NCBI GenBank assembly: GCA_029907545.1
Contig: JARYLR010000003.1
Coordinates: 23,090-87,089, forward strand
Direction: 5' to 3'
Source of the DNA: Candidatus Bathyarchaeota archaeon
GTDB taxonomy: Archaea > Thermoproteota > Bathyarchaeia > Bathyarchaeales > Bathycorpusculaceae
Length of the DNA: 64,000 bases
Position numbers and translations under genes: made by a program. Positions 1-64,000 of the stretch are shown here, one piece after another (within the stretch, counting starts at the first letter, position 1; each line of letters starts with the position of its first letter). The notes beneath the pieces are model-generated. The model made no database searches. It was not told the DNA's origin and worked only from the letters and a program-made list of their open reading frames with translations.

Positions 1-261
1 AAGCACAATTACATCGGCGCTTTCTATGTTAGGCTGAGTTTTAACGTCTATCGGAAGGTGCTGAAGAATATGCTTAGAAAGCCTGCTTATTCCCTGCGAA
101 GCACCGATTTCAACTTGAACATCAGGAACAAGTTGTCTGAGCATGCCTGCAAAACCGTAGGCTGAACATATAGCGTCTGGATCAGCGTTATGGTGGCATA
201 AGAGCGTAACCACCTTAGGTTTCAATTCCTCAAATAGAGTGATTACTTGCGCGACTGGCAT
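1..261 (-). CDS. DHH-family phosphoesterase, N-terminal part (gene runs off the left edge)
   Basis: Own minus-strand translation from ATG (261-259): MPVAQVITLFEELKPKVVTLLCHHNADPDAICSAYGFAGMLRQLVPDVQVEIGASQ..., open to position 1. HHNADPDAI matches the DHH-family N-terminal metal-binding motifs. Absent from the ORF track because it is truncated. Overlaps the stop of the upstream gene by 19 nt. Confidence 0.6.
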   Translation of the reverse strand, partial: MPVAQVITLFEELKPKVVTLLCHHNADPDAICSAYGFAGMLRQLVPDVQVEIGASQGISRLSKHILQHLPIDVKTQPNIESADVIVL

Positions 262-557
262 GCCAGTTCCCTCAAATGGTTTTCAGCCGACGCGAAGGCT
301 CTAGCTACGGCGTCTTCAGCAAGCTTTTTTGCATCACAAGTTTTAAAGGATGGCGAGAACTGCAGATCCACATCCACTGTTAGTCGGACAGGCATTGTCT
401 GATCAACTTCTGCCACAACATCCAATTTCTCGATAAGCTTCAGAGGAACTTTCAACTGAATATGCTTTCGTGCAGCTTCTTCAGCAATCAAGCATAGCTC
501 TTCAATCTGTTCGCTCGATAATTCAGGAATTCCGAACTCTTGCAAGGTTTTCACCAA
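243..557 (-). CDS. small conserved archaeal protein, DUF3194-like
   Basis: 104-aa ORF directly downstream of prefoldin beta. The pattern LSSEQIEELCLIAEEAARKHI...LTVDVDL...AEDAVARAF resembles the small archaeal DUF3194 family as I remember it. The family name is tentative. Confidence 0.5.
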   Translation of the reverse strand: MVKTLQEFGIPELSSEQIEELCLIAEEAARKHIQLKVPLKLIEKLDVVAEVDQTMPVRLTVDVDLQFSPSFKTCDAKKLAEDAVARAFASAENHLRELACQSRK

Positions 558-566
558 GCCCAGCTT

Positions 567-938
567 TTAGGGCTGTGGCTGCGAAACTGGGCTTAGGTCT
601 TGCTGAAGTTTTGATTGTATCTCCTTTAGCTGGGTGCGTACCCGCTCTTCCTGTTTACCGATAACTGTTGCCCGCGTGCCGAGCAGTTCCTTGCGCTCGT
701 TCAACTCGGCAGTGACTTTTCCTTTTTCCGACTTTATCATAAGCGACCCTGTTGTCTTGTATATCACTGCTTCTTCACCCAGCTTCTGCAGTTCAGCCAA
801 AGCCTGCTCAATCTGAGTAAGCTCCAGCTCTACTTGCTGTTTCTGCGCCATAATCGACTGAAGAGACTGTTGAAGCTGCTGAAATCTGAGCAGACGTTCT
901 TGAACTTGAGGAGGAAGTTGCGAAATATCTTCACTCAC
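567..938 (-). CDS. pfdB: prefoldin subunit beta
   Basis: 123 aa with two long heptad coiled-coil arms (QQLQQSLQSIMAQKQQVELEL... and ...RVRTQLKEIQSKLQQ) flanking a central beta-hairpin segment (AVIYKTTGSLMIKSEK). Length and layout are typical of prefoldin beta. Confidence 0.85.
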   Translation of the reverse strand: MSEDISQLPPQVQERLLRFQQLQQSLQSIMAQKQQVELELTQIEQALAELQKLGEEAVIYKTTGSLMIKSEKGKVTAELNERKELLGTRATVIGKQEERVRTQLKEIQSKLQQDLSPVSQPQP

Positions 939-1067
939 GTGTTATCCATCCGCACAGCAACTAGTCCAAGCCCTTAATTAAGCATTCCCCAAGGCAATAT
1001 ATTATGCAAAATCAAATCAGCATCCACGCGAGCAAAGAATAGCAGTTACGCTTCTTTTTCAGCCAAC

Positions 1068-2516
1068 CTAATAGGATGCCTGCCATTTTTCCTGAAGGAA
1101 TTTCGGTATATCTGACGAGTCTCTCGGTCCAACGATAACCTGCCAGCCGCTCAGCTCCTCGATTTCGCCACTCAAACGAGCAGACTTACCAGGGATTATG
1201 AGCTTCCTGTGTTTAACCTTGTTTCCGACGCCTGAGGCTTCTATGGCGTCAGCGACTTTTTCAGCTGTGAGTTTTCGACCTGCAACAGCGCTGTCTACCG
1301 CGATTCCTTCAGTGTCCACAACGAGAAGGTAGGCGTTTACTTTGGCGTTTTCTATATCAGAGGCCACAGTATAGTATGTCAAGGCAAAGTTTGTCGTAAA
1401 CATTACAGGGGCGTCTTCGCCAGGTGTACCGAACACTTTCAGTCCAGGCTCAACGGCTACTGGCTTGCGTGGATCTGTGTAGATGTTTTGGCGTAGGACA
1501 ACTGGAGGCAGAAGCGCCCAGCCATCAGCATTATGAATGATTAGTATGTCTGCAAAACGCACGATTAACATCGCTGCCAAGTATGCTTCTTTCCACTTGG
1601 CAAGCTCTTCGGGAGCGTCGCCTTTCTCAATCCAAGCCGTCATAGGCACACCCGTGATTGGGAACCCTAGAAGCTCGTCACCTTGTTTTATGGCACTGCG
1701 GCGTATCATCGCAAAGTTGTTAAGCATGTCAGCCACTCCGTCGCCTGCAAATGTTCCCGGATCAAGCACAAGGTTCTCAACGCCGTAGGTTAACAGGGTC
1801 TTGGCAAGCGACCTCAGCAGTTTCAGGTTGTTAGGCGCAAAAACTGTTAATGGACAGTTGTACATCAAGGCAAGTTCAGCCATCTCTTTCCAGTTGCTTT
1901 CTGTCGCCGCATACAGGAGAGGTTTAGACTTGGGCGCCGCCATCAACCCCGCTTCCAGAACATTTGGATTTAGAGAGCACAGGATTAGCGGTAGCTTTGT
2001 GCTTTCTGCTACTTTTTTCACAGCGGCTTTAAACTTGTCTGGATCATTTGATGTTGAGCGAACAGCTATCATGTTCAGTTTGAGTGTTTGCCCGATATAT
2101 TCGAAACTGAACCCTTCCGTCTTCCTTACTCTGGTAAGCATCTCTTCTTCAGCCATCTCGTCGGTGACGTCTATGGCGATTGCAGTGGGGTTGAAGTAGG
2201 CGAATTCATGGCGGTACATGACAAGCTTCCCGCCTATCTTCACGGCTTTATCTCCTTCGCCAATAGTGACTTCTTTCACCGGTGGCTTCAGCATGTCCTT
2301 TAGCTGGCTGTAGGCCTTCGCGTTTTCTTTTTTCAACAGCGGTGCACACTGTTCTACGGCTAGTTCGCGGTTCACAAGTTTTGTGGCAAAGGCCATGCAG
2401 TTCTCTTCGCCGCATTCTTTGCAATTAGTCTTAGGAAGAAGCTTGTAAACATCTATGGGGCTTAGCTCCTTTATACCCACCTTGCCTTTAACTTCTCTCT
2501 CACTCACGTCTTTCAC
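1068..2516 (-). CDS. cdhE: acetyl-CoA decarbonylase/synthase complex subunit gamma (corrinoid Fe-S protein large subunit)
   Basis: 482 aa. N-terminal 4Fe-4S motif CKECGEENCMAFATKL...QCAP is typical of CdhE/AcsC. It is the last gene of the cdhABCDE string. Confidence 0.9.
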   Translation of the reverse strand: MKDVSEREVKGKVGIKELSPIDVYKLLPKTNCKECGEENCMAFATKLVNRELAVEQCAPLLKKENAKAYSQLKDMLKPPVKEVTIGEGDKAVKIGGKLVMYRHEFAYFNPTAIAIDVTDEMAEEEMLTRVRKTEGFSFEYIGQTLKLNMIAVRSTSNDPDKFKAAVKKVAESTKLPLILCSLNPNVLEAGLMAAPKSKPLLYAATESNWKEMAELALMYNCPLTVFAPNNLKLLRSLAKTLLTYGVENLVLDPGTFAGDGVADMLNNFAMIRRSAIKQGDELLGFPITGVPMTAWIEKGDAPEELAKWKEAYLAAMLIVRFADILIIHNADGWALLPPVVLRQNIYTDPRKPVAVEPGLKVFGTPGEDAPVMFTTNFALTYYTVASDIENAKVNAYLLVVDTEGIAVDSAVAGRKLTAEKVADAIEASGVGNKVKHRKLIIPGKSARLSGEIEELSGWQVIVGPRDSSDIPKFLQEKWQASY

Positions 2517-2525
2517 TTCCCGAAT

Positions 2526-3752
2526 CTAGATTTTTGCCGAAACCCATTCCACAAGCTTGCCCGCGTTACCAGAACTTCGGCTCAACAACTGCTGCGTAAC
2601 ATCTTTCAGCGTTTTTACAGCGGCTGGATGCATCATCATGAACAGATCTACGCCCGCAAGCAAAAGGGTCAAAGCGGTTGTTACTTCCCAAAGTGGTCCT
2701 CGTAGCTCTCGTGGCTCCCATTCCGGAGTCATCTCCAGCCAAGCTTCTCTTGCCGCCCAAGCATTAGTTGTTCCAGAAGACATGGGATGCGCCAGCTCTG
2801 GGTCACCCATCAACGCTGCAAGTCTGGCTCTCTCCATGTTCGTGAAGGCATAGTCGAGACCGTAACCAAGCGCAGCCGTCGTCAGATCCATAACAATATT
2901 TTCTTTTGGCAGAAAATCGTAAAGCCGACGGTTAAGTTCTCTTGCCATGTTAAGATCCATAGGCGTGAAAGAAAGCGCCACATGCCCATGCTTCTTGACA
3001 AAGCCAGCGCAGCGCTCAACATCCATGTCTCTAGTTATGGAACTTATCAGAAACCTCTCGCCAGCAAAAGTCTCAGCAATCTCCTCGAAAACAGCAGTAT
3101 CCTTAACAGGGTCTCCGCAGCCTCCGATAACCAGGGGAACGTCAACCGCTTGGGCAACTCTCTCAACTGTTTTAACTGCTTCCTTTGGAGAAGTATTCTT
3201 GACAAGGGGGTCTATCGTTATCAAGTGTACTGTCAGAAGGTCGGCACCGAACTTTTCAACTGCAAGTTTCGCCCAAGCCGCAGGGTCATCCAACACGTCC
3301 TTCACATGCATCTTAACAGCTTTCGCCAAAGGAACTTTCATGTCAAAAACGTCCACGGAAATCACCGGAGGATGTGGCATTGGTTTCTCAAAGCTGTAGA
3401 ACGCTGGTGCAGCCTCACCGCCTATAACGTATGTTTTCCCGCGCGATCCACCCTCGCTCTTTGTGGCGCCCAACTTGACCTCAGCAACTCTGCCAAGATA
3501 GGTTTCGATTGGAGGAATAAAATCAGCTTCAAGTAACCCTGTTGGCTTAACCTTCAGGGGCACAGTCGATTTAGGTCTCACCACTGCAGGCGCACTGATG
3601 GCGCCTGGCTGTATCCATATCTCCAGATCGCCCACATTCATTTCGAAATCTTCGAGCTCGACTTCTTGAAGCTTTGCCAGAAGTTCAAGCAGGTTTGGGC
3701 TTAGTTTTAGTCCTATGGCTTCGTTTTTCTCATTTTTTGGCAACGCCTTCAC
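2526..3752 (-). CDS. cdhD: acetyl-CoA decarbonylase/synthase complex subunit delta (corrinoid Fe-S protein small subunit)
   Basis: 408 aa, lies between cdhC and cdhE. The TIM-barrel-like CdhD/AcsD pattern (VPLVIGGCGDP, LISSIT) is present. Its start overlaps the cdhC stop by 23 nt. Confidence 0.88.
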   Translation of the reverse strand: MKALPKNEKNEAIGLKLSPNLLELLAKLQEVELEDFEMNVGDLEIWIQPGAISAPAVVRPKSTVPLKVKPTGLLEADFIPPIETYLGRVAEVKLGATKSEGGSRGKTYVIGGEAAPAFYSFEKPMPHPPVISVDVFDMKVPLAKAVKMHVKDVLDDPAAWAKLAVEKFGADLLTVHLITIDPLVKNTSPKEAVKTVERVAQAVDVPLVIGGCGDPVKDTAVFEEIAETFAGERFLISSITRDMDVERCAGFVKKHGHVALSFTPMDLNMARELNRRLYDFLPKENIVMDLTTAALGYGLDYAFTNMERARLAALMGDPELAHPMSSGTTNAWAAREAWLEMTPEWEPRELRGPLWEVTTALTLLLAGVDLFMMMHPAAVKTLKDVTQQLLSRSSGNAGKLVEWVSAKI

Positions 3753-5154
3753 CTTTTCTCGTTTTTTCGCTCTTCTCCGACCGGATGATAACTCTCTTGG
3801 CGTATATCTTGGCGTCTTTGAGAATTATTTTGAAGCCGCCTGCCGAAATTGGTAGAGTTGATGCCGTAGCTACAGGAATAAGAGGGGCTTCTTCGCCTTC
3901 CGCAGGAGCGGCCTCTTCAGCGGCTACTGCTTCTTCCTTCCAGCTTGAAACAACTGGGTGCCCGCGCTCTTTCAGAAATGTTTTTAGCTCGTCAATTGTT
4001 TTGGCCTGATCTTCTGTGGCGATCTTGTCCACAAGCTCCGGTGGAATGAAGCTCTTTACTCTTTCTTTTACTTCTTTGGGCAGCCAAACGACGCGTTTCC
4101 ATCCGTTATCTGCTTGCAGGAACTTCGGGGAGCGCATGTACTCGATGGATACGCCGTGGAAGCCGTCTATTTGGCGTCCGCCAGCAGTTGAGTCTGCGAG
4201 AGTTGAGAAGGGCAATCCATTTACTGCCGTATCCTTGTATCCTCTGTGCAAGATGCCGAAGCCGTCAACCTCTGGAATGAAGAAAGCGACTCCTTCGAAA
4301 CAGCCGCAGGAAGTATGGGGGTAGCCGAAGGCTGTGTAAAGCCAGACTTTTGTAATCTCTCCTAGAGATTTTTTCTTAACAGCCTCATTTACTCCTGAAA
4401 ATTCTCCTTTCTCAGGATCAACTAGCTCGCCTTTCTCAATGGTGAAAACCGGCCCTTTGGGATCCACGCTTGCTGCCGCTCTTCCATCGAACCAGCTTAT
4501 GGCGCCACAGTTGGAGTATCTTTGAGGAGTGATCACGCAGACATGTGTCGGCGCAAAAGACTGACACAGCACGCATCCATAAAACTTGTCAACCTCCTCG
4601 TCCTTCAAGCCTCTGGCTTTGGCGTCTCTAGCTTCATAGATTCCTAGGGCTTCATCGTAAAGCGGTTTCACTTTTTCGGGATCCGTGATAAAGGTTACCT
4701 GCATCTTTTCAATGATCGGCAGTTCGCTTTTAAAAAGTCTCTGCAGAACCTTGCCTATGTATTCGAAGGAGTTCAAGCCTTTCTGGAAAGATTTCTTGCT
4801 CAGTCTGAGCCAGATGTCGTACCGCTGGTTCAGATGCATGAAACCCTCGATGAAGTTGCAGTAGGCGTGGATGCGTCTCTCGATCACACCCTCAAGTTCT
4901 GGTTCAAGCTTGGCGCCAGCAACTTCGATCAGCAAGCCGAATGGGCAGCTTTTTTCCACCTCCATGTCCTTAATGTCGGAACCGATAATGGTGGTTTTGC
5001 CATCTTCGATTTCTTCAGGCTTTTTGACTCTGGCCAGCTCGAATTTTTCTTTTACGTCTGGTCCTCCTAGCTCTATGTGCATGTCTTTTCTGCGGATTCT
5101 TTCGCCTTCGTAGATTACGCCTACTTCTACGGGTATGTCTTCAAACATTGACAT
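3730..5154 (-). CDS. cdhC: acetyl-CoA decarbonylase/synthase complex subunit beta (acetyl-CoA synthase, A-cluster)
   Basis: 474 aa. It carries CVLCQSFAPTHVCVITPQR and the Cys-Gly-Cys A-cluster ligand motif (HTSCGCFEG). An Ala/Glu-rich linker and a basic C-terminal tail match archaeal CdhC. Confidence 0.92.
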   Translation of the reverse strand: MSMFEDIPVEVGVIYEGERIRRKDMHIELGGPDVKEKFELARVKKPEEIEDGKTTIIGSDIKDMEVEKSCPFGLLIEVAGAKLEPELEGVIERRIHAYCNFIEGFMHLNQRYDIWLRLSKKSFQKGLNSFEYIGKVLQRLFKSELPIIEKMQVTFITDPEKVKPLYDEALGIYEARDAKARGLKDEEVDKFYGCVLCQSFAPTHVCVITPQRYSNCGAISWFDGRAAASVDPKGPVFTIEKGELVDPEKGEFSGVNEAVKKKSLGEITKVWLYTAFGYPHTSCGCFEGVAFFIPEVDGFGILHRGYKDTAVNGLPFSTLADSTAGGRQIDGFHGVSIEYMRSPKFLQADNGWKRVVWLPKEVKERVKSFIPPELVDKIATEDQAKTIDELKTFLKERGHPVVSSWKEEAVAAEEAAPAEGEEAPLIPVATASTLPISAGGFKIILKDAKIYAKRVIIRSEKSEKTRKGEGVAKK

Positions 5155-5701
5155 CTTTTCTTTCCTCTCCTAGTTTAGCCAATATTGTTTCAAGGTTTTC
5201 CTTCCAGTCTTTGACTGAAAGGTTTGGAAATGACCATGATGCGTGCGGATTGTAGAACCTGTCTAGGCTTATGGTTTTTAGATTTGCCGAAAAATGCTTG
5301 AGTCCTGACAGGATCACAAACTCCATGTAATACGGGAGACCCATAAATAATGCTAGATCGTAGGACCCGGCACCGTCTAGACCTTTCCACTCCGGATCAG
5401 CTAGCCGGCTACCTATGTCCATTGCTGACATGCTTGTTGCCTGGAAACCTCTTTTTATGAACTCGCTTACCGCGTGTGCTGTTGCCACCACAGGAATGTT
5501 TGCAGCTTTGCCTATGCGTATGACGTACTCAATCATTCTAACGCTTTTAGAATAATCCTCAGCCGCCAGATGCCCGGCCACAAGTATGGGGCGTTTCGCC
5601 TTCTTGACCATCGCACCGACCACTTCAGGCTTCAAAATCAGAAGCGCCTTCTTCGGTCCAGCTATTTCAGCTCTTTGCCAAGGTTCTTCTTTTGCGCTCA
5701 T
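5141..5701 (-). CDS. cdhB: acetyl-CoA decarbonylase/synthase complex subunit epsilon
   Basis: 186 aa between cdhA and cdhC. Size and position fit CdhB. Overlaps the cdhC start by 14 nt. Confidence 0.85.
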   Translation of the reverse strand: MSAKEEPWQRAEIAGPKKALLILKPEVVGAMVKKAKRPILVAGHLAAEDYSKSVRMIEYVIRIGKAANIPVVATAHAVSEFIKRGFQATSMSAMDIGSRLADPEWKGLDGAGSYDLALFMGLPYYMEFVILSGLKHFSANLKTISLDRFYNPHASWSFPNLSVKDWKENLETILAKLGEERKDVNV

Positions 5702-5706
5702 ATGTC

Positions 5707-8067
5707 TTATCCCTTCCTTTCTCTGACAAGCCTAGGCAGCAATGTTGGATCTGGGATTCTCTGCTCCTGCCAGCCTTTTTCCTCAAGCACCTTGACTATT
5801 TCATCTTTCATCGTTATAGGTATGTCAGTATTGTTCCGAACGAAAAGGTGAATATCATTTGGCAGGCTACCGAAGAGTCGCCGATGCAAATCAACGTAAT
5901 GAGTTAACTTTATTGCACGACCTTTAGATGTATCATTAGGCCTCATGCACATCTTTGCCAAAAGCACAATTGCCTCTTCCTTAGTTTCGGCCGCTGTGAA
6001 CAAGTGTTCGGGGGCAGGGCCTACATACACTTTATCGCCCGTCCGCGCGTCGAGAACACACCAGTCCTCTGGCTTGTCCTGTCTACCTAACAACATACGC
6101 CTATATTTAGAACCATGCGGCCCTACGACTACTGGCACGCCTAACCTCCAAAAGCCCGAGGCTATTGCGGCCGCCTTCTGAGAGTAGGCGCCCCAAGCAA
6201 GTCCCACAGCGCCGACCCGATTGTGGATGTAGTCAGCAATCTCCTCATAGTTTGCACGCAGTTTTCTCTTTGCAAAAATGTTAGCTATTTTTATTGCTGC
6301 ACCCGCTATATGCGCGTTGGACACGCATGAACCGACATTGACGATGCCGCCAGCATCAAATGCTCCAGTATACTTCTCGTAGAGGGTCTTTCCTTCTTCG
6401 TCCTTAACCATAGCCATGGACATGGCGGCGCATCCTGAGGTGACTACTATAAATCGGCGTTTAGCAAACTCTTCAGCTATTTCTGCAACTTCTTTGCCGC
6501 CTTGAGGATAGTTAGAGCATCCTACGATGGCTATGACGCCTGGAATTTCGCCTAGGACTATGGGTTGCCCAACGTTTCTTATTTCAACGTCTTGAATTGC
6601 CCCTCGGCCCACGCGCATTTTGAATTTCTCTTTACACAGTTTCTCTTCCCCAGCTTTTACAATAAAACTGTGCAGCGGAAAATCATTAGGACAAGCACTG
6701 TCGCAGCGGGCACAGCCAACGCAGCTTTCAAGTATCTCAGCCAGCGGGTTAAGGTCGCCTTTGGCTGCGGCTTTCATGGCTTCAGGTATCGGCTTATCGT
6801 TCGGGCAAGCACGTCTGCACTCATTGCATTCAGTGCACTCCTTTGCAGCCTCGACTATTTTCTCTAATTCCGGAATAATTTTGAATCTGCCTCTTTTAGG
6901 AGCAATCTTCATAACTGTTTCCACGGCAACTTCTCCGACTTTGTCGCTGTCGAGAATCAGCACTCCAGGAACCTTGTTTTCAACTAGATCAGCAATTGTC
7001 TTTTCAGAGGGGGTTGCCGTTCTATTCTCAAGTCCCAAACAGTTTTTCTCGCTTGACGCGATAACTGGCGTTTTCACTTTTTGCGCTTCAACAAGCGTAT
7101 CTGCCCGAATGCACTGCTCATCCACAACAATAAGGTCTGCCAGTCCACTTCGTATGTAACGCAGCTGCCACGATATAGGACCGACAATTTTCGCCATGGA
7201 ACTATAACGCGTGATGTCATGTGCCGTGCAGCATATGCCCACAACTTCAACCTTGCCTAACAATCCCTTCTCAGTTAGGTAATCAATGATGCCTACAGAA
7301 GAGGGAACGTTATGACCGATAACAAGTATCGTAGGTTTGGAGACATCAGCTACGCCGAATCCCAAATCTGTCAAAGAAGCCTCAGGATCTGCCTTAGGAA
7401 AACCTAGAACAGATATCTGAGCGATATCGGCGGCTTCCATACCTACCTGGTCGACCATGCCTGCGTGGAAAACTTTGGACTCGAAATCTAGATTGCTGCC
7501 TTCCTGTCCCGTGTGCGTGGATGAGAGCAACTGAGTTACCTGCTCTTCGCAGTAATCAAGCACATCTTCCAAGTCTCTTAGTTTTTCTGGTTTGATGCCG
7601 CAGACCAAGCGGGTTACTGGTGCTTCTATATCTATGTTCAAACCGCCTATGTCAAGCGGGCTGTTACGCCCGTACTTCTCTATCAGATGCTCCACCAAAT
7701 GTCTTCCATGCGCAACGTGCGTGGCGGCTCCAATGCAGCAGGCGAGAAGAACTATCCTTGATTGTTGACCAGCCATGTTCAGTCCGCATGCTCCCCGTTT
7801 GTCCTGTGTAAGATCACATTTGCCGAATGTGCACAAGCAGCATACATCGCAGTAAGGAAGGTAGAAGGGCCTGTAGCGTTGAAGGAGCTTCATGTCCCAG
7901 TCTCTTAAAGCAGTCACTGAGGGAAACGGTGTAGGTCCCGTAGGTTCAGTCCATGTTTCTTCGGCAACTCGTCCAACAGAAAGCTCAAGGTTCTTGAAAA
8001 GCCCGAAATCGCTCTTCAACTCGTCAATCTTTACATGTACGCCTTTTCGAGTCAAATGCAAGTGCAA
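5707..8067 (-). CDS. cdhA: acetyl-CoA decarbonylase/synthase complex subunit alpha (Ni-CODH catalytic subunit)
   Basis: 786 aa. It has N-terminal Cys clusters (CDVCCLCTFGKC...GACG), the archaeal-specific inserted 2x[4Fe-4S] ferredoxin domain (CTECNECRRACPNDKP ... CVGCARCDSACPNDFP) and C-cluster region motifs (GCSNYP, SCVSNAH). Confidence 0.92.
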   Translation of the reverse strand: MHLHLTRKGVHVKIDELKSDFGLFKNLELSVGRVAEETWTEPTGPTPFPSVTALRDWDMKLLQRYRPFYLPYCDVCCLCTFGKCDLTQDKRGACGLNMAGQQSRIVLLACCIGAATHVAHGRHLVEHLIEKYGRNSPLDIGGLNIDIEAPVTRLVCGIKPEKLRDLEDVLDYCEEQVTQLLSSTHTGQEGSNLDFESKVFHAGMVDQVGMEAADIAQISVLGFPKADPEASLTDLGFGVADVSKPTILVIGHNVPSSVGIIDYLTEKGLLGKVEVVGICCTAHDITRYSSMAKIVGPISWQLRYIRSGLADLIVVDEQCIRADTLVEAQKVKTPVIASSEKNCLGLENRTATPSEKTIADLVENKVPGVLILDSDKVGEVAVETVMKIAPKRGRFKIIPELEKIVEAAKECTECNECRRACPNDKPIPEAMKAAAKGDLNPLAEILESCVGCARCDSACPNDFPLHSFIVKAGEEKLCKEKFKMRVGRGAIQDVEIRNVGQPIVLGEIPGVIAIVGCSNYPQGGKEVAEIAEEFAKRRFIVVTSGCAAMSMAMVKDEEGKTLYEKYTGAFDAGGIVNVGSCVSNAHIAGAAIKIANIFAKRKLRANYEEIADYIHNRVGAVGLAWGAYSQKAAAIASGFWRLGVPVVVGPHGSKYRRMLLGRQDKPEDWCVLDARTGDKVYVGPAPEHLFTAAETKEEAIVLLAKMCMRPNDTSKGRAIKLTHYVDLHRRLFGSLPNDIHLFVRNNTDIPITMKDEIVKVLEEKGWQEQRIPDPTLLPRLVRERKG

Positions 8068-8192
8068 CCTCGAAGGTGTAGAACCTAATGAATAGGAGAA
8101 CGTTGCCTTAAAGCTTTCTGGAATATTTTTCCATTACGCATGCTCTACTAATGACTGACGATTTGGGCGGCACTGAAAAAATCCAGCATTAA

Positions 8193-8963
8193 TCACTGTC
8201 GGACGTATCCGGCTTCTTCCATTATTCTTTTGACTGAAAGAAACGCAGGCGATTCCTCAGAAATTTCCAATAGGGATTTTCCAGCTAAAACACTTTTTTC
8301 AACATCTTCGTCACGGGCTATCTTGCCGAGATATCTGAAACGCAGGGATTTCAAGATCTCAGACTCCAAGTGGTCAGGAAACCTAAAACCTCCCACAACG
8401 TAGAAATTTGCAAAGTCTATTTTGACTTCTTTGGCTATACGATGTGCTCTTTCGATGTGATCGAATGATTTTTTAGATGGATCTATCACGTCGAAGATGT
8501 CATCTACCTTCGATGTTATTCTTCGATTTAGATGCTCTAAGCCCGCTGGTGAATCAATAAGTACGTATCGGTAATTCTTAGTCATCGACTCTAACGCTCC
8601 TTTGAGAGCGGCATTTGGCATGCAGTAACATCCTTCAACCCATTTTGTTCCAACTGCCATAAGATCGAAATGTTCACCTTCATACATCCCATAAGTCCAA
8701 ATCCTACTTTCTATACGTTCAGTCGGTGGAATGCCGACCGTGGTTCCGCCTTGTTCTAGAAAAGTTTCAACAAGAAGCTCGGAGATCGTTCTTTTTCCTT
8801 CCTTTCTGAGGTCTATGCCTACCATCTCTGCAAGGTTTTGATCAGGATCAGCGTCCACTAAGAGCAGAGGAGTTGCTTTACTCTCGATGAAGTATTTTGT
8901 CATTAATGCTACGAAACTTGTTTTTCCTGTTCCCCCGCGGCCTATGACTGCAAGCTTTTTCAT
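8193..8963 (-). CDS. cooC: CooC/AcsF-type Ni-insertion accessory ATPase
   Basis: 256 aa. It has the deviant Walker A GRGGTGKTS and the conserved CxC metal motif (EGCYCMPNA) of the CooC/MinD family. Sits immediately upstream of cdhA. Confidence 0.8.
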   Translation of the reverse strand: MKKLAVIGRGGTGKTSFVALMTKYFIESKATPLLLVDADPDQNLAEMVGIDLRKEGKRTISELLVETFLEQGGTTVGIPPTERIESRIWTYGMYEGEHFDLMAVGTKWVEGCYCMPNAALKGALESMTKNYRYVLIDSPAGLEHLNRRITSKVDDIFDVIDPSKKSFDHIERAHRIAKEVKIDFANFYVVGGFRFPDHLESEILKSLRFRYLGKIARDEDVEKSVLAGKSLLEISEESPAFLSVKRIMEEAGYVRQ

Positions 8964-8987
8964 GTTTTCTCTTTCCTGTTAACTTTA

Positions 8988-9767
8988 TTAGGTAAGGTTT
9001 GATGTAAGCTTATCACCGAGGCTTTCTATGACACGAACAGCTTCTGAATTCTTATCTAGCAGAGGGCTTCTACCGTCTATTTCTGCCTCAGCAACCTTCG
9101 GGTCAAAAGGAACAAAATCTAGAATGTTCAGATGATTCCTTTCTGCAAAATGCACCATGACTTCCCGCTGGGCTCTGTTTCCAATCTTGTTGCCAACAAG
9201 AAAAACTTGTTTCATACCTGCTTCTAAGGCTAGATGGTGAATGTGCTTTGCGGTTTCAAGAGCCTTGAGACCAGCATCTGTTACTATTAGCATTTTGTCA
9301 ACTCGCTCTGCGGTGCCTCTACCCATATGCTCGACGCCAGCCTCCATATCAACAATGACCGCAAAACCTTGCTCATCGATAAAATGCCGAAGTAGAGCAC
9401 GGACGACAGCGTTGGCGGGGCAAGTGCAGCCAGCGCCCATTGATTTCACGGTTCCCATTACAATTAGGTTTGGTCCAAGAGGAGTTTTAACGGAATATTG
9501 GCGTATTATATCATCCACGGTGAAGGAAAGGCGAAAAACGCCTGAATAGCCAGTTTTAGTCTTGGACTCTATGAGTTTCGCATTCTCCGAAATAGGTTGA
9601 ATAAGGCGAGTCTCATCAGGAGACATGCCTAAGGTCAAAGCAAGGTTGGGAGAAGGATCAGCGTCAATAGCGATTGTTTTAAACCTTTTTTGCATAAAGA
9701 AAACGGCTAAGCCGCCTGCGATCAAAGTTTTGCCTACTCCGCCTTTGCCGGAAACTGCGATTTTCAA
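8988..9767 (-). CDS. cooC: CooC/AcsF-type Ni-insertion accessory ATPase (second paralogue)
   Basis: 259 aa. It has the Walker A SGKGGVGKT and the CxC motif (GAGCTCPANA). First gene of the cooC-cooC-cdhABCDE string. Confidence 0.8.
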   Translation of the reverse strand: MKIAVSGKGGVGKTLIAGGLAVFFMQKRFKTIAIDADPSPNLALTLGMSPDETRLIQPISENAKLIESKTKTGYSGVFRLSFTVDDIIRQYSVKTPLGPNLIVMGTVKSMGAGCTCPANAVVRALLRHFIDEQGFAVIVDMEAGVEHMGRGTAERVDKMLIVTDAGLKALETAKHIHHLALEAGMKQVFLVGNKIGNRAQREVMVHFAERNHLNILDFVPFDPKVAEAEIDGRSPLLDKNSEAVRVIESLGDKLTSNLT

Positions 9768-9870
9768 TCTTGATCCTCCACATCTAAGCGTTCGTGGCTC
9801 TTAATTTGATAGGGAAATATTGCCATGACAGTAATTATAGTTTCACCCCAGTTCTCAGATTTGAAGCTAC

Positions 9871-9897
9871 AGTTAGATAGGACATTTTTATCTAACT
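9871..9897. promoter_or_regulatory. perfect 9-bp inverted repeat AGTTAGATA-N9-TATCTAACT in the divergent cooC/cdh - oxidoreductase intergenic region (candidate operator)
   Basis: Read directly: 9871-9879 AGTTAGATA, 9889-9897 TATCTAACT (exact reverse complement). It lies about 105-130 nt upstream of the cooC start (9767) and about 75-100 nt upstream of the plus-strand gene (9974). Confidence 0.4.
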
Positions 9898-9973
9898 TAT
9901 TGAATATTGTAAATTAAAGGTGACGGAAAGCACAAGAATTTTATACGATATAACATGATAAAAGAAGGCACAA

Positions 9974-10993
9974 TTGGTGAAACACATGCAAGACAAAGTT
10001 GGAGTCGCTGTAGTAGGAGTAGGATTCGTGGGCGGCGCAGCCCATGTGCCTAGTTTCAAGAAAATTGAAGGCTCAGAACTCATCGCTCTGTGCGCTAGAA
10101 CTGAGACAAGAGTCAAACCATTGGCAGAGAAATATGATGTCAAATACTATCTGGATTACGACAAGCTGCTGGACGACCCAAAGCTGGATGCGGTGGTTCT
10201 TTCAGTGCCTACGCCTCTGCACTACGAATCCGCTATGAAGGCTATCAAGAAAGGCAAACATGTACTATGCGAAATGCCCATAGCCCCAACGATCCCGCAG
10301 GTCAGAGAGCTACAGAAAGCGGCCGAGAAGGCGAAAGTGCTTTTGATGCCAGTTCTAAATTTTAGATTTGCGCCTATTTACCTTAGAGTAAAAGAAATGA
10401 TCAAAGCAGGAGCCATAGGCAAACCCATAGCAATACACTTCCGCGAGTTCATACCCGCAAAGAGCCTTGCTGAACAATGGCCAGCAGGGTCATGGGCGTG
10501 GGACATCGGAAAGAGTGGAGGTTACCCTGATTTCACACTGTCAGTTTGGTCGCTTGACATGTTTCGATGGATGTTTGAAAAAGAAATAGAAGACGTGGAG
10601 TGGATGCCGCACTATCCGAAGATAGCGACGTGCGGAGGAATCTACGGCTACAACACGATGGGCTTGATAAGGTTCACAAATGGAATGGTTGGATCACTAC
10701 ACTACGGCGCGTCAGTAACCGCCTCAGCAAGCACAAGCCGATTGGAAGTCTATGGAGACAACACCAACGTGATACACGCCATATGGGTTGACAAAATACT
10801 CTTGTACGGAGAAGATGACAAACCAAAAGAGGAAATTCTTGACGTGAAAGGCACGCGCGTGTGGGGTCACAGACAATTAGACGAACACTTCATAGATTGC
10901 ATCCTTAACAAGAAAAAGCCGCAAGTGACTGTGGAAGACGGAATCAAAGCACAAGAAATCGCACAGAAAATAGTGAAAAACATAAAGCAGTAA
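9974..10993 (+). CDS. Gfo/Idh/MocA-family NAD(P)-dependent oxidoreductase
   Basis: 339 aa. It has the N-terminal Rossmann motif VGVAVVGVGFVGG and an EKP-like motif (LCEMPIA). The track start is TTG; the ATG at 9986 (MQDKVGV...) is an alternative start. Confidence 0.8.
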   Translation: MVKHMQDKVGVAVVGVGFVGGAAHVPSFKKIEGSELIALCARTETRVKPLAEKYDVKYYLDYDKLLDDPKLDAVVLSVPTPLHYESAMKAIKKGKHVLCEMPIAPTIPQVRELQKAAEKAKVLLMPVLNFRFAPIYLRVKEMIKAGAIGKPIAIHFREFIPAKSLAEQWPAGSWAWDIGKSGGYPDFTLSVWSLDMFRWMFEKEIEDVEWMPHYPKIATCGGIYGYNTMGLIRFTNGMVGSLHYGASVTASASTSRLEVYGDNTNVIHAIWVDKILLYGEDDKPKEEILDVKGTRVWGHRQLDEHFIDCILNKKKPQVTVEDGIKAQEIAQKIVKNIKQ

Positions 10994-11060
10994 GAATTAC
11001 AACTTCCGTTTCTTATTCTTCCTTTTTAAGCCAGCTATGGAGCGTAAAAGAAACATCAAG

Positions 11061-11696
11061 CTAAAGAGCAGTTTCCCTCATGTCATCTTTGGCTTTCGCA
11101 AGTAGCGCTGGAACGCGCTTCTTAACTGCTTCATATATGAGATAGCCAAGTGAAATACATATGACGCCGGCTATGGCGTTAAAGGCTCCAAGTATAAGAG
11201 CATATATCACTGGAATTTCAGCATACTCTCTTAATGAGAGGGCGCCAGCATAAACAAGCAAAAAGTTGGCTACAACCATAACCAAGACCCTTAGCAGGAT
11301 GCCGAAGGCAAACATGGTAGCGCCCTTGAACCTTGATACAAGTTTAATACCTATGGCCATTCCAAGTATTGTTGAGAACTCCGCGAGACCTTTCATCGAA
11401 GCACCAATAACATATGCACTACGCGCGGCAATAGCAACAGAGGCAATGACGGATGCCAGAGCTCCAGGAATCAAGCCGAAAATTAGAAAGGCGGAGACTA
11501 TGGGAACGCCGGTAAAGTCAAATTTGAGATCGGGATTCCATGGAAACGGCAGTTTCAAGTTTGAGTATTTTAATGCGTAATCAAACACGACAACCAAAGC
11601 AGCAAAAACCGCTGTGCCTGCAATTTTTCTAGTGCTTATTTTCATGATATTTTCCTTTATTTTTTCTATTTTTTCACGATTGACTACGTGACTCAC
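11061..11696 (-). CDS. multi-pass membrane protein resembling an ECF-transporter S (substrate-capture) component
   Basis: About 6 predicted TM helices in about 195 aa. TM1 has an AxxxA-type pattern (KIAGTAVFAALVVVFD). The likely true start is MKISTRK at 11645, which removes the 23-nt overlap with the upstream gene. No EcfA/EcfT genes are in the window. Confidence 0.45.
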   Translation of the reverse strand: MSHVVNREKIEKIKENIMKISTRKIAGTAVFAALVVVFDYALKYSNLKLPFPWNPDLKFDFTGVPIVSAFLIFGLIPGALASVIASVAIAARSAYVIGASMKGLAEFSTILGMAIGIKLVSRFKGATMFAFGILLRVLVMVVANFLLVYAGALSLREYAEIPVIYALILGAFNAIAGVICISLGYLIYEAVKKRVPALLAKAKDDMRETAL

Positions 11697-12744
11697 CTTG
11701 TTGCTGAACTTGTTTCTTCTTTTTAGAAAGCTTACACAAGAGGCTTAAGGCATTTGTCTCCTGCTTTGCGTCTCTAGTTTTGATGAACCCTGAGTCTTTG
11801 GCTTTGAAAAACAGTTCTTCACCAATCTCCGTTCTAATCATAGTGAATGTCCACGCGTCTAGTCCGAGACCTCCAGCTGAGATGTCTGCTAACTCTGAGC
11901 TGAAATCATGGCAGTAACTGCAGTTTCTTCTGGCGTAGGGTTTCACTTCTGCAAGAGGTACCGCTTTGACTTCAGAGTCTGTTGTAATCAGCAGTTTTCC
12001 CTTTATATTCATTTTTTTCACGCTGTTCAGCTTTACGCCTAAACGGTCGTGAACGTAGTCTTCCATAAGTCCTTTGTATGTAAAACATTCCGAGCACATT
12101 AAGCCTACGAGATATTTTATGGGAGACGTGTGCTTCTTTAATCCAGCCATCTGCATTTTGCGGACGGCGTGAATCTGGCATGGCGTGCCTACGAAGGCTA
12201 CTTTCTCCTTTTTCTGTTTGCTCACTTCAGAAAGGGCAAGGACATTGGGTGAGTAGCAGTATTTTGTGCCAGCGCATTTCAAGATTTCTGCTGGAGTTGT
12301 AGCTAGCTTAGGCAGGGGCATGAAAGGTCTGTCATTACTTGTTCCAGCGACAACCGCGGCGTCAATAAGGTCTTCCTTGAGCGCAAAAAGCAAAATCCCC
12401 GTAACGCCTCCTCCATCTTGGCAAACTTTTAGTACAGAATCATCTGTTGACTGCACCACAACTAGGTCTCGATAGACCCCGAAGTCCTCATCGACTTTTT
12501 TTTCTCTGCCAAAGACGAAATGCTCTGCTTTTGGCCATGACCAATCATATCTGGGACAAGTCTGCGCGCATATGCCACAGACCTGACAGTTCTTCACGAG
12601 TGATGGTTTTTCGTCTATAAGCTCTAGGCAGGAGAAAGGGCATGTTACCACGCAAGCGCCGCAGCCAGCGCAGTTTCCTGTGTCAACAACTCTTTTTGCT
12701 AGGGTGTCCTCGAAGCTTGTTTTTGGAAAAGGCACTTGGTTCAC
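11674..12744 (-). CDS. FrhB/FdhB/FpoF-family F420-dependent oxidoreductase beta-like protein with N-terminal 2x[4Fe-4S] ferredoxin domain
   Basis: 356 aa. Two CxxCxxCxxxCP motifs (CAGCGACVVTCP, CQVCGICAQTCP) are followed by the FrhB_FdhB N/C-type region (VAFVGTPCQIHAVRK, YCHDFSSELADISAGG). Confidence 0.75.
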   Translation of the reverse strand: MNQVPFPKTSFEDTLAKRVVDTGNCAGCGACVVTCPFSCLELIDEKPSLVKNCQVCGICAQTCPRYDWSWPKAEHFVFGREKKVDEDFGVYRDLVVVQSTDDSVLKVCQDGGGVTGILLFALKEDLIDAAVVAGTSNDRPFMPLPKLATTPAEILKCAGTKYCYSPNVLALSEVSKQKKEKVAFVGTPCQIHAVRKMQMAGLKKHTSPIKYLVGLMCSECFTYKGLMEDYVHDRLGVKLNSVKKMNIKGKLLITTDSEVKAVPLAEVKPYARRNCSYCHDFSSELADISAGGLGLDAWTFTMIRTEIGEELFFKAKDSGFIKTRDAKQETNALSLLCKLSKKKKQVQQQGESRSQS

Positions 12745-12871
12745 TTGGTGGATTTATGCGCTAAGTTTGGCTTAAAACCTTTTAGTTTTGGTGACCCTCA
12801 GCATGACAAATCTTTATCAAGAAACAGCCTACCTAGTAAAATGCACTATTAGAAATGGAGAATTGGCCGTC

Positions 12872-13630
12872 ATGAACACTATAGAAATTATAGGCATCAG
12901 CGGGCTTCCAATAATAAAGGTTGGTGACAACCTTGCTGAGCTTATCTGCGCGGCAGCGGAGAAGCAAGGTGCAATCATACGGGACGGAGACATAATAGTG
13001 GTAACTCACGTGATTGTCTCACGTGTCGAAGGGAACATTATAGACTTAGACAAGATCGTGCCCTCGGAATTCGCTAAAAACATGGCGCGGCAGTATGAAA
13101 AAGATCCTGCACTTGTTGAGGTCGTTTTAAGGGAATCTAAAAGCATTAAGCGTATGGCCCACGGGATCCTTATTACTGAGACGAAGCATGGCTTCGTTTG
13201 CGCCAATTCTGGAGTGGACAAATCGAATGTAGAGGGAGAAAGATTTGTGGCTCCTCTCCCAGTTGATCCCGACGCCTCTGCTCAAAGAATTCGAGAGGAA
13301 ATAAGAAAACGAACAGGCAGAGATGTTGCGGTGATCATCTCGGATACGCATGGGCGGCCATTAAGGATGGGAGAGATCAACATCGCCATAGGCGTCGCAG
13401 GCATAAAACCGCTAAGAGACAGACGAGGAGAGAAAGATCTTTTTGGCTACATGTTGCGGATCAAAAACACAGCCGTAGCAGATGAATTGGCTTCCGCTGC
13501 TGAACTTGTTATAGGACAAGCGGATGAAGGAATCCCTGCCGCAATAATACGTGGTTACGAATACTTGAAAGCTGAAAACGCAACCGCAAAGGATCTGATT
13601 AGGCCGGAAGAGCAAGACTTGTTTCTATGA
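12872..13630 (+). CDS. cofE: coenzyme F420-0:L-glutamate ligase
   Basis: CofE pattern: IGISGLPIIKVGDNLAELI, VVTHVIVSRVEG, GFVCANSGVDKSN, ISDTHGRP. The track ORF starts at TTG 12788. I prefer ATG 12872 (MNTIEIIG), which is preceded by GGAG. Confidence 0.85.
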   Translation: MNTIEIIGISGLPIIKVGDNLAELICAAAEKQGAIIRDGDIIVVTHVIVSRVEGNIIDLDKIVPSEFAKNMARQYEKDPALVEVVLRESKSIKRMAHGILITETKHGFVCANSGVDKSNVEGERFVAPLPVDPDASAQRIREEIRKRTGRDVAVIISDTHGRPLRMGEINIAIGVAGIKPLRDRRGEKDLFGYMLRIKNTAVADELASAAELVIGQADEGIPAAIIRGYEYLKAENATAKDLIRPEEQDLFL

Positions 13631-13681
13631 AAAACACTTTAAACGCTTGACGACAAATTATCAATTAGGTGTGACGCAGAC

Positions 13682-14554
13682 ATGACGGAACAAGGCACCA
13701 CGAAAATAGGAATATTCAAATGCGGAAACATCGCATCCTCACCACTATTTGAACTACTTCTTGACGAACTTGCCGACAGACAAGACATCAAAACTAGAAC
13801 CGTAGCCACGGGATCAAAAATGAGCGCTGAAGATGTCGAGGAAGCCCTGCCGAAAATCTTCGAGTTCGACCCAGACCTCCTAATTTTAATATCACCAAAC
13901 CCCTCAATCCCAGGACCAGCAAAAGTTAGGGAAAAACTGGCAAGCTGCGGTACCCCGAGTGTGGCGATCTCCGATGCCCCGGGAAAACGTGCAAAGGCTG
14001 AATTTGAAAAACAGGGCTTAGGCTACCTAATCATTACTGGTGACCCGCTTATTGGAGCACGAAGAGAGTTTCTAGATCCACTGGAGATGGCGATCTTCAA
14101 CGCAAATATAATCAAGGTGCTTGCCGCAACTGGCGTCTACAGGATAGTGCATCAAGAAATCGACAGCGTAGTCAAGGATATAAAGAAGGGTATGAACCCT
14201 CCTCTTTTGCCTAGACTTGTTGTTGATGTAAGCTTTATTCGCGATCGATCTGATTTCAAGAACCCTTATGCGAAAGCAAAAGCAATGGCTGCCTACGAGC
14301 TAACCGAGAAAATTGCCGAAATAAACACGCAAGCATGCTTCGTGGAAAAAGAGAGCGAGAAATACGTGCCCCTAGTGGCATGTGCTCACGAGATCGCTCA
14401 GGTGGCTGCTAGACTGGCTGAGGAGGCTAGAGAGATTGAAAAATACGGTGACACCCTTATGAGGAAGCCTCATGCAAAGGACGGTAGAACTAAATGCAAA
14501 AACAGCTTAATGAGCGCTCCAGTTTTCAGCGAAGAGTTTGGTAAGGATAACTAG
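13682..14554 (+). CDS. mtd: F420-dependent methylenetetrahydromethanopterin dehydrogenase
   Basis: 290 aa. Long blocks match Mtd as I remember it from methanogens: KIGIFKCGNI..., GLGYLIITGDPLIGARREFLDPLEMAIFNANIIKVLAATGVYRIV, FKNPYAKAKAMAA, KYVPLVACAHE. Confidence 0.9.
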   Translation: MTEQGTTKIGIFKCGNIASSPLFELLLDELADRQDIKTRTVATGSKMSAEDVEEALPKIFEFDPDLLILISPNPSIPGPAKVREKLASCGTPSVAISDAPGKRAKAEFEKQGLGYLIITGDPLIGARREFLDPLEMAIFNANIIKVLAATGVYRIVHQEIDSVVKDIKKGMNPPLLPRLVVDVSFIRDRSDFKNPYAKAKAMAAYELTEKIAEINTQACFVEKESEKYVPLVACAHEIAQVAARLAEEAREIEKYGDTLMRKPHAKDGRTKCKNSLMSAPVFSEEFGKDN

Positions 14555-14631
14555 AAGCCTTCCCTGAAATCCCGTGAGCAGTTTGTGTTAAACATATACA
14601 GTATATACTTGCATGTATGATATTTCGACTA

Positions 14632-14642
14632 TGTATATATAA
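14632..14642 (+). promoter_or_regulatory. TATA-box-like element upstream of the MtdA-like fusion gene
   Basis: TGTATATATAA lies about 40 nt upstream of ATG 14678 in an AT-rich spacer. This fits archaeal TATA spacing with a short leader. Confidence 0.4.
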
Positions 14643-14677
14643 TCACCAACACTAATTAAAAGGCAGAGGGCTATCGT

Positions 14678-16402
14678 ATGAAAACTCTGGAGATAACACC
14701 TCTAAAAGATAAGAAACTGTCAGTTTTAATCATTGAAAAAGAATACAATGAACCTTTCTGGCTGGCCGAACCATCGCCTAAAATGGAGTCACGCATACTC
14801 AATTCCCTATTCAAGCCATCAATAGCGTTTCATAACTTCATAGAAAGCATGATTCAGAAAGTCAAACCTAATTTCGCCACAGAAGAACTGGGAATGCGCT
14901 CTCAGAAAGAGTTCTATGAAGACAATGTCTTAGCTCAGATGTTTCAGAAAGAAAAAATCCCGTTCTTTCCAGTGGACATTGACGCAAACGCCAAAATGTA
15001 CCTTTCAACAACTCTAGACAAGAAAAGAGAGCTAAGAAACGAAATCTTGAAAGCGTTGACAAACACGTCTAAACAGAAAAACGCTGACCCCGTGGAAAAG
15101 GAGTACCTGATTGCCTATGGTCAATGCTTGCAACTTGAAATTGAGGAGCAGGAACGAGAAGTCAGCTTCCCGATAAGAGAAAGCTGGATTGTTATGGGCA
15201 TAGTGGAACAGGCTAAAGAGATAGGCGCTAAAGAAAACATTATCTGTCTTCATATCGGCAGTCCGGAACACACCGAAGGAATCAAGCAATTACTCGAATC
15301 GCTAGGTATCAAAGTTGAAGTGGTTAAGCTTTCGAAAAAGATAGTTTCAAGCTATGTCGATGCCCCTGCTTCCAGTGAACTTCAGAATCTCCTCCAGTCA
15401 ATGCAGATCCAAGTTAAACCCGTCGTTGGGAAAGCTTCGGAAACCGCACCCTACTTGCTCTTCTACTTGGACACTGATGAGAAAGCCAGTCCTTTTGACA
15501 TTTGCATGGCCTACGACGCTGGATATGACGCGGTTATACCCTACGAGAATGTGACCCCTGAAGATGCTAAAAAAATTGTTGAAGACGCAGTATTCTCTAG
15601 GGGACCAAAAGCAGTCAAGCACACATGCTTCTTTATTGGAGGCAAAAATGCTGACAGAGCAGAAGAAGTGCTGAAAGTTGTCAAAAATGCGATGTTTCCA
15701 CCTTTCAAAGCCCCCATAATAATTGACCCTGGAGGCGCATACACCACGGCCACTGCCATGGTAGCAAAAGTCGAAGAAGCACTGGTGTCCCACAACCTCG
15801 GCGAGCTTAAGGACAAGACATGTGCAGTCATGGGAACAGGAGCGGTGGGACAAATAGCAGCCGTATTATTAGCTAAGCTTGGATGCAATGTTATGATCGC
15901 TAGTTTGAACCCGAAACGCGTTGATGGAAAAGAACATGCTGAGAGCATCCAGAAGCTTCTTGCTGATGACTATGGCGTGGAGGTGCAAGGAGTATTTGCA
16001 CCCGCATCAGAAGATAAGCTTGCGCTTCTGAAACAGGCTGATGTGGTGTTCTGTGCTGGAACAAGAGGAGCCCGCATAATAGAAAAAGAACTCTTTAAAG
16101 AAATAAAACATATGAAAGTGCTTGTCGACGTAAACACCATACCGCCCTTCGGAATAGAAGGAGTAGAACTAAAAGACGACATGAGGGAACTTGCAACAGG
16201 CATTTTCGTAATCGGAGGACTTACAGTAGGTGATTTGAAGCACAAGCTTGAAAAGGAGATATTGAGAGATGCACGAAGCAACGGAAAGGAAGTCTACGAT
16301 TACAATATAGCTTTGGAACTTGCTAGAAATCTCGTTCAAAAAGAGCTTACGCCTTCAAAGCTGACGTTGACCTTGAGCTATCCTCCACCCAAGAAGGATT
16401 AG
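14678..16402 (+). CDS. fusion protein: uncharacterised N-terminal domain (about aa 1-255) + NAD(P)-dependent methylene-H4MPT/H4F dehydrogenase (MtdA/MtdB-like) domain
   Basis: 574 aa. The region from about aa 258 on (LLFYLDTDEKASPFDICMAYDAGYD...FIGGKN...PGGAYTTATAMVAKV...GTGAVGQIAAVLLAKLG) parallels Methylobacterium MtdA (LLFQFDTDATPSVFDVVVGYDGGAD...). I could not assign the N-terminal 255 aa to any family with confidence. Confidence 0.7.
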   Translation: MKTLEITPLKDKKLSVLIIEKEYNEPFWLAEPSPKMESRILNSLFKPSIAFHNFIESMIQKVKPNFATEELGMRSQKEFYEDNVLAQMFQKEKIPFFPVDIDANAKMYLSTTLDKKRELRNEILKALTNTSKQKNADPVEKEYLIAYGQCLQLEIEEQEREVSFPIRESWIVMGIVEQAKEIGAKENIICLHIGSPEHTEGIKQLLESLGIKVEVVKLSKKIVSSYVDAPASSELQNLLQSMQIQVKPVVGKASETAPYLLFYLDTDEKASPFDICMAYDAGYDAVIPYENVTPEDAKKIVEDAVFSRGPKAVKHTCFFIGGKNADRAEEVLKVVKNAMFPPFKAPIIIDPGGAYTTATAMVAKVEEALVSHNLGELKDKTCAVMGTGAVGQIAAVLLAKLGCNVMIASLNPKRVDGKEHAESIQKLLADDYGVEVQGVFAPASEDKLALLKQADVVFCAGTRGARIIEKELFKEIKHMKVLVDVNTIPPFGIEGVELKDDMRELATGIFVIGGLTVGDLKHKLEKEILRDARSNGKEVYDYNIALELARNLVQKELTPSKLTLTLSYPPPKKD

Positions 16403-17429
16403 CGACAATCTTGTAAGCGCGGTTTATAGCTATTTCAGCTATGTCAGCTGCACATGCCGCGATTCTTTTTATACTATCACGCAAAGAGCATATGGCACAA
16501 ATCAACAGCGGGTTCATTTCTTTGCTTAGAAATGCCTCTGAAGCCATTTTCCGATCTAAGACTTCAATGTCCCTTTGTTTTTCAAGTATCTCGTCGGCAA
16601 TCATCACATCTCGGGAAAAGAAAGCACTAACTGCCTTATCGTATAGGTCAACCGCCTTTCCCCCAGCCTCAAATGCACGAAGAATCAGGGTTTCTGGGAT
16701 TCTTTGCTTACTGCCACCAAGCATCACCACGTGACCGGCAATGTTAGCCGCTTGATCCGCAGCATACTCCACTCTGTAGACCAGAGTCTGATGATCTAAG
16801 CAATCTAGAGGCTCTAGACTGAGTTTATTCGCCAGAACCGAGTCCCTTGCAGCATCCCGAAGTAGCCTAGTGAGAAAGAAGCAGAAGTGGTCTACATCGT
16901 CATCAAGAGAGTATATGGCCTTTGCAAGTGTTACATCTTGGCTTTTAAGAGAGTTCATTGCGTCGCGACACATGGAATGAGAAATCAGATGCATCCTGTG
17001 GATTGCCAAATCTAGCGAGGCTCTAGATTCGTCTATCAAGGTTTGAATGTACATGCTTTTGGCATCTGACTCCATTATCCTCATGAAAAGCATGCGAACA
17101 ATGTTTCGAATTGCCTTACTCTGCGAAACTGAAAATACGCTTTTAGAGACAATCTTTATGCTGGAATATCCATTGAGGTAGCAGCCCACTATCTTTCTCA
17201 CAGTTAGAGATTCTCGTTCGTCTGGATTGACTTCTAGAGTTATTTCTTTAGGTTCTCTCTTCTGTTCCCCGCTTGGGAAGACAACGAGGGAACGGTCGCG
17301 CTGTACAGCGAAGGAGACCACGTCGCCTTTCTTGAGTTCATTCATTCTCAGCCAGTATTTTGGAAGAGATATAACAAGAGAGGATCGCCCTAGAGACATT
17401 ATTTTGCGTTCCATGTTCTCACACGGCAA
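16347..17429 (-). CDS. PhoU-family phosphate-uptake regulator with N-terminal AbrB/SpoVT DNA-binding domain
   Basis: 360 aa. An N-terminal swapped-hairpin-like motif (SLGRSSLVISLPKYWLRMNELKKGDVV) is followed by two PhoU-like helical repeats (DDDVDHFCFFLTRLL, ADQAANIAGHV, AADIAEIAINRA). Alternative start MERKIM at 17411. Confidence 0.75.
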   Translation of the reverse strand: MPCENMERKIMSLGRSSLVISLPKYWLRMNELKKGDVVSFAVQRDRSLVVFPSGEQKREPKEITLEVNPDERESLTVRKIVGCYLNGYSSIKIVSKSVFSVSQSKAIRNIVRMLFMRIMESDAKSMYIQTLIDESRASLDLAIHRMHLISHSMCRDAMNSLKSQDVTLAKAIYSLDDDVDHFCFFLTRLLRDAARDSVLANKLSLEPLDCLDHQTLVYRVEYAADQAANIAGHVVMLGGSKQRIPETLILRAFEAGGKAVDLYDKAVSAFFSRDVMIADEILEKQRDIEVLDRKMASEAFLSKEMNPLLICAICSLRDSIKRIAACAADIAEIAINRAYKIVANPSWVEDSSRSTSALKA

Positions 17430-17553
17430 GCATTAACTTGTCTTTGCTTGCTAATACGTGTTTTTGTAAGTATATATCCTAACCTGCTCTGCAAAAGGGG
17501 GCAGTGTAATATATCAGCGAACACATTGATTCCTACAGCAGCAGTGAATCATC

Positions 17554-18363
17554 GTGAAACTAAAGACTGAGAACAGAGAGACAACGCTTGTTTTTGTTTA
17601 CAGTGGCGAGTTCGCGGAACGGGTAATCCGCAACCTAATCAATGACCCAAGCTTCTGCAAGTCATGTGGATTATACTGTGATTCATGCAAATACGGTGTG
17701 TACAGCCATGTCCGAAACATTCGCGCTGCCATAGAGCTACCTGATCCCTCTGACTTGCCAGCTTTCATAGATGAACCTGAAAACTTCATGCCGAAGAACC
17801 TGCCCAAAACTGACCTCTGTGTAGCCTCAGGACTTCATAAGGATCTGTTGCTCGAGCTGCCTAAGCATCTTGAGCGAGCTGGAGTAAAGGGAATAGTTGT
17901 GCCTATTGAAGACTTTGTTGAGGTGCCTTCGGGACTTCGCATACAAGTGGAAGAGAAATGTCAAGAGCTTGGTTTAGAGAGCGCTTTTCCGAAGCCCTTC
18001 TGTTCGCTTACTGCTTCGCAAGACAGGCCTGTTATCTCGAAGCTTGTGGCTGAGCTGAAGATTGGAAGACCGTTGCTGGAGGTATCTACTGCGACTGTAC
18101 ATAACCATGAGGTAATAGAGTCTGTTGCTGTAAAAAGGAGTGCGCCATGCGGCTCAACATGGTATATTGCGAGAAAATTCCTCAGAGTTGAAACAGAAAA
18201 AAACATGCTGTATGATGTAGTAGCGAAGGCGCACCACAGCTATCCATGCACTGCAACGATGGCTGTTGATCCAGAAGCAAAGGAGCCTATACTTCACATG
18301 GGCGGTTACATAATAAGAGAAGAAGTGGAGAAAGCTGTAGCGAATGCGCGGCTTAAGCCTTAG
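17554..18363 (+). CDS. DUF166-family protein (archaeal, Cys-rich)
   Basis: 269 aa with a GTG start. The pattern LVFVYSGEFAERVIRNL...CKSCGLYCDSCKY...LPAFIDEPENFMP...GIVVPIED matches my recollection of DUF166/COG1810. Confidence 0.6.
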   Translation: MKLKTENRETTLVFVYSGEFAERVIRNLINDPSFCKSCGLYCDSCKYGVYSHVRNIRAAIELPDPSDLPAFIDEPENFMPKNLPKTDLCVASGLHKDLLLELPKHLERAGVKGIVVPIEDFVEVPSGLRIQVEEKCQELGLESAFPKPFCSLTASQDRPVISKLVAELKIGRPLLEVSTATVHNHEVIESVAVKRSAPCGSTWYIARKFLRVETEKNMLYDVVAKAHHSYPCTATMAVDPEAKEPILHMGGYIIREEVEKAVANARLKP

Positions 18364-18422
18364 CGAACCAACATTTGGACTGCAGAGCTGAAACAAATAA
18401 TTTCTAAAAAACAATAGAAGGG

Positions 18423-20510
18423 TTATGACAGCCCTAGCAGTTTCAGCAAGTTATTGTCAACTATCAGTATCGCAAACAGCGTTGCTACCAGCGACATCAC
18501 CGTAATCATCGTGTTAAGAGACGGCCCTGCGGTGTCTTTGAACGGATCGCCTACTGTGTCGCCTACAACGGCTGCCTTGTGGGCATCGGATCCCTTTCCG
18601 CCATGTACGCCGGATTCGATAAGCTTCTTAGCGTTGTCCCATAGACCACCAGAATTCGCCATAAGCAAGGCAAAAAGCAACCCAGAGAATATTGCTCCTG
18701 CCAAGTAGCCGCCTAAGGCTTCAACGCCCGCCACAAATCCAACAATCAATGTGACTGCTATTGTCAGTATGCTTGGGGGCATAAGCTCCTTCAAAGCGCC
18801 CACGGTAGCTATATCAACACACTTCGCATAGTCAGGTTTGACGCCTTCCTTTCCTTCCTTTAGCCCAGGGATTTCTCTGAATTGTCTTCGAATTTCTGCT
18901 ATCATTCTTTCGGCGTTTCTGCCGACTCCAAGCATGACCATTGCTGAGAATACGGCAGGCATGGCTATGCCTATAAAGGCGCCGAGCAGCACTAGAGGGT
19001 TCATCAAGTCAAATACGACCGCTCCACTAACTTCGGCAGTGCTCTTGAAGGAGGCTAAGAGAGCTATCACTGTTAGTCCTGCTGCGCCTATGGCGAAGCC
19101 TTTTGTTATTGCCTTTGCCGTGTTTCCAGCAGAATCAAGTTCATCAGTGATGCGGATGACATCTTCGCCTAGTCCTGCTTGTTCAGCTATTCCTCTCGAG
19201 TTGTCTACTATTGGTCCATACGCATCGTTGGAGATGATGAGCCCAACAATTGAAAGCATACCGAGCGCTGCCATGCCTATGCCGAAAAGGGCGTAGTCGG
19301 TTCCAAGTGGGCTGCATAGAAAGTACGCAACTGTTGAGGCCACGCCTATGCCTATTAACGGTGGAAATACGCTGTGAAGTCCGTATGAGAAGCCGGTTAT
19401 TATGGTCGTCGCAGTTCCCGTTGTAGAGGCTTGTGCGGTTTTCAGCACTGGAGCTTTGTCGTCTGACGTAAAGTAGTCTGAAGTCATTCCGATAACTACG
19501 CCGGCAATTAAGCCAACAATAGCGGCGCCCCATATCCGCCACTCATAATCAAGCAGATAGGTAGCCGATAATGTCAAAACAGCAAAGATTATGCATGTAA
19601 CATACGTTCCCATATTAAGCGCGTTTCCTGGATCTCCGCTTTTTCCAACTCTAACCGTTAAGGCGCCCAAGATTGCAGCCAAGATTCCTATTCCAGCAAA
19701 CACTAGAGGCATGTGCAGATAAACTCCTTTGGAAAGAGGCAGATTGTTAAGAACTTGTCCAAGGATTAGAGCGGCTACGATGCTTGCGACGTAAGAGTCA
19801 AAAAGGTCGGCGCCCATACCTGCGACGTCGCCTACGTTGTCGCCTACGTTGTCAGCTATAACTGCGGGGTTTCTCGGGTCGTCTTCAGGTATGCCAAGTT
19901 CCACTTTGCCGACTAGGTCGGCGCTTATGTCTGCTGTCTTTGTAAATATGCCTCCTCCAGCCTTTGCAAAGAGGGCGAGAGCGCTGGCGCCAAAGCTGAA
20001 GCCGAGAACCACGTATGGGTCGTTTGTAAGGGCGAAGACGATGCTTACGCCAAGCAGACCAAGACCTACAACGGCGAAGCCCATTACTCCTCCGCCTCTA
20101 AATCCGATGGGGAACGCCTTGTTCAAACCGTTTCTTGCTGCTTGAGCCGCTTTGGCGTTGGCTTTTGTTGCTACGCTCAGTCCTAGGTATCCTGCGAGGG
20201 CTGAGCAGAATGAGCCAAAGATGTAGGCAAGGGACATTGCGGCGTGTTTTAGTAGGTCGGCGTCGGGGCTCCATATGGATGGGGCGGGTAGAAAGATGAA
20301 TATTAGCACGGATACGACGGCAACAAACATTGCGAGTGTGATGTATTCTCTTTTTAGGAAGGCGTAGGCTCCTTCAGTGATTGCTGACGAGATTTCTTTC
20401 ATTTTTTCGGTGCCACTGTCTTGCTTCTTGATGTAGAAGTAGAAGTATAGTCCCAAGAGAATTGATACTAGAGCAGAGATTGGTGCTATTAACCACGCAA
20501 ACTCGTTCAT
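18423..20510 (-). CDS. hppA: membrane-bound H+(Na+)-translocating pyrophosphatase
   Basis: 695 aa with about 16 TM helices. It has the signature GDNVGDVAGMGADLFDSY and the C-terminal GDTVGDPFKDTAGPSLN. Confidence 0.95.
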   Translation of the reverse strand: MNEFAWLIAPISALVSILLGLYFYFYIKKQDSGTEKMKEISSAITEGAYAFLKREYITLAMFVAVVSVLIFIFLPAPSIWSPDADLLKHAAMSLAYIFGSFCSALAGYLGLSVATKANAKAAQAARNGLNKAFPIGFRGGGVMGFAVVGLGLLGVSIVFALTNDPYVVLGFSFGASALALFAKAGGGIFTKTADISADLVGKVELGIPEDDPRNPAVIADNVGDNVGDVAGMGADLFDSYVASIVAALILGQVLNNLPLSKGVYLHMPLVFAGIGILAAILGALTVRVGKSGDPGNALNMGTYVTCIIFAVLTLSATYLLDYEWRIWGAAIVGLIAGVVIGMTSDYFTSDDKAPVLKTAQASTTGTATTIITGFSYGLHSVFPPLIGIGVASTVAYFLCSPLGTDYALFGIGMAALGMLSIVGLIISNDAYGPIVDNSRGIAEQAGLGEDVIRITDELDSAGNTAKAITKGFAIGAAGLTVIALLASFKSTAEVSGAVVFDLMNPLVLLGAFIGIAMPAVFSAMVMLGVGRNAERMIAEIRRQFREIPGLKEGKEGVKPDYAKCVDIATVGALKELMPPSILTIAVTLIVGFVAGVEALGGYLAGAIFSGLLFALLMANSGGLWDNAKKLIESGVHGGKGSDAHKAAVVGDTVGDPFKDTAGPSLNTMITVMSLVATLFAILIVDNNLLKLLGLS

Positions 20511-20682
20511 TGTCTTGTTCCCTTCTCCATGTTATTTTGGGAACCTAAGTGAGGTCAATGCTCTTATAAACTTTGTTAAAGCAACATTCCAGTTTGAGAA
20601 AAAGATATATTCTCTAGCCTTAACATAGCCTCAGCGTCAGCGAAAAGGAGCGAGGCATACGTCTTCGAAGTCTTGGCATGCA

Positions 20683-23418
20683 ATGAAAGTTGAGGAAACG
20701 ATAACAGAACTAAGTTCCAATGAGGCAGGATTAAGCCAAGAAGAGGCAAAGAAGCGATTTCTTCAATATGGACCTAACGAGCTGCAGAAAGAAAAAGGAA
20801 AATCAAGAATAAGGCTATTTCTTGAGCAGTTCACCGACATACTAATTATCATTCTGCTAGCGGCTACGGGACTTTCAGTCGCGATCGGAGAGATCGTTGA
20901 TGCCGCAGTCATCATGGCTATAGTTTTGGCGACGGCGACGCTTGGGTTTGTTGAGGAGTACCGCTCAGAAAAAGCCGTGGAAGCCCTAAAGAAGATGACG
21001 GCGCCGACAGCTACCGTTCTACGTGACGGAAAAGAGATCAGGATCGCAGCCAGCGAGATCGTGCCCGGAGACATTATTCTTCTGTATACTGGAGACAAGG
21101 TTCCAGCAGATGCACGGATTATTGAGGCTATCAACCTTAAACTGGATGAAGCCTCATTGACGGGGGAATCGGCGCCTGTTAACAAGAATGTTGAGCCGTG
21201 TAAGGCCGAGGCACCGATTAATGACAGACGGAATATGGCGTTTACTGGCACGGTTGTAGTTTATGGTAGAGGAAAGGCAATAGCCACTTCTACGGGAATG
21301 AACACAGAATTCGGGAAAATTGCCAAAATGGTTCAGATGACTGAGGAGGAGACAACTCCGCTTGAGAAGAGAACACAGTCAATTGGTAAGTGGATAGGCG
21401 TTCTTTCTTTATCAGTCTGCGCAATCGTAGCAATAATAGGTATCATAGAACAGCATGATCCTATTACGATGCTTTTGTGGGGAGTCAGCCTCGCCGTTGC
21501 AGCTGTTCCCGAAGCTCTTCCAGCAATCGTAACCGGGGCTTTAGCTGTTGGTATGTACAGAATGGCTAAAGTCAATACAATTGTGAAGAAGTTGCCTGCG
21601 GTTGAGACTCTTGGGTGCACAAGCGTTATTTGCTCCGACAAGACGGGAACGATGACCAAGGGAGAAATGACTGTTCAGAGAATATACGTAAATGACCAGA
21701 CTGTTAAGGTGACTGGCGTCGGCTACGATCCCGACGGCGAATTCCTCGTGGAAGACAAGAAAGCTGACCCGAAAAATGTAAAACTTGCTACGCTTCTTAC
21801 CTCGGCAACATTGTGCAATGACGCCAAGCTGGAAAAAGATCCGGCAAGCAACAGGTGGATTATAAAGGGCGACCCGACCGAAGGCGCTTTAGTTGTTGCG
21901 GCGGCGAAAGCTGGGTTGTGGAAGCAGGAGCTTGAGCAGCAGCAGCCTCGTGTAGCTGAGATTCCGTTCTCTTCTGAAACGAAGCGCATGACAACGGTTC
22001 ATGTTGTTTCGGGCAAGAAGAAAATTGCCTACATGAAAGGTGCGCCTGAAATAGTCCTGGAAAAGTGTTCAAAAACTCTTGATGATAATGGAGTTCGTAA
22101 ACTTACTGATGACTATAGAACGAGGATTTTGAAGGTAAATGAGGCTATGGCAAAGCAAGCCTTGAGAAACTTGGGCTTCGCATTCAGAGAACTCCCTGAC
22201 AACTTGGAGACGTATGACGAGAAAATCGAGAAAGACTTCGTCTTTGTCGGCATTATGGGCATGATCGATCCGCCTCGTGAAGAAGTGAAAGACGCGATAT
22301 ACACCTGCAAGAAGGCAGGCATACACGTAGTCATGGTTACAGGCGACCACAAGCTCACCGCTGTAGCGGTAGCCAAAGCGCTTAATTTGTTAGGTGAAAA
22401 TGACGATGAAGAAGAAAGAGTGCTGACAGGAGAGGAGCTGGAGAACCTCACTGACGAGCAGTTAGAGGCTAAAGTTGAGAAAGTGCTGATTTATGCACGG
22501 GTTTCCCCTGAGCATAAGATGAGAATAGTGAAGGCTTGGAAAGCCAAGGGAAATGTTGTAGCCATGACTGGAGACGGCGTTAATGATGCTCCAGCGTTGA
22601 AGATGGCGGACATAGGGATTTCTATGGGCATAACAGGCACCGAGGTAACGAAAGAAGCATCCGACATGGTTCTCACAGACGACAACTTCGCTTCTATTGT
22701 GAAAGCGGCACGCGAAGGACGGGAAATCTACGATAACATCAAGAAATACTTGACCTACCTTATGCGCTGCAATATCATGGAAATAATTGTCATGTTTGTA
22801 GCAGTAGTCGCTGTCCCCTATCTGGCAAGGCTGTTTTCTCCAGGCGCTTCTGAGACGGGGTTAGGAGAAGCCGCGATCGCTCTGACTGCCGCACAGTTGC
22901 TTTGGGTGAATTTGACGACTGATGGATTGCCGGCTATGGCGTTAGGGATAGATCCAGGTGACCCCGACATAATGGAGAGGAAGCCACGTGACCCCGAAGA
23001 AAGCGTGTTTACTCGTGATGTGAAGATCTACCTCTTTGTTGTTCCCATCATGATGAGTGCCCTACTGCTCTTTGGCTATCTTTACTATAGGCCATGGGAG
23101 GGAGGAGCGCAGCTGCTGGAGGCGCGGACTCAACTGCTTACTGCGATGATCTTGATGGAGCTGGCTAACGCTATATCTGCTCGTTCACTCAAGTATCCAG
23201 TATGGAAAGTCGGCGTCTTCAAAAACAAGTTCCTCTGGATTGCGGTGCTGTCGTCGTTTGCGCTTCAGCTCGTGGTTCTTTACACTCCGGGTCTCAACAC
23301 CGTTTTCGAGGTTGGCGCACCGGAGCCGCTTGATTGGGCGTTCGCGATAGCTTTCACCGCGATAGTGTTTGGCTCGCTGGAGATAGGCAAGTACATCGCA
23401 AGCAGAAAGCGAAAATAG
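20683..23418 (+). CDS. cation-transporting P-type ATPase (type II, Ca2+/SERCA-like)
   Basis: 911 aa. It has TGES, the phosphorylation motif CSDKTGTMT, KGAPE, MVTGDH and MTGDGVNDAPALK, with 10-TM architecture. Confidence 0.93.
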   Translation: MKVEETITELSSNEAGLSQEEAKKRFLQYGPNELQKEKGKSRIRLFLEQFTDILIIILLAATGLSVAIGEIVDAAVIMAIVLATATLGFVEEYRSEKAVEALKKMTAPTATVLRDGKEIRIAASEIVPGDIILLYTGDKVPADARIIEAINLKLDEASLTGESAPVNKNVEPCKAEAPINDRRNMAFTGTVVVYGRGKAIATSTGMNTEFGKIAKMVQMTEEETTPLEKRTQSIGKWIGVLSLSVCAIVAIIGIIEQHDPITMLLWGVSLAVAAVPEALPAIVTGALAVGMYRMAKVNTIVKKLPAVETLGCTSVICSDKTGTMTKGEMTVQRIYVNDQTVKVTGVGYDPDGEFLVEDKKADPKNVKLATLLTSATLCNDAKLEKDPASNRWIIKGDPTEGALVVAAAKAGLWKQELEQQQPRVAEIPFSSETKRMTTVHVVSGKKKIAYMKGAPEIVLEKCSKTLDDNGVRKLTDDYRTRILKVNEAMAKQALRNLGFAFRELPDNLETYDEKIEKDFVFVGIMGMIDPPREEVKDAIYTCKKAGIHVVMVTGDHKLTAVAVAKALNLLGENDDEEERVLTGEELENLTDEQLEAKVEKVLIYARVSPEHKMRIVKAWKAKGNVVAMTGDGVNDAPALKMADIGISMGITGTEVTKEASDMVLTDDNFASIVKAAREGREIYDNIKKYLTYLMRCNIMEIIVMFVAVVAVPYLARLFSPGASETGLGEAAIALTAAQLLWVNLTTDGLPAMALGIDPGDPDIMERKPRDPEESVFTRDVKIYLFVVPIMMSALLLFGYLYYRPWEGGAQLLEARTQLLTAMILMELANAISARSLKYPVWKVGVFKNKFLWIAVLSSFALQLVVLYTPGLNTVFEVGAPEPLDWAFAIAFTAIVFGSLEIGKYIASRKRK

Positions 23419-23486
23419 GCTTGGAAAGGCTTATACCATTCCAGTGAGCACAGCTTTTTTTCTCCGTGTGAAAGGAGCAAGAAGAT

Positions 23487-24131
23487 ATGAGTGAAAAAAC
23501 TGCAAATCCAGCACCGCTAGGACTGCTCGGCTTCGGAGTAACCACCGTGCTACTGAACTATTTCCACAACTTTCGCCTCGGAGGAATTGACGCCGCCATC
23601 CTTGGAATGGGGATATTCTACGGCGGCTTGGCACAGGTAATCGCTGGCTTGCTTGAGTACAGAAAGGGAAACACGTTCGGAACCACTGCCTTTACATCAT
23701 ACGGTCTGTTCTGGCTGTCTTTCGTAGCACTGAACTGGCTTGGCACAAACCAGGTTGCAAGGTATGCAGTGTGGCCGTTTTCGTACCCATACAACATGAC
23801 ACCTTGGCTTGTGAGCAATGAAGCTTTAGCAGCGTACTTCTTCATGTGGGGGCTCTTTACGCTGATGATGTTCTTCGGGACTCTCAAGAGGAACCGTGCA
23901 TTGCAATTTGTCTTCGCAAGTCTTGCCGTGCTGTTTTTCCTGCTTGCAGCCAGAGAGGGGCTTGTTGCCTCAACATTTCTAGTGGCAAACAGCGCGGAGT
24001 GGAACCTGTTTACACAGGTAATAGGCGTCGAAGGCGTCATCTGCGGGTTGAGCGCGGTTTATCTTGCCATAGCTGAAGTGCTTAACGAAACCTACGGAAA
24101 AACAGTTCTGCCGATATGCCCAGTGACCTAG
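23487..24131 (+). CDS. GPR1/FUN34/YaaH (SatP/AceTr) family acetate/succinate channel
   Basis: 214 aa with 6 TM helices. It has the family signature NPAPLGLLGFG near the N-terminus and the YGxFW motif (SYGLFWLSF). Confidence 0.85.
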   Translation: MSEKTANPAPLGLLGFGVTTVLLNYFHNFRLGGIDAAILGMGIFYGGLAQVIAGLLEYRKGNTFGTTAFTSYGLFWLSFVALNWLGTNQVARYAVWPFSYPYNMTPWLVSNEALAAYFFMWGLFTLMMFFGTLKRNRALQFVFASLAVLFFLLAAREGLVASTFLVANSAEWNLFTQVIGVEGVICGLSAVYLAIAEVLNETYGKTVLPICPVT

Positions 24132-24162
24132 GAAATTTCTCACTCTTTTTTTATTTTTCCAT

Positions 24163-24179
24163 AAAAAAGGTTTATATTT
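24163..24179 (+). promoter_or_regulatory. BRE/TATA-like promoter element for acs
   Basis: AAAAAAGGTTTATATTT (purine-rich BRE-like run plus TTTATATT) lies about 45 nt upstream of ATG 24221. A T-rich run at 24144-24158 just after the satP stop could act as terminator. Confidence 0.45.
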
Positions 24180-24220
24180 CGGAAACAAGGCTTCAAAGTT
24201 TCTTTGCGGAAGGATTGAGC

Positions 24221-26161
24221 ATGTCTGAAGCAAGTTTGCCGTTTAACGAGAAAATAATCCCTATAAAGACTCTGGGAGAGGAATGGGAAAGATCTATCAG
24301 AAACCCACAAGAGTTTTGGGCTGAAAAGGCGAAGGCTCTTCGATGGATGAAAACATGGGATAAAGTGCTTGACGACTCAAACCCTCCATTCTACAAGTGG
24401 TTTTCAGGTGGCATTTTGAACATATGCGATAACGCATTGGACAGGCATTTGACAACGCCGAAAAAGAACAAGCTGGCGTACATTTGGGAAGGCGAGGATG
24501 GCGAAATTCGGTCTTTCACCTTTTATCAGCTTTACAGAGAAGTGAACAAGCTGGCGAAGATCTTCAAGAACTTTGGCTTGAAGAAGGGCGACAGAGTTGC
24601 CGTCTACCTGCCGATGATTCCTGAACTGCCTATCACATTACTGGCAACGGTAAGATTGGGCGGAGTTCACACTGTGATTTTCTCTGGATTCAGCGCCGAA
24701 GCACTTGCAGATAGAATAAACGACTGTCAAGCTAAAGTCCTCGTAACCGCTGATGGCGCATATAGACGCGGGAAAACTGTGATGCTGAAGGATACGGCTG
24801 ACCGCGCTTTGGCAAACACGCCAACCATCGAGAAAGTAGTTGTCGTCAGAAGAACTGGGCAGCAGATTTCAATGAAGGAAGGACGTGACTACTACTATCA
24901 CGAGCTAATGTCCAAGGTTGAAGCTAACGCTTATGTTCCTCCGGAACCCATGGAAGCGACTGATCCGATTTTCATACTTTACACGTCTGGAACAACAGGA
25001 AAACCAAAAGGCGTTCAGCACGGCACGGGTGGCTATCTGGTCTGGGGTTACTGGACACTTAAGTGGGGCTTTAATCCGAACGACGAGGATATTTGGTGGT
25101 GCACTGCAGACATAGGGTGGATCACTGGGCACACGTACAACGTGTATGCTCCCTTGGCGCTTGGCGTGACCTCGTTCCTCTTTGAAGGAACTCCTGACTA
25201 TCCTGCTCAAGACCGCTGGTGGGAAATCATAGAGAAGCATGGAATAACTATACTTTACACAACTCCTACCGCGATCAGAATGTTCATGAGATACGGCGAA
25301 GAGTGGGTGAAGAAGCATGACCTAAGCACTCTAAGACTTTTAGGCTCGGTTGGTGAACCCATCAACCCCGAGGCATGGCGATGGTACTACAAAGTAATTG
25401 GGAAAGAAAAGCTTGCCATAATCGATACTTGGTGGCAGACAGAAACAGGCGGATTCATGATTGCACCGCTGTCAGGACTTGAGCTTGTTCCGCTGAAGCC
25501 AGGCTCAGCCACGAAACCCTTGCCTGGCGTGCAGGCGGACGTGTGGGATGAGAAAGGGCAGCCTTCTCCGGTTTCGACGCGAGGCTTTCTCGTGATTAAG
25601 GGGTCTTGGCCTGGCATACTGCAGACGTTGTGGAGGGATCCGGAAAGATATAAGCAGGCGTATTTCAGCCGTTTCCCGAATGTTTACTATACGGGTGACT
25701 ACGCGATTAAGGATCCGGATGGCTATTTCTGGCTGCTTGGAAGAGCGGATGAGGTGCTGAAGGTTGCGGGACACAGGATTGGCACGGTTGAGCTTGAAAG
25801 CGAGCTTGTGGCGCATCCGGCAGTGTCGGAAGCCGCGGTCATGGGCAAGGAGGATCCTGTTAAAGGCGAAGTTCCTGTGGCCTTTGTGGTTCTGCGCAGC
25901 GGCTACACACCTTCAGAGGAGCTGCGTCAGCAGCTAGTGCAGCATATTCGGTCAACGATCGGTCCGATTGCTACTCCGGAAGCGATTGTCATGGTGAACA
26001 AGTTGCCGAAGACGCGGAGTGGCAAGATTATGCGAAGGCTGTTGAAGGCGGTGTTGGCGGGTGCGGCTTTGGGTGATGTTTCAACGCTTGAGGACGAGGC
26101 TTCTGTGGAGGATATAAAGGCGACTTATGAGGAGCTTCGGAAGCAGCTGGAAAAGAAGTAA
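24221..26161 (+). CDS. acs: acetyl-CoA synthetase (AMP-forming)
   Basis: The track ORF starts at 24116, but the first 35 codons are low-complexity promoter sequence. ATG 24221 (MSEASLPFNEK) is preceded by GGAAGG. Motifs: YTSGTTGKPKG, WWQTETGG, YYTGDYA, PKTRSGKIMRR. Confidence 0.93.
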   Translation: MSEASLPFNEKIIPIKTLGEEWERSIRNPQEFWAEKAKALRWMKTWDKVLDDSNPPFYKWFSGGILNICDNALDRHLTTPKKNKLAYIWEGEDGEIRSFTFYQLYREVNKLAKIFKNFGLKKGDRVAVYLPMIPELPITLLATVRLGGVHTVIFSGFSAEALADRINDCQAKVLVTADGAYRRGKTVMLKDTADRALANTPTIEKVVVVRRTGQQISMKEGRDYYYHELMSKVEANAYVPPEPMEATDPIFILYTSGTTGKPKGVQHGTGGYLVWGYWTLKWGFNPNDEDIWWCTADIGWITGHTYNVYAPLALGVTSFLFEGTPDYPAQDRWWEIIEKHGITILYTTPTAIRMFMRYGEEWVKKHDLSTLRLLGSVGEPINPEAWRWYYKVIGKEKLAIIDTWWQTETGGFMIAPLSGLELVPLKPGSATKPLPGVQADVWDEKGQPSPVSTRGFLVIKGSWPGILQTLWRDPERYKQAYFSRFPNVYYTGDYAIKDPDGYFWLLGRADEVLKVAGHRIGTVELESELVAHPAVSEAAVMGKEDPVKGEVPVAFVVLRSGYTPSEELRQQLVQHIRSTIGPIATPEAIVMVNKLPKTRSGKIMRRLLKAVLAGAALGDVSTLEDEASVEDIKATYEELRKQLEKK

Positions 26162-26264
26162 GATCGCCTTTCTTTTTCTTATGTGCCTTTTGTCTGTGAC
26201 GGAAAACTATACCCCCGTATATATACTAGTTACGGGCATTGCATTGTTTGCGGGGGAAGAGAGT

Positions 26265-27004
26265 TTGGGTGTTGATGGGCTGTATGCTGATGTTGTTAGA
26301 GAGTTGGAGCGGAGGGCTGATGCTGAGCAAGCGAAGAAGGAGATGTATTTTCATAAGCAGGTTGGAGATGGCTTTCGGTGCTATGGCATTAGTGCGCCAG
26401 ATTTTAAGGAAATAGTTAAGAAGTTTAAACAGGCTTTTAAAGAACTTAGTTTTGAAGATAGGTTTGAGCTTGCGAGAAGATTCTTTAGGTCTCGGTATGG
26501 GGGTCAGATGAGCTTTGGCATCGCGCTTTTGAAGTTGAACGTTAAAGAGATGAAGCCCGCGGATTTTGGGGTTCTGGAAGAAGTTGGCGACTGCCTAAAC
26601 AACTGGGGAACTGTGGATGGGTTCTGCATTGATGTGCTGCAGCCTCTGTTGCTGGAGTATCCAAATGAGATATTAGGCATTTTGAAAAGGTGGAATAGGT
26701 CGGAAAGCTTGTGGAAACGGCGAGCCAGCGTCGTAGTATTCACTAGAAACATTGGAAAAAGTGGAAAATTCACTGATGAGGCATTGAAGCTTTGCGACAA
26801 TCTGATCTGGGATAAGGAAGATTTAGTGAGAAAGGGTGTGGGCTGGGCACTAAAAGACACTATGAGAGGAGACAAAAAAAAGTATTGGAATATGTCAAGG
26901 AGCTGCGGCGGAGAGGGGTCTCAGCGGTAATAACGTTATATGCCATACGAGACTTGAAAGGAAACGAGCGAAAAGCAGTCCTAGATGTTAAGCTTCAGAG
27001 CTGA
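26265..27004 (+). pseudogene. DNA alkylation repair protein (AlkD-like HEAT-repeat family), reading frame broken at an A8 run (26874-26881)
   Basis: The track ORF 26127-26930 ends ...GDKKKYWNMSRSCGGEGSQR*. Reading one base later after the A-run gives VLEYVKELRRRGVSAVITLYAIRDLKGNERKAVLDVKLQS* (stop 27002-27004), which looks like the normal family C-terminus. The likely start is TTG 26265, about 40 nt after TATA-like CGTATATATACT (26217-26228). This may be a sequencing artefact rather than a true pseudogene. Confidence 0.65.
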
Positions 27005-27095
27005 AGAACGGGAAAGCGAGCGAGGTGTATGTTCGCAGACTTCGTTGAGTTTTGAAGTTTGTTTGACTTGGATTTTTTGGTTTGTGTGCGGTAGG

Positions 27096-27131
27096 TTTAT
27101 ATATTACCTTTAGGTAATTACCTTACGGTAA
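27096..27131 (+). promoter_or_regulatory. TATA box followed by two adjacent palindromes (TTACCT-TT-AGGTAA and TTACC-TTAC-GGTAA): promoter/operator of the wHTH-hsp20 operon
   Basis: Read directly: TTTATATAT 27096-27104; TTACCT 27104-27109 / AGGTAA 27112-27117; TTACC 27118-27122 / GGTAA 27127-27131. The regulator gene ATG is at 27151. Confidence 0.5.
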
Positions 27132-27150
27132 TAAAGCAGCGTGAAGGCAT

Positions 27151-27564
27151 ATGGCGCTCAAACTCAAGCTAGTGCGAAACAACAAAACAGTATTCGAAAT
27201 CCCCTTGTCTCCCGAAGACTGGGAAAAAGAAGAACTAGAAAACGAGTTCGACGCGTCAGAGGAAGAATTCAGAAAACTGTCCAAACTCTTCGACGCCCTA
27301 TCCCACGAAACACGCTTGCGAATGATGAGAAAACTCCTCCAAGAAGAAGACCACACCATGGGCTTCGCAGACTTCATGCGCGAACTCGACCTAAACCCCA
27401 AAATAGTCTGGGAAAACTCGAAAAAACTTGCTGAAGGGGGACTCCTACAGAAGACCGCGAGAGGACAGTATCGCTGCTCGCAGACAGGACAAACCGCCTT
27501 CATAATGATGAGCCTTGCTCTTCGACGCTTACTTGAGTCAATTGAAGAAATCGAAAACCTGTAA
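27151..27564 (+). CDS. ArsR/Phr-like winged-helix transcription regulator (putative heat-shock regulator)
   Basis: 137 aa. The wHTH core is FDALSHETRLRMMRKLLQEE..MGFADFMRELDLNPKIVWENSKKLAEGGLLQK. It lies immediately upstream of, and is probably co-transcribed with, an Hsp20 gene. Confidence 0.7.
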   Translation: MALKLKLVRNNKTVFEIPLSPEDWEKEELENEFDASEEEFRKLSKLFDALSHETRLRMMRKLLQEEDHTMGFADFMRELDLNPKIVWENSKKLAEGGLLQKTARGQYRCSQTGQTAFIMMSLALRRLLESIEEIENL

Positions 27565-27577
27565 GGAGGTGAAACCA

Positions 27578-28147
27578 TTGGTCTTTGAAAATGACTTCAA
27601 CGAATTCTTCGAAGAAATCGAAACGTTCAACACAAAATACATGAAACGGTTCCAGCAGCAGTTGGAAGAAGTTCTGAAGAAACTGCACAACGGCGAAATC
27701 AGAGGAACATTCGAAACCGAGGAAATCGACAAGCCCGGAGTTAAAGGCTTCATTTTCAGAGGACGCTTTGGAAACGAGGAAGCGCTAGAGCCAATAGAAC
27801 CTCTTAAACCTTTCAGAAGACCCATTCTTCCAGAAAGACCGATAGCCATTCCTAAAAAGGCGCTTGAAGAAACCAGAGAGCCTTTGACCGACATCTTCGA
27901 AGAAGACAGTGCGTTGAAAATCTACGTGGAACTGCCGGGAGAGGAAAAAGAAGACATAAAACTCGATATCAAGCAAGACAAAGTGGAGATCAGAGCCAGA
28001 AACTTTTACAAGCAGCTAGAACTGCCCACAAACAACATCGACATAGACAAGGCATTTTCCGACTACAAGAACGGCGTGCTCAAGATAACCATACCGAAGA
28101 AGCTGAAAATCCGCGGCGAAGACAAGAAAAAGACAAAGATAGTCTAA
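27578..28147 (+). CDS. Hsp20/alpha-crystallin family small heat-shock protein
   Basis: C-terminal alpha-crystallin domain: LKIYVELPGEEKEDIKLDIKQDKVEIRA...LELPTNNIDIDKAFSDYKNGVLKITIPKK. The track start 27515 overlaps the regulator gene. TTG 27578 (or GTG 27569) follows the strong SD-like AGGAGGT at 27564-27570. Confidence 0.85.
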   Translation: MVFENDFNEFFEEIETFNTKYMKRFQQQLEEVLKKLHNGEIRGTFETEEIDKPGVKGFIFRGRFGNEEALEPIEPLKPFRRPILPERPIAIPKKALEETREPLTDIFEEDSALKIYVELPGEEKEDIKLDIKQDKVEIRARNFYKQLELPTNNIDIDKAFSDYKNGVLKITIPKKLKIRGEDKKKTKIV

Positions 28148-28160
28148 ACCTATCTCCACT

Positions 28161-28171
28161 TTCTATTTTTT
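28161..28171 (+). terminator. oligo-T tract after hsp20 (archaeal-type terminator candidate)
   Basis: TTCTATTTTTT starts 14 nt after the hsp20 stop. Confidence 0.35.
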
Positions 28172-28241
28172 GGAAAGCACAGCATAGCAGCGAATCATGC
28201 GTCTTTTAGTGCTTGAACAGATAGAAGAAAGCATATGCCGG

Positions 28242-29525
28242 TTATGGGTAGAATCTTCTTGTAGTGCGTGGAAAAGGTATAGCGTCTATTATGTTTTCTA
28301 GGTCAAGCATCCATGTCAAAAGCCTTTCCAAGCCCATCCCGAAGCCGACATGCGGAACTGTGCCGTAACGCCTCAGATCCAGATACCATTCATAGTCATC
28401 AGTCTTCAACCCCATCTCCTTGATTCTCGCAACCAAAGTATCCTTGTCGTCTTCTCTTGCTCCGCCCGTGGAGATTTCGCCTATTCTCGGCACTAGAATG
28501 TCAGTTGACATCGCTATGTCTGGTCTGTCGCGGTGCGTTTTGCAGTAGAAAGCCTTAATCTGCTTGGGATAATCGTAGATGAAGAAGGGTTTACCGAACT
28601 CCTCTGCTAAAGCCTTCTCGTGCTCATACCCCAGATCCTCGCCCCACATTACTTTGAAGCCCTTCGCCTTCAGCCGTTCAATGCCTTCAGTATAGGTGAT
28701 CTTGGGAAATGGTGGTTTGACCAAAGCCAGCTTGGACATGTCTGCCTTTAACTCGGCAAACTCTTCTTTACACTGCTCAGTCGCTCTCTGACAGATATGG
28801 GCTAAAAGCCCCTCTTCCAGCCGCATTAAATCTTCCATGTCCGCAAACGCTTGCTCAGCCTCGATATGCCAATACTCCGTCAAGTGTCTAATCGTCCGGC
28901 TTTTCTCAGCGCGGAACGACGGGGCAACACAGTAAACCTTCTCCAGAGAATAGATGAGGATTTCAAGATAGAGTTGAGCGCTCTGGGTCAAATACATGTT
29001 CTGATCGAAATACTTTAAACCGAAAAGCGTTGAGCCGCCTTCGCAGGCGCTTGTGATGAACATCGGCGGAGAGACCTCAACGAAGCCTTGACTTTCAAAA
29101 AACTCGTCGGTAAACTTTTGCACTTTGCCGCGAACCCTCATAATCAGGCTCATGCGGCGGCTTCGAAGCCAAAGGTGTCTAACGTCGCGCAGAAACTCTT
29201 CGCTTTTATCCTTGGAAATTGGAAACAGCTCAGCCAAGCCTACAATAGAAATCGCGTCTACCGACAGCTCATAGCCGCCTACTGCCCGCTTGTCCTGTTT
29301 AACGGTGCCTTCAAGCGACAGAGAAGACTCAATCGTAAGCCTCTCCGCGTCAGCCCAAGCTGAACTGCCTGCTTTAACGGTGCACTGGATCACTCCTGTC
29401 GAGTCTCGGACAAGAATGAAAATGTTTTCTTTGCCTTCTCTCTTGCGGTAGACCCAGCCGCGGATTACAACTTTCGCGTTCTCATGCTTGCCTAAGAGGA
29501 TCTCCCTTATAGGTGTGAAGCGCAT
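28242..29525 (-). CDS. asnS: asparagine--tRNA ligase (class IIb; AspRS not fully excluded)
   Basis: 427 aa. An N-terminal OB fold (VVIRGWVYRKRE) is present. Motif 2 region SFRAEKSRTIRHLTEYWHIEAEQAF is closer to the AsnRS consensus (FRAE-x-S-x-T-x-RHL-x-E-F/Y-W) than to AspRS. Motif 3 is GFGMGLERLL. Confidence 0.75.
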   Translation of the reverse strand: MRFTPIREILLGKHENAKVVIRGWVYRKREGKENIFILVRDSTGVIQCTVKAGSSAWADAERLTIESSLSLEGTVKQDKRAVGGYELSVDAISIVGLAELFPISKDKSEEFLRDVRHLWLRSRRMSLIMRVRGKVQKFTDEFFESQGFVEVSPPMFITSACEGGSTLFGLKYFDQNMYLTQSAQLYLEILIYSLEKVYCVAPSFRAEKSRTIRHLTEYWHIEAEQAFADMEDLMRLEEGLLAHICQRATEQCKEEFAELKADMSKLALVKPPFPKITYTEGIERLKAKGFKVMWGEDLGYEHEKALAEEFGKPFFIYDYPKQIKAFYCKTHRDRPDIAMSTDILVPRIGEISTGGAREDDKDTLVARIKEMGLKTDDYEWYLDLRRYGTVPHVGFGMGLERLLTWMLDLENIIDAIPFPRTTRRFYP

Positions 29526-29586
29526 AGGCGTGAACCTTCCACTTCATTATTGACTTCAAACCTAAATGTCTATCTTTTCTCAGACT

Positions 29587-30885
29587 TCAGATTTCCTTAG
29601 TCGTCGATTCAAACACCTTAAGATACACAAACAAACATATAGGCACAGTGGCTACCGCCAACATGACGAACGGCAGAGGCTTCCATACATAAGCGTAGAG
29701 AACCCCGACCAAAAGCTGAGTAAGCGCTTGGCTTAGGTATATGAAGAACTGGCTGCAGCCCACGACCTTTCCCCTGTACTCTCTCGGCGTCAAGTCGCCT
29801 AAAAGAGACTGATAGCTGCTTGATTGAAGCATCTGCCCCAAGCCGAAAAAGAAGAACGCCGGCAGAAGCTGGTAAAAGTCTGCATTGATGAAAATCAGCA
29901 TGGCTGGACCATAGCAGAAGTAGCCAGCAATAAGAAACCGCTTCCGCCCTGCTCTGTCCATTCGGAGACCAGCGACAATTGTGGGCATCGCTATGCTCAG
30001 CGACATGAAAGCCATCACAAGCGCCCACTGAAACTTCTCAATTTCCAGTACCTCCAAGGCGTAGACAACGAAGTAGGTGTTGCATCCAGCGATCAGACTG
30101 CTCATAACCGCGTTGGATACAAACATGTGAAGAACAGCTTTAGGCACTTTCCGCCACACAGCAAGACTTTCTCGCACCGAACGCGGATACTCACGCAAAG
30201 CCTCAAAAAAGCCGGGACGAATGCTTCCCTCCGCCGAAGGCAAAGTTTCTCTAAGCTTCGCCCGAAGCAAGGCTGCGGCAAAGTAGGCAACCGTCACAAT
30301 TCCATAGGCTATCCGCATGCCGAGATTAAACTGAAAAACCAGAATCAGATAGCCAGCAATTATCGCAGCCGGCAACCCAACAAGGTTCGTGATGACTGAT
30401 TGAAAAGTGAATCCGGCGCCGCGGCTCTCAGGCGAAACTGAGTCAAGCATCAACGCGAAAAGCGCTGGCTGATAAAGGAGACAAAAGTTCTGTATCATCA
30501 TTCCTAAAGCCACGTATTCCCACGAAGGAGCAAAAACAAAGAAAAGAGAAGACAGCGCCACGCCAAAAGTCATAGTATAAATCAGCCACCTCCTTCCATG
30601 CTTATCAGTAAAATATCCTCCTGGAAACTGCACCAAAGCCAGAGCCAGCATTCCCGCGAAATTTATCACTGACAGAGTGAAGTCATCTGCACCCAGCACG
30701 TCTTTGAAGTACTTGCTTGCGTACGTGTTGGGAATGGGCACGGCAAAAAACATGAGAACCCACGTTATCGTTATCAGTAGAAAATTGCCTTTAAGAAACG
30801 CGTATCTCTTGCGAAAACTTGAAACGGGTTCATCCTCTAGAGCATTAGGACACATGGATTTAAGCTGTAAGCAAGCAAACAGCAA
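29587..30885 (-). CDS. MFS transporter
   Basis: 432 aa with about 12 TM helices. It has the MFS loop motif GGYFTDKHGRRW. It is a paralogue of the gene at 62864-64000 (shared FPGGY..DK.GRRWLI.TMTFG...FF..APSW...LG...). Confidence 0.8.
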   Translation of the reverse strand: MLFACLQLKSMCPNALEDEPVSSFRKRYAFLKGNFLLITITWVLMFFAVPIPNTYASKYFKDVLGADDFTLSVINFAGMLALALVQFPGGYFTDKHGRRWLIYTMTFGVALSSLFFVFAPSWEYVALGMMIQNFCLLYQPALFALMLDSVSPESRGAGFTFQSVITNLVGLPAAIIAGYLILVFQFNLGMRIAYGIVTVAYFAAALLRAKLRETLPSAEGSIRPGFFEALREYPRSVRESLAVWRKVPKAVLHMFVSNAVMSSLIAGCNTYFVVYALEVLEIEKFQWALVMAFMSLSIAMPTIVAGLRMDRAGRKRFLIAGYFCYGPAMLIFINADFYQLLPAFFFFGLGQMLQSSSYQSLLGDLTPREYRGKVVGCSQFFIYLSQALTQLLVGVLYAYVWKPLPFVMLAVATVPICLFVYLKVFESTTKEI

Positions 30886-30924
30886 GATTCCACGCAGTCC
30901 ACAATTCTTAAATCGCCCACGTCA

Positions 30925-32325
30925 ATGCAGTATAACCCGAACACGATGCACAACCACGAAGGCAACGCCAAACTGTCAACTCTGAAAATCTCAACAATAG
31001 CCATAGCAAGCGTAGTCATCGTAGAAGTGTTCTTAGGTCAAGCTGTAGGCAGTCTAGCAATCCTAAGCGACGGCGCACACGCCTTGCTTGATGCATTGAC
31101 GACTTTTACGCTTTTTCTGGCAACACGCGCTTCTCTGAAACCGCCTGACGAAGATCACATGTACGGGCATGAGAAGTTTGAAACTATAGGCGGACTCGTC
31201 GGAGGCATAGTTCTCATAGGCGTAGCCTTGCTAATAATATACGAGGCAGTTGCCAGAATCCTTCAAGGCAGCCTTCACATCAATACTGAATTGGAGTATG
31301 CAGGTCTAATCGCCATAGGCTACACGTTCTGCATAGACTTCCTAAGAGTTGCCATTTTTCAAAAAGCTCACGTAGGCGAAAGCTCCACAATCAAAGCAGG
31401 ATTCTACCACGCAATCGCAGACCTAGTCTCCACGCTCATTGCGCTTCTCGGCTTTGGCTTGGCAATCGTAGGCATATACTACGGAGACGCTGTCGCCTCG
31501 ATAATATTAAGCGTTATGTTGACTTACATGAGCATCAAGCTGGCTTGGGGCTGCGTCATGGAGTTAAGCGACATCGTTCCAAGAAGCATAACAGAAAAAG
31601 TTAGAGATGAAATCTCAAAAACAAAAGGCGTTTCAAAATACAAAAATCTGCGGATAAGAAAGGCTGGCCAAAAAATATTCGCGGAAGCCACCGTTCAGAT
31701 TTCAAACCGCATGAGCCTAGAAGAAGCCCACGATTTGGTCTCGCGAATAGAGGAAAACCTGAAGGAAAGGCTGGGCAACGCAGAAGTGACGATTCACGTC
31801 GAGCCTACCGAGGAAGAAGTATCGACAAGGAGACTTGTGGAAAAGCTGGCAACTGAGGTTAAAGGCGTGCGGGATGCGCATGAAATAGACACGGTTTACA
31901 CGGGCGGGAGGCTGTACATCACTCTGCACGCGCAAGTGGATCCGAAACTTTCGGTGAAGGAAGCCCACGAAATAGCTGAGGAAATCGAGCGAAGCATAAA
32001 CGAGCAAATCAAGGATGTTGAGCACGTAACGGTTCACGTTGAGCCGTCTAGCTTCAAGCTGCGGAAAGGCGCCTCAGCGTACGAAGGCGAAATCAACCAG
32101 ATTATCAGAAAAACCGTAGAGAAATATGAGCCCGCTGTTAAAATAAGAAAGGTAGTGACATACGTAGCGGACAGAAAACGCTACATAAACATAGATTGCT
32201 GCTTCACCAAGCAAATTTCCATCGAAGAAGCCCACGAAATTGTTTCCAAGATTGAGAGCAACGTAAAAGAGCATTTTTCCGAGACAACGGTGACCGTTCA
32301 CATGGAAGAAGAGGCATCATGCTGA
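30925..32325 (+). CDS. cation diffusion facilitator (CDF) family metal efflux transporter with three tandem C-terminal cytoplasmic (ZT_dimer-like) domains
   Basis: 466 aa. The TM domain has HxxxD sites (HALLDA in TM2, HAIADL in TM5). It is followed by three repeats of the pattern ...EEAH-x-(I/L)-x3-IE-x11-17-(V/T)T(I/V)H(V/M)E(P/E). Confidence 0.85.
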   Translation: MQYNPNTMHNHEGNAKLSTLKISTIAIASVVIVEVFLGQAVGSLAILSDGAHALLDALTTFTLFLATRASLKPPDEDHMYGHEKFETIGGLVGGIVLIGVALLIIYEAVARILQGSLHINTELEYAGLIAIGYTFCIDFLRVAIFQKAHVGESSTIKAGFYHAIADLVSTLIALLGFGLAIVGIYYGDAVASIILSVMLTYMSIKLAWGCVMELSDIVPRSITEKVRDEISKTKGVSKYKNLRIRKAGQKIFAEATVQISNRMSLEEAHDLVSRIEENLKERLGNAEVTIHVEPTEEEVSTRRLVEKLATEVKGVRDAHEIDTVYTGGRLYITLHAQVDPKLSVKEAHEIAEEIERSINEQIKDVEHVTVHVEPSSFKLRKGASAYEGEINQIIRKTVEKYEPAVKIRKVVTYVADRKRYINIDCCFTKQISIEEAHEIVSKIESNVKEHFSETTVTVHMEEEASC

Positions 32326-32382
32326 AATCAGTTTCCAAAACTTGGGCAAAGCTATTGGAACAAAGAAAAATGGAGGGGTTCC

Positions 32383-34215
32383 CTAGGATAAGGGGATATT
32401 CTTGATTGGCGCCAAGTCGTCTAGACGGTTGAGCATGATCTTGCTTTCCGAAACCGTGTAGAGAACAGCTTCAATATACAGCGACCTTGTTACATACTTG
32501 CTAGACCGATATGCTGCCGCAGTCTGCTGATGAGTTACATTGCCTTTGAGGGCGATGCCTCCGCTTAGATCAATGTTGAAAACGTAAAGTCCCTGCCATG
32601 GCCAATATGAATAGTAGTGACTAAAGGGATCATATTCTCTTTGAGTTAGCGAAATCGGAAGAGCAAGCAAACTCTTGTTATAGTCAAATAGAAACGCCTT
32701 GTGATCATCTAAGGCTAGTGAATACGACCAATCCGCGTTAACCATGTACTGACCCTTTTCACTTGGCGAGCTCACGTTTGAAACATCGAACAGCGTTATC
32801 TTCACATTGCTTGAATCAATTCCTACGCCAATTATGTGATCCGCGTCATAAGGATGCAGGTAACGAGTGAATCCTGGTATCTTCAAATAGCCCAAAATCT
32901 TCGGCTCAGTAGCGTTTTCGACGTCTATGACAAAAAACGGGTCTCGCTGTACTACCGAGGTTGACAGATAGCAACGATTTCCAATAAATCTAGCAGAATC
33001 AAACCTTTCGCCAGCCGCAATGCCTGTTAATCTTCCAACAACCGTCAGATTCATGTCTAAAGCAAACAAGTTGCTTGAAGGAACCCAAGAAGCATTTCTT
33101 GTCTCTGTTGCAATCCTGAAGTATCCTTTGTATTCATCCATCGAAAACTGTCCAAGCACCTGCCCGGCTACGGTTCCATGCGCCTCTTCTTCTAGTTCAC
33201 GTCCCTGCATTCTTATTCGGTAGATCGCGGTCTGACTCTCATGGGTTAAGTGGGTTTCCTTTGGATAGGTCACGTAGATGTTCTGCAGTGAAACGTACAT
33301 GTGGCTGGTTCCACCAATCATTAGCGTTAGGTGGTTTGGCTCGTCGCTTGTATCTTGGATGTTCATGGCGACGACCGTTGAATACACGTAGTAGTTATCT
33401 GTACCATCAGAGTAGTAGATTTCAGGTGGAGCGATCTCTCTTATTCTGCTAGCCGTGTACAGCTTCGGCAGAATCACGGTGTCGTAGATGATAAAGGCTG
33501 GTTGGCTTACAACGAAGTAGACATAGTCTCCAATCATTCTCGAGTTGAAGTAGCTTCCGCTTATAGTGAAGTTTGTCAGAAGAACAGGATGCGCTTTGTC
33601 TGAGACATCGTAGACGTTTGCGAAAGTTTTGACGTTAATCAAATGCGTGTACCAGTAAATGCCCCTTGACATAGCATATTGCGAGCCTAAGACTACGAGT
33701 CTATTGTTGTTGATGAAGATTTCCCACGGATACGTAGAGTTGCCGAATGATATACTTGTAATGATTTCAGCTTCTTCAGGGGGGTACGCTTTCAAAATGA
33801 AAACTTTTCCATTTGACACGACATATATGTATCCGCCTTCGTTTTTCACAGTATCTGCCTCGTCAACGCCTAGAACCTGAATATTCGTGCTAGAAGATTG
33901 AAGTGACTGATCATCTGTGCCTGAGAAAACCGGGCTCGGTGAGATTAGTGCTTCTTCATGTTGCTCTGTACGCTGGTATGTCGCATCGAAGGAACTGAAA
34001 TACGCATAGGGAGTATAGGTTCCGGCGCGAGTTATCAGAAAATTTCTGATCTCTTCGTAGGAAGAGAATGTTTCCAATGCCTGAGTGACTTGAGGTATAG
34101 GCTGAACATCTAGTGGAAGGATGCCAACGCCGATACAGAGTGCTCCGATGCATATTGCTAGAAGAATCGCTGTAGCGCCATAGAAGATCGTTTTCTTTTT
34201 AATCTCTCTCTGCAT
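32383..34215 (-). CDS. secreted/membrane-anchored beta-propeller domain protein (Beta_propel, PF09826-like)
   Basis: 610 aa. An N-terminal TM anchor (IFYGATAILLAICIGALCIGVGIL) is present. The block VLGVDEADTVKNEGGYIYVVSNGKVFILKAYPPEEAEI is characteristic of this family. Confidence 0.7.
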   Translation of the reverse strand: MQREIKKKTIFYGATAILLAICIGALCIGVGILPLDVQPIPQVTQALETFSSYEEIRNFLITRAGTYTPYAYFSSFDATYQRTEQHEEALISPSPVFSGTDDQSLQSSSTNIQVLGVDEADTVKNEGGYIYVVSNGKVFILKAYPPEEAEIITSISFGNSTYPWEIFINNNRLVVLGSQYAMSRGIYWYTHLINVKTFANVYDVSDKAHPVLLTNFTISGSYFNSRMIGDYVYFVVSQPAFIIYDTVILPKLYTASRIREIAPPEIYYSDGTDNYYVYSTVVAMNIQDTSDEPNHLTLMIGGTSHMYVSLQNIYVTYPKETHLTHESQTAIYRIRMQGRELEEEAHGTVAGQVLGQFSMDEYKGYFRIATETRNASWVPSSNLFALDMNLTVVGRLTGIAAGERFDSARFIGNRCYLSTSVVQRDPFFVIDVENATEPKILGYLKIPGFTRYLHPYDADHIIGVGIDSSNVKITLFDVSNVSSPSEKGQYMVNADWSYSLALDDHKAFLFDYNKSLLALPISLTQREYDPFSHYYSYWPWQGLYVFNIDLSGGIALKGNVTHQQTAAAYRSSKYVTRSLYIEAVLYTVSESKIMLNRLDDLAPIKNIPLS

Positions 34216-34288
34216 TTCAACTGCACCTCTTTAGCAATGCTTCTTGATCTTATATTATGCTACGCCTTGGTACAGCCTATTCTAGAAA

Positions 34289-34618
34289 TTAGAACGGTCG
34301 TAGAGACCAGACTCGCGCAGCCTCGTACCAAAAGATCGCCGCGACTATTGCCCCAAAAAGGATTATGAACATGCTTTCTCCCGTGAATTTCTCCATGAAG
34401 AAGGGAACATAGAGAATGCATGCAGCTGTCGAAAAAACTGCGTAAAAGAAATATCTTGGAAAAAGAAGCCTTCCGAGCTTGACAAAGTGGCGGAGCACAC
34501 CAATCTTCACCTCACCAACCAGCAAATATTGACCTGTAACCTCCTGTTTCTGCACCAATCCAAGCCCGCGCAGCTGCTCAAGATGGTGTTGGGCAACACT
34601 TGGGCTACTGAAATGCAA
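34289..34618 (-). CDS. winged-helix domain protein with two C-terminal TM helices (5' end uncertain)
   Basis: The ORF as tracked starts at TTG inside the wHTH. The same frame stays open upstream to 34726 (VVEETSLDYALRGKDWQVYWLLLKNGRGLTVREVQRAL-HFSSPSVAQHHLEQLRGLGLV), but that stretch contains no ATG/GTG/TTG. Confidence 0.5.
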   Translation of the reverse strand: MHFSSPSVAQHHLEQLRGLGLVQKQEVTGQYLLVGEVKIGVLRHFVKLGRLLFPRYFFYAVFSTAACILYVPFFMEKFTGESMFIILFGAIVAAIFWYEAARVWSLRPF

Positions 34619-34904
34619 AGCCCTTTGAACTTCACGAACCGTGAGCCCTCGACCATTTTTGAGGAGAAGCCAGTAGACCTGCCAGTCTTTGCCTCTAAGC
34701 GCGTAGTCAAGGCTTGTCTCTTCTACAACTCACCGACTTTTGCTCCTATGTTAGGATTTATGCCTCTGGAACATATAATTCCAGCTATTAGAACAGCAAG
34801 CAGCACGGCCAAATTCAAAGTTTCACATTTCTGATAGCGTCACAAGCTAACCAATGATCATAATAATAGCCAAACGATGTCTCTCGCTGAAATCCCTGCC
34901 GTAT

Positions 34905-35753
34905 CTAGAACGCGCCGAAAATAAACGCCAGCAAACCAGTAAGAAACCAGAAAAGAACCACGTTTTTAACTCTTCTAGCGTTCTCACGAGAATGACCCTT
35001 CAGAAGCATCAGAGAAGACGCAACCAACCCAACATCAGTAACAGCTACGAGTGGAACAAACCAAAAAGAAACCATGCCGAAAAACCATGGAACAGGGCTC
35101 AGCAAGACACCTAGAAGATAGAAGAACGCAGAGGCAAATGCCGCATTCCTTTCCCCATAGCGCACCGCCACAGTCTTTACACCTCGTGCCCTATCACCTT
35201 GAACATCAACAATTCCCTTCGTTATCTCCCTGCCTGTGTAGGAAAGGAAAACTATTCCAGCGAAAACAAGAACCTTAAGCTCAATCACTTCTGCCACTGC
35301 AAGGCTGCCATAAACGAAGGGTATGGCTACGCAGAGGCTAACAAGAAAGTTGCCGCCAAGTCCACTGCGTTTTCCGATGGTGGTGTACGCCATGGACACT
35401 GTCCAAGAGACAGCCGCGACCAAGAGACAGTAAAAATTATTCAAGTATGCGGAAACCATGCCTACTACAGAAAAGACAGCAGCCACAGCTAAAGCCTCTT
35501 GCGGCTTGATTTGACCGCTTGGAATTGGACGGCTCGGCTCGTTCACCGCATCAATCTCTCTATCGTAACAATCGTTTACAGCCATCGACGCCGCAGTCAA
35601 GGCGAACCCCGCAGTGAAACCGTAAGCAAGGCTTGACCAAGAACCCAGTAGACTTGTCGAGTCTGCAAGTGCAGCACCAACGATGACAGCGAAGCCGATC
35701 ATCGCACAATTTATCGGGCGCAGCAAACGCACAAAGGCGGCAGATCTACCCAT
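34905..35753 (-). CDS. UbiA-family prenyltransferase, (S)-2,3-di-O-geranylgeranylglyceryl phosphate synthase-like
   Basis: 282 aa with about 8-9 TM helices. It has the Asp-rich motif NDCYDREIDAVNEPSRPIPSG and an N-terminus (LLRPINCAMIGFAVIVGA) typical of DGGGP synthase. Confidence 0.78.
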   Translation of the reverse strand: MGRSAAFVRLLRPINCAMIGFAVIVGAALADSTSLLGSWSSLAYGFTAGFALTAASMAVNDCYDREIDAVNEPSRPIPSGQIKPQEALAVAAVFSVVGMVSAYLNNFYCLLVAAVSWTVSMAYTTIGKRSGLGGNFLVSLCVAIPFVYGSLAVAEVIELKVLVFAGIVFLSYTGREITKGIVDVQGDRARGVKTVAVRYGERNAAFASAFFYLLGVLLSPVPWFFGMVSFWFVPLVAVTDVGLVASSLMLLKGHSRENARRVKNVVLFWFLTGLLAFIFGAF

Positions 35754-35880
35754 ACATCATCAAGCCCTTCAGTACACTGTAAGGGTCTTGTGAAGGTATG
35801 TTATAAAACCAGCGTTTAAGCTAGAAAGTTTAATACGCACATCTCAAATACTGAGTAAAAAGTCTGTCGGTGAAAAATTT

Positions 35881-37158
35881 TTGAACGACAACTACGCCGC
35901 AGAAAGGCTAAGAGTAATAATACCAGTTGGAGGCAAAGCAAAGAGACTGCTGCCGCTAACAGCAGAAACAAGCAAGGCATGCCTCCGACTCGTCAACAGG
36001 CCGCTAATCGAGTTCTCACTGCTCTCTCTGGCAAAACAGGGAATCAGAAACTACATCTTCGGAGTAAAAGGCTACACAAACTACAGAGACCTACACGACT
36101 ATTTTGAATCAGGCTACGGCTTCTCCACACGATACGGCATACAGCCACGCGTCCACATAAAATACCAGCCCAATGTCGAAGACGTCGGAAGCGCTGACTC
36201 AGCGAGAATAAACATGGAATACTACGACGTGGAAGACCCCGTTTTCGCCGTGCAAGGGGATAACATCTTTGACGTAGACGTTAAGGAAATTGTTGATTTT
36301 CACGAGAAAAAAGGAGCAGTCATGACCATAGCTCTAAGAGAAGTAGAAAACGTAGAAGGCTACGGAATAGCAGACATAAACAAGGAAAGAGGGATTTCTA
36401 GATTTGTTGAAAAACCCTCACGAAAAGAGGCACCGTCAAATCTTGCAAACACCGGCTTGTACGTGGTTTCACCCGAGATAAGGCAGATATTTAAAGAAAA
36501 GGAAATCAAGCACATAATCAAGCAGACAAATCGCCTAGATTTCGGTTTCGACTTCATTCCCTACCTCATAAAAACAGGCAGACCGGTCTACGGCTACACT
36601 TTGAAAGGAAGCTGGTATGACGTAGGCACCCCTAAACGCTACTTGGAAGCCGTGCACGACATGCTTAGCGGATGCTTTCTCTCCCTAACCGATTTTGGCG
36701 GAAGAATAGGCGAGAAAAAGAGGGTATGGGTTCAAGGTGAAAGCGTAGAAGCCATGAAAAGCCGAAAAGAAATCATACGTAAAGTCAAACAAGGCAAAAT
36801 AGAGCTCGAAGGCGCCGTCCTCATAGGAAGACACTGCAAAATCGCTGACGGTGTCAGAATAGTTAATTCATGCGTCGACAACTACACAAAAATAGACAAA
36901 GGCGCTGTCATAGAGAACTCTGCAATCATGGATCGAGTCATAGTTGAAGAAAAAACACTTATCAAAGAAAGCATCGTTGGAAGGCACGTGACCATAAAGT
37001 CTACTGCCAAGAAACAGACACGCATAGAAGCCGTTTCAGTAATTGCGGATGACGTGACGATCGCCGAAGGATGCAAGCTCGAAGCCACAAAAATCTATCC
37101 ACACCAATTCGTAAGAGGAGAATTCACTAACCAGACATTGATGGCAAGCTTAGAATAG
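35881..37158 (+). CDS. sugar-1-phosphate nucleotidyltransferase with C-terminal left-handed beta-helix domain
   Basis: 425 aa. It has the N-terminal NTP-transferase motif IIPVGGKAKRLLPLT. C-terminal hexapeptide-like repeats are present (IGRHCKIADGVRIVNSCVDNYTKIDKGAVIENSAI...). TTG start. Confidence 0.8.
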   Translation: MNDNYAAERLRVIIPVGGKAKRLLPLTAETSKACLRLVNRPLIEFSLLSLAKQGIRNYIFGVKGYTNYRDLHDYFESGYGFSTRYGIQPRVHIKYQPNVEDVGSADSARINMEYYDVEDPVFAVQGDNIFDVDVKEIVDFHEKKGAVMTIALREVENVEGYGIADINKERGISRFVEKPSRKEAPSNLANTGLYVVSPEIRQIFKEKEIKHIIKQTNRLDFGFDFIPYLIKTGRPVYGYTLKGSWYDVGTPKRYLEAVHDMLSGCFLSLTDFGGRIGEKKRVWVQGESVEAMKSRKEIIRKVKQGKIELEGAVLIGRHCKIADGVRIVNSCVDNYTKIDKGAVIENSAIMDRVIVEEKTLIKESIVGRHVTIKSTAKKQTRIEAVSVIADDVTIAEGCKLEATKIYPHQFVRGEFTNQTLMASLE

Positions 37159-37237
37159 GCTTGAAAAAGCACGTCTACGGATAAGTCGGAGAGGAACAAG
37201 CCCAATCTGATAGCGCCAACTCATGGCAACACTCAAA

Positions 37238-37795
37238 TCAAGCTCTAAACCACTTGAAAATCAGGTAACTTATCTTTCCCTTACCCAGATCGGGAACAGC
37301 GATTATGAAACGCTTACGCACCGTCGTAGCAAGCCGCCCTGCCTTAACAATCTCGGTTGCAGTCAACCCTACAGTCGCTTTCTTGACAGAAACCATAAAA
37401 GGAGCATGCTCAAAGCCTGGTCCCTGCTTGTAAACCGCAAAATCACAGCCAAACTTGATTCCAGGGGTGACGACTAGGCCTTTGCCACGAAGGTCTCGGT
37501 AGACTGCGTATTTTTCCTCAAATTCCTCGTATAACTGCTTGGCTTTCTTTTGAAGCGTTCTTAAGCCAACTTTTTTCTTTTCTTTTCCTTCGTAAACAAC
37601 TATTTTTTCTTCTTCAGCGAGATACAGCCCTTCCATGAGGTCAAGGATCAGCGGAACGGTGAATTCTGGGATTTTTGGTTTTGCGATGCCAAGGGGTTTA
37701 CCATAAAAACCGAGCTTGTAGAGGGTGGAGCCTTCAACAGGATCCCATGCTACTAGAAAGTTTTCGATGAACTCCACTTTGATTTTTCTAGGCAT
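37238..37795 (-). CDS. endA: tRNA-splicing endonuclease
   Basis: 185 aa. The C-terminal catalytic domain pattern is YRDLRGKGLVVTPGIKFGCDFAVYKQGPGFEHAPFMVSVK. Confidence 0.85.
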   Translation of the reverse strand: MPRKIKVEFIENFLVAWDPVEGSTLYKLGFYGKPLGIAKPKIPEFTVPLILDLMEGLYLAEEEKIVVYEGKEKKKVGLRTLQKKAKQLYEEFEEKYAVYRDLRGKGLVVTPGIKFGCDFAVYKQGPGFEHAPFMVSVKKATVGLTATEIVKAGRLATTVRKRFIIAVPDLGKGKISYLIFKWFRA

Positions 37796-37810
37796 CGGTT
37801 TCTTCGCCTA

Positions 37811-38494
37811 TTACATGATGAAGGATAAAATGCGCGCGGCATCGGCGGCGTCCTCGGCTTTGTCAGCGGAATCTTCTAGAAGCTGCAGCACGTCCCGTAT
37901 GAGGATCAAGGCTGGAAGGTCAATCTTGCTACCGAGGATCTTTATTTCAAGCTGACGATAGATCTCGTCGACAGCGCGCTCGGCGACCTCGACGTCTTTG
38001 GCTTTTTCCATTGTCTTGTTTGACCCGTAGCTAAGCATCATCATGGTTTCTCTAAGCTTCAAAGTTGCCTCCAGAACTGTTTCCGAGAGTTTCAGCAGAT
38101 CCTTCTTTATGTCCATTGGAATGTGCCAGTCATGCTCCATGATCTGGAGAATGCGGAAAGCAATGCCTTCGCAGAAATCTGCAATCTCGCTTGTAAGGTT
38201 AGTGAACCTCAAGAAGTCTTCTCTGCTCAGCAGAATTGCCCCGATCTCTGCCAGTTCATGCGAGACTAGACGCCTTGCCTTGTCAACTTCGTCTTCTGCA
38301 CTTCGGATCTCGTTGAAAAGCCGTCTCGCCGTTTCCTTATCGCCATTAATTAGACAGTCCATTATTTGGGGAACCTTCCTAGCCAAGTCAAAGACTAGTC
38401 TAAGATGTTCCTGACAAACGCTCAGCGCTCTTCTCTTCACACGTTCCTCTGTTTCTGCTGGCAACACCAAGTTTCTTCCCCGCCTACAAAGCAA
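37811..38494 (-). CDS. DUF47/TIGR00153 (PhoU-like) family protein
   Basis: 227 aa, all helical. It has EDEVDKARRLVSHEL and VDEIYRQLEIKIL motifs as in the DUF47/PhoU-like superfamily. Confidence 0.6.
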   Translation of the reverse strand: MLCRRGRNLVLPAETEERVKRRALSVCQEHLRLVFDLARKVPQIMDCLINGDKETARRLFNEIRSAEDEVDKARRLVSHELAEIGAILLSREDFLRFTNLTSEIADFCEGIAFRILQIMEHDWHIPMDIKKDLLKLSETVLEATLKLRETMMMLSYGSNKTMEKAKDVEVAERAVDEIYRQLEIKILGSKIDLPALILIRDVLQLLEDSADKAEDAADAARILSFIM

Positions 38495-38557
38495 GGCATT
38501 TTCTTACAGCACACTAGTTATGCTGAAGTATTAAAAAAGGTAACGAAAACTCGGCTT

Positions 38558-40315
38558 TCAAATCGGAGCGCCCAAAGCGTCGAAGCCTATCTTCTTCCTA
38601 AAGTATCGGTGCAAAAGTTGCGGCAGATCCTTGCTTGGACTTCTCACCTGCTTCCAAGAGTCGCGGTCTCTGACGGTTACTGTACCATCTTTCAACGTAT
38701 CATAATCCACAGTTACGCCTAGGGGTATGCCAACCTCGTCCGCGCGAGCGTAGCGTCTCCCTATAGACCCAGCCTCATCATACTCGGCTACAAAGCCTTC
38801 GTCAACAAGCTCTCTGCAAAGCGCTAAGGCTTTTTCAGGCAAGCCGTCTTTGCTTACCAACGGATACACGCCTAGCTGGATAGGAGCAATGTCTGGTGGA
38901 AAGTTTAGTAAGGCTCTGTCCTCTTTGGCGCGGTAAGCATACTCGAGAGCCACATAGAGCAGTCTATCTGATCCGAAGCTTGGTTCGACAACATGGGGAA
39001 TGAAGCGTCTGCCTCTTTCCACGGTTTTCTGCCGTAAAACGTTGATATGTTCGGGCAGTATCTTGTATTTTCCAATTTTGAAGAAGCCCTCTTTCTTCAG
39101 CGACACTTCAACCTCTTGCGGATCAGCCTTGGACAGCAATTCGGCAACTTTGCCAGCCTCATTTTTGAAGACAGGCCCAAGGTTAGCCATCAGAGGTTTG
39201 ATTACCAGCTGTTCTCTCTCAACTGGTTTTTCATATTCTTTGAAAACACACATGTCCACACCGCTGGATTCAGCGTGCTGCTTGAGGTCATAGTCGCCTC
39301 GGTATGCGTGACCAGAAACCTCAACCCAGCCCCAGCGTTCAACGAGAACCTGCTGGTCAAAGCTTTGACTTGAGTAGTGAGCTCTTTCCCAAGGAAGCTT
39401 CTCGATGAAACGTTGATTTTCAGCAGAAACCCCTAACTCGATTAGCAGTTTCTTAGCGTACGCCATAAAAACTGCATGCCACTCCGACTTCACGTAGCCT
39501 TTCTTCAAAGCCTCGGCAACGGAAACCTCGGTTATCTTCTCAGAGCCTTTCAGCCGGTGCTCTGCCAAAACAAGCCTCAACATCTCATCTTTGACTTCTT
39601 TCAGAAGATGGCAATCTGGCTCTTCAGGATCAAAAAAGAACTCCAAATCAGCTATGGTGAACTCTCTCACACGCAGCAATCCCTGTCTAGGAGAAATCTC
39701 GTTTCGCAAGGCATGACCTATCTGCAGGACACCAAAGGGAATTTTCTCACGCGCCATCTCGTAGAGCCGTCTGAACTCCACAAAAATCCCCTGCGCAGCC
39801 TCTGGTCTCCCATAGCCGACAGCCTCAGAATACGGGCCAATAGTCGTCTTAAACATCGTAAGAAACTGCTTAGGCTCGCCTAACGCTCCACCGCACTCTG
39901 GGCACTGAATGCTGTTTTTCTTTAGTGTCTCGCTTAGCTCATCCAAGCTCATTTTTTCAGCTTCAGCTTCGCTGACTCCTGCCACTTCTTCAAGAAGATG
40001 GTCGGCGCGGAACCTTTTCTTGCATTTCACGCATTCAACCATAGGCTCTCTGAAATGCTCAACGTGCCCCGAAGCCACGAAGACTTTTTCAGGAGTTATC
40101 ACCGGCGACTCTATTTCCAGCACTCCCAGTTTGTCAACAAAAAGCTCGCGGAGCTTTCGCTCAATGTTCTGTTTAAGTCTCGCTCCAAGCGGACCATAGG
40201 TCGCAAAGCCGCTTACACCGCCGTAGATCTCATAAGACTGCCAGTAAAAGCCTCTGCGGCGAGCCAGCTCGCTGATGATTGTAAACTTGTCTTGCTTTCT
40301 GGTTTCTTCCTTCAT
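38558..40315 (-). CDS. glyS: glycine--tRNA ligase (archaeal/eukaryotic alpha2 type)
   Basis: 585 aa. The N-terminus is ELARRRGFYWQSYEIYGGVSGFATYGPLGARLKQNI. Motif 2 is GHALRNEISPRQGLLRVREFTIADLEFF. It has a C-terminal anticodon-binding domain. Confidence 0.93.
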   Translation of the reverse strand: MKEETRKQDKFTIISELARRRGFYWQSYEIYGGVSGFATYGPLGARLKQNIERKLRELFVDKLGVLEIESPVITPEKVFVASGHVEHFREPMVECVKCKKRFRADHLLEEVAGVSEAEAEKMSLDELSETLKKNSIQCPECGGALGEPKQFLTMFKTTIGPYSEAVGYGRPEAAQGIFVEFRRLYEMAREKIPFGVLQIGHALRNEISPRQGLLRVREFTIADLEFFFDPEEPDCHLLKEVKDEMLRLVLAEHRLKGSEKITEVSVAEALKKGYVKSEWHAVFMAYAKKLLIELGVSAENQRFIEKLPWERAHYSSQSFDQQVLVERWGWVEVSGHAYRGDYDLKQHAESSGVDMCVFKEYEKPVEREQLVIKPLMANLGPVFKNEAGKVAELLSKADPQEVEVSLKKEGFFKIGKYKILPEHINVLRQKTVERGRRFIPHVVEPSFGSDRLLYVALEYAYRAKEDRALLNFPPDIAPIQLGVYPLVSKDGLPEKALALCRELVDEGFVAEYDEAGSIGRRYARADEVGIPLGVTVDYDTLKDGTVTVRDRDSWKQVRSPSKDLPQLLHRYFRKKIGFDALGAPI

Positions 40316-40397
40316 CTCTAATCCAGCTTTCCAGAGTTGCGTCTAAAGGCTTTAAGGCTTACTTGATAATAAATCTTCAACGGTTGCGCGGTGACCG

Positions 40398-41456
40398 ATG
40401 TTGCGTGTCTTGACCTATCAAGAGTTGCTTGACTTAGTGGATGGCGCGGCGATATTTTCTTCAGGTGGGGGAGGTAGCAGTGAAGGAGGCTATGGAATAG
40501 CAGACAAGCTGGCGTCAGAAGGATACAAGGTTAGACTTGTTGCCCCGTCCGAAGTGCCGGACGAAGCCAGAGTTGTGAACTTTGCTTGTGTCGGCGCGAC
40601 AACAGCGCTGGACTATGATTCCGAAGCCGCAGTGAAGACTCTGAAAACCTTGGAAGAGTATGCTGGCTTTTCGGCTTTCGCAACGATCCCTGTGGAACTG
40701 GGCGGATTCAACACGCTAGCCGCCGTAGATGTGGCTGCCAGACACAGCATTCCGGTGACCGACGCGGATGGAGCTGGCAGAGCCGTTCCGGAAGTCCACT
40801 TGAAAGTTTATACGATAGATGATATACCGCTGACGCCTATGGTTGCCGCAGACGCACACGCAAAAAACATGGTCATCATCAAAGAAGCAGCTAACTTCAG
40901 AACCGCAGAAAGAATAGCTCGCACCCTCGCCACAGAATGGAATCACTCTGCTTATACTGCTAGGAGAATACTGACAGGCGCTCAGGTGAAGACTTCACCT
41001 ATTCAGCTAAGCCTCTCAAGATGCATCCGGCTGGGCAAGATTCTTCGAAAGGCAGTAGAGCCTCTGAAAGCAGTCTTGAAAGAAACAAGCGGAACCAAAC
41101 TTTTCGAAGGCGTCGTCAAAGATGTCAGGCAAGAAACGCAAGGCGGGTTCACATTCGTCAATGTTCAGCTTGCAGGAACAGCGGAATACTCGACAAGTCT
41201 GTTTGAGATGAAGGCAAAAAATGAAGTGCTTGCCGCCTACAGGGATGGAGGGCTTGTAGCCATCGCCCCAGACATCATTACTCCAGTGTCTCCTGAAACT
41301 GGAAAATGCGCTACAGCAGAGAAAATCGAAAAAGATGACAAGCTAGCCGTAATAGGTTTGCCTGCGCCTGAAAAATGGCGAACAAGGAAAGGACTTGAGC
41401 TTTGGAAAGACGTTCTCTTGCGAACAGGAATTAATGAAAACTACGTCCCACTCTAA
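40398..41456 (+). CDS. DUF917-family protein
   Basis: 352 aa. The N-terminal GAAIFSSGGGGS motif and overall length fit DUF917 (hydantoinase-associated family). Confidence 0.65.
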   Translation: MLRVLTYQELLDLVDGAAIFSSGGGGSSEGGYGIADKLASEGYKVRLVAPSEVPDEARVVNFACVGATTALDYDSEAAVKTLKTLEEYAGFSAFATIPVELGGFNTLAAVDVAARHSIPVTDADGAGRAVPEVHLKVYTIDDIPLTPMVAADAHAKNMVIIKEAANFRTAERIARTLATEWNHSAYTARRILTGAQVKTSPIQLSLSRCIRLGKILRKAVEPLKAVLKETSGTKLFEGVVKDVRQETQGGFTFVNVQLAGTAEYSTSLFEMKAKNEVLAAYRDGGLVAIAPDIITPVSPETGKCATAEKIEKDDKLAVIGLPAPEKWRTRKGLELWKDVLLRTGINENYVPL

Positions 41457-41556
41457 GCAATAAACCTAGCATCAGTCAGCAATGCAGATGGACACAGACG
41501 CAGCGTAGCATTTTATAAGGTAATTGCCAAGATAAAGCAGTCAAGGTGCAGAAAGC

Positions 41557-42609
41557 TTGCCGAAGATAAAGATCGCGTTAATCGGAGTCGGCAACTGTGC
41601 TTCAGCGCTGGTTCAAGGCTTACACTACTATTCAAACGGCGAAGAAGAGAAAAACTGCATAGGATTGCGCCATCTCCGTCTCGGAGGGCTTCATCCAAGA
41701 GACATCAAGGTTGTTGCCGCATTTGACATTGACAACCGAAAAGTGGGAAGAGACCTTTCTGAAGCGATTTTTGCCCCGCCAAACAACACTCAAAAAATCG
41801 TAGACACCCCTTTGTCCAATGTAGTCGTACATAAAGGGCCTGTTATGGATGGCATTGGCGAATACACTCGCAGCATTGTTCACGTAAGTCGCGAACCAGA
41901 AGCAGATGTCGCAAGCATTTTGAAAGAAACCGACGCAGACATGGCTGTCAATCTTCTTCCAAGCGGAGCAGTGAAAGCCTCAGAATACTACGCAGAGCAA
42001 GCGCTCGCAGCCGGATGCGCCTTCATAAATGCTACTCCGTGCTTTATTGCAAGCGATGCTGCTTGGACTAGGCGCTTTGAGAAGGCGGACCAGATTCTTG
42101 TGGGAGATGACCTAATCGACCAAGTAGGCGCGACAACCATACATAAAACGCTGCTCAGGCTTCTTTCCACCAATGGTGTTCGGATAACTGAGACGTACCA
42201 GCTTGACGTTGGAGGAGGCACGGAATCGCTTGACACGCTCGAAAGGACAAAAGACCTTAAGCGGACAGTAAAAACCAAGTCCGTGGAAGCCACATTGCCA
42301 CACGAAGCCAAAGTCGTAGCAGGCTCAACTGACTACGTGGATTTTCTGGAGAACAAGCGAGACAGCTACTTCTGGATTAGAGGAGTATACTTCTGCAATA
42401 CGCTAATGCAAATAGACCTAAAACTTTCTACAGTTGACGCGCCGAACGCTGGCTCCGTATTGCTGGACGTGATAAGAGCCGTCAAAATAGCTGCAGACAG
42501 GAAACTAAAAGGCACGGTCTTGCCCATCTGCGCCTACGCCTTTAAGCATCCTCCCAAACTGGTGCCATTGGAAACAGCAGAAAAAACGTTTGCAGAATTC
42601 ATCAGCTAA
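41557..42609 (+). CDS. ino1: myo-inositol-1-phosphate synthase (Ino1 type)
   Basis: 350 aa with a TTG start. It matches the actinobacterial/archaeal Ino1 pattern: KIALIGVGNCASALVQGLHYY, VVAAFDIDNRKVGRDLSEAI, INATPCFIASD, GDDLIDQVGATTIHKTL, QLDVGGGTE. Confidence 0.85.
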   Translation: MPKIKIALIGVGNCASALVQGLHYYSNGEEEKNCIGLRHLRLGGLHPRDIKVVAAFDIDNRKVGRDLSEAIFAPPNNTQKIVDTPLSNVVVHKGPVMDGIGEYTRSIVHVSREPEADVASILKETDADMAVNLLPSGAVKASEYYAEQALAAGCAFINATPCFIASDAAWTRRFEKADQILVGDDLIDQVGATTIHKTLLRLLSTNGVRITETYQLDVGGGTESLDTLERTKDLKRTVKTKSVEATLPHEAKVVAGSTDYVDFLENKRDSYFWIRGVYFCNTLMQIDLKLSTVDAPNAGSVLLDVIRAVKIAADRKLKGTVLPICAYAFKHPPKLVPLETAEKTFAEFIS

Positions 42610-42613
42610 GCCC

Positions 42614-43720
42614 TTATTTAGCAAGCTTCTCTAGTTCTCGTCGAACCTTGGTTTTTAATCCCGTCTGTCCGAGTCTTTCTTTAAGCACCGTGATAGTTCT
42701 TACTGGAGTTGGGTCTATCCCGCGAAGCACGGCAAGATACACGCTTACGAAATCTCCGACGCAAACAGCCGAAGACATCTTTGCCAATGAGCCTTTGCCA
42801 AACACTTGAACTGTGAACGTTTTCACAGATTTTGCATCAATCAGTTCGCTTGTCACCTTGATCCTCTGCCATAGCGCCTTAGGTTCAAATCCGTCTCGGA
42901 TAAGAATAACCGAGAAGAGACGGGCAAGTTCCTCAGCCCTTTCCCAGCCTACTATCTCATTATGGTCAAGCTCCGGAAAGAACTCCCATTTCGCAGGAAT
43001 CTTGCTGTTTTCATTCAACTGAGTCTTAAAGCGCTGAGCAGCAGCTCGATAAAGACCGAAACCGTAGATGACTGGGATGGTTCCACTGATATTTGTGGCT
43101 AAAGTCTTGGAGAAATTCTCTTTTAACGGCTTTTCAGGTCTGTTTAGATCGCTGACTTGTCTCAAGATTTTTATGGCTTCAGAAACCTCGGAAGCCACGC
43201 TGTTTACTAAACCAATCTTCTCCATCAAGATGGACAAAGGAATGAAAAGATAGGGAAGTGCTGCCCGCGGAGCCATTCCAGAGGGAACACGCACGCATGG
43301 CAAACCAAGTTTCTCAGCGAACTCCAAAAGTGATCCCCCAGAGCCTATTGCCACGATACTGCACTTCCGCTTGACTGCATCGAGGAACACGCTAAGCGAT
43401 TCCTCTGTTTCTCCCGAATAGCTGATAACAAAAACCAGCGTGCCTTTGTCAGCGTAGGCTGGAAGAGAATATTCCCTGCAGATCTCGATGGGAACTGTGA
43501 GCTTGTCTCTGAACCAGTCTTTGAAAAGCTCGCCTCCTATGGCTGAGCCGCCCATTCCAGCAACAATTACGGATTCTGGTCTAGGATAGTCCAGCAAAGT
43601 TTCCTTAGCCAATGCTGTTGCTTGCTCATAATGCCTTGAGCAGTTGACACAGTGAGCCAGCATATTGCTCTTGTCGATCTTTCTAATCTTTTCAAGATCA
43701 TCTAGAACAGTTGTTTTCAA
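42614..43720 (-). CDS. bifunctional phosphoglucose/phosphomannose isomerase (SIS domain)
   Basis: 368 aa. SIS motifs are GMGGSAIGG and VISYSGETEE. The C-terminal half is typical of archaeal PGI/PMI. Confidence 0.78.
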   Translation of the reverse strand: MKTTVLDDLEKIRKIDKSNMLAHCVNCSRHYEQATALAKETLLDYPRPESVIVAGMGGSAIGGELFKDWFRDKLTVPIEICREYSLPAYADKGTLVFVISYSGETEESLSVFLDAVKRKCSIVAIGSGGSLLEFAEKLGLPCVRVPSGMAPRAALPYLFIPLSILMEKIGLVNSVASEVSEAIKILRQVSDLNRPEKPLKENFSKTLATNISGTIPVIYGFGLYRAAAQRFKTQLNENSKIPAKWEFFPELDHNEIVGWERAEELARLFSVILIRDGFEPKALWQRIKVTSELIDAKSVKTFTVQVFGKGSLAKMSSAVCVGDFVSVYLAVLRGIDPTPVRTITVLKERLGQTGLKTKVRRELEKLAK

Positions 43721-43819
43721 GTTCGATCACACCATCGCACTTGTTGTAAGTCTTATATCATGCCTTAAGCTTTTAAACAGAACGAAGCCAACCGAAACGA
43801 AAGCTTCGAGGACAAACGA

Positions 43820-44677
43820 TTGAACAAAAAAAGAATCGCCATAGCGATACCTGCCTCCGTAGTCTCGGATACACCGCATTTACGCGAGAAAACCTCAAAA
43901 ATAGGTTTTATCGGCAGAGCAGCCGCGATTTTCCGTATCGAAGAGATCATCGTGTATTCAGATAACCTCCATGTAAATCAGTCCGTGGACATGGATCTGG
44001 TTGCGACGTTGCTCGCTTACATGGAGACCCCTCAGTATCTGCGCAAGAAACTCTTTAGACTTAGACCTGAACTGCAGTACGCGGGCATATTGCCGCCTTT
44101 GCGAACACGTCACCACCCATTGAACCGTAGAGCCAAAGACCTAAAGCTGGGAGAACATCGGGAAGGCATCACCTTGCCAACCAGCAAAGAAGGCACGCTT
44201 ATCGACATAGGTGTCGAGCAACCAGCACTACTGCCAAAAGAAAAGCTAATAGCAAACAAACGAGTAACAGTTAAAGTTGTATCCACCAAACTGCCGCGAG
44301 TTTTCGTAGAGCTAGTAGACCGAACCCAGATCACTGATTACTGGGGTTACTTGGTCACAGCAGAAAAACAGCCTCTTGGACAGATAATAACGCAGAGAGG
44401 CTTTGACTTGATCATCGCCACCTCTAGGCTTGGGACTCCCTTAAAAGGCGTGGCTGAGGAAATCGGTGAGAGATGGCAAAAAGCGAAGAGCATTCTTGTG
44501 GCGTTTGGAAGCCCGTCTCAGGGGCTACATGAAATAGTGAGGCATGAAGGTCTTAAACTTGAAGAGATGGCTGATTTCACGGTTAATATGATTCCATTGC
44601 AGGGTACGGAAACCGTGCGTACCGAAGAGGCCCTTATGGCAACTCTGGCAATTTTCAACATGTATTTCCCCTTATAA
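43820..44677 (+). CDS. SPOUT-superfamily putative RNA methyltransferase (DUF171/COG2106)
   Basis: 285 aa with a TTG start. The N-terminus IAIPASVVSDTPHLREKTSKIGFIGRAAAIFRIEEIIVY and the C-terminal LVAFGSPSQGL match this family. Confidence 0.68.
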   Translation: MNKKRIAIAIPASVVSDTPHLREKTSKIGFIGRAAAIFRIEEIIVYSDNLHVNQSVDMDLVATLLAYMETPQYLRKKLFRLRPELQYAGILPPLRTRHHPLNRRAKDLKLGEHREGITLPTSKEGTLIDIGVEQPALLPKEKLIANKRVTVKVVSTKLPRVFVELVDRTQITDYWGYLVTAEKQPLGQIITQRGFDLIIATSRLGTPLKGVAEEIGERWQKAKSILVAFGSPSQGLHEIVRHEGLKLEEMADFTVNMIPLQGTETVRTEEALMATLAIFNMYFPL

Positions 44678-44700
44678 AGAGCTAGCGCGCTTTCTCGAAG

Positions 44701-45768
44701 ATGGAGTGGCTCTTCTTCGAGGATAAAGGATTAAATGCCTGTTTCAGCTATGTGTGCGGTATGTATTTCGACGTCGCCATGCCTCTTACGCTTTTCGCGG
44801 TTGTTTTAGCCTCAATCTTTTTGGATAAAAAGGCTGAGAAAAAGCTGAAGGCAACGTTGGAAGAGAAGAAATTTCAAACGCGCGACGCAGTGATGCTTGT
44901 CGCCTCGATAAGTGTAGCGGTCTCACTTGTAGTGTATGTTCCACAGATGGCTATCGTGATTATGTTTCTTTTCGCCTATTCCATGCTACTTTTCATTTTC
45001 ACTTATCTTTTTTCAGACGTAAAGAAGCTTAGAGCTCAGCTGTTTCTGCTGTTGTCGATCGGAATCTGCCTTTTGGCTGTATTAGCAAGCTGGTTGGGCT
45101 TCATAACAGATGAAGCGATGGCTTATTGGGCTCTATACTATTTTGGGTCTCTAGCAGCCTTGGCTGCGGTCGCTGCCGTTTATGAATCTAAGCGAGTTGA
45201 CGAAAAAGAGAGATGGTATATTGCGGCTTTGCCGCCTACCATGTTTGTTGGCTTGTACCTGTTTTTCAGCCAATCGCCCCTGTGGTTTCCTTACCTACTG
45301 AACGTGTATGGAATAGTCTTCGCGTTACTGATTATCCTCTACTTGGGAAGCCTCTTCACTTGGAAAACCTCACTTGTCTTCGCGGTGCTTATCACGATCA
45401 TGGATATCATTCTCGTGTTGTTTACTGGAACAATGGTTTCTGCTGCCAAGCAGGTTTCAGGTCTGATGCTGCCCATTCTGGTTTCGATGCCCACGGTGCC
45501 AGAAATAATGTTAGAAGGGCGCAGGCTTTACATGTCTCTAGGTTTAGGAGACTTTTTCTTCGCAGGGCTTCTCACAGTGCAAGCGCTAAGAAGATATGGA
45601 AAAGCTTCCGCTCTTCTGTCCCTTGCTGCGATGGCGATTTCGTTCTTCATTTTTGAGATTCTTATGCTCAATTTCGAGTGGCAAGCACTTCCAGGCACTT
45701 TAATGATCATCTGCGGCTGGGCACCAATAGCACTAGGCGCGGAAATTGCCAGAAAAATGAAACTTTAG
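44701..45768 (+). CDS. polytopic membrane protein, presenilin/signal-peptide-peptidase-like (GxGD aspartyl protease family, tentative)
   Basis: 355 aa with about 9 TM helices. LGLGDFFFAGLL is a GxGD motif in a TM helix. A candidate first Asp lies in LITIMDIILV. The start may be a later Met (MYFDVAMPL). Confidence 0.5.
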   Translation: MEWLFFEDKGLNACFSYVCGMYFDVAMPLTLFAVVLASIFLDKKAEKKLKATLEEKKFQTRDAVMLVASISVAVSLVVYVPQMAIVIMFLFAYSMLLFIFTYLFSDVKKLRAQLFLLLSIGICLLAVLASWLGFITDEAMAYWALYYFGSLAALAAVAAVYESKRVDEKERWYIAALPPTMFVGLYLFFSQSPLWFPYLLNVYGIVFALLIILYLGSLFTWKTSLVFAVLITIMDIILVLFTGTMVSAAKQVSGLMLPILVSMPTVPEIMLEGRRLYMSLGLGDFFFAGLLTVQALRRYGKASALLSLAAMAISFFIFEILMLNFEWQALPGTLMIICGWAPIALGAEIARKMKL

Positions 45769-46428
45769 CCTTTTTCCTCCTTTGGCTTAGTATTGGCTAC
45801 TGGTGTTAGGATCACTACTGTTCAGTCTCCTATTCAAGAAGTATATAAACCATATGAACAATTTAAGATCCTACAGCAACTAGGTCTCTGATCAATGTCC
45901 AGAGTTTCCGTCTTTGTCTTTGAACTGTAACACCGTCTTCTGTTCTAACGACTCCCCGTATTCTTGCTATTTCTCAGGTAGAGCTAGTTCATTTGCCGTT
46001 TTGGCGACTTCTTCCGATATTGCTTTTGCCTTTAGTTTTCTTATGAAGCGGGCCAGCTATTGCAATGAATGAGAGTGTCTCTGCCATTTTGCCATCTTCC
46101 AGTAGACCAAGTTGCTATTCTTACTGTGTAGCGATGTTCATAGTTGCTGTAGTCCGGCACATATGCGAAATCTGTCAAGCCATGCATACTCGCCCGTTGA
46201 TGCCTCATTGTATCAAGTTTTTTAGAGTGCAAACCAGTATCATCATTAGTCTAAGGTTAACGCCTTTCTAGGTAATACAGATTATCAGATGTTCATTTAT
46301 TCTAATTTTTCTGCCTTGTTTGTCTTCGATTTTCTTATCTACTAGCGAATCAAGTATGGGAATTTGAAGTAGACTAACATTAAGTTCTTGCCTTATTTTT
46401 GCTTTTTCCGGTTAGACGTATTTAGCCT

Positions 46429-46671
46429 TTAGAAGTTATGTGACACGAGTTGATTATTTTTAGATATAATAAATAACGAAATTAAAAACGCAATCATGCC
46501 CGCAACTATCCAAATAATGCTGTTCCAGATAATACGACGCCACTCTTCGTTAGAAATTTCTTTTAGAATACTAATCGTAAAAAATCCGTTAAACCCTAAA
46601 CCTAAGCATAAAACCGTTACAAGAATCGAGGTCGAAACCGCTAATTCACTCCATTCCACGTTCCCTTTCAT
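46429..46671 (-). CDS. hypothetical small membrane protein (2 TM)
   Basis: 80-aa ORF with two hydrophobic helices in an AT-rich region. No family recognised. Confidence 0.35.
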   Translation of the reverse strand: MKGNVEWSELAVSTSILVTVLCLGLGFNGFFTISILKEISNEEWRRIIWNSIIWIVAGMIAFLISLFIISKNNQLVSHNF

Positions 46672-46905
46672 GCGCGTTCCTCCGTTTGTATCTTTTTTGG
46701 TTTTTCATTCTTAAATCTTTGTAGAGATTTATTCCAGTTCAGTTGAGTAGAACTTGGACTTTCAGTTTATCTTCTACCTTGAATGTTAAAACACTAGCAC
46801 TTCTCCAAAGCTAAGGATAATAGAAAAAGGAAGTTATTTCTTGTACTCGTAAAGGTGTGGCGCCCATCTGAGGTTCGTTTAACTCGTCTCCATTTCTCAA
46901 GTTTT

Positions 46906-47055
46906 TCAGAGCACTATAATTATATTAGATATCTCGGAGTATTCAGCTGTTTCTTCAGATGTTGTCTTAGCCTTCTTTAATTTGCTTTTCGTCCGCCATT
47001 CCCAAATGTTGATTCTAGCAATGGTCTCAGCCAATTCTATCCTTTCAGAAACCAT
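46906..47055 (-). pseudogene. truncated paralogue of the 67-aa gene immediately upstream
   Basis: Own translation: MVSERIELAETIARINIWEWRTKSKLKKAKTTSEETAEYSEISNIIIVL*. The segment RTKSKLKKAKTTSEETAEYSE parallels RRRAIKEIKEAGATSEDTAKTSEE of ORF 47064-47267. The DNA shares TCTTCAGATGTTG. Confidence 0.3.
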
Positions 47056-47063
47056 TGAAAAGA

Positions 47064-47267
47064 TTATTTCCTGTCTTCACAAGGAATATAATAGCGACGA
47101 TCTCTTGTCTTTTTGATATCTTTCATCGACGCTAGATATTGAAGGAATGATTCATCCATACCTAGTTCTTCACTTGTTTTGGCAGTATCTTCAGATGTTG
47201 CTCCTGCCTCCTTAATTTCTTTTATTGCTCGTCGTCTAGGATAATATGTAGCAAAGAACTCTGCCAT
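47064..47267 (-). CDS. small hypothetical protein (possible wHTH-like, ends with RRYYIP motif)
   Basis: 67-aa ORF 4 nt downstream of the 435-aa ORF. The pattern (A/G)ATSE-x-TAKTSEELG...RRYYI resembles small archaeal proteins I recall, but I cannot name the family. Confidence 0.45.
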   Translation of the reverse strand: MAEFFATYYPRRRAIKEIKEAGATSEDTAKTSEELGMDESFLQYLASMKDIKKTRDRRYYIPCEDRK

Positions 47268-47271
47268 TTAA

Positions 47272-48579
47272 TTACCCTCTGAGAAAACATGGAATGTGTA
47301 TTGTGGTCGTTATGTCTGCCAGTGCAAAGGGAACAGGCATAGGACCAAAATCAGTCCAATGCCACCATATGGCATCTAAGGTTGTTTTAAAAACAATCTT
47401 GATCAATCCGCAGTGTTTTCCCATGACAGTATTTAGCTTAAAGAACACAACATCGCTTTTGGTTTCCAGCGGACGCATTGTCCAATCCTTTTGGCTTTGA
47501 ACTTGATAATTATGGTCATCTGTAATTATCTGCTTAAATCGGGAAACCTGTTGACCCTCAGCGATTTTTATGGCAGTTGCTATTCCTTTAATGCCAAGCC
47601 CAACTGTTGCGCCGATTTTTGCAGGGGCTCCTGTTGGTAAAAGAGCACCTGACACGAACATTATTACTGTTCCTGTGTAATCCATCGTAGCTATTAGATC
47701 TGGTCTTACGAAACTATCGTGTTCTTCGTATTCTATGCCTTCGATCTCCAAAGCCGGAAAGCTATAGATTTCTATCATCGTGTTTCTTAGGCTAAACTCC
47801 CAATAATACCAAGGTGGATCCTCTTCTGTGCTAAAGTAGGTGTTTGTAAAGTTTAGTGTTATTCCAACATCATCCTCGGTTCCCGGTAGCAATGCCCACT
47901 CAGCCCACCCTAATCCTAATCCAACCTCGAAAATGCCGAGAGAACCTACATTAATCACTTGTCTGGTCTCAAAATATCTTTCGCTGAATTCTGGGTCGCT
48001 CTCCTCCTTCCACATTGACCCGCCGTAAAACATTGCACTGTCAATTGGATGTGCAGAACTAGGATCGAGTTGATTCAGATTTCCGATAGCACAGAATTTT
48101 GGTGGTTCGATTTTATTTCTTTGGTTTGTCCATGATATGTATTGGAAGTCTAGTACTCCAGATAGCCATATTTCTCCGAACGCGAAAGTCACCAAATGCT
48201 GGCCATATTGCCAGCTTAGTGGGTACATGAATCCGTCTCCCCAAGCATAGATGGCTCCGTACGACCCCATATTCCACATCCAATCCTGCCAAAGCAAACC
48301 AGCATCCACCATCACATCATCAATGTAATCATCAGCGTACCCTCCCAAAAAGAAGGTGCCGCCTGGAAAGCATGTCTGCGTTTTCACTATGTACCTAACG
48401 TCGTTGTCACCGCTGTTTGGCACATATACTCGAAACCTCACAAGCCAAGCTTTCTCTCCTGTTGCCGTTGCTACATGAAACTGCAGCTTTCCACCCCGCC
48501 ATCGCTCCACGAACTCAAACTCCAAAAGATGATAACCCCCTCCTAAGACGCCGAGACTGATGTTTGCCGGGGCTGGCAA
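47272..48579 (-). CDS. hypothetical secreted protein, C-terminal portion of a dockerin-bearing protein (or separate overlapping gene)
   Basis: 435-aa ORF with a TTG start overlapping the upstream ORF by 37 nt. The N-terminal part repeats a beta-sandwich-like pattern seen in the upstream ORF (FRVYVPNSGDNDVRYIVKTQ..GGTFFLGGYADDYIDDVMVDAGLL versus FEFNVPGDGEDEIYYYVYTR..SNTFYLWPSWVDDWILNVKVDNQL). Confidence 0.6.
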   Translation of the reverse strand: MPAPANISLGVLGGGYHLLEFEFVERWRGGKLQFHVATATGEKAWLVRFRVYVPNSGDNDVRYIVKTQTCFPGGTFFLGGYADDYIDDVMVDAGLLWQDWMWNMGSYGAIYAWGDGFMYPLSWQYGQHLVTFAFGEIWLSGVLDFQYISWTNQRNKIEPPKFCAIGNLNQLDPSSAHPIDSAMFYGGSMWKEESDPEFSERYFETRQVINVGSLGIFEVGLGLGWAEWALLPGTEDDVGITLNFTNTYFSTEEDPPWYYWEFSLRNTMIEIYSFPALEIEGIEYEEHDSFVRPDLIATMDYTGTVIMFVSGALLPTGAPAKIGATVGLGIKGIATAIKIAEGQQVSRFKQIITDDHNYQVQSQKDWTMRPLETKSDVVFFKLNTVMGKHCGLIKIVFKTTLDAIWWHWTDFGPMPVPFALADITTTIHIPCFLRG

Positions 48580-49043
48580 GAAGGATCGCCTACGCTGCCA
48601 TCATACTTCAGCTGGTTATCTACTTTCACGTTAAGTATCCAATCGTCAACCCAACTTGGCCAAAGATAAAACGTATTCGAGCTTGACACATAAATTCTCG
48701 TATAAACATAATAGTAAATCTCATCTTCACCATCGCCGGGCACATTAAACTCGAAACTTGTTGAATAGGCAACAGGCACAAACGGAGTCTCAGCCGGCGT
48801 TCCAAATTTCCTAACTACAAAACTGTAATCTTTCAGATCAATAACCCTATCCTCGATAACGTCAGCCTGTGAATACCACTTAGGCTGCCCCAGAAAAGAA
48901 CCATATGTCAAAGCTGTTCTAAGTATATCCTTAAGAGTAACCATTCCATCACAGTCAACATCCCCTTCAAGATCCGGCGGCAACCTATGATAATCAACAA
49001 CGTAAACAGATGCGAAAACCAAGGGAAACGAATGAAAATACAC
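48543..49043 (-). CDS. dockerin-domain protein fragment (N-terminal portion)
   Basis: 166-aa ORF with a GTG start. It has two EF-hand-like dockerin repeats, DVDCDGMVTLKD and DVIEDRVIDLKD (nt 48801-48965), followed by a beta-sandwich-like segment. A likely signal peptide is encoded upstream in another frame (see findings). Confidence 0.6.
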   Translation of the reverse strand: MYFHSFPLVFASVYVVDYHRLPPDLEGDVDCDGMVTLKDILRTALTYGSFLGQPKWYSQADVIEDRVIDLKDYSFVVRKFGTPAETPFVPVAYSTSFEFNVPGDGEDEIYYYVYTRIYVSSSNTFYLWPSWVDDWILNVKVDNQLKYDGSVGDPSCQPRQTSVSAS

Positions 49044-49221
49044 CGAAAAAAAGAAGCATCAAACTTGCTAGCAAGGCAATGTTTTCTCAACCACAATTTA
49101 TACCTCGCCTTACTGGAAACATTAGATACCCAGAAACATACATACTTTTCCCACAACGTCCACTAAGAAGTTAAACTGTGAAAGATGAAACGAGAAGAGA
49201 CCTAAAACAAGGTGCCAAGTT

Positions 49222-49548
49222 CTATCCGAATAGTGCTCCCAGTCCTTCGAGCGCTGCTTCTTCCTTAGCTTTCTCGTCCTCTTTCTTCTTCTTTTCATCC
49301 TCTTTCGGCTTAGCCTCTCCCGCTGGCGCAGCCGCTGCCGCTGGAACTGTTGCTGCCGGCGCAGCCATCATCGCCGGAGCAGACTTTATCGCCTCATCAA
49401 TCTTAACATCCGCTAACGAGGCTACAAGAGCCTTAACCCGTACAACATCAGCATTTATACCCGCAGATGTCAAAACTTGGGTTACGTTAGCTTCGTTTAT
49501 CTCCTTCCCTGCCTTGTGGAGAAGCATTGCAGCGTAGATATATTCCAT
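49222..49548 (-). CDS. rpl12: 50S ribosomal stalk protein P1 (aL12)
   Basis: 108 aa. It has [19 protein letters not shown]..., an Ala-rich hinge, a Lys/Glu-rich stretch and the terminal EGLGALFG. Confidence 0.93.
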
Positions 49549-49819
49549 ACTGGTTCACCTATGTTTGCCGAAAAGGAAAGCGCTACAGAGTTATTAAGTT
49601 TTTTGTTTAAACATAGATTTTTGGGTTCCTTTACGTCTTTTATTCTTGGGCAATGTGGCATGAATGAGTATTTGTATGCTGTTAGCTAGTTGAGACTGAT
49701 TCAATTCACGTTTGTCTTTATCTTTTTTTCTTTGCAGATATAGGGGTGGAAGATTATTCCATAACGTTTAAGTTTCGCCCTAATCTTCGTAAACGCAATC
49801 AGAGAAAGGAGAGATAATA

Positions 49820-50836
49820 GTGAAACATAAACTTGCCAAGAGTTTAGCGATCTCAACGATAGTCGCGCTTCTTCTTGCAACATTTGCTTTTCACACCATA
49901 TCAGCCTCGCCAACTCCGCGAATATATCTAACTCCTTCAAACATAATCTACACGACTGACAACGCCACTGTTGGCACAAAATTCAATGTTACCGCATCTT
50001 GCGAAGACGTCCCAGACCTAGGAGGAGCACAAATCTGCATCATATACAACGACACAATAGTCAACGCAACAAGATGGTTTCTCCCATCAACCGACTTTTT
50101 CATGCCTCAACAGCCGGCTCCAACAACTTTGCCTACACCACCTGATACAGGATATCAACATCTTCCATCCGGCTACGGTGTCATCAAGATAGCTGTAAGT
50201 AAAGGAGGCTTACCCCCTACTTCCCCATGGGGGCATTCGGGGAAAATAGCAGTAATCGAGTTCAGGATAAGAGCTCTTCCAACTTCAGGAAAATTTTCGA
50301 CTTTGCTTAACATCAACAACATAGACACTTTCTTGCTTGACCCGTTAGCCAGCGAAATCCCTGAAACAATAAAGGAAGACGGATACTATGAGATAACAAA
50401 GGTAGTGGCTCCGCCGAAAACCTTCACATTGACCATATCCGCAACGTTTGGCGGCACAACAGATCCTGCTCCCGGAGAACACAAATACACTGAGGGAGAC
50501 ATCGTCACGGTGACCGCTATAAACATGTCTGGATATATCTTCAGCCAATGGGAACTTGACTCAGTTAACGCTGGTTCTACTAATCCTATAAACATCACGA
50601 TGGATGGAAACCACACTTTGCGTGCAGTGTTTAGAGCATTTGGAAACGAAGGAGACGTTGATAAAAACGGAATAGTTGAGCTTACAGACTACTTGCTGAC
50701 GGCGCTTGCCTTTGGAAGTAAAGAAGACTATGGACGCTGGGATCCCAGATGCGACTTGGATAACAATGGCAAAGTGGATATTGCGGACATCTACATAGTT
50801 CGAAAGAACTATGGAAAAGATTACAGGCCACCATAA
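49820..50836 (+). CDS. secreted cohesin-domain + InlB B-repeat + dockerin-domain protein
   Basis: 338 aa with a GTG start 8 nt after AAGGAGAG. The signal peptide is MKHKLAKSLAISTIVALLLATFAFHTISA. The cohesin-like region has VGTKFNVTASCEDVPDLGGAQICIIYNDTIVNAT...GKIAVIEFRIRAL. The InlB B-repeat is FTLTISATFGGTTDPAPGEHKYTEGDIVTVTAINMSGYIFSQWE...NHTLRAVF. The dockerin has DVDKNGIVELTD and DLDNNGKVDIAD. Confidence 0.75.
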   Translation: MKHKLAKSLAISTIVALLLATFAFHTISASPTPRIYLTPSNIIYTTDNATVGTKFNVTASCEDVPDLGGAQICIIYNDTIVNATRWFLPSTDFFMPQQPAPTTLPTPPDTGYQHLPSGYGVIKIAVSKGGLPPTSPWGHSGKIAVIEFRIRALPTSGKFSTLLNINNIDTFLLDPLASEIPETIKEDGYYEITKVVAPPKTFTLTISATFGGTTDPAPGEHKYTEGDIVTVTAINMSGYIFSQWELDSVNAGSTNPINITMDGNHTLRAVFRAFGNEGDVDKNGIVELTDYLLTALAFGSKEDYGRWDPRCDLDNNGKVDIADIYIVRKNYGKDYRPP

Positions 50837-50919
50837 CAAGAGATTGCACTCTTCCCCTTTTCTTCTAAAACCGATGTTGGAAAACATCAGAAAAGCTGGT
50901 TCTACTACGCCTTTTCCAG

Positions 50920-51777
50920 CTATTTTGCTGCCTCTGAAAAGCGGCTTAGGCAAGATGCTTCTGCATGTGCCTTCCGCAAAAGACCTTCTATGGTATCCTT
51001 GGTAGGGATAGAAGCGTTAAGCGATAATGCAAATGCTTCTTGAAAGGCTATTTGGATCAATGTTGACATGTTCTCAGGTGTTGGGTATGCTATGCTAAGC
51101 GATAATGCAAATGCTTCTGCGTGTGCTTCCTCGACGCTTTTTCTTGTTCCGTCAACATCTACTCGAAGCTGATCCTGAGATATTAACAAGCCATCATCAT
51201 ACACTAGTCTCATTGATAATACGCTTTCCACGGGCTTGATGCCGAGCTTTGATAATACGCTGGCAAGTCTCTCATCAATCACGCCGCCCTTCTTAGCAAC
51301 TAGAGTGTCCTTGCTTACCCATACGCTGCCGGACTCGATTCGGGTGGGCAGACCGACTGCGTTAAGCTGGCTGATTATTGGGCCTGGTGGTTGCCCTGTG
51401 TTGCCGGCTGGCACTATCACGTCGAAGGCTGCGATGTCGCCGGCTTTGGCTGTTGTCTTAACTTTTCCTTTCTCCAAGATGAGAGCTAGCTCGAACGGGT
51501 TCAAATTGGTGAGAAGAAAAATGTTCGAGCCTTCTAGGTGTTCTTCAAGTTTTTCTAAGCTTGGTTTTTCTTTGCAGTTTTCTAGGGCTTTCTTCATCAG
51601 CGTGTTCTTGACGACTCGCATGTAAACTTTCCCTGTAAGATTCTTCTTGAAGGCTTGTAGCTGCGCTGCTCTAACTTTTTGTAGGCTAGCGATTCCGATG
51701 ACCTTGTGCTGGTTTACTAGCTTCGCCATTTCTTCAACTTTGCTGTTTTTTTCTTGTAGGATTTGCTGGGATGGCAT
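50920..51777 (-). CDS. rpl10: 50S ribosomal stalk protein P0 (uL10), short form lacking the acidic C-terminal tail
   Basis: 285 aa. The N-terminal uL10 domain is KVEEMAKLVNQHKVIGIASLQKVRAAQLQAFKK. Repeated P1-binding helices follow (AHAEAFALSLSIAYPTPENM..., FQEAFALSLNASIPTKDTIEGLL...). It ends ...ASCLSRFSEAAK with no hinge or GLGALFG-type tail. Confidence 0.88.
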   Translation of the reverse strand: MPSQQILQEKNSKVEEMAKLVNQHKVIGIASLQKVRAAQLQAFKKNLTGKVYMRVVKNTLMKKALENCKEKPSLEKLEEHLEGSNIFLLTNLNPFELALILEKGKVKTTAKAGDIAAFDVIVPAGNTGQPPGPIISQLNAVGLPTRIESGSVWVSKDTLVAKKGGVIDERLASVLSKLGIKPVESVLSMRLVYDDGLLISQDQLRVDVDGTRKSVEEAHAEAFALSLSIAYPTPENMSTLIQIAFQEAFALSLNASIPTKDTIEGLLRKAHAEASCLSRFSEAAK

Positions 51778-51790
51778 TTTTCTTCACTTT

Positions 51791-52444
51791 TTATGGGGTT
51801 ATCTTTACTGGCGCGCCCATGGCTGTTTTGATGTAAATGTTTTTGATGTTTTTTATTCCTTTCTTTAGTTTTCCTTCCAGAACTCTTAGGACTGTCTGGA
51901 TGTTTTCAACTATTTCTTCTTCTTTCATGCTTTCTTTTCCAACATGGCACTGAACTATAGGTTGCGAGCGCATGCGTACAATTATTGTTTTCCGATGTTT
52001 CGCTATTAGGGACGCGATGTCTGCTGCTGGTGGAACTGGTATCGGCATTTTTCCTCTTGGGCCAAGAATGGGCCCGAGGATTCGGCCTACCAGCGGCATA
52101 AGGGGGGCTTCGGCGATGAAGAAGTCGTAGCTGTTTGCAATCTTGCGGAGATCTCTCTTTTTTCCAGCTAGACCGTCAAGTTCTGCTCTTTCAATTACAA
52201 GATCAGCGTTTGCTCTGCGCGCCTTTAATGCCAGCTCACCTGACCCTATCACGCATATTTTGTTAGCTTTCTCTTGGACAAAGTGAGGCAGTTCTACAAG
52301 TTCTTGGAGCTTGCTTTCGGGTGATTTCATGTCGATTTCCCTGAGATTCAGAACAAGCTCTATTGATTGGTCGAATTTTCTTTTTTGCGATTTTTCCTTA
52401 ACTTCTTTGACCGCGTTAAGGAGCGCCTTTTGATCTAACGGCAT
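51791..52444 (-). CDS. rpl1: 50S ribosomal protein uL1
   Basis: The track ORF begins at 52504. MPLDQKALLNAVKEVKEKSQKRKFDQSIELVLNLREIDMK, starting at 52444, is the typical uL1 N-terminus. Confidence 0.92.
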   Translation of the reverse strand: MPLDQKALLNAVKEVKEKSQKRKFDQSIELVLNLREIDMKSPESKLQELVELPHFVQEKANKICVIGSGELALKARRANADLVIERAELDGLAGKKRDLRKIANSYDFFIAEAPLMPLVGRILGPILGPRGKMPIPVPPAADIASLIAKHRKTIIVRMRSQPIVQCHVGKESMKEEEIVENIQTVLRVLEGKLKKGIKNIKNIYIKTAMGAPVKITP

Positions 52445-52500
52445 GTTCAGGGCCTCGTGCCATTGAGGAAATGTTAAGGAGTTATAAAAGTATTGTCTCA

Positions 52501-52992
52501 TCATTCATTCTTAGCGAATATTTCATCGTATTTGCCTTGGTCAAGATCCTTCTGTACCTCGCGGGGATCTCTGTTGTCAACAGTCACGCCCATGCTGACG
52601 CAGCTTCCAAGTACTTCTTTCGCTGCGCCTTTCAGGGTTTTTGCCAGAAGCTCAGAGCGCTTGATTTTGGCTATGCGAATAATCTGCTCCATCGAGAGAT
52701 TGCCAACTTTTGCCGTATTAGGCGTGGCTGAGCCTTTTTCTATCTTCAGTTCGCTTACAATCAATGCGGATGACGTTGGAGTGCCTACTGTAACTTCGAA
52801 CTGCTTCGTGTCAGGGTCAACAATGACCTTAACCGGAACCTTCATTCCCGCATAGTCTTTGGTGACTTCGTTGATCTTGTTTACAATCATCATCACGTTT
52901 ACGCCTAGAGGACCTAGCGCAGGCCCAAGTGGAGGACCAGCATTTGCCTGTCCTCCGCTGACAAGCAGTTCAACGACTTTCTTTTCAGGCAT
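52501..52992 (-). CDS. rpl11: 50S ribosomal protein uL11
   Basis: MPEKKVVELLVSGGQANAGPPLGPALGPLGVNV... is the canonical uL11 N-terminal domain. The track start is at 53004 (MKSKMPEKK); starting at 52992 avoids overlap with spt5. Confidence 0.93.
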   Translation of the reverse strand: MPEKKVVELLVSGGQANAGPPLGPALGPLGVNVMMIVNKINEVTKDYAGMKVPVKVIVDPDTKQFEVTVGTPTSSALIVSELKIEKGSATPNTAKVGNLSMEQIIRIAKIKRSELLAKTLKGAAKEVLGSCVSMGVTVDNRDPREVQKDLDQGKYDEIFAKNE

Positions 52993-52993
52993 C

Positions 52994-53482
52994 TTACTTT
53001 TCACCTACTGTCTGTGTTCTGCTTTTCTCTACGAGTTTAACGTAGTCTGAGTGAACCGTTATCGGGAGCGGAAAAGTTGCTTCCAGAAGCTCAAGAGTGA
53101 CTTCTGCTTTAGACTTGTCGATGCGGGTTATCTTCGCGCGCATCCCCTTGAAGGGCCCACCTGTGACTTCCACAATATCGCTTTCGTTTAGTTCTTCGAT
53201 TACGGGCTTTTTCACAATGTATCTTTCAATTTCTGAGAAGCTTACTATGCCAGGCACTCTGGAGCGGACATGTTTTATTCCGGCTATGGCTTCTTCCACG
53301 AAATGAGGCCCTTCAGCTTCCATGAAAACGTATCCTCTTAAGGCCTCTGGCACGAGTATAGCTTTTACTCTGATCCTATTCATTTCGACTTTGGCGGCTA
53401 CCAGCCTTGCGACGTTCTTTTCTTGGCCTGTCGTGGTTTTGACAGCAAAGATTTTTGTCAAGTGTTCTTCAGGTTTTTCCAA
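52994..53482 (-). CDS. spt5: transcription elongation factor Spt5 (NusG)
   Basis: 162 aa. It has an NGN domain (IFAVKTTTGQEKNVARLV) and a KOW motif (VEVTGGPFKGMRAKITRID). It sits in the conserved secE-spt5-rpl11 order. Confidence 0.9.
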   Translation of the reverse strand: MEKPEEHLTKIFAVKTTTGQEKNVARLVAAKVEMNRIRVKAILVPEALRGYVFMEAEGPHFVEEAIAGIKHVRSRVPGIVSFSEIERYIVKKPVIEELNESDIVEVTGGPFKGMRAKITRIDKSKAEVTLELLEATFPLPITVHSDYVKLVEKSRTQTVGEK

Positions 53483-53503
53483 GGTTTTTTCCTTCTCAGA
53501 ATA

Positions 53504-53680
53504 TCAGCTTGAGGCTGTTGTGATGACGGTGGAAAGCATTTTTATGATGTAGCCGATAAGTCCGACTGCGCCGATGCCTAGGAAACATATTTTTATGGAG
53601 AGCCATAGCTCGCTTTTTCCTGGTTTTATGGCTAGTTTTAGGGTTCTTGCGCATTGGGAAAGGAATGATTGCAGGCCCAT
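53504..53680 (-). CDS. secE: protein translocase subunit SecE (Sec61 gamma)
   Basis: Own translation (58 aa, below the ORF-track cutoff): MGLQSFLSQCARTLKLAIKPGKSELWLSIKICFLGIGAVGLIGYIIKMLSTVITTASS*. It has the KP-x-x-x-E motif plus a single TM helix, in the conserved position upstream of spt5. Confidence 0.75.
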   Translation of the reverse strand: MGLQSFLSQCARTLKLAIKPGKSELWLSIKICFLGIGAVGLIGYIIKMLSTVITTASS

Positions 53681-53790
53681 GGTTTATCGTACACTCAGCT
53701 TTTCGCATCCGATATAAATATTGCTGTACCGGAAGGTTTTCGGATAGGATAACTGGGGGCAGTTCTATTAACTTTTCTCTCTTTCCTACT

Positions 53791-54615
53791 CTAGGTCTTC
53801 TTGAAACCTAGACTTACCTCTTCAAGCATTCTGATTAGGGGCTGCTTGTTTTCGCCTTTAATGCCCTTCCAGTCTAAGATCGCACATTCGACTTTTTCCA
53901 AAGTTCTTTCCACACAGTGCCTAAGCGTTTCAGTGCTGATCTCCGCAATGGCATGTTTCGGGATCATGTGACCGAAAGCAGTTTCCTCTTCAAGAGCCAT
54001 ATGTGTGAACCTACTGTTATAGTGCGGTCCGCCGATGCCTAACACGGCTACTGCTGAGGGCAGGTTGAATTTTGAAGAAGCCTTTATTACGGCGTGGGCG
54101 ACCACTTCCGCTGCTTTTGAATCATGCCACTGCGCAGGTGCGCTTCCCAGTTCAGCGAACATTGTTGGAGCATCTAGAGAGGGACCGTGATGTGTGCATT
54201 CATAGGAGACTTCGTATGCTAGCTGCCTTTCTTCCTTGAGTTTTGCCATAGTTTTTAAGGCAGTTTTCATGGCGTTTGCAGGCGAGATTGATACACGTTT
54301 CGGGATCCCCCCTAAAACGGCATCAGAAAGGTTGCCTGGTGTGTGCACTGAGAGCGTGGGTTTTCCGCTTAGGCTGCTGTGTCTTGAGATGAAGATGACG
54401 AGTTTGGGATTTGGAAAGAAGTCTAGTAAGTTTTGAGCTTGGACCGGTTCTTCGTTTATGGTTACAAGTTTGATTTCTGTATTGTTGATTGTGGCTTCGT
54501 AGATGGGGTTGTTTTGGTGATTTTCTTCTGTCTTGTTAAAGGGGTATAGCGTTAGGATTTGTTTTTTGATGTTGAGTCCTGCTGCGTCTTTGGTTGACGC
54601 CACGATAAGGAACAT
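53791..54615 (-). CDS. dtdA: D-aminoacyl-tRNA deacylase, archaeal type (DTD2)
   Basis: 274 aa. The N-terminus MFLIVASTKDAAGLNIKKQIL and the blocks ISRHSS, ECTHHGPS, GGPHYN are typical of the tRNA_deacylase (PF04414) family. Confidence 0.85.
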   Translation of the reverse strand: MFLIVASTKDAAGLNIKKQILTLYPFNKTEENHQNNPIYEATINNTEIKLVTINEEPVQAQNLLDFFPNPKLVIFISRHSSLSGKPTLSVHTPGNLSDAVLGGIPKRVSISPANAMKTALKTMAKLKEERQLAYEVSYECTHHGPSLDAPTMFAELGSAPAQWHDSKAAEVVAHAVIKASSKFNLPSAVAVLGIGGPHYNSRFTHMALEEETAFGHMIPKHAIAEISTETLRHCVERTLEKVECAILDWKGIKGENKQPLIRMLEEVSLGFKKT

Positions 54616-54788
54616 TTTTCTGTCCTAACCTGCTTGTTGGGTAGTTGATAAATAGGTCTGGTTTGTTATTGAGGTTGCTGCTTCAGAAAGAGTTTTGGTG
54701 TCAACATGCGCAAAGGCTTCTGGTCTGTGCTACTTCAAAGCAAGTGCCCATATTTGCAGTGCACATCGCCACGCGGTTTCGGGAAAGG

Positions 54789-54796
54789 TTTTATAT
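54789..54796 (+). promoter_or_regulatory. TATA-box-like element upstream of the transcarbamylase gene
   Basis: GGGAAAGG-TTTTATAT lies about 40 nt upstream of ATG 54832. Confidence 0.4.
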
Positions 54797-54831
54797 GGTG
54801 AAAAACGAAGGTTTGCTGAAGTGACAGAACC

Positions 54832-55746
54832 ATGCACATGCTTAACTTTAAAGAGCTATCACGCCAGCAGCTTAACGAGATAATAGATAAAGGCATAGAG
54901 ATCAAGAGCAACCCTGAGAAGTATAAGAAAGAGTTAAACGGAAAATCTTTGGCTTTAATTTTTCAAAAGACTTCTACACGGACGCGGGTGGCATTTGAGG
55001 TAGCGATGACGCAACTTGGCGGCCACGCGCTGTACATCGACTGGAGGACAACGAATTTGGGCATCGCAACTGTTGAAGACGAAACACGGTATCTTTCCCG
55101 CAATGTTGACTGCATCATGGCGAGGCTGCTGCGAAACGCTGATCTCGTGAAGATGGCAGCGTCTTCGCGTGTTCCGGTGATTAATGGGTGTGACGAGAAG
55201 TATCATCCTAGCCAGGCTGTTGCTGATTTGATGATTATGAAGGAGAAGAAAGGCAGGTTGAAGGGAACTAGGCTGGTTTACATTGGGATTCACAATAATG
55301 TCTGTAACTCGCTTGTCGAGGGCTGTACGAAGACTGGTGTGAAGTTGACGACGGTGACGCCGTTGCACAATGAGCCTTCACGTGATGAAGAGTTGCTTGA
55401 GGCAGCTAGGAAAACTGGGCTTTGGGAGACAACTTCAGACGTCAAAACGGCTGTTAAAGACGCGGATTTTGTCTATACCGATACTTGGGTGGACATGGAG
55501 TTCTTTACAGATCCGAAGTTTGCTGCTGAGAAGGAGAAGCGCGTGAAGCTGATGATGCCTTTTCAGGTTAATGCAGGACTCCTCAGAGGAAGCAGCGCTT
55601 ATGTGATGCATGACATGCCGATTCACCGCGGCTATGAGATCACCGGAGACGTTGTAGAAGGCTCAAAGTCAATCATATATGAGCAAGCAGAGAACAGACT
55701 CTACGCGGCAAAGACAATACTGCTAAAACTCATGGAAAAATACTAG
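54832..55746 (+). CDS. ornithine-carbamoyltransferase-like transcarbamylase with non-canonical second-substrate motifs
   Basis: 304 aa. The carbamoyl-phosphate motifs STRTR (aa 48-52) and HPSQ (125-128) are intact, and the overall pattern is OTC-like (VPVINGC, NNVCNSL). The OTC motifs D-x-x-x-SMG and HCLP read DTWVDME and HDMP. Confidence 0.75.
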   Translation: MHMLNFKELSRQQLNEIIDKGIEIKSNPEKYKKELNGKSLALIFQKTSTRTRVAFEVAMTQLGGHALYIDWRTTNLGIATVEDETRYLSRNVDCIMARLLRNADLVKMAASSRVPVINGCDEKYHPSQAVADLMIMKEKKGRLKGTRLVYIGIHNNVCNSLVEGCTKTGVKLTTVTPLHNEPSRDEELLEAARKTGLWETTSDVKTAVKDADFVYTDTWVDMEFFTDPKFAAEKEKRVKLMMPFQVNAGLLRGSSAYVMHDMPIHRGYEITGDVVEGSKSIIYEQAENRLYAAKTILLKLMEKY

Positions 55747-55812
55747 AAAACGATAGACTTTCGAGAAAACTCTACCTATAAATAGGGGGCATCAGTTGTT
55801 CACGCAGAAAAA

Positions 55813-56679
55813 TCACGCGGTTTTCTCCATTCCTCTCAAAATTTGGTCTATATCTCTCCCCACATTTTCGCCAGAGTACCCACCTTCCAACACGAAAAAC
55901 GTCGGCTTTCTCAAAGACCTGATTCTCCTCCCTATCTCGAAGTAGCCATCCTCCGTTAGTCCAAGAGACGCCAAGTCGCCCACATGCGTGTCAAAGCCGG
56001 CGGAAACTGCAACAACCTCAAACCTGCCCAAGTCAATCCCGCTTAGAGCCTTATCAAGCATCTTTAGATATACCTCGTTTCCGCAATCCGGAGGCAACGG
56101 AAAGTTCAGACAACTCGGCCCAGAAACAAGTCCCGTGCCAGGATAATTCGGATGCCTATGCAAAGAAACATACATAACCTTCTCATCTCCAAGAAAAATC
56201 TCCTGCGTGCCATTCCCATGATGACCGTCAATATCCAAAATCAAAGCAGACCTCCCCAGATGCCTCACGGCCACAGCAACATTATTGAAGTAGCAGAACC
56301 CTCGCGTGTAAGCTCCTAAAGCGGCGCCACTTCTCCCAGCATGATGGCCAGGTGGTCTCATAATTGAGAAGCCGCCAACTTTTGCTGCTAATATTGCTCC
56401 GCCTGCAGAAAGCCTTGCAAACTCGTAGATATTATCATATGCAGGCGTGTCCGAATCTTCCACCATGCTTTTCTTAACATTCCACACGTAGTCTACGTCA
56501 TGAACCTTAAGCAGGTCGTCTTCGGAAGCGGGTTCAGGCTCCAGAAACTCGTAGCCCTTTTCCTTCAAAACCTCGTAGGCTTTCCGAACTCTTTCCGGTC
56601 CTTCTATGTGCCACTGCCCGTAGCCTAGGCATTTCTGCGAAAAAACTATTTTGGCTTTCATGGCATCCAGCGTCCACAA
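55813..56679 (-). CDS. histone deacetylase-family (class I/II HDAC, AcuC/acetylpolyamine amidohydrolase-like) protein
   Basis: 288 aa. Motifs: RPPGHHAG, DIDGHHGNGTQEIF, GFDTHVGD, EGGY. Confidence 0.85.
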   Translation of the reverse strand: MWTLDAMKAKIVFSQKCLGYGQWHIEGPERVRKAYEVLKEKGYEFLEPEPASEDDLLKVHDVDYVWNVKKSMVEDSDTPAYDNIYEFARLSAGGAILAAKVGGFSIMRPPGHHAGRSGAALGAYTRGFCYFNNVAVAVRHLGRSALILDIDGHHGNGTQEIFLGDEKVMYVSLHRHPNYPGTGLVSGPSCLNFPLPPDCGNEVYLKMLDKALSGIDLGRFEVVAVSAGFDTHVGDLASLGLTEDGYFEIGRRIRSLRKPTFFVLEGGYSGENVGRDIDQILRGMEKTA

Positions 56680-56764
56680 CTCGCCACAGACGGTTTTCAG
56701 GTTAAAATATAACCTCGACTCTTAAAAGCTTAAAGAGCCACAGAAAACGAACAGGAGAAAAACG

Positions 56765-58738
56765 GTGCTAATCTCGGAAAACCCGTTTAACGTGTTCCAC
56801 CAAGAATGCGAAAACAGCTTACGCAAGGCTCTGGAAAAACTCTATCCAGAAACCCAACTAGCCGAGCTATCTCTTAAGAAGCCTCCGAATCCAGAATTCG
56901 GGCAACTAGCCTCCTCGCTATGCTTTGATCTTGCAAAGAAAAACGGCAAAAACCCCATCGTCTTGGCGAAACAGCTGGCCAAGAACTTGGACAAAACCCG
57001 ATTCTCATTAGTCAAACATGTTGACCCAGCAGGAGCAGGATACATAAACTTTCATCTAGATTTCGCAAAGTTCTCAGGTTTGACAATCGAGTCGGCAAGG
57101 CACTTTGACGCTGAATACGGCTTCGTGAAAACCAGCACCCCTATGAGAATCATCGTGGAGCATACAAGCGCCAACCCGCTCCACCCTCTGCATATCGGGC
57201 AGGCAAGAAACCCCGTGCTTGGCGACACTCTTGCGCGAATGCTCAAATCCAGAGGGCACACAGTTTTCAGGCACTTCTACATAGACGACGTAGGTCGCCA
57301 ATCTTCAGTTGTAGCCTATGGATACGCAAAGCTTGGCAAACCTGAACCAGACGAAAAACCCGATCACTTCATCGGCAAAATATACACCATCACAAGCTGC
57401 ATTGTCGAAATCGCCCGCCTTAAAAAGGAGCTCGAACAGGCAAAGCAAGCATCATCGACAGAGGCACTTCAGAAGATCAACAAGGAACTTGACGAATGGG
57501 TAGCCGTTGCCGCAGACCTGCAACAGAGATTTTCCGAGCTCTTCCGGAAACTGCATGACGAAATAAGCAAGGAAGAAAACCCCGAAAGAGCGATCAACCT
57601 TATAAACCAAGCTTACGAGACCCAAGACAAAAAGGCCATCGAGCTTAGCCGACATGTCACAGACCTGTGCCTCGAAGGCTTCAAACAGACGCTTAGCAGA
57701 ATCGACATCACCCACGATTCATGGGATTGGGAAAGCAGCTTCGTGTGGAGTGGACACGTAGCAGACGTTCTCCAGAAACTGAAAAGCTCTCCATACGTGT
57801 CCAAGATAGGCGGCATTCTAGAGTTTGAAGCTGGAAAAATCGTTGAAGATTTGGGATTGAAACCGAAACTCGGTCTAAGGGAAAGCTACGAAGTCCCATC
57901 CTTAACACTTGTGCGCTCTGACGGGACCACACTGTATACAACGCGGGATCTTGCCTACACTCTGTGGAAGTTTGAAAAAGCAGACAGGGTCATAAACGTC
58001 ATTGGAATGGAACAGAATCTGGCTCAGCTGCAGCTAAAAATAGGTTTGTACGCGCTGGGACGCCGCGAATGCGCTGAAAATCTTGTTCACTTTGCCTACA
58101 ATCTTGTGTCTCTCCCAAGCAGCAAGGCACAGGTTCGCAGCGAAAGAATCTCGAGCCGTATGGGTCGCTATATCACGTTTGACGAGGTTATGGACGAAGC
58201 CGTTCGCCGAGCTTTCGAAGAGGTTTCGAAGCGCTCCGCCGAGCTGTCAGAAAAGGAGAAGAAGCGTATTGCGGAGTTCGTAGGTATAGGTGCGGTTCGC
58301 TACGCGCTTGTTGCAGTTGACCCCCAGAAGCCTGTTGTTTTCACATGGGACAGAGTACTGGATTTTGAAAAGAACAGCGCACCTTATATTCAATATACGC
58401 ATGCGAGAGCTTGCAGCATACTCCGCAAAGCAGCCAGAGCGCCAGAGAAGCCAGACTATTCTCTGTTAACGGAGAAACTGGAACAAGAGATAGTCCTAGC
58501 TTTAGCCGAGTTTCCAGACACTTTCGTCGAGGCAACAGAGTTCTTGAAACCTAGCGCAATCGCCGAATTTGCAGTTCTCCTAGCTGACAAATTCAATACT
58601 TTCTACAACGCGTTACCCGTCATAAAAGCTGAGCCACCGCAACTCAGTGATGCACGATTGGCTTTGGTTGACGCTGTAAGGATAGTGCTTAGAAATGCGC
58701 TTTCAGTGATAGGCATAGTCGCTCCTGAGAGGATGTAA
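56765..58738 (+). CDS. argS: arginine--tRNA ligase
   Basis: 657 aa with a GTG start. It has a HIGH-type motif (HTSANPLHPLHIGQARN) and a DALR anticodon-binding C-terminal domain ending ...APERM. Confidence 0.92.
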   Translation: MLISENPFNVFHQECENSLRKALEKLYPETQLAELSLKKPPNPEFGQLASSLCFDLAKKNGKNPIVLAKQLAKNLDKTRFSLVKHVDPAGAGYINFHLDFAKFSGLTIESARHFDAEYGFVKTSTPMRIIVEHTSANPLHPLHIGQARNPVLGDTLARMLKSRGHTVFRHFYIDDVGRQSSVVAYGYAKLGKPEPDEKPDHFIGKIYTITSCIVEIARLKKELEQAKQASSTEALQKINKELDEWVAVAADLQQRFSELFRKLHDEISKEENPERAINLINQAYETQDKKAIELSRHVTDLCLEGFKQTLSRIDITHDSWDWESSFVWSGHVADVLQKLKSSPYVSKIGGILEFEAGKIVEDLGLKPKLGLRESYEVPSLTLVRSDGTTLYTTRDLAYTLWKFEKADRVINVIGMEQNLAQLQLKIGLYALGRRECAENLVHFAYNLVSLPSSKAQVRSERISSRMGRYITFDEVMDEAVRRAFEEVSKRSAELSEKEKKRIAEFVGIGAVRYALVAVDPQKPVVFTWDRVLDFEKNSAPYIQYTHARACSILRKAARAPEKPDYSLLTEKLEQEIVLALAEFPDTFVEATEFLKPSAIAEFAVLLADKFNTFYNALPVIKAEPPQLSDARLALVDAVRIVLRNALSVIGIVAPERM

Positions 58739-58744
58739 TGAACC

Positions 58745-59425
58745 TTAAGAAGCACCCTTGATTATCGCAGTTGCTGTGCTGGTTCCTATACGGTTTGCGC
58801 CTGCAGCAATCATCTTCAAAGCGTCAACGTACGTGCGAATGCCTCCTGAAGCTTTAACACCCATGCGTTCTTTTACAGTTTTCCGCATCAGCTTGACATC
58901 AGCAACAGTTGCACCTTTACCATACAAGCCTGTTGATGTTTTCACGAAATCTGCTCCTGCATCTTTTGCAAGCTTGCAGGCAATTACTTTTTCTTCCCTA
59001 GTCAATAGGGCAGTCTCGATTATCACCTTGACGACTACTTCCTTAGAAAGCTGCTTAATGTTGGCAACTGCTTCTATGTCTCGCTTTGTGGTGCTGTAGT
59101 CTCCTGATTTTAAGAGGCTAAGATTAATAACCATATCGAGTTCGCGTGCGCCATCTTCGAAGGCTCTGGTTGCTTCTATAGCTTTGACCTCTGTTAATGA
59201 AGTGCCTATAGGAAACCCAACAGTTGAACATACTTTAACGTCTGAATTTTTCAGTAATGTTGAAGCCAACTTCACGTAAACTGGATTAACACAGACACAG
59301 ACAAAACCGTAGCGAACAGCTTCGCTGCAAAGGTTTTCTATGTCTCTTCGCGTTGCTGTTGCCTTAACATTAGTAGAATCAAGCATCTTCGCCAACTGCT
59401 TTTTAGAGATAACGATCGTTCTCAC
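58745..59425 (-). CDS. deoC: deoxyribose-phosphate aldolase
   Basis: 226 aa. Motifs: VCVNP, VKVIIETALLT, FVKTSTG, VKASGGIRT. Confidence 0.9.
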   Translation of the reverse strand: MRTIVISKKQLAKMLDSTNVKATATRRDIENLCSEAVRYGFVCVCVNPVYVKLASTLLKNSDVKVCSTVGFPIGTSLTEVKAIEATRAFEDGARELDMVINLSLLKSGDYSTTKRDIEAVANIKQLSKEVVVKVIIETALLTREEKVIACKLAKDAGADFVKTSTGLYGKGATVADVKLMRKTVKERMGVKASGGIRTYVDALKMIAAGANRIGTSTATAIIKGAS

Positions 59426-59461
59426 CCATTGATGTTATGCGTATGTCAAGGCTATTTAGAT

Positions 59462-59796
59462 CTAGCGCTGTTTAAAAGAGGCGCTGCCAGCTGTGGATAG
59501 AACGTAATTTACACATTCCACGAATTCGCATGGTTTCTTTATTTCTCTGACCCCGAGTTTGCGGCAAAGACTTTTAATTATCGCTTTCTCAACGACTTGA
59601 GCGCCCTGACCGAAGATTTTTTCTAAGCCCTCGGCAAAACTTGGAAGGCGATCCGGAATGTCTTTTTTGTCAAGAGACATTAGGTTCTCTAGGTGATGGT
59701 AGATTGCTTTTCTGAGCTCTCTCCGAGGATTAGCAGTCCCTCGTCTATTGCTTCACAAAGAACTTGCCTTGTTTGCTCATCCATGTCGAACGACAT
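59462..59796 (-). pseudogene. small conserved-looking archaeal protein split by a frameshift at an A4 run
   Basis: Own translation. Frame A from ATG 59796 gives MSFDMDEQTRQVLCEAIDEGLLILGESSEKQSTIT*. The frame of track ORF 59462-59680 stays open upstream as ...RKAIYHHLENLMSLDKKDIPDRLPSFAEGLEKIFGQGAQVVEKAI... One extra A in GAAAAG would join them into about 110 aa (...GESSEKAIYHHLENL...). Confidence 0.5.
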
Positions 59797-59810
59797 TTCT
59801 GCGCCCCAGC

Positions 59811-60557
59811 CTACAGCTCCTTCATGTGGCTGTAAAAAGCTAACATGAAGAACAGGTATCCATATAGATACAAAAGGTCAATTGCATGCCCATTGTAGTA
59901 CGCGCCTTGAGCAGTTACGTAGCTGAAGAGGAAGTCCCCACAGACGTTTGAAAAGATTCCCGCATTGATGAAAAGCCATGGCTTTCCAAGTCTTCCCTCT
60001 TGAAAGACCGCTAGACCCAGAAACGCTGCAGATAACAACGCAAGGTCAAGAAGAGGATAAGCAAAATCCACAGCCAAAGTAGCTAAGTCTTCTTCAACTC
60101 CTATAAGCGGGATTACTAAACCAGCTGAAACCAAAACACTTAGAACCGCAATTATAGCCATAACAATGCTAAGTGTTCGCTTGGTCAACGCCGATGCGAA
60201 GATTTTAACATACAGATATAGCGCTGCAAAAAACGGTGCGTAACCGCTCAGCCAGAAAATATCTGCAATTGATGGATAAGGAATCTCGATGTTTAAAACG
60301 AAGTTGTAGAATGCCCAAGCGAATTCTCCTAGAAACCAAAGCATCATACCCAAGGCGAAGCAAAGCCACACCGCGAAAAACCTTTTCGAATCGCGCCCAT
60401 AGCGGCGCAAAGCGAGAAAAGCGAGAACAGTCGCAGCTCCTGCGATGACTGGCGGAAAGACATTAGAAAGAGGCCCCATAAGATCCGGATAGAACCCTTG
60501 AAAAGCAAAAACCAGTGTCAAACCAACTGCTAGCACAAAGGCAATTTTATGTATCAT
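59811..60557 (-). CDS. hypothetical polytopic membrane protein (about 7-8 TM)
   Basis: 248-aa hydrophobic ORF. No catalytic motif recognised. Confidence 0.6.
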   Translation of the reverse strand: MIHKIAFVLAVGLTLVFAFQGFYPDLMGPLSNVFPPVIAGAATVLAFLALRRYGRDSKRFFAVWLCFALGMMLWFLGEFAWAFYNFVLNIEIPYPSIADIFWLSGYAPFFAALYLYVKIFASALTKRTLSIVMAIIAVLSVLVSAGLVIPLIGVEEDLATLAVDFAYPLLDLALLSAAFLGLAVFQEGRLGKPWLFINAGIFSNVCGDFLFSYVTAQGAYYNGHAIDLLYLYGYLFFMLAFYSHMKEL

Positions 60558-60742
60558 GCAGTAGCCTCTTGTTTTGATTTCTCAGAGCTTCCTTAAGGCT
60601 TGTGAATTGTAAATATGAATCAGCCAAAGTAGTAATATCTCACTTGTCAAAAAATCTACGGAGTGCTGGATATGAGGTTGCATGTAGTTTTACCCTACTG
60701 GCTGTTTCACCATTGCAACATCTCTCTTTCAAGGCGATAGAG

Positions 60743-60759
60743 CGAAAAGTTTCATATAT
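60743..60759 (+). promoter_or_regulatory. BRE/TATA-like element upstream of the DHS-like gene
   Basis: CGAAAAG-TTTCATATAT lies about 35-40 nt upstream of ATG 60792. Confidence 0.4.
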
Positions 60760-60791
60760 GGGTCAAGTAACGTAGAACGCGGTGCAGGATC

Positions 60792-61853
60792 ATGAACGAT
60801 TCATATTTCACAAGAAAAGTCGCACCCATAGAAGTCAAGGAAAAAAGCATCTCAAAACTTCTGGAGGAGATGAGCAGAACCGCTTATCAGGGAAGAAAGC
60901 TCGGAGAAGCAGTTGAAGTCTGGCACTCAATGCTGAAAGAAAAGAACCTGACAATCATAATGGGCTTCTCCGGCTCGATGAGCACAGCTGGACAGTGGAC
61001 AATAGTAAACTGGCTTATGAAAAATAGGTTCATCGACGTTCTCGTGTCAACAGGTGCAAACGTTTCAGAAGACATTGTTGACGCAATGGGACTTGGCTAC
61101 TGGCAGGGTAGCCACATGGTCAACGACGAGGCACTTCTGAAGGATGACGTGAATAGGTACTATGATGTTTTTGGCAAGGAAGTGGACTACCGTAAGATGG
61201 AAGAGGTGCTAACTGATTTCCTGTTAACCTTAAAAACAGACGTTTCCTACTCGTCAATGGAGCTTCTGTACCTGCTTGGCAAGTATCTCAGCAAAAAGAA
61301 GATCAGAAGCATCGCTGCAGTGGCCGCGGAAAATGGAGTTCCGATCTTTTGTCCAGCAATCTCTGACAGCGCTTACGGTGAAGCATTTCTGATGGCGAAG
61401 AACGCGGGACACCAGATCCAGCTTGACCAGGTAAAAGAGTTCGACCAGTTCGTCAGCATCGGTGAAAAAGCCAAAGACATCGGCGTAGTCTACATTGGAG
61501 GCGGAGTGCCGAAGGATTTTACGCAGCTAATTGCTATTTCAGTTTCGCCGAAGACAAAAGATGAAGGAGTGGCTGGAAGGGAAGGCTTCAAACGGAAGGG
61601 GCTGAAAGAGTATTATTATCCACACAAGTACGCCATCCAAATCACCACTGATTCACCTCAATGGGGAGGCTTGTCAGGTTGCACACTGGAAGAGGCGATC
61701 AGTTGGGGCAAGATTCACAGCGGCGGAAAAAGAGCGGTCTGCTACTGCGACGCAACAGTCGCCTTACCGCTTATCGCTCACGCACTTAACGAGAGAATCA
61801 AGTTTAAGCGGAAGGCTCCGGACATGTCGTGGCTTTTCAGTCAGATCACTTAG
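60792..61853 (+). CDS. deoxyhypusine synthase-like protein (divergent paralogue)
   Basis: 353 aa. It has the DS-family layout and keeps the catalytic-Lys block EEAISWGKI. The NAD-region motif is non-canonical (GGGVPKDF where canonical DHS has GGG-x-x-KHH, and STGANVSEDIVDAMG where canonical DHS has T(T/S)xGxxxxDL). It has an extra Lys/Glu-rich insertion (SPKTKDEGVAGREGFKRKGLKEYY). Confidence 0.78.
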   Translation: MNDSYFTRKVAPIEVKEKSISKLLEEMSRTAYQGRKLGEAVEVWHSMLKEKNLTIIMGFSGSMSTAGQWTIVNWLMKNRFIDVLVSTGANVSEDIVDAMGLGYWQGSHMVNDEALLKDDVNRYYDVFGKEVDYRKMEEVLTDFLLTLKTDVSYSSMELLYLLGKYLSKKKIRSIAAVAAENGVPIFCPAISDSAYGEAFLMAKNAGHQIQLDQVKEFDQFVSIGEKAKDIGVVYIGGGVPKDFTQLIAISVSPKTKDEGVAGREGFKRKGLKEYYYPHKYAIQITTDSPQWGGLSGCTLEEAISWGKIHSGGKRAVCYCDATVALPLIAHALNERIKFKRKAPDMSWLFSQIT

Positions 61854-62793
61854 CTTGCTTCGCTGCAAGCCTACTCAAGAGCGAACAGACCATTATAGGC
61901 ATAATCAGTGAAGCGTCACCTTCAACCATCACACGCTTTGCCCCGCTGCTTATTTTACCCCAAGAAACTGCCTCTCTCGGTCTCGCGCCTGAAAGGCTTC
62001 CATCCCACTCATCTGCTGTGCTCACGTAAACCGCGTAGTCAAGTCCGTCTTTGAACTGGTTCCACCACAACGTGTGATGCTTGGAGATTCCTCCTCCAAT
62101 CAGCAGTGCACCCGTCTTCTTGGCAACGAATACAGCGTCATTAAGTTCCTGAGAATCCTTCAACAAGTTGATTTTGAAATCATGATCCTGAGAAAAAAGC
62201 CAAAGCTGATATCCAACCGAGCCATCGGTGATTCCTGGCACGTAGACGGGTATCTTGTTTTTTGCTGCCCAGTAGAGGATTGAGCTGTCATTGCATATTC
62301 GCGTCCCAATCTCGCGGCACAGTTGGCTTGTTGAGAGTTCTTTGACTCCTTCCTTCCAGAGGCTTCTAAGCAGCGTGTCCATTTTCTTCTCTATTACTTC
62401 ACCGTAGCTTTCGTTTGGCACCAAGACGTTTCCTAGGCGATTGATTTTTCTTGCATGGAGATCGGAGTCATTCATCGTGAACGAGCCCTTATAGTAGTTT
62501 TTCCAGCATCGTGCAAGATCATGGTCAATTGTCCCGCATGTTGTGATGACGATGTCGACAAGTCTGCGTTTCACAAGCTCCTTCAGTACACCTCTGGTGC
62601 CTGTGGCAACAAGGTTTCCGGTGAACGAGAGAAATTTTGTGCAGTTCTCCTCGTGGATCATTTTCTCAAGAATCTCCACGCCTTTAGCTAGCTTTCCAGC
62701 AGTAAATCCCCAAGCATTTTCCATCTGCACCACGAGGTCGTCAACGCTCATTCTTTCAGAGAAGTCATAATCTTTAACGGGGTCTGTTAACAT
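61846..62793 (-). CDS. dys: deoxyhypusine synthase (canonical-looking)
   Basis: 315 aa. Motifs: TTCGTIDHDLARC, LIGGGISKHH, and the catalytic-Lys block REAVSWGKISSGAKRV. Convergent with the paralogue above and overlapping it by 8 nt. Confidence 0.88.
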   Translation of the reverse strand: MLTDPVKDYDFSERMSVDDLVVQMENAWGFTAGKLAKGVEILEKMIHEENCTKFLSFTGNLVATGTRGVLKELVKRRLVDIVITTCGTIDHDLARCWKNYYKGSFTMNDSDLHARKINRLGNVLVPNESYGEVIEKKMDTLLRSLWKEGVKELSTSQLCREIGTRICNDSSILYWAAKNKIPVYVPGITDGSVGYQLWLFSQDHDFKINLLKDSQELNDAVFVAKKTGALLIGGGISKHHTLWWNQFKDGLDYAVYVSTADEWDGSLSGARPREAVSWGKISSGAKRVMVEGDASLIMPIMVCSLLSRLAAKQAK

Positions 62794-62863
62794 GGTCTTC
62801 CCAGCTTCTTCTGTTTAGGATGAATTCGCATAATGGAGATAAATAGATGTCGAAACGTAGCTC

Positions 62864-64000
62864 TTACAGTGCAAGCTTGCGATCCGGCTCAAAAATACAT
62901 AACGCGGTAATTAAGAACATGGGTATTGTTAAAGCCATTGCCACATAGAAGGGCAATGGATAGTAAATGTTAAAAAACAAGTTACCCAAAAGCATACCAA
63001 CCCCTGTAAACACATAACCCATAAAATTCAAAAACCCTCTCACTTTACCCCTGTTTTGCGGTTCTACTAGACTGGCGGCAAGAGCCATGCCGGAAGACAT
63101 CACAAACAAGTGAACCATACCAAAAAGACACATAGCAACCATCAGAGACCAAAGACTCTGGTAGCTACCCACAAAGACAAGTGCAGCCGAAGCCAAAACC
63201 AGTGGACCTATCATTAGTGGAGTTTTCGGTCCAATTTTGTCCACCATTTTTCCCACAGGCATGGAGACAATGATCATCGTTAACAGAAGCGGAATAAACG
63301 TGAGCCACCATTGGCTTTCAGGTATCCCAAGTGCGTTTTTGGCGTACAGTGCGTTTATCACGCTTGTAAGAGCATTAGCAAACATCCACATGATCTGGAC
63401 AACAACAAGCCAAAGCACCGACCTTGGAATAGCCCTCCACACCCCAAAACTTTCCTTGATAGCCTGCGGATAGGATGAAATGAAATACCTGAAGCGAATA
63501 GGCTCCACATGTTCCATTGTCTCCTTCAACCTAAGCCTCCACACCGCCGCAATCAAAAACAGCGCCAAAACGATAAAGTATACAATCCGCATACTTGGAA
63601 CAAGCCCAAACTGCAACATCAAGAGCCCAGCAATAATCGGCCCTGGCGTGTTGAACGTCCCATGAATCATTTGGATCAACGAGGAACCTACTCCTCTGCG
63701 TTCCGGAGGAAGCGAATCCTGAACCATGGCGAAAAGGGCAGGCTGGTAAATGAGGCAGAGACTGTGAATTACGGTTCCCAGAAGTATGAAATGCCAACTT
63801 GGCGCCAACGCAAAAAAGATGAAAGAAAAAGCCATACCAAAAGTCATTGTTGTTATCAGCCATCGCCTTCCATATTTGTCGGCAAGATATCCTCCTGGAA
63901 AAGCCACTGCCGCCATTGCGAGGAAGTTGGCGAGTCCTATTATGCCTAGGGCTAGCGGGAACTCTTTTCCGCCTAGTTCTTGGACATAGTACTGGTAGTT
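62864..64000 (-). CDS. MFS transporter (5' end beyond the right edge of the window)
   Basis: The frame stays open from 63916 to 64000 (…NYQYYVQELGGKEFPLALGIIGLANFLAMAAVAFPGGYLADKYGRRW…). It is a paralogue of 29587-30885. Confidence 0.8.
   Translation of the reverse strand, partial: NYQYYVQELGGKEFPLALGIIGLANFLAMAAVAFPGGYLADKYGRRWLITTMTFGMAFSFIFFALAPSWHFILLGTVIHSLCLIYQPALFAMVQDSLPPERRGVGSSLIQMIHGTFNTPGPIIAGLLMLQFGLVPSMRIVYFIVLALFLIAAVWRLRLKETMEHVEPIRFRYFISSYPQAIKESFGVWRAIPRSVLWLVVVQIMWMFANALTSVINALYAKNALGIPESQWWLTFIPLLLTMIIVSMPVGKMVDKIGPKTPLMIGPLVLASAALVFVGSYQSLWSLMVAMCLFGMVHLFVMSSGMALAASLVEPQNRGKVRGFLNFMGYVFTGVGMLLGNLFFNIYYPLPFYVAMALTIPMFLITALCIFEPDRKLAL

Follow-up and report, generated by a model that had tools for sequence, protein, structure and literature searches.

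The locus lies in a window of 64,000 nucleotides (the whole stretch of DNA that was analysed) from a Candidatus Bathyarchaeota archaeon, and comprises three genes in a conserved order: mtd, X-mtdA and, on the opposite strand, abrB-phoU. The mtd gene (13682..14554, plus strand) encodes the F420-dependent methylene-H4MPT dehydrogenase (Pfam MTD, E 4e-114, together with an NCBIfam equivalog). X-mtdA is a single unbroken open reading frame (ORF) on the plus strand (14678-16402), which starts with ATG and encodes 574 aa; a stop is reached after just six in-frame codons 5' of this ATG, the open frame being of 580 aa. The third gene (16347..17429, minus strand) encodes an AbrB/SpoVT-PhoU regulator (Pfam MazE_antitoxin and PhoU), is convergent with X-mtdA and overlaps its 3' end. 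Among 80 loci, a Mtd gene is found within the locus in 64, nearly always on the same strand and directly upstream of X-mtdA, and the abrB-phoU gene adjoins X-mtdA in 66. The spacer between mtd and X-mtdA contains a perfect palindrome, ATATAC-A-GTATAT (14594..14606), located 84 nt 5' of the ATG; about 33 of 64 orthologous spacers have such a palindrome, TATATA-N2-3-TATATA, 82-97 nt 5' of the start. The element may be an operator or a twin TATA element.

The ORF is divided into three parts. The folded core of the N-terminal domain, hereafter X (14678..15352, plus strand; residues 1-225), was delimited by AlphaFold, conservation tables and hhalign as an alpha/beta unit; an inter-domain linker follows (15353..15451; residues 226-258), and the MtdA-type NAD(P)-dependent methylene-H4MPT dehydrogenase domain, identified by Pfam, PDB and Foldseek, occupies the rest (15452..16402; residues 259-574 and the stop codon). 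When the name X is used for the whole of residues 1-258, it includes the linker, and its folded core measures about 225 residues. The preliminary description had placed an additional domain at 14678-15448, and this interval does span it, core and linker together. The linker has low confidence in the AlphaFold models (full-length model, pLDDT 55-61; domain model, below 50), despite which its sequence is conserved (SMQIQVKPV); the packing of the two domains against each other is without confidence in the full-length model (pTM 0.55).

The dehydrogenase domain

The C-terminal domain matches Mpt_N at residues 272-351 (E 2.5e-29; 101.7 bits against a Pfam cut-off of 27) and Rossmann-type Pfam families at residues 356-490. 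In a phmmer search of PDB, residues 259-556 align to residues 4-291 of 6tlk_A, the 303-aa MtdA of M. extorquens, with E 1.3e-35, and PDB 1lu9 is likewise matched over its whole chain (E about 1e-35). Foldseek superimposes the domain on solved MtdA with E 7e-24, TM 0.93, rmsd 2.0 A and 30% identity. The basic LNPKR after Rossmann strand 2 aligns with CGRKLDK of MtdA, which is consistent with use of NADP(H). From these similarities we infer that the C-terminal 316 residues interconvert methylene- and methenyl-H4MPT with NADP(H). In the phylogenetic tree, the MtdA domains associated with X cluster together (support 94/80) and the short MtdA proteins that have no X form a separate clade (support 99/95).

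Distribution and arrangements of the fusion

Outside Bathyarchaeia and Asgard-labelled archaea X was not found, and it is nearly always tied to MtdA. It is present in 741 database proteins of 316-1004 aa, nearly all of the 120 listed being of 572-594 aa, and the fusion occurs in 141 species genomes, labelled Bathyarchaeia or Bathyarchaeota except for three rows. Both domains are in one frame in 71 of the 76 X-bearing ORFs of the 80 loci; the five others are four ORFs truncated by contig ends and one of 410 aa (L059). Read data bearing on the junction (15350-15500) are limited to low-coverage Logan contigs from a related hot-spring strain, none of which spans it. The 574-aa ORF is a genuine two-domain protein. 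As to whether orthologues always carry the fusion, a point raised in the preliminary description, the great majority do, and separate-gene, C-terminal and MtdA-less forms of X also exist.

The reversed order MtdA-X, with X at the C-terminus, is found in protein P0158; the reversed fusion is followed by an NfnAB-like pair, and the AbrB-PhoU gene adjoins it too in locus L088, and in L123. In a Lokiarchaeota-labelled genome a separate X gene overlaps a separate MtdA gene, and 73 of the 251 genomes of its phylum carry X as X'-X-MtdA, as X' together with X-MtdA, or as the plain fusion, where X' is a degenerate paralogue that often accompanies X in this phylum. The sole type of fusion partner found for X is Mpt_N/MtdA. 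X is a dedicated partner of one MtdA group, as N-terminal fusion, C-terminal fusion or overlapping gene; some X genes are instead part of an HTH-V4R-X trio without MtdA, a setting which counts against the explanation proposed below. Literature searches on this fusion, and on MtdA/MtdB in either Bathyarchaeia or Asgards, returned nothing relevant.

The X domain

Residues 1-257 have no Pfam match at E<0.01, and none in NCBIfam or among PDB sequences; searching the same three resources with a 15-member set or a profile of the domain gave nothing either. The models of Mch (PF02289), FolD (PF00763/PF02882) and Fae in Pfam and NCBIfam do not match it. The earlier views that the N-terminal half could not be assigned, and that it was not Mch, Fae or FolD, are thus both borne out. 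In databases X is labelled "hypothetical" or subsumed in "methylene-H4MPT dehydrogenase", and the family is without a Pfam model.

The fold predicted by AlphaFold is composed of five beta strands alternating with helices, plus a long helical hairpin (pLDDT 76-94 in the full-length model; 71 for the model of X only). Sequence identity is 53-74% across Bathyarchaeia, nearly matching the conservation of the enzyme domain. The conserved positions are, in the early part, E20-K-E22-Y-N-E-P-F, E69/E70-G72-R74, D100/D102 and Y108, and, in the late part, R167-E168-W170 and H192/S195-P196-H198-G201; the long helix has one conserved face (Y143, Y147, G148, Q149, Q152, E154, E157 and E161). R74, Y108, R167, E168 and W170 are invariant both in the Bathyarchaeia alignment and in the Asgard-labelled set, that is, in a second phylum. 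E70 and H198 are each at least 90% conserved in Bathyarchaeia; of 22 fused proteins of the second phylum, 21 retain H198 and 18 retain E70, the other four having D in place of E70. The paralogue X' is without E70, E168 and H198. H198, R167/E168 and E20/E22 are variable across the wider family of X proteins, which argues against one universal catalytic mechanism. X is a so far undescribed, strongly conserved protein family.

A probable remote relationship with the TraB/TIKI superfamily

The TIKI superfamily includes Tiki, the erythromycin esterases, ChaN and the RRSP C2 domain. Its core is a parallel sheet with a 2His/2Glu site, and in RRSP the second Glu and the second His are the essential pair (PMC6254334).

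The faint likeness to TraB/GumN proteins that the preliminary description had perceived is partly upheld by profile comparison. Aligned by hhalign, X and TraB give P 2.4e-5 to 3.6e-5 and a probability of 72-76% at X residues 160-208, in a local match of about 40 columns to a TraB profile that is narrow, being built from Bathyarchaeia only; the controls give P 0.06-0.47, among them four unrelated profiles at 0.08-0.42 and a reversed control at 0.31. Reciprocal HMM scores between X and TraB are 11-15 bits against at most 4 bits for controls. The N-terminal half of X alone gives P 0.05-0.11 with TraB, in a colinear alignment (KPxF.TEELG.R with KPTDLAIELD..R). Mtd, FrhB-like proteins, AbrB-PhoU and the MtdA domain were also considered as relatives of X and were discarded, as hhalign found no similarity (for Mtd, P 0.42).

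Other searches do not bear the likeness out. A scan of the whole genome with Pfam TraB (PF01963) gives nothing at E<=0.001, and this model is not among the matches of 15 X proteins scanned at E<=10. The Foldseek search of an AlphaFold model that had been suggested for the N-terminal domain gave no significant match: with the model of X only (pLDDT 71) the matches are generic alpha/beta proteins (best E 0.016, TM <=0.31), and no structure of TIKI fold, be it ChaN 2G5G, Bcr135 3B55, HopBA1 5T09 or another, is among the best 50 rows, while the full-length model returns MtdA and Rossmann matches only. The 2His/2Glu site (GxxH ... E ... GxxH) is incomplete in X: the first His motif is absent and E20-K-E22 is found instead, while the Glu of strand 2 (E70) and the late His (H198) are retained in the MtdA-associated X proteins. 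On balance of the profile evidence, X is probably a very remote, remodelled relative of the TIKI/TraB proteins, outside the family as strictly defined.

Pathway context

The genome survey covered 61 related genomes, 31 with X and 30 without. Mtd is encoded by 28 X-positive genomes, three of the 31 being without it, against 9 of the 30 X-negative genomes (Fisher 1.3e-6), and the short X-less MtdA occurs in 14 of the 61 genomes, all of them without X and without Mtd. Mtd is also carried by the Lokiarchaeota-labelled genome in which X and MtdA are separate genes; in Asgard-labelled loci mtd does not adjoin X. Of the 31 X-positive genomes 28 have Mch, and in this genome the sole MCH match is a separate canonical gene on another contig. 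With Mch encoded, the pathway lacks no obvious hydrolytic step, and X is not required as a substitute cyclohydrolase.

Fno is above cut-off in only 2 of the 61 related genomes and absent from this one. The FolD family (THF_DHG_CYH_C) has no match in this genome and is essentially absent from its relatives, and Fhs is absent from this genome and the related group. In Methylobacterium, MtdA works together with Fch in the H4F branch; a similar role of X-MtdA is unsupported, FolD and Fhs being absent.

Proposed function

We propose, giving it about an even chance, that the two-domain protein contains X as a TIKI-related partner of MtdA which adds a coupled second small-molecule site. X would have kept the Glu of strand 2 (E70), the Arg-Glu of the next helix (R167/E168) and the second His (H198), with E-K-E-Y apparently standing where the first GxxH motif was. 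The second site would be at the C-terminal edge of the beta sheet, physically coupled to the dehydrogenase, and may be either of hydrolase type or a binding site for an effector or cofactor. The NADP-linked enzyme would then form a controlled or bifunctional side branch beside the F420-dependent Mtd, and in genomes without Fno the two enzymes may pass reducing equivalents between F420H2 and NADPH. The domain, its conservation, its partnership with MtdA and its phyletic pattern are established, whereas any activity of X, as well as the coupling of F420 and NADP, is what we infer.

A bolder claim, that X is a TIKI-fold methenyl-/N-formyl-H4MPT hydrolase or else a docking subunit joining Mtd and MtdA as an F420H2:NADP+ transhydrogenase, appears doubtful. 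As a true hydrolase acting on a C1-pterin, X would be a methenyl-H4MPT cyclohydrolase (possibly yielding another formyl isomer) or an N-formyl-H4MPT deformylase; we consider this unlikely. X-MtdA would in that case be the archaeal counterpart of the bifunctional FolD, with a TIKI fold as its basis. FolD offers the precedent of a dehydrogenase/cyclohydrolase fusion, and FolD and Fhs are absent from the group; both fusion orders and the gene overlap are typical for consecutive enzymes, and a degenerate X' beside an intact X resembles a pair of enzyme and pseudo-enzyme. TIKI-superfamily members hydrolyse amide or ester bonds by means of a Glu/His-activated water (PMC6254334), and X keeps a Glu/His pair and an Arg; however, X lacks the first His of the TIKI site, the would-be catalytic residues vary in the wider family, and no sequence or fold likeness to any cyclohydrolase was found with Pfam, NCBIfam or Foldseek. 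Furthermore, a canonical Mch is encoded by this genome and by nearly all X-positive relatives, and the genomes with short MtdA do without X.

It is quite unlikely, in our estimate, that X serves for docking or regulation without being catalytic, tying the NADP-linked dehydrogenase to Mtd or gating it by an effector, and just as unlikely that the pair of Mtd and X-MtdA is a controlled F420H2:NADP+ transhydrogenase working through the methenyl/methylene-H4MPT couple. The strong co-occurrence of X-MtdA with Mtd, its position directly downstream of Mtd in most loci, the restriction of X-less MtdA to genomes without Mtd, the presence of Mtd in the Lokiarchaeota-labelled genome with separate genes, and the missing Fno all speak for such a module, as do the conserved side of the long helix, consistent with a protein interface, and the HTH/V4R regulators that other X genes adjoin. 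It is opposed by the Asgard-labelled loci, where mtd is not adjacent, by the three X-positive genomes without Mtd, and by the single fusion partner of X, regulatory domains being typically promiscuous.

Finally, the explanation of the long ORF as an artefact (chimera, missed stop or frameshift), or of its N-terminal half as non-functional filler, for which no supporting evidence was found, has next to no probability and is rejected because orthologues share the fusion: the same architecture recurs in hundreds of independent assemblies of two phyla, and the bathyarchaeial N-domains, 53-74% identical, have invariant motifs.

Significance

Few archaea of sediments are as abundant as Bathyarchaeia and Asgards. 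Models of their carbon and energy metabolism are built around the H4MPT-dependent Wood-Ljungdahl pathway, as are models of eukaryogenesis where Asgards are concerned. In published reconstructions there is one "Mtd" step (PMC10321748), yet many of the genomes encode two dehydrogenases for it; the NAD(P)-type one has a conserved, unannotated partner domain, joined by a degenerate paralogue in genomes of the Asgard-labelled phylum. The function of X bears on how F420, NADP(H) and C1 units are connected without Fno, FolD and Fhs, on the reaction of a family that has no Pfam model, and on the reach of the TIKI fold into cofactor metabolism. If the hydrolase or the docking explanation were true, X would be an unrecognised, widely conserved component of the archaeal Wood-Ljungdahl/H4MPT pathway in both groups.

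Comparison with known systems

The C-terminal domain resembles MtdA/MtdB (1lu9, 6tlk) over the whole chain, comprising Mpt_N and a Rossmann domain. The MtdA/MtdB of bacterial methylotrophs are single modules of about 290 aa, whereas in the archaeal group the enzyme is fused to, or lies beside, the 225-aa X; the X-associated MtdA also branches apart from the X-less archaeal MtdA genes. The F420-dependent Mtd shares with X-MtdA the substrate couple, its gene lies immediately upstream, and the phyletic patterns of the two are tightly correlated, but its fold is unrelated, its coenzyme is another one, and it has no profile similarity to X. FolD likewise unites a C1-pterin dehydrogenase with another function in a single polypeptide, but is a precedent in concept alone, with no sequence or fold relation to X-MtdA; both its activities reside in one site, whereas X forms a domain of its own.

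To our knowledge, no TIKI member is a partner of a C1 dehydrogenase. X differs from TraB in that E-K-E-Y-N-E-P-F replaces the first GxxH, and by the insertion of the long helical hairpin. TraB/PrgY/GumN proteins (PF01963) and X are nevertheless alike in size (about 230 aa) and in the order of their motifs: KP..(hydrophobic)E(L/E) follows strand 2, (hydrophobic)ID follows strand 3, R..W(I/M) is on a helix, and (hydrophobic)G..H.eGIk.LL comes behind a late strand. The predicted five-strand alpha/beta fold of X fits the alpha/beta core with parallel sheet of the TIKI superfamily (PMC6254334).

The X-MtdA fusion

The X-mtdA gene is a single ORF of 574 aa on the forward strand (14678-16402). Its C-terminal half is an MtdA-type dehydrogenase: the Mpt_N model of Pfam matches residues 272-351 (E 2.5e-29), with Rossmann-type matches after it; residues 259-556 align to residues 4-291 of M. 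extorquens MtdA (6tlk, 1lu9; E about 1e-35, phmmer against PDB); and the full-length AlphaFold model (pLDDT 85.4) superposes on MtdA with a TM of 0.93 and an rmsd of 2.0 A. Residues 1-258, here called X, have no match in Pfam, NCBIfam or PDB sequences, whether searched singly, as 15 diverse members or as a profile. The preliminary description of an unassigned N-terminal half was correct, coordinates included.

The fusion itself, which that description had left to be verified, is genuine and conserved. The N-domain by itself, in a word-indexed search, matched 741 proteins; among the 120 listed, nearly all have 572-594 aa and all contain Mpt_N. A one-genome-per-species scan gave 141 loci with the fusion, 80 of which were retained; only three of these bear a label other than Bathyarchaeota or Bathyarchaeia, namely a bacterial one in two cases and 'uncultured archaeon' in the third. 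Both domains lie in a single frame in 71 of the 76 X-containing ORFs of these loci, and four others are truncated by contig ends. The last, in a Bathyarchaeia locus (L059, 8001-9230), is a 410-aa ORF with X and a partial MtdA domain away from the contig end, which may reflect a frameshift, gene decay to a pseudogene or faulty assembly. The archaeal gene cluster or the X gene is also found in MAGs labelled Sulfotelmatobacter, Limnocylindrales (L055, L066) and Nanopelagicaceae (protein P0396), which are likely mis-binned contigs or mislabelled bins.

Distribution and arrangements of X

The X family is small, and MtdA is essentially its sole partner. Scanned exhaustively with HMMER, a set of 1.84 billion representative proteins yielded only 74 clusters with X, and in all five longer cluster proteins scanned the other domain was Mpt_N (weakly in one). 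The order is reversed, MtdA-X, in protein P0158. MAGs labelled Lokiarchaeota, Promethearchaeota, Hermod-, Hod- and Thorarchaeota commonly encode a stand-alone X of about 240 aa, annotated in every case as 'hypothetical' and lacking any Pfam domain; no MtdA gene neighbours one divergent X from a Thorarchaeota-labelled MAG. In the Lokiarchaeota-labelled locus L085, X (8001-8759) overlaps a separate gene for a 306-aa MtdA (8713-9633), and directly upstream of X lies X' (7370-7984), a degenerate paralogue.

In the phylum of this last genome, X is present in 73 of 251 genomes, in four arrangements: X-MtdA; X' with X-MtdA; X', X and MtdA as three genes; and X', X and X-MtdA. In many of these genomes (L100-L122) X' (about 205-227 aa) is directly 5' of X or X-MtdA. 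It is divergent, retaining the fold-type residues Y108, W170 and H192 and having lost E70, E168 and H198. X' and X may therefore form a hetero-oligomer. As many as five X-type matches stand in tandem in some loci of the phylum (e.g. contig C8 of genome G208).

In a maximum likelihood tree of MtdA domains, all those associated with X (fused, reversed or separate but adjacent) fall in one group (support 94/80), and the short X-less MtdA of Bathyarchaeia forms a distinct clade (99/95). The separate X-adjacent MtdA genes nest among the fusions, which suggests that they arose by later fission.

A second context of X, devoid of MtdA, is a trio made up of one HTH, one V4R and one X gene (L001, 1638-3687; L096, 3439-5160; L097, 616-2298). 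The trio X forms a separate subfamily, always accompanied by genes for a small IclR-like HTH protein and a V4R-domain protein; two of its three members have R-K-M/T instead of E20/E22, and H198 is sometimes Y. In L097, HdrABC/MvhD-like genes lie downstream of the trio.

Gene neighbourhood

In most of the 80 loci the gene order is conserved: mtd, encoding the F420-dependent methylene-H4MPT dehydrogenase (64 loci), precedes X-mtdA, and a convergent abrB-phoU gene (66 loci) follows it; an FrhB-like gene is often close. A DUF166 gene, in the window at 17554-18363, two genes downstream of X-mtdA, is found alongside the cluster at four or more loci (L005, L031, L035, L064). The locus of the reversed fusion (L088, 3110-8731) has an AbrB-PhoU regulator gene before the fusion and, after it, a gene for an unknown 183-aa protein, NfnA-like and NfnB-like genes and a URO-D/MtaA-like gene; this neighbourhood is NADPH- and ferredoxin-linked.

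The spacer between mtd and X-mtdA contains a perfect palindrome, ATATAC-A-GTATAT (14594-14606), 84 nt upstream of the X-mtdA ATG, a second TATA-like element, TATATATAA (14634-14642), and GAGGG 7 nt upstream of the ATG. About 33 of 64 orthologous spacers (L005-L084) have a TATATA-N2-3-TATATA palindrome between -82 and -97, which may serve as an operator, possibly one bound by the adjoining AbrB-PhoU protein, or as a twin TATA element.

C1 gene inventory and the likely role of X-MtdA

C1 genes were inventoried in 61 genomes, namely that of the window (1.46 Mb, 97% complete) and 60 relatives. X is present in 31, and Mtd in 28 of these 31 versus 9 of the 30 X-negative genomes (Fisher 1.3e-6); Mtd is also found in the Lokiarchaeota-labelled genome whose X and MtdA are encoded separately. 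Short X-less MtdA proteins (about 300 aa; L124-L135) occur in 14 genomes (G003, G017, G020, G022, G024, G026, G027, G030, G031, G033, G034, G044, G052, G060), from all of which both X and Mtd are absent; these genomes may use NAD(P)H instead of F420 at the methylene/methenyl-H4MPT step. The genome of the window has one MtdA-type gene only. Canonical Fno (TIGR01915) was above the cut-off in two of the 61 genomes, the window's not among them.

This inventory, together with the contexts of L085 and L088, bears on the likely role of X-MtdA. A folate branch left no sign among the genomes searched, FolD being above the cut-off in a single genome (not that of the window) and Fhs (formate-THF ligase) in none of the 61. 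Nor is X needed as a replacement cyclohydrolase, since a canonical Mch is encoded in 52 of the 61 genomes and, in that of the window, on another contig. X-MtdA is an addition to genomes already using F420-dependent Mtd, and for this reason we propose that its MtdA domain would connect NADP(H) to the methylene/methenyl-H4MPT node and, jointly with Mtd, could bring F420H2 and NADPH into equilibrium.

Fold of X and its probable relation to TIKI/TraB proteins

In AlphaFold models of X, helices alternate with five beta strands, and a long helical hairpin spans residues 103-181. Strand orientation permitting, such an arrangement would fit a doubly wound alpha/beta domain built on a parallel sheet. 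Foldseek, proposed earlier as a way of placing the N-domain, returned no significant match for the X-only model (pLDDT 71).

Five residues of MtdA-associated X (R74, Y108, R167, E168 and W170) show no variation in either the Bathyarchaeia alignment or the second-phylum set. E70 and H198 are each conserved in at least 90% of the Bathyarchaeia sequences; in 22 second-phylum fused proteins, position 70 is E in 18 and D in four, and H198 is kept in 21. The motif E-K-E-Y-N-E-P-F was invariant in the first Bathyarchaeia alignment (31 sequences). As part of the role proposed above, X would contribute a conserved polar pocket at the presumed C-terminal ends of the strands, coupled to the dehydrogenase. 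Such a pocket might be catalytic, as a hydrolase acting on methenyl- or formyl-H4MPT, although we hold this unlikely; binding of an effector or cofactor is about equally doubtful, a docking site for Mtd is less probable still, and other roles account for the remainder.

The faint TraB resemblance pointed out in the preliminary description finds suggestive, local support at the level of profiles, although the Pfam TraB model has no match in the genome of the window. That model does find TraB proteins of about 235 aa in five related genomes. With a TraB profile built from 120 Bathyarchaeia homologues and X profiles of 170-315 sequences, hhalign matched X 160-208 to TraB 164-206 (P 2.4e-5 to 3.6e-5, probability 72-76%) over the shared pattern (E)R..h..R..WI ... 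hhh.G..H.eGIk.LL, versus P 0.06-0.47 for four unrelated profiles and about 0.3 for the reversed TraB profile. The best local match of the N-terminal halves alone is colinear (KPxF.TEELG.R and KPTDLAIELD..R, P 0.05-0.11), and reciprocal HMM-to-sequence scores reach 11-15 bits, against at most 4 bits for controls. The Bathyarchaeia TraB-family proteins (L090-L094, P0213-P0332) carry a conserved Cys-rich insert, C..CP....C.G.CEF, and in the JGI annotation some of them bear the name 'radical SAM protein with SPASM domain', apparently in error.

In databases, X proteins are called only 'methylene-tetrahydromethanopterin dehydrogenase' or 'hypothetical protein', and our literature search found no paper on the X domain or the fusion; X-MtdA joins a known enzyme type to a partner domain of an undescribed family. 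TIKI-superfamily domains have in common a core with a parallel sheet and a site of the 2His/2Glu type; in RRSP the essential pair is the second Glu and second His, and mutating Arg 4001 likewise abolishes activity (PMC6254334). X is probably a remote relative of these proteins and lies outside the TraB family in the strict sense, extending the TIKI/TraB superfamily at most remotely. Where the TIKI/TraB site has its first GxxH, X has E-K-E-Y-N-E-P-F instead.

Follow-up and report, generated by a model that had tools for sequence, protein, structure and literature searches.

The ribosomal stalk genes of P0 (L10) and P1 (L12) in a Candidatus Bathyarchaeota metagenome-assembled genome (MAG) are separated by a gene on the opposite strand, whose predicted product is a secreted protein with one cohesin, one InlB B-repeat and one dockerin (Coh-X-Doc). 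We analysed the 64-kb stretch of DNA around this locus (hereafter the window). The best explanation overall, which we consider reasonably probable, is that this is a functional secreted adaptor gene that arrived as a derived insertion, and that the dockerin-bearing ORF and small genes beyond P1 are a separate, decaying module. The protein is of a known kind, and its position is a lineage-specific insertion.

Domain structure and conservation of the Coh-X-Doc gene

The product of the plus-strand ORF is 100% identical to NCBI QHH24_01760 (P0001), which is annotated as 'hypothetical protein'. The gene and the domains assigned to it are listed below.

49820..50836, plus strand: gene of the predicted secreted Coh-X-Doc protein, 338 aa, GTG start, with SD-like AAGGAGAG at 49806-49813
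49820..49906, plus strand: predicted signal peptide, aa 1-29, read from the sequence (basic n-region KHKLAK, hydrophobic core, ISA/SP)
49907..50413, plus strand: cohesin domain, aa ~30-198, assigned by family profile, relatives' Pfam matches and Foldseek
50426..50635, plus strand: InlB B-repeat (Flg_new_2, PF18998), Pfam E 2.2e-11, 44 bits
50651..50806, plus strand: C-terminal dockerin, aa 278-329, with two Ca-loop/helix repeats, assigned by PDB matches and family profile

A first-pass annotation of this DNA had placed a gene for a secreted cohesin, InlB-B-repeat and dockerin protein between P0 and P1, and our analysis agrees with that description, although the Pfam profiles that it had proposed as a check bear it out only in part. 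The Flg_new_2 match (aa 203-272, 69 of 73 model positions) lies well over the gathering cut-off of 23.6 bits. The dockerin scored 16.3 bits against Dockerin_1 (PF00404), under the cut-off of 22.9 bits, and Pfam PF00963 gave no match to the window protein at E<=0.1. These scores below the Pfam thresholds for Cohesin and Dockerin_1 count against the adaptor reading, but both domains are backed by family profiles. The cohesin family profile (A2) searched against PDB returned cohesins in 16 of 17 matches (best 3l8q_A, 6.4e-8) and is nearest to type II cohesins, and 9 of 15 close relatives do match PF00963 (best 8.6e-08). Similarly, PDB dockerins match the window dockerin at E 0.0026-0.04, and the dockerin family profile (A5) reaches 1.2e-10, with type II X-Doc dockerins as the best matches.

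An AF2 model of the protein (pLDDT 84.6) was compared with solved structures by Foldseek. The model starts with a helix (aa 2-22) and a low-pLDDT linker; residues 34-193 are all-beta, mostly at pLDDT >80, and are predicted to form a nine-stranded beta-sandwich of jelly-roll topology that superposes on solved cohesins. About 50 cohesin chains were matched with probability 1.00 and TM (target) of 0.53-0.74, including the Archaeoglobus fulgidus cohesin 2xdh (0.70). The dockerin is made of two tandem segments of ~22 residues, each a 12-residue Ca loop followed by a helix, namely DVDKNGIVELTD with helix 288-296 in repeat 1 and DLDNNGKVDIAD with helix 321-329 in repeat 2 (helices by DSSP on the AF2 model). 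Both loops, read from the sequence, have D/N at positions 1, 3, 5 and 12 and E or D at position 9. The InlB B-repeat occupies the position of the X-module in X-Doc dyads, and the top match of the whole model is CipA Coh9-X-DocII (3kcp_A, E 2.3e-13). Profiles and predicted structure support the calls of a secreted cohesin, InlB B-repeat and dockerin, and the protein joins at least one cohesin and a dockerin on a single chain with a signal peptide read from the sequence, which is the arrangement of adaptor scaffoldins.

Comparison with the orthologue of a sister species (GCA_018396615.1, locus L001, an independent assembly from a separate study) gave a dN/dS of 0.106 for ORF 49820-50836. The dockerin has 0 non-synonymous changes across 66 codons at a dS of 0.46, and the X-Doc half is unchanged between the two species, while the cohesin has a dN of 0.116. 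The gene is real, conserved and under purifying selection. An artefact, either a chimeric contig or an ORF that is no real gene, could be suspected in a metagenome-assembled genome, and a neighbouring gene shows possible indel errors. However, the sister MAG has the same order of P0, antisense cohesin gene and P1, the two assemblies are collinear over >12 kb at about 87% nucleotide identity (blastn), purifying selection on the ORF is strong and both upstream blocks described below are conserved, and we regard such an artefact as extremely improbable.

The P0-P1 junction in the window and in other Bathyarchaeia

The minus strand carries the genes of SecE, Spt5, L11, L1 and P0, then P1, each with a strong Pfam match. 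The order and orientation of the archaeal L11-L1-P0(L10)-P1(L12) cluster are kept, with SecE and Spt5 ahead. The elements of the junction are as follows.

50920..51777, minus strand: rplP0 (L10/P0, 285 aa), final gene of the L11-L1-P0 run; Pfam Ribosomal_L10 and RL10P_insert, PDB P0 3a1y_G at 6e-54
50837..50919, no strand: convergent spacer of 83 nt, flanked by the 3' ends of the cohesin gene and of P0; T-rich tracts occur on each strand
49549..49819, no strand: divergent intergenic region of 271 nt with two conserved putative promoter/5'UTR blocks
49761-49819: block on the cohesin-gene side, with TTTAAG at 49767-49772; 97% identity to the sister over 59 nt
49549-49618: block on the P1 side, with TATA-like box TTTAAAC and SD AGGTGA; 100% identity to the sister over 70 nt
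49222..49548, minus strand: rplP1 (L12/P1 stalk protein, 108 aa, ends EGLGALFG); Pfam Ribosomal_60s, 6.6e-15

In the window P1 does not directly follow P0, as it does in the archaeal stalk cluster, and the gap of 1371 nt between them is occupied by the antisense ORF. The same gap measures 27-41 nt (median 27 nt) in 22 other Bathyarchaeia species, and the arrangement of the window is therefore derived. This synteny confirms the earlier proposal that an insertion had broken a tight P0-P1 pair, and disposes of the possibility, raised with it, that relatives would show the arrangement as ancestral. On this comparison the Coh-X-Doc gene in the P0-P1 spacer is a lineage-specific, derived insertion. 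The insertion would go back to the ancestor shared by this MAG and the one sister species, in which the gene, oriented against the operon, landed in the spacer of 27-41 nt between rplP0 and rplP1. P1 would thereby have been cut off the L11-L1-P0 transcript and would now be served by a conserved TATA-like promoter of its own.

The idea of a P1 promoter had already been put forward by the first-pass annotation, and the fully conserved block upstream of P1 argues for it; the TATA-like GTTTAAAC is present upstream of P1 at 49605-49612, close to the 49600-49607 first given. The middle of the divergent spacer has just 78% identity to the sister genome, and the convergent spacer is the least conserved segment (71%). 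We infer that both conserved blocks act as promoters, one per gene, that rplP1 now forms a separate transcription unit, and that the convergent spacer holds archaeal terminators; these assignments draw on sequence and on conservation across the two genomes. The P1 leader showed no unusual structure (z +1.28), and no Rfam families were found in 44000-54000.

We surveyed the junction in 42 Bathyarchaeia species. About 17 of them have no P1 within the examined DNA downstream of P0, and two further species carry different, unrelated inserts at the same junction. A P0-P1 split is therefore not exceptional in the class, and the first-pass view that insertion into this ribosomal operon is unusual was too strong at that level, although the insertion itself is real. 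In one of the two species (L019) P0 is truncated, a tyrosine integrase gene begins 7 nt past it, and a NosD-dockerin protein comes next; no attR of this element was found within the 6 kb examined. In the other (L027) an insert of ~0.7 kb gives P0 the same new 'KLPN' ending, and the orphaned original P0 3' end still lies upstream of P1, beyond the insert. The window, unlike L027, has no remnant of an ancestral P0 3' end upstream of P1. The rplP0 3' end and P0-P1 spacer might be a recurrent landing site for Bathyarchaeial integrative elements with cohesin/dockerin surface-protein genes, the Coh-X-Doc gene being domesticated cargo whose integrase was lost, but we find this scenario doubtful.

The position of the gene, stable in two species, is the one thing that speaks for a functional tie to the ribosome or translation, for example co-regulation with the stalk proteins. 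Such a tie is very improbable, given that the gene lies on the opposite strand behind its own promoter-like block and encodes a predicted secretion signal and extracellular domains, that more distant homologues (47-50% identity) adjoin unrelated metabolic genes, and that the junction has received unrelated inserts in L019 and L027. Where the gene lies is thus curious but not puzzling. P1, several copies of which are needed in each ribosome, can run from its own putative promoter, and breaks between P0 and P1 recur in Bathyarchaeia.

The insertion beyond P1

Downstream of P1, blastn against the sister locus revealed an insertion of 3390 bp that is present in this genome only and stands in for 101 bp of the sister genome. 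Its G+C content is low (34-42% across much of its length), and no tRNA, clear target-site duplication or terminal inverted repeat was found at its bounds. The first-pass annotation had described a set of genes splitting the stalk operon. A single gene does split it; the others lie beyond the end of the operon, inside this insertion, whose contents are listed below.

45778..49167, no strand: the 3390-bp insertion
47272..49058, minus strand: member of the Doc-620 family, either a pseudogene or misassembled; homologues of 610-631 aa are covered to 99-100% by the fused query
47064..47267, minus strand: small 67-aa gene, wHTH-like in appearance; its homologues in L048, L049 and L050 immediately follow Doc-620 genes
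46850..47063, minus strand: second small partner gene, as a pseudocopy with a frameshift (direct repeats D1-D3; alignment A3; tblastx to L050 13099-13309)
46429..46671, minus strand: 80-aa ORF with two hydrophobic segments, which may not be a gene; sub-threshold matches only
46098..46410, minus strand: relics (tblastx/tblastn to L050 and P0036), comprising a small-partner-gene fragment at 46292-46410 and a fragment of another Doc-620 gene at 46098-46206

A second dockerin-bearing protein had been reported here. The dockerin is present, but ORF 48543-49043 does not encode a protein of its own: it makes up the N-terminal part of a single gene of ~620 aa, the rest of which is ORF 47272-48579 in another frame. 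Members of this Doc-620 family have an N-terminal dockerin, which is genuine (family profile 1.8e-12), and an all-beta domain of ~500 aa. In the window copy the frame switches from -3 to -2 near 48570-48606 (tblastn, three-frame translation), a stop and a T7 run at 49038-49061 remove the signal peptide start, and the second Ca loop is degenerate (DVIEDR). The frameshifts could be assembly errors of the MAG and not true lesions. The 67-aa wHTH-like gene is the conserved downstream partner of Doc-620 genes and has no Pfam match; the five ORFs beyond P1 gave no usable match in Pfam or NCBIfam scans. A Foldseek search of PDB with a Doc-620 model gave weak matches only, mostly alpha-hemolysin-type toxins (E at least 2e-4, TM at most 0.24). 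The model had no credible match in BFVD, and the family was not found in IMG/VR viral contigs.

The first-pass annotation had also suggested a minimal scaffold, a functional gene set in which the Coh-X-Doc protein recruits the dockerin protein just beyond P1. The two genes are within 1 kb of each other across P1, their dockerins come from related Bathyarchaeial families (the dockerin of homologue P0032 aligns to that of the Coh-X-Doc protein at 38% identity), and the Doc-620 family dockerin is authentic, all of which would suit such a pair. The comparison with the sister speaks otherwise, as that genome keeps the cohesin gene and lacks the entire 3.4-kb block. The neighbour is also frameshifted, N-terminally truncated and surrounded by relics of further copies, and elsewhere the family forms a self-contained two-gene module in unrelated contexts, with no cohesin gene noted among the called genes at three Doc-620 loci. 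The copy is broken and lies in a relic-filled insertion absent from the sister, and it is therefore probably not a functional partner of the cohesin gene; a local two-component scaffold is quite improbable. The preferred reading is that the dockerin ORF and the small genes represent a separate, later and decaying insertion of a two-gene module, which would consist of a dockerin-tagged ~620-aa protein and a small wHTH-like protein and would form no functioning set with the cohesin gene. More speculatively, the Doc-620 family, which combines a dockerin with an all-beta domain faintly resembling alpha-hemolysin-type pore formers and is always paired with a small wHTH-like gene, might be a toxin-like module that is mobile and targeted by its dockerin, an idea we find doubtful.

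A putative adaptor in a proposed cell-surface network

We distinguish two forms of the Bathyarchaeial family, the anchored single cohesin and the Coh-X-Doc connector. The paralogues nearest to the window protein, found elsewhere, have one cohesin and a membrane anchor that resembles PEF-CTERM; 14 relatives (6 + 8) have, by eye, [IV]PE[FYL], a TM segment and a basic tail in place of the dockerin, and the cohesin-domain profile search added just further short anchored paralogues. That these tails fall under the NCBIfam cut-offs weighs against the adaptor reading: paralogue P0022 scored 16.9 bits for PEFG-CTERM (cut-off 25), and the other anchored paralogues had no match to TIGR03024/TIGR04296. 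In other Bathyarchaeia (L051/L052) a protein with two cohesins and a dockerin adjoins an anchored single-cohesin paralogue. The 64-kb window holds no other cohesin, and the sole other dockerin in it is that of the broken neighbour copy.

The product of ORF 49820-50836, secreted and built of a signal peptide, one cohesin, an InlB B-repeat spacer and a dockerin, probably serves as a monovalent adaptor ('mini-scaffoldin') in a network of cohesins and dockerins on the Bathyarchaeial cell surface, and is probably N-glycosylated. The dockerin would attach to a surface-displayed cohesin and the protein's own cohesin would hold another dockerin-bearing protein, the partners and cargo being putative; the anchored paralogues, and the dockerin-bearing scaffoldin beside one of them, speak for this indirectly. 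Alternatively, the dockerin could bind the protein's own cohesin, with no separate partners required. Binding in trans would produce head-to-tail chains or a lattice on the surface, and binding in cis a closed, autoinhibited form. Cohesin and dockerin do share one polypeptide, and the anchored paralogues bear the same cohesin subfamily, so that a dockerin binding them might bind its own cohesin. We nevertheless hold self-association to be unlikely: an invariant dockerin beside a cohesin with a dN of 0.116 fits different partners better than a co-evolving self-pair, in a comparison of two genomes only, and the cohesin and dockerin on one chain differ in specificity in known scaffoldins (PMC4959524).

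Monovalent adaptor scaffoldins have been described as a class in bacterial cellulosomes (PMC4959524). Ruminococcus flavefaciens ScaC has one cohesin and one dockerin, as does the window protein with its single cohesin and C-terminal dockerin on one secreted chain, and both the profile search and Foldseek matched the cohesin of ScaC (5lxv). In contrast to the bacterial adaptors, the host is archaeal, no cellulolytic context was seen and cohesin and dockerin are spaced by an InlB B-repeat; the cohesin is just about 10-18% identical in sequence to bacterial ones. Clostridium thermocellum CipA Coh9-X-DocII (3kcp_A, 4fl4) has the same order of cohesin, small beta module and dockerin, but its middle module is an X-module, a kind that stabilises the dockerin, and not a Flg_new_2/InlB B-repeat, and the window protein, unlike CipA, has no further cohesins and no CBM. 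Non-cellulosomal archaeal cohesin/dockerin proteins, including those of ANME-1 and ANME-2, occur in non-cellulolytic settings, some with both modules in one chain, and surface attachment or cell-cell adhesion has been proposed for them (PMC9012536, PMC5244752). The window protein differs from the A. fulgidus and ANME proteins in phylum (Bathyarchaeia), and the Bathyarchaeial family is set apart by its InlB B-repeat spacer and by paralogues with PEF-CTERM-like anchors. No description of cohesin or dockerin modules in Bathyarchaeia was found in the literature searched.

To our knowledge, most cohesin-dockerin pairs that lie outside cellulosomes have no function assigned to them, above all those of archaea. 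The connector, which is clearly under selection and has an X-Doc half invariant between two species, thus offers a small, tractable module pair for binding tests in a phylum of which hardly any members are in culture.

The cohesin-dockerin gene between the stalk genes

The 338-aa plus-strand ORF located between the ribosomal stalk genes rplP0 (L10/P0) and rplP1 (L12/P1) has the same sequence as NCBI QHH24_01760, annotated as "hypothetical protein" in a Candidatus Bathyarchaeota MAG. The first-pass annotation had read it as a secreted cohesin, InlB B-repeat and dockerin protein, and this order was borne out by Pfam for the B-repeat, by PDB and profile matches for the dockerin, and by profile and fold for the cohesin. 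The Pfam searches that it had proposed agreed in part: Flg_new_2 (InlB B-repeat, aa 203-272) scored 44 bits, above the cut-off of 23.6, Dockerin_1 (aa 278-329) scored 16.3 bits, below the cut-off of 22.9, and the protein itself gave no match to Pfam Cohesin.

Comparison of the whole protein with PDB sequences returned dockerins as the only meaningful matches (E 0.0026-0.04), and a profile of the C-terminal segment built from 10 family members reached 1.2e-10, with type II X-Doc dockerins matching best. Both Ca-binding loops of the dockerin are canonical (DVDKNGIVELTD and DLDNNGKVDIAD, as read in the 338-aa protein). A profile of the N-terminal domain from 15 relatives had 17 matches in the PDB, 16 of them cohesins (best 3l8q_A, 6.4e-8), and nine of the 15 relatives match Pfam Cohesin individually. 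The AlphaFold2 model, for which the family alignment served as input, has a mean pLDDT of 84.6; its top PDB match is the CipA Coh9-X-DocII fragment 3kcp_A (E 2.3e-13), followed by about 50 cohesin chains with TM (target) of 0.53-0.74, among them 2xdh, the cohesin of Archaeoglobus fulgidus. Because of these Pfam, profile and structure matches, the architecture is signal peptide, cohesin, InlB B-repeat and dockerin (Coh-X-Doc, X-Doc being the B-repeat and dockerin half). The protein also has seven N-x-S/T sequons.

The rplP0-rplP1 junction

The operon genes, all with strong Pfam support, and the inserted gene are located as follows:
53504-53680, minus strand, SecE
52994-53482, minus strand, Spt5/NusG
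52501-53004, minus strand, L11
51791-52504, minus strand, L1
50920-51777, minus strand, P0
49820-50836, plus strand, Coh-X-Doc protein (cohesin gene)
49222-49548, minus strand, P1

The gap between P0 and P1, which contains the cohesin gene, is 1371 nt long. We surveyed 42 species-level Bathyarchaeia loci around P0, and 22 of these have 27-41 nt (median 27) between the P0 stop and the start of P1, so the split arrangement is derived; it is common only to the window genome and its sister species, GCA_018396615.1. At about 17 loci no P1 was seen downstream of P0, up to the nearby contig end in three and within about 4-6 kb beyond P0 in the others; in most of these loci P0 identity is 61-66%, and T-rich sequence and unrelated genes come after P0. 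Locus L027 (6780-7665) has an insert of about 0.7 kb within the P0 3' end, and the orphaned original end (…SSRVPTLQEKVSTEKS-stop) survives directly upstream of P1. Locus L019 (6001-10517) has a P0 with the same novel ending as that of L027 (…KLPN-stop), and a tyrosine integrase gene (PF00589, 5e-11) begins 7 nt past it, followed by a NosD/beta-helix-dockerin protein. The junction has therefore been broken repeatedly in Bathyarchaeia. The insertion, previously regarded as unusual, does depart from the tight spacing of the 22 loci, but a split is tolerated in this group and is not exceptional. In other Bathyarchaeia (L019 and L027) the rplP0 3' end seems to be the target of an element that carries an integrase.

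P0 measures 280-299 aa in all 42 Bathyarchaeia compared (L006-L047), without the acidic C-terminal ...GLGALFG tail of P1; Pyrococcus and Haloarcula P0 measure 339-348 aa and carry the acidic tail, hinge and tail accounting for about 55 extra aa. The Bathyarchaeia stalk may present one factor-binding tail fewer.

Putative promoters and terminators were assigned from sequence and from conservation between two genomes, and identities are those between the window and the sister genome. Identity is 100% over the 70 nt that precede the P1 ATG and 97% over the 59 nt that precede the cohesin GTG, compared with 78% in the middle of the 271-nt divergent spacer and 85-92% in coding regions. TTTAAAC (49605-49612) and AGGTGA, which resembles a Shine-Dalgarno sequence, lie in the P1 block, and TTTAAG (49767-49772) and AAGGAGAG in the cohesin block. 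Since the region upstream of P1 in relatives is the P0 3' end, the promoter-like block is new to the lineage of these two genomes. Each strand of the 83-nt convergent spacer that separates the cohesin gene from P0 has T-tracts; in the P1 leader neither an Rfam family nor unusual structure was seen.

The dockerin-bearing block beyond rplP1

The following ORFs and relics are located beyond P1:
48543-49043, minus strand, ORF of 166 aa
47272-48579, minus strand, ORF of 435 aa
47064-47267, minus strand, ORF of 67 aa
46850-47063, relic, frameshifted second small gene
46429-46671, minus strand, ORF of 80 aa
46292-46410, relic, small-gene fragment
46098-46206, relic, fragment of another large gene

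The fused 166-aa and 435-aa ORFs match homologues of 610-631 aa over 99-100% of their length, and tblastn aligns these homologues in collinear order, first in frame -3 and further on in frame -2, the frame changing near 48570-48606. The homologues start with a signal peptide; in the window copy this part is interrupted at a T7 run (49038-49061) by a stop and a shift of frame, and the second Ca loop is degenerate (DVIEDR). The two ORFs are parts of one broken gene of a family that we call Doc-620 (about 620 aa, N-terminal dockerin and an all-beta domain of about 500 aa). Sequence comparison showed that 45778-49167 (3390 bp, much of it 34-42% G+C) stands in place of 101 bp in the sister genome and is specific to the window genome of the two. 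The relics in low-G+C 45778-47063 suggest insertion and decay at the same spot more than once. Assembly errors in the MAG might account for the lesions, but the sister genome lacks the block, which already uncouples it from the cohesin gene. The proposal that the neighbouring dockerin gene is the partner of the cohesin gene is thus not supported, in view of the frameshifted copy, the surrounding relics and the sister genome, where the block is missing: it is probably an array in decay and not a partner locus.

The Doc-620 dockerin is genuine (profile against PDB 1.8e-12; Pfam matches in 27 of 40 members), and relatives of the remaining ~500 aa are limited to a small family, with 78 representatives among 1.84 billion clusters. 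Foldseek searches with the Doc-620 model (pLDDT 82) gave weak matches (E >= 2e-4, TM <= 0.24), and among the best 50 of these alpha-hemolysin/leukocidin-type pore formers prevail; no match was found in the viral libraries searched. A 66-77-aa gene homologous to 47064-47267 directly follows every intact Doc-620 homologue examined, and the pairing recurs where the surrounding genes are unrelated, in one case as a tandem pair of modules. This module, a secreted protein with a dockerin and an orphan all-beta domain followed by a wHTH-like gene, is scattered in Bathyarchaeia (window 47064-49058; L048:6676-8740; L049:8001-10094; L050:9001-13327).

Constraint on the cohesin gene and a predicted surface network

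The sister species (L001/L006) has an orthologue of the cohesin gene in the same position, with 89% amino-acid identity.

dN/dS between the window and the sister genome
Whole cohesin gene: 0.106
Cohesin domain: 0.16 (dN 0.116)
B-repeat: 0.01
Dockerin: 0 (66 codons without a non-synonymous change, dS 0.46)
P0, for comparison: 0.055
P1, for comparison: 0.069

The gene is under selection, and constraint is much tighter on its X-Doc half than on the cohesin. Compensating indels are found in the cohesin loop at aa ~90-103 (49820-50836 against L001:5521-6540). Self-polymerisation of the Coh-X-Doc protein may occur but is the less likely reading; the invariant dockerin beside a changing cohesin, a comparison of two genomes only, fits different partners better than self-binding.

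Fourteen cohesin-domain relatives are short proteins with a signal peptide, one cohesin and an [IV]PE[FYL]-TM-basic tail, and most members of the subfamily have ~225-270 aa, one cohesin and an [IV]PE[FYL]-TM-RKK tail (P0016, P0018-P0020, P0022, P0101-P0108). These tails resemble the PEF-CTERM signal but score below the NCBIfam cut-offs; the current models may therefore miss a Bathyarchaeial variant of the PEF-CTERM-like archaeosortase signal. At two loci (L051 and L052) an anchored cohesin adjoins a two-cohesin and dockerin protein and PKD-domain surface proteins, and these clusters look like surface scaffold loci; L051:173-2986 and L052:799-8678 comprise a two-cohesin, CARDB and dockerin protein, an anchored single cohesin and several PKD-domain proteins.

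Non-cellulosomal cohesins and dockerins are known in archaea, in A. fulgidus and abundantly in ANME archaea, for which adhesion roles have been proposed (PMC9012536, PMC5244752), and a monovalent adaptor scaffoldin class has been described (PMC4959524). In the paper collection searched, none was found to treat these modules in Bathyarchaeia; the Coh-X-Doc protein adds to an already known kind of protein. The location of its gene is a lineage-specific curiosity. The best-supported model, with predicted binding, is a surface network in which anchored cohesins would hold the dockerin of Coh-X-Doc connectors at the surface and the connector's own cohesin would hold further dockerin proteins, the connector acting as a monovalent adaptor scaffoldin.
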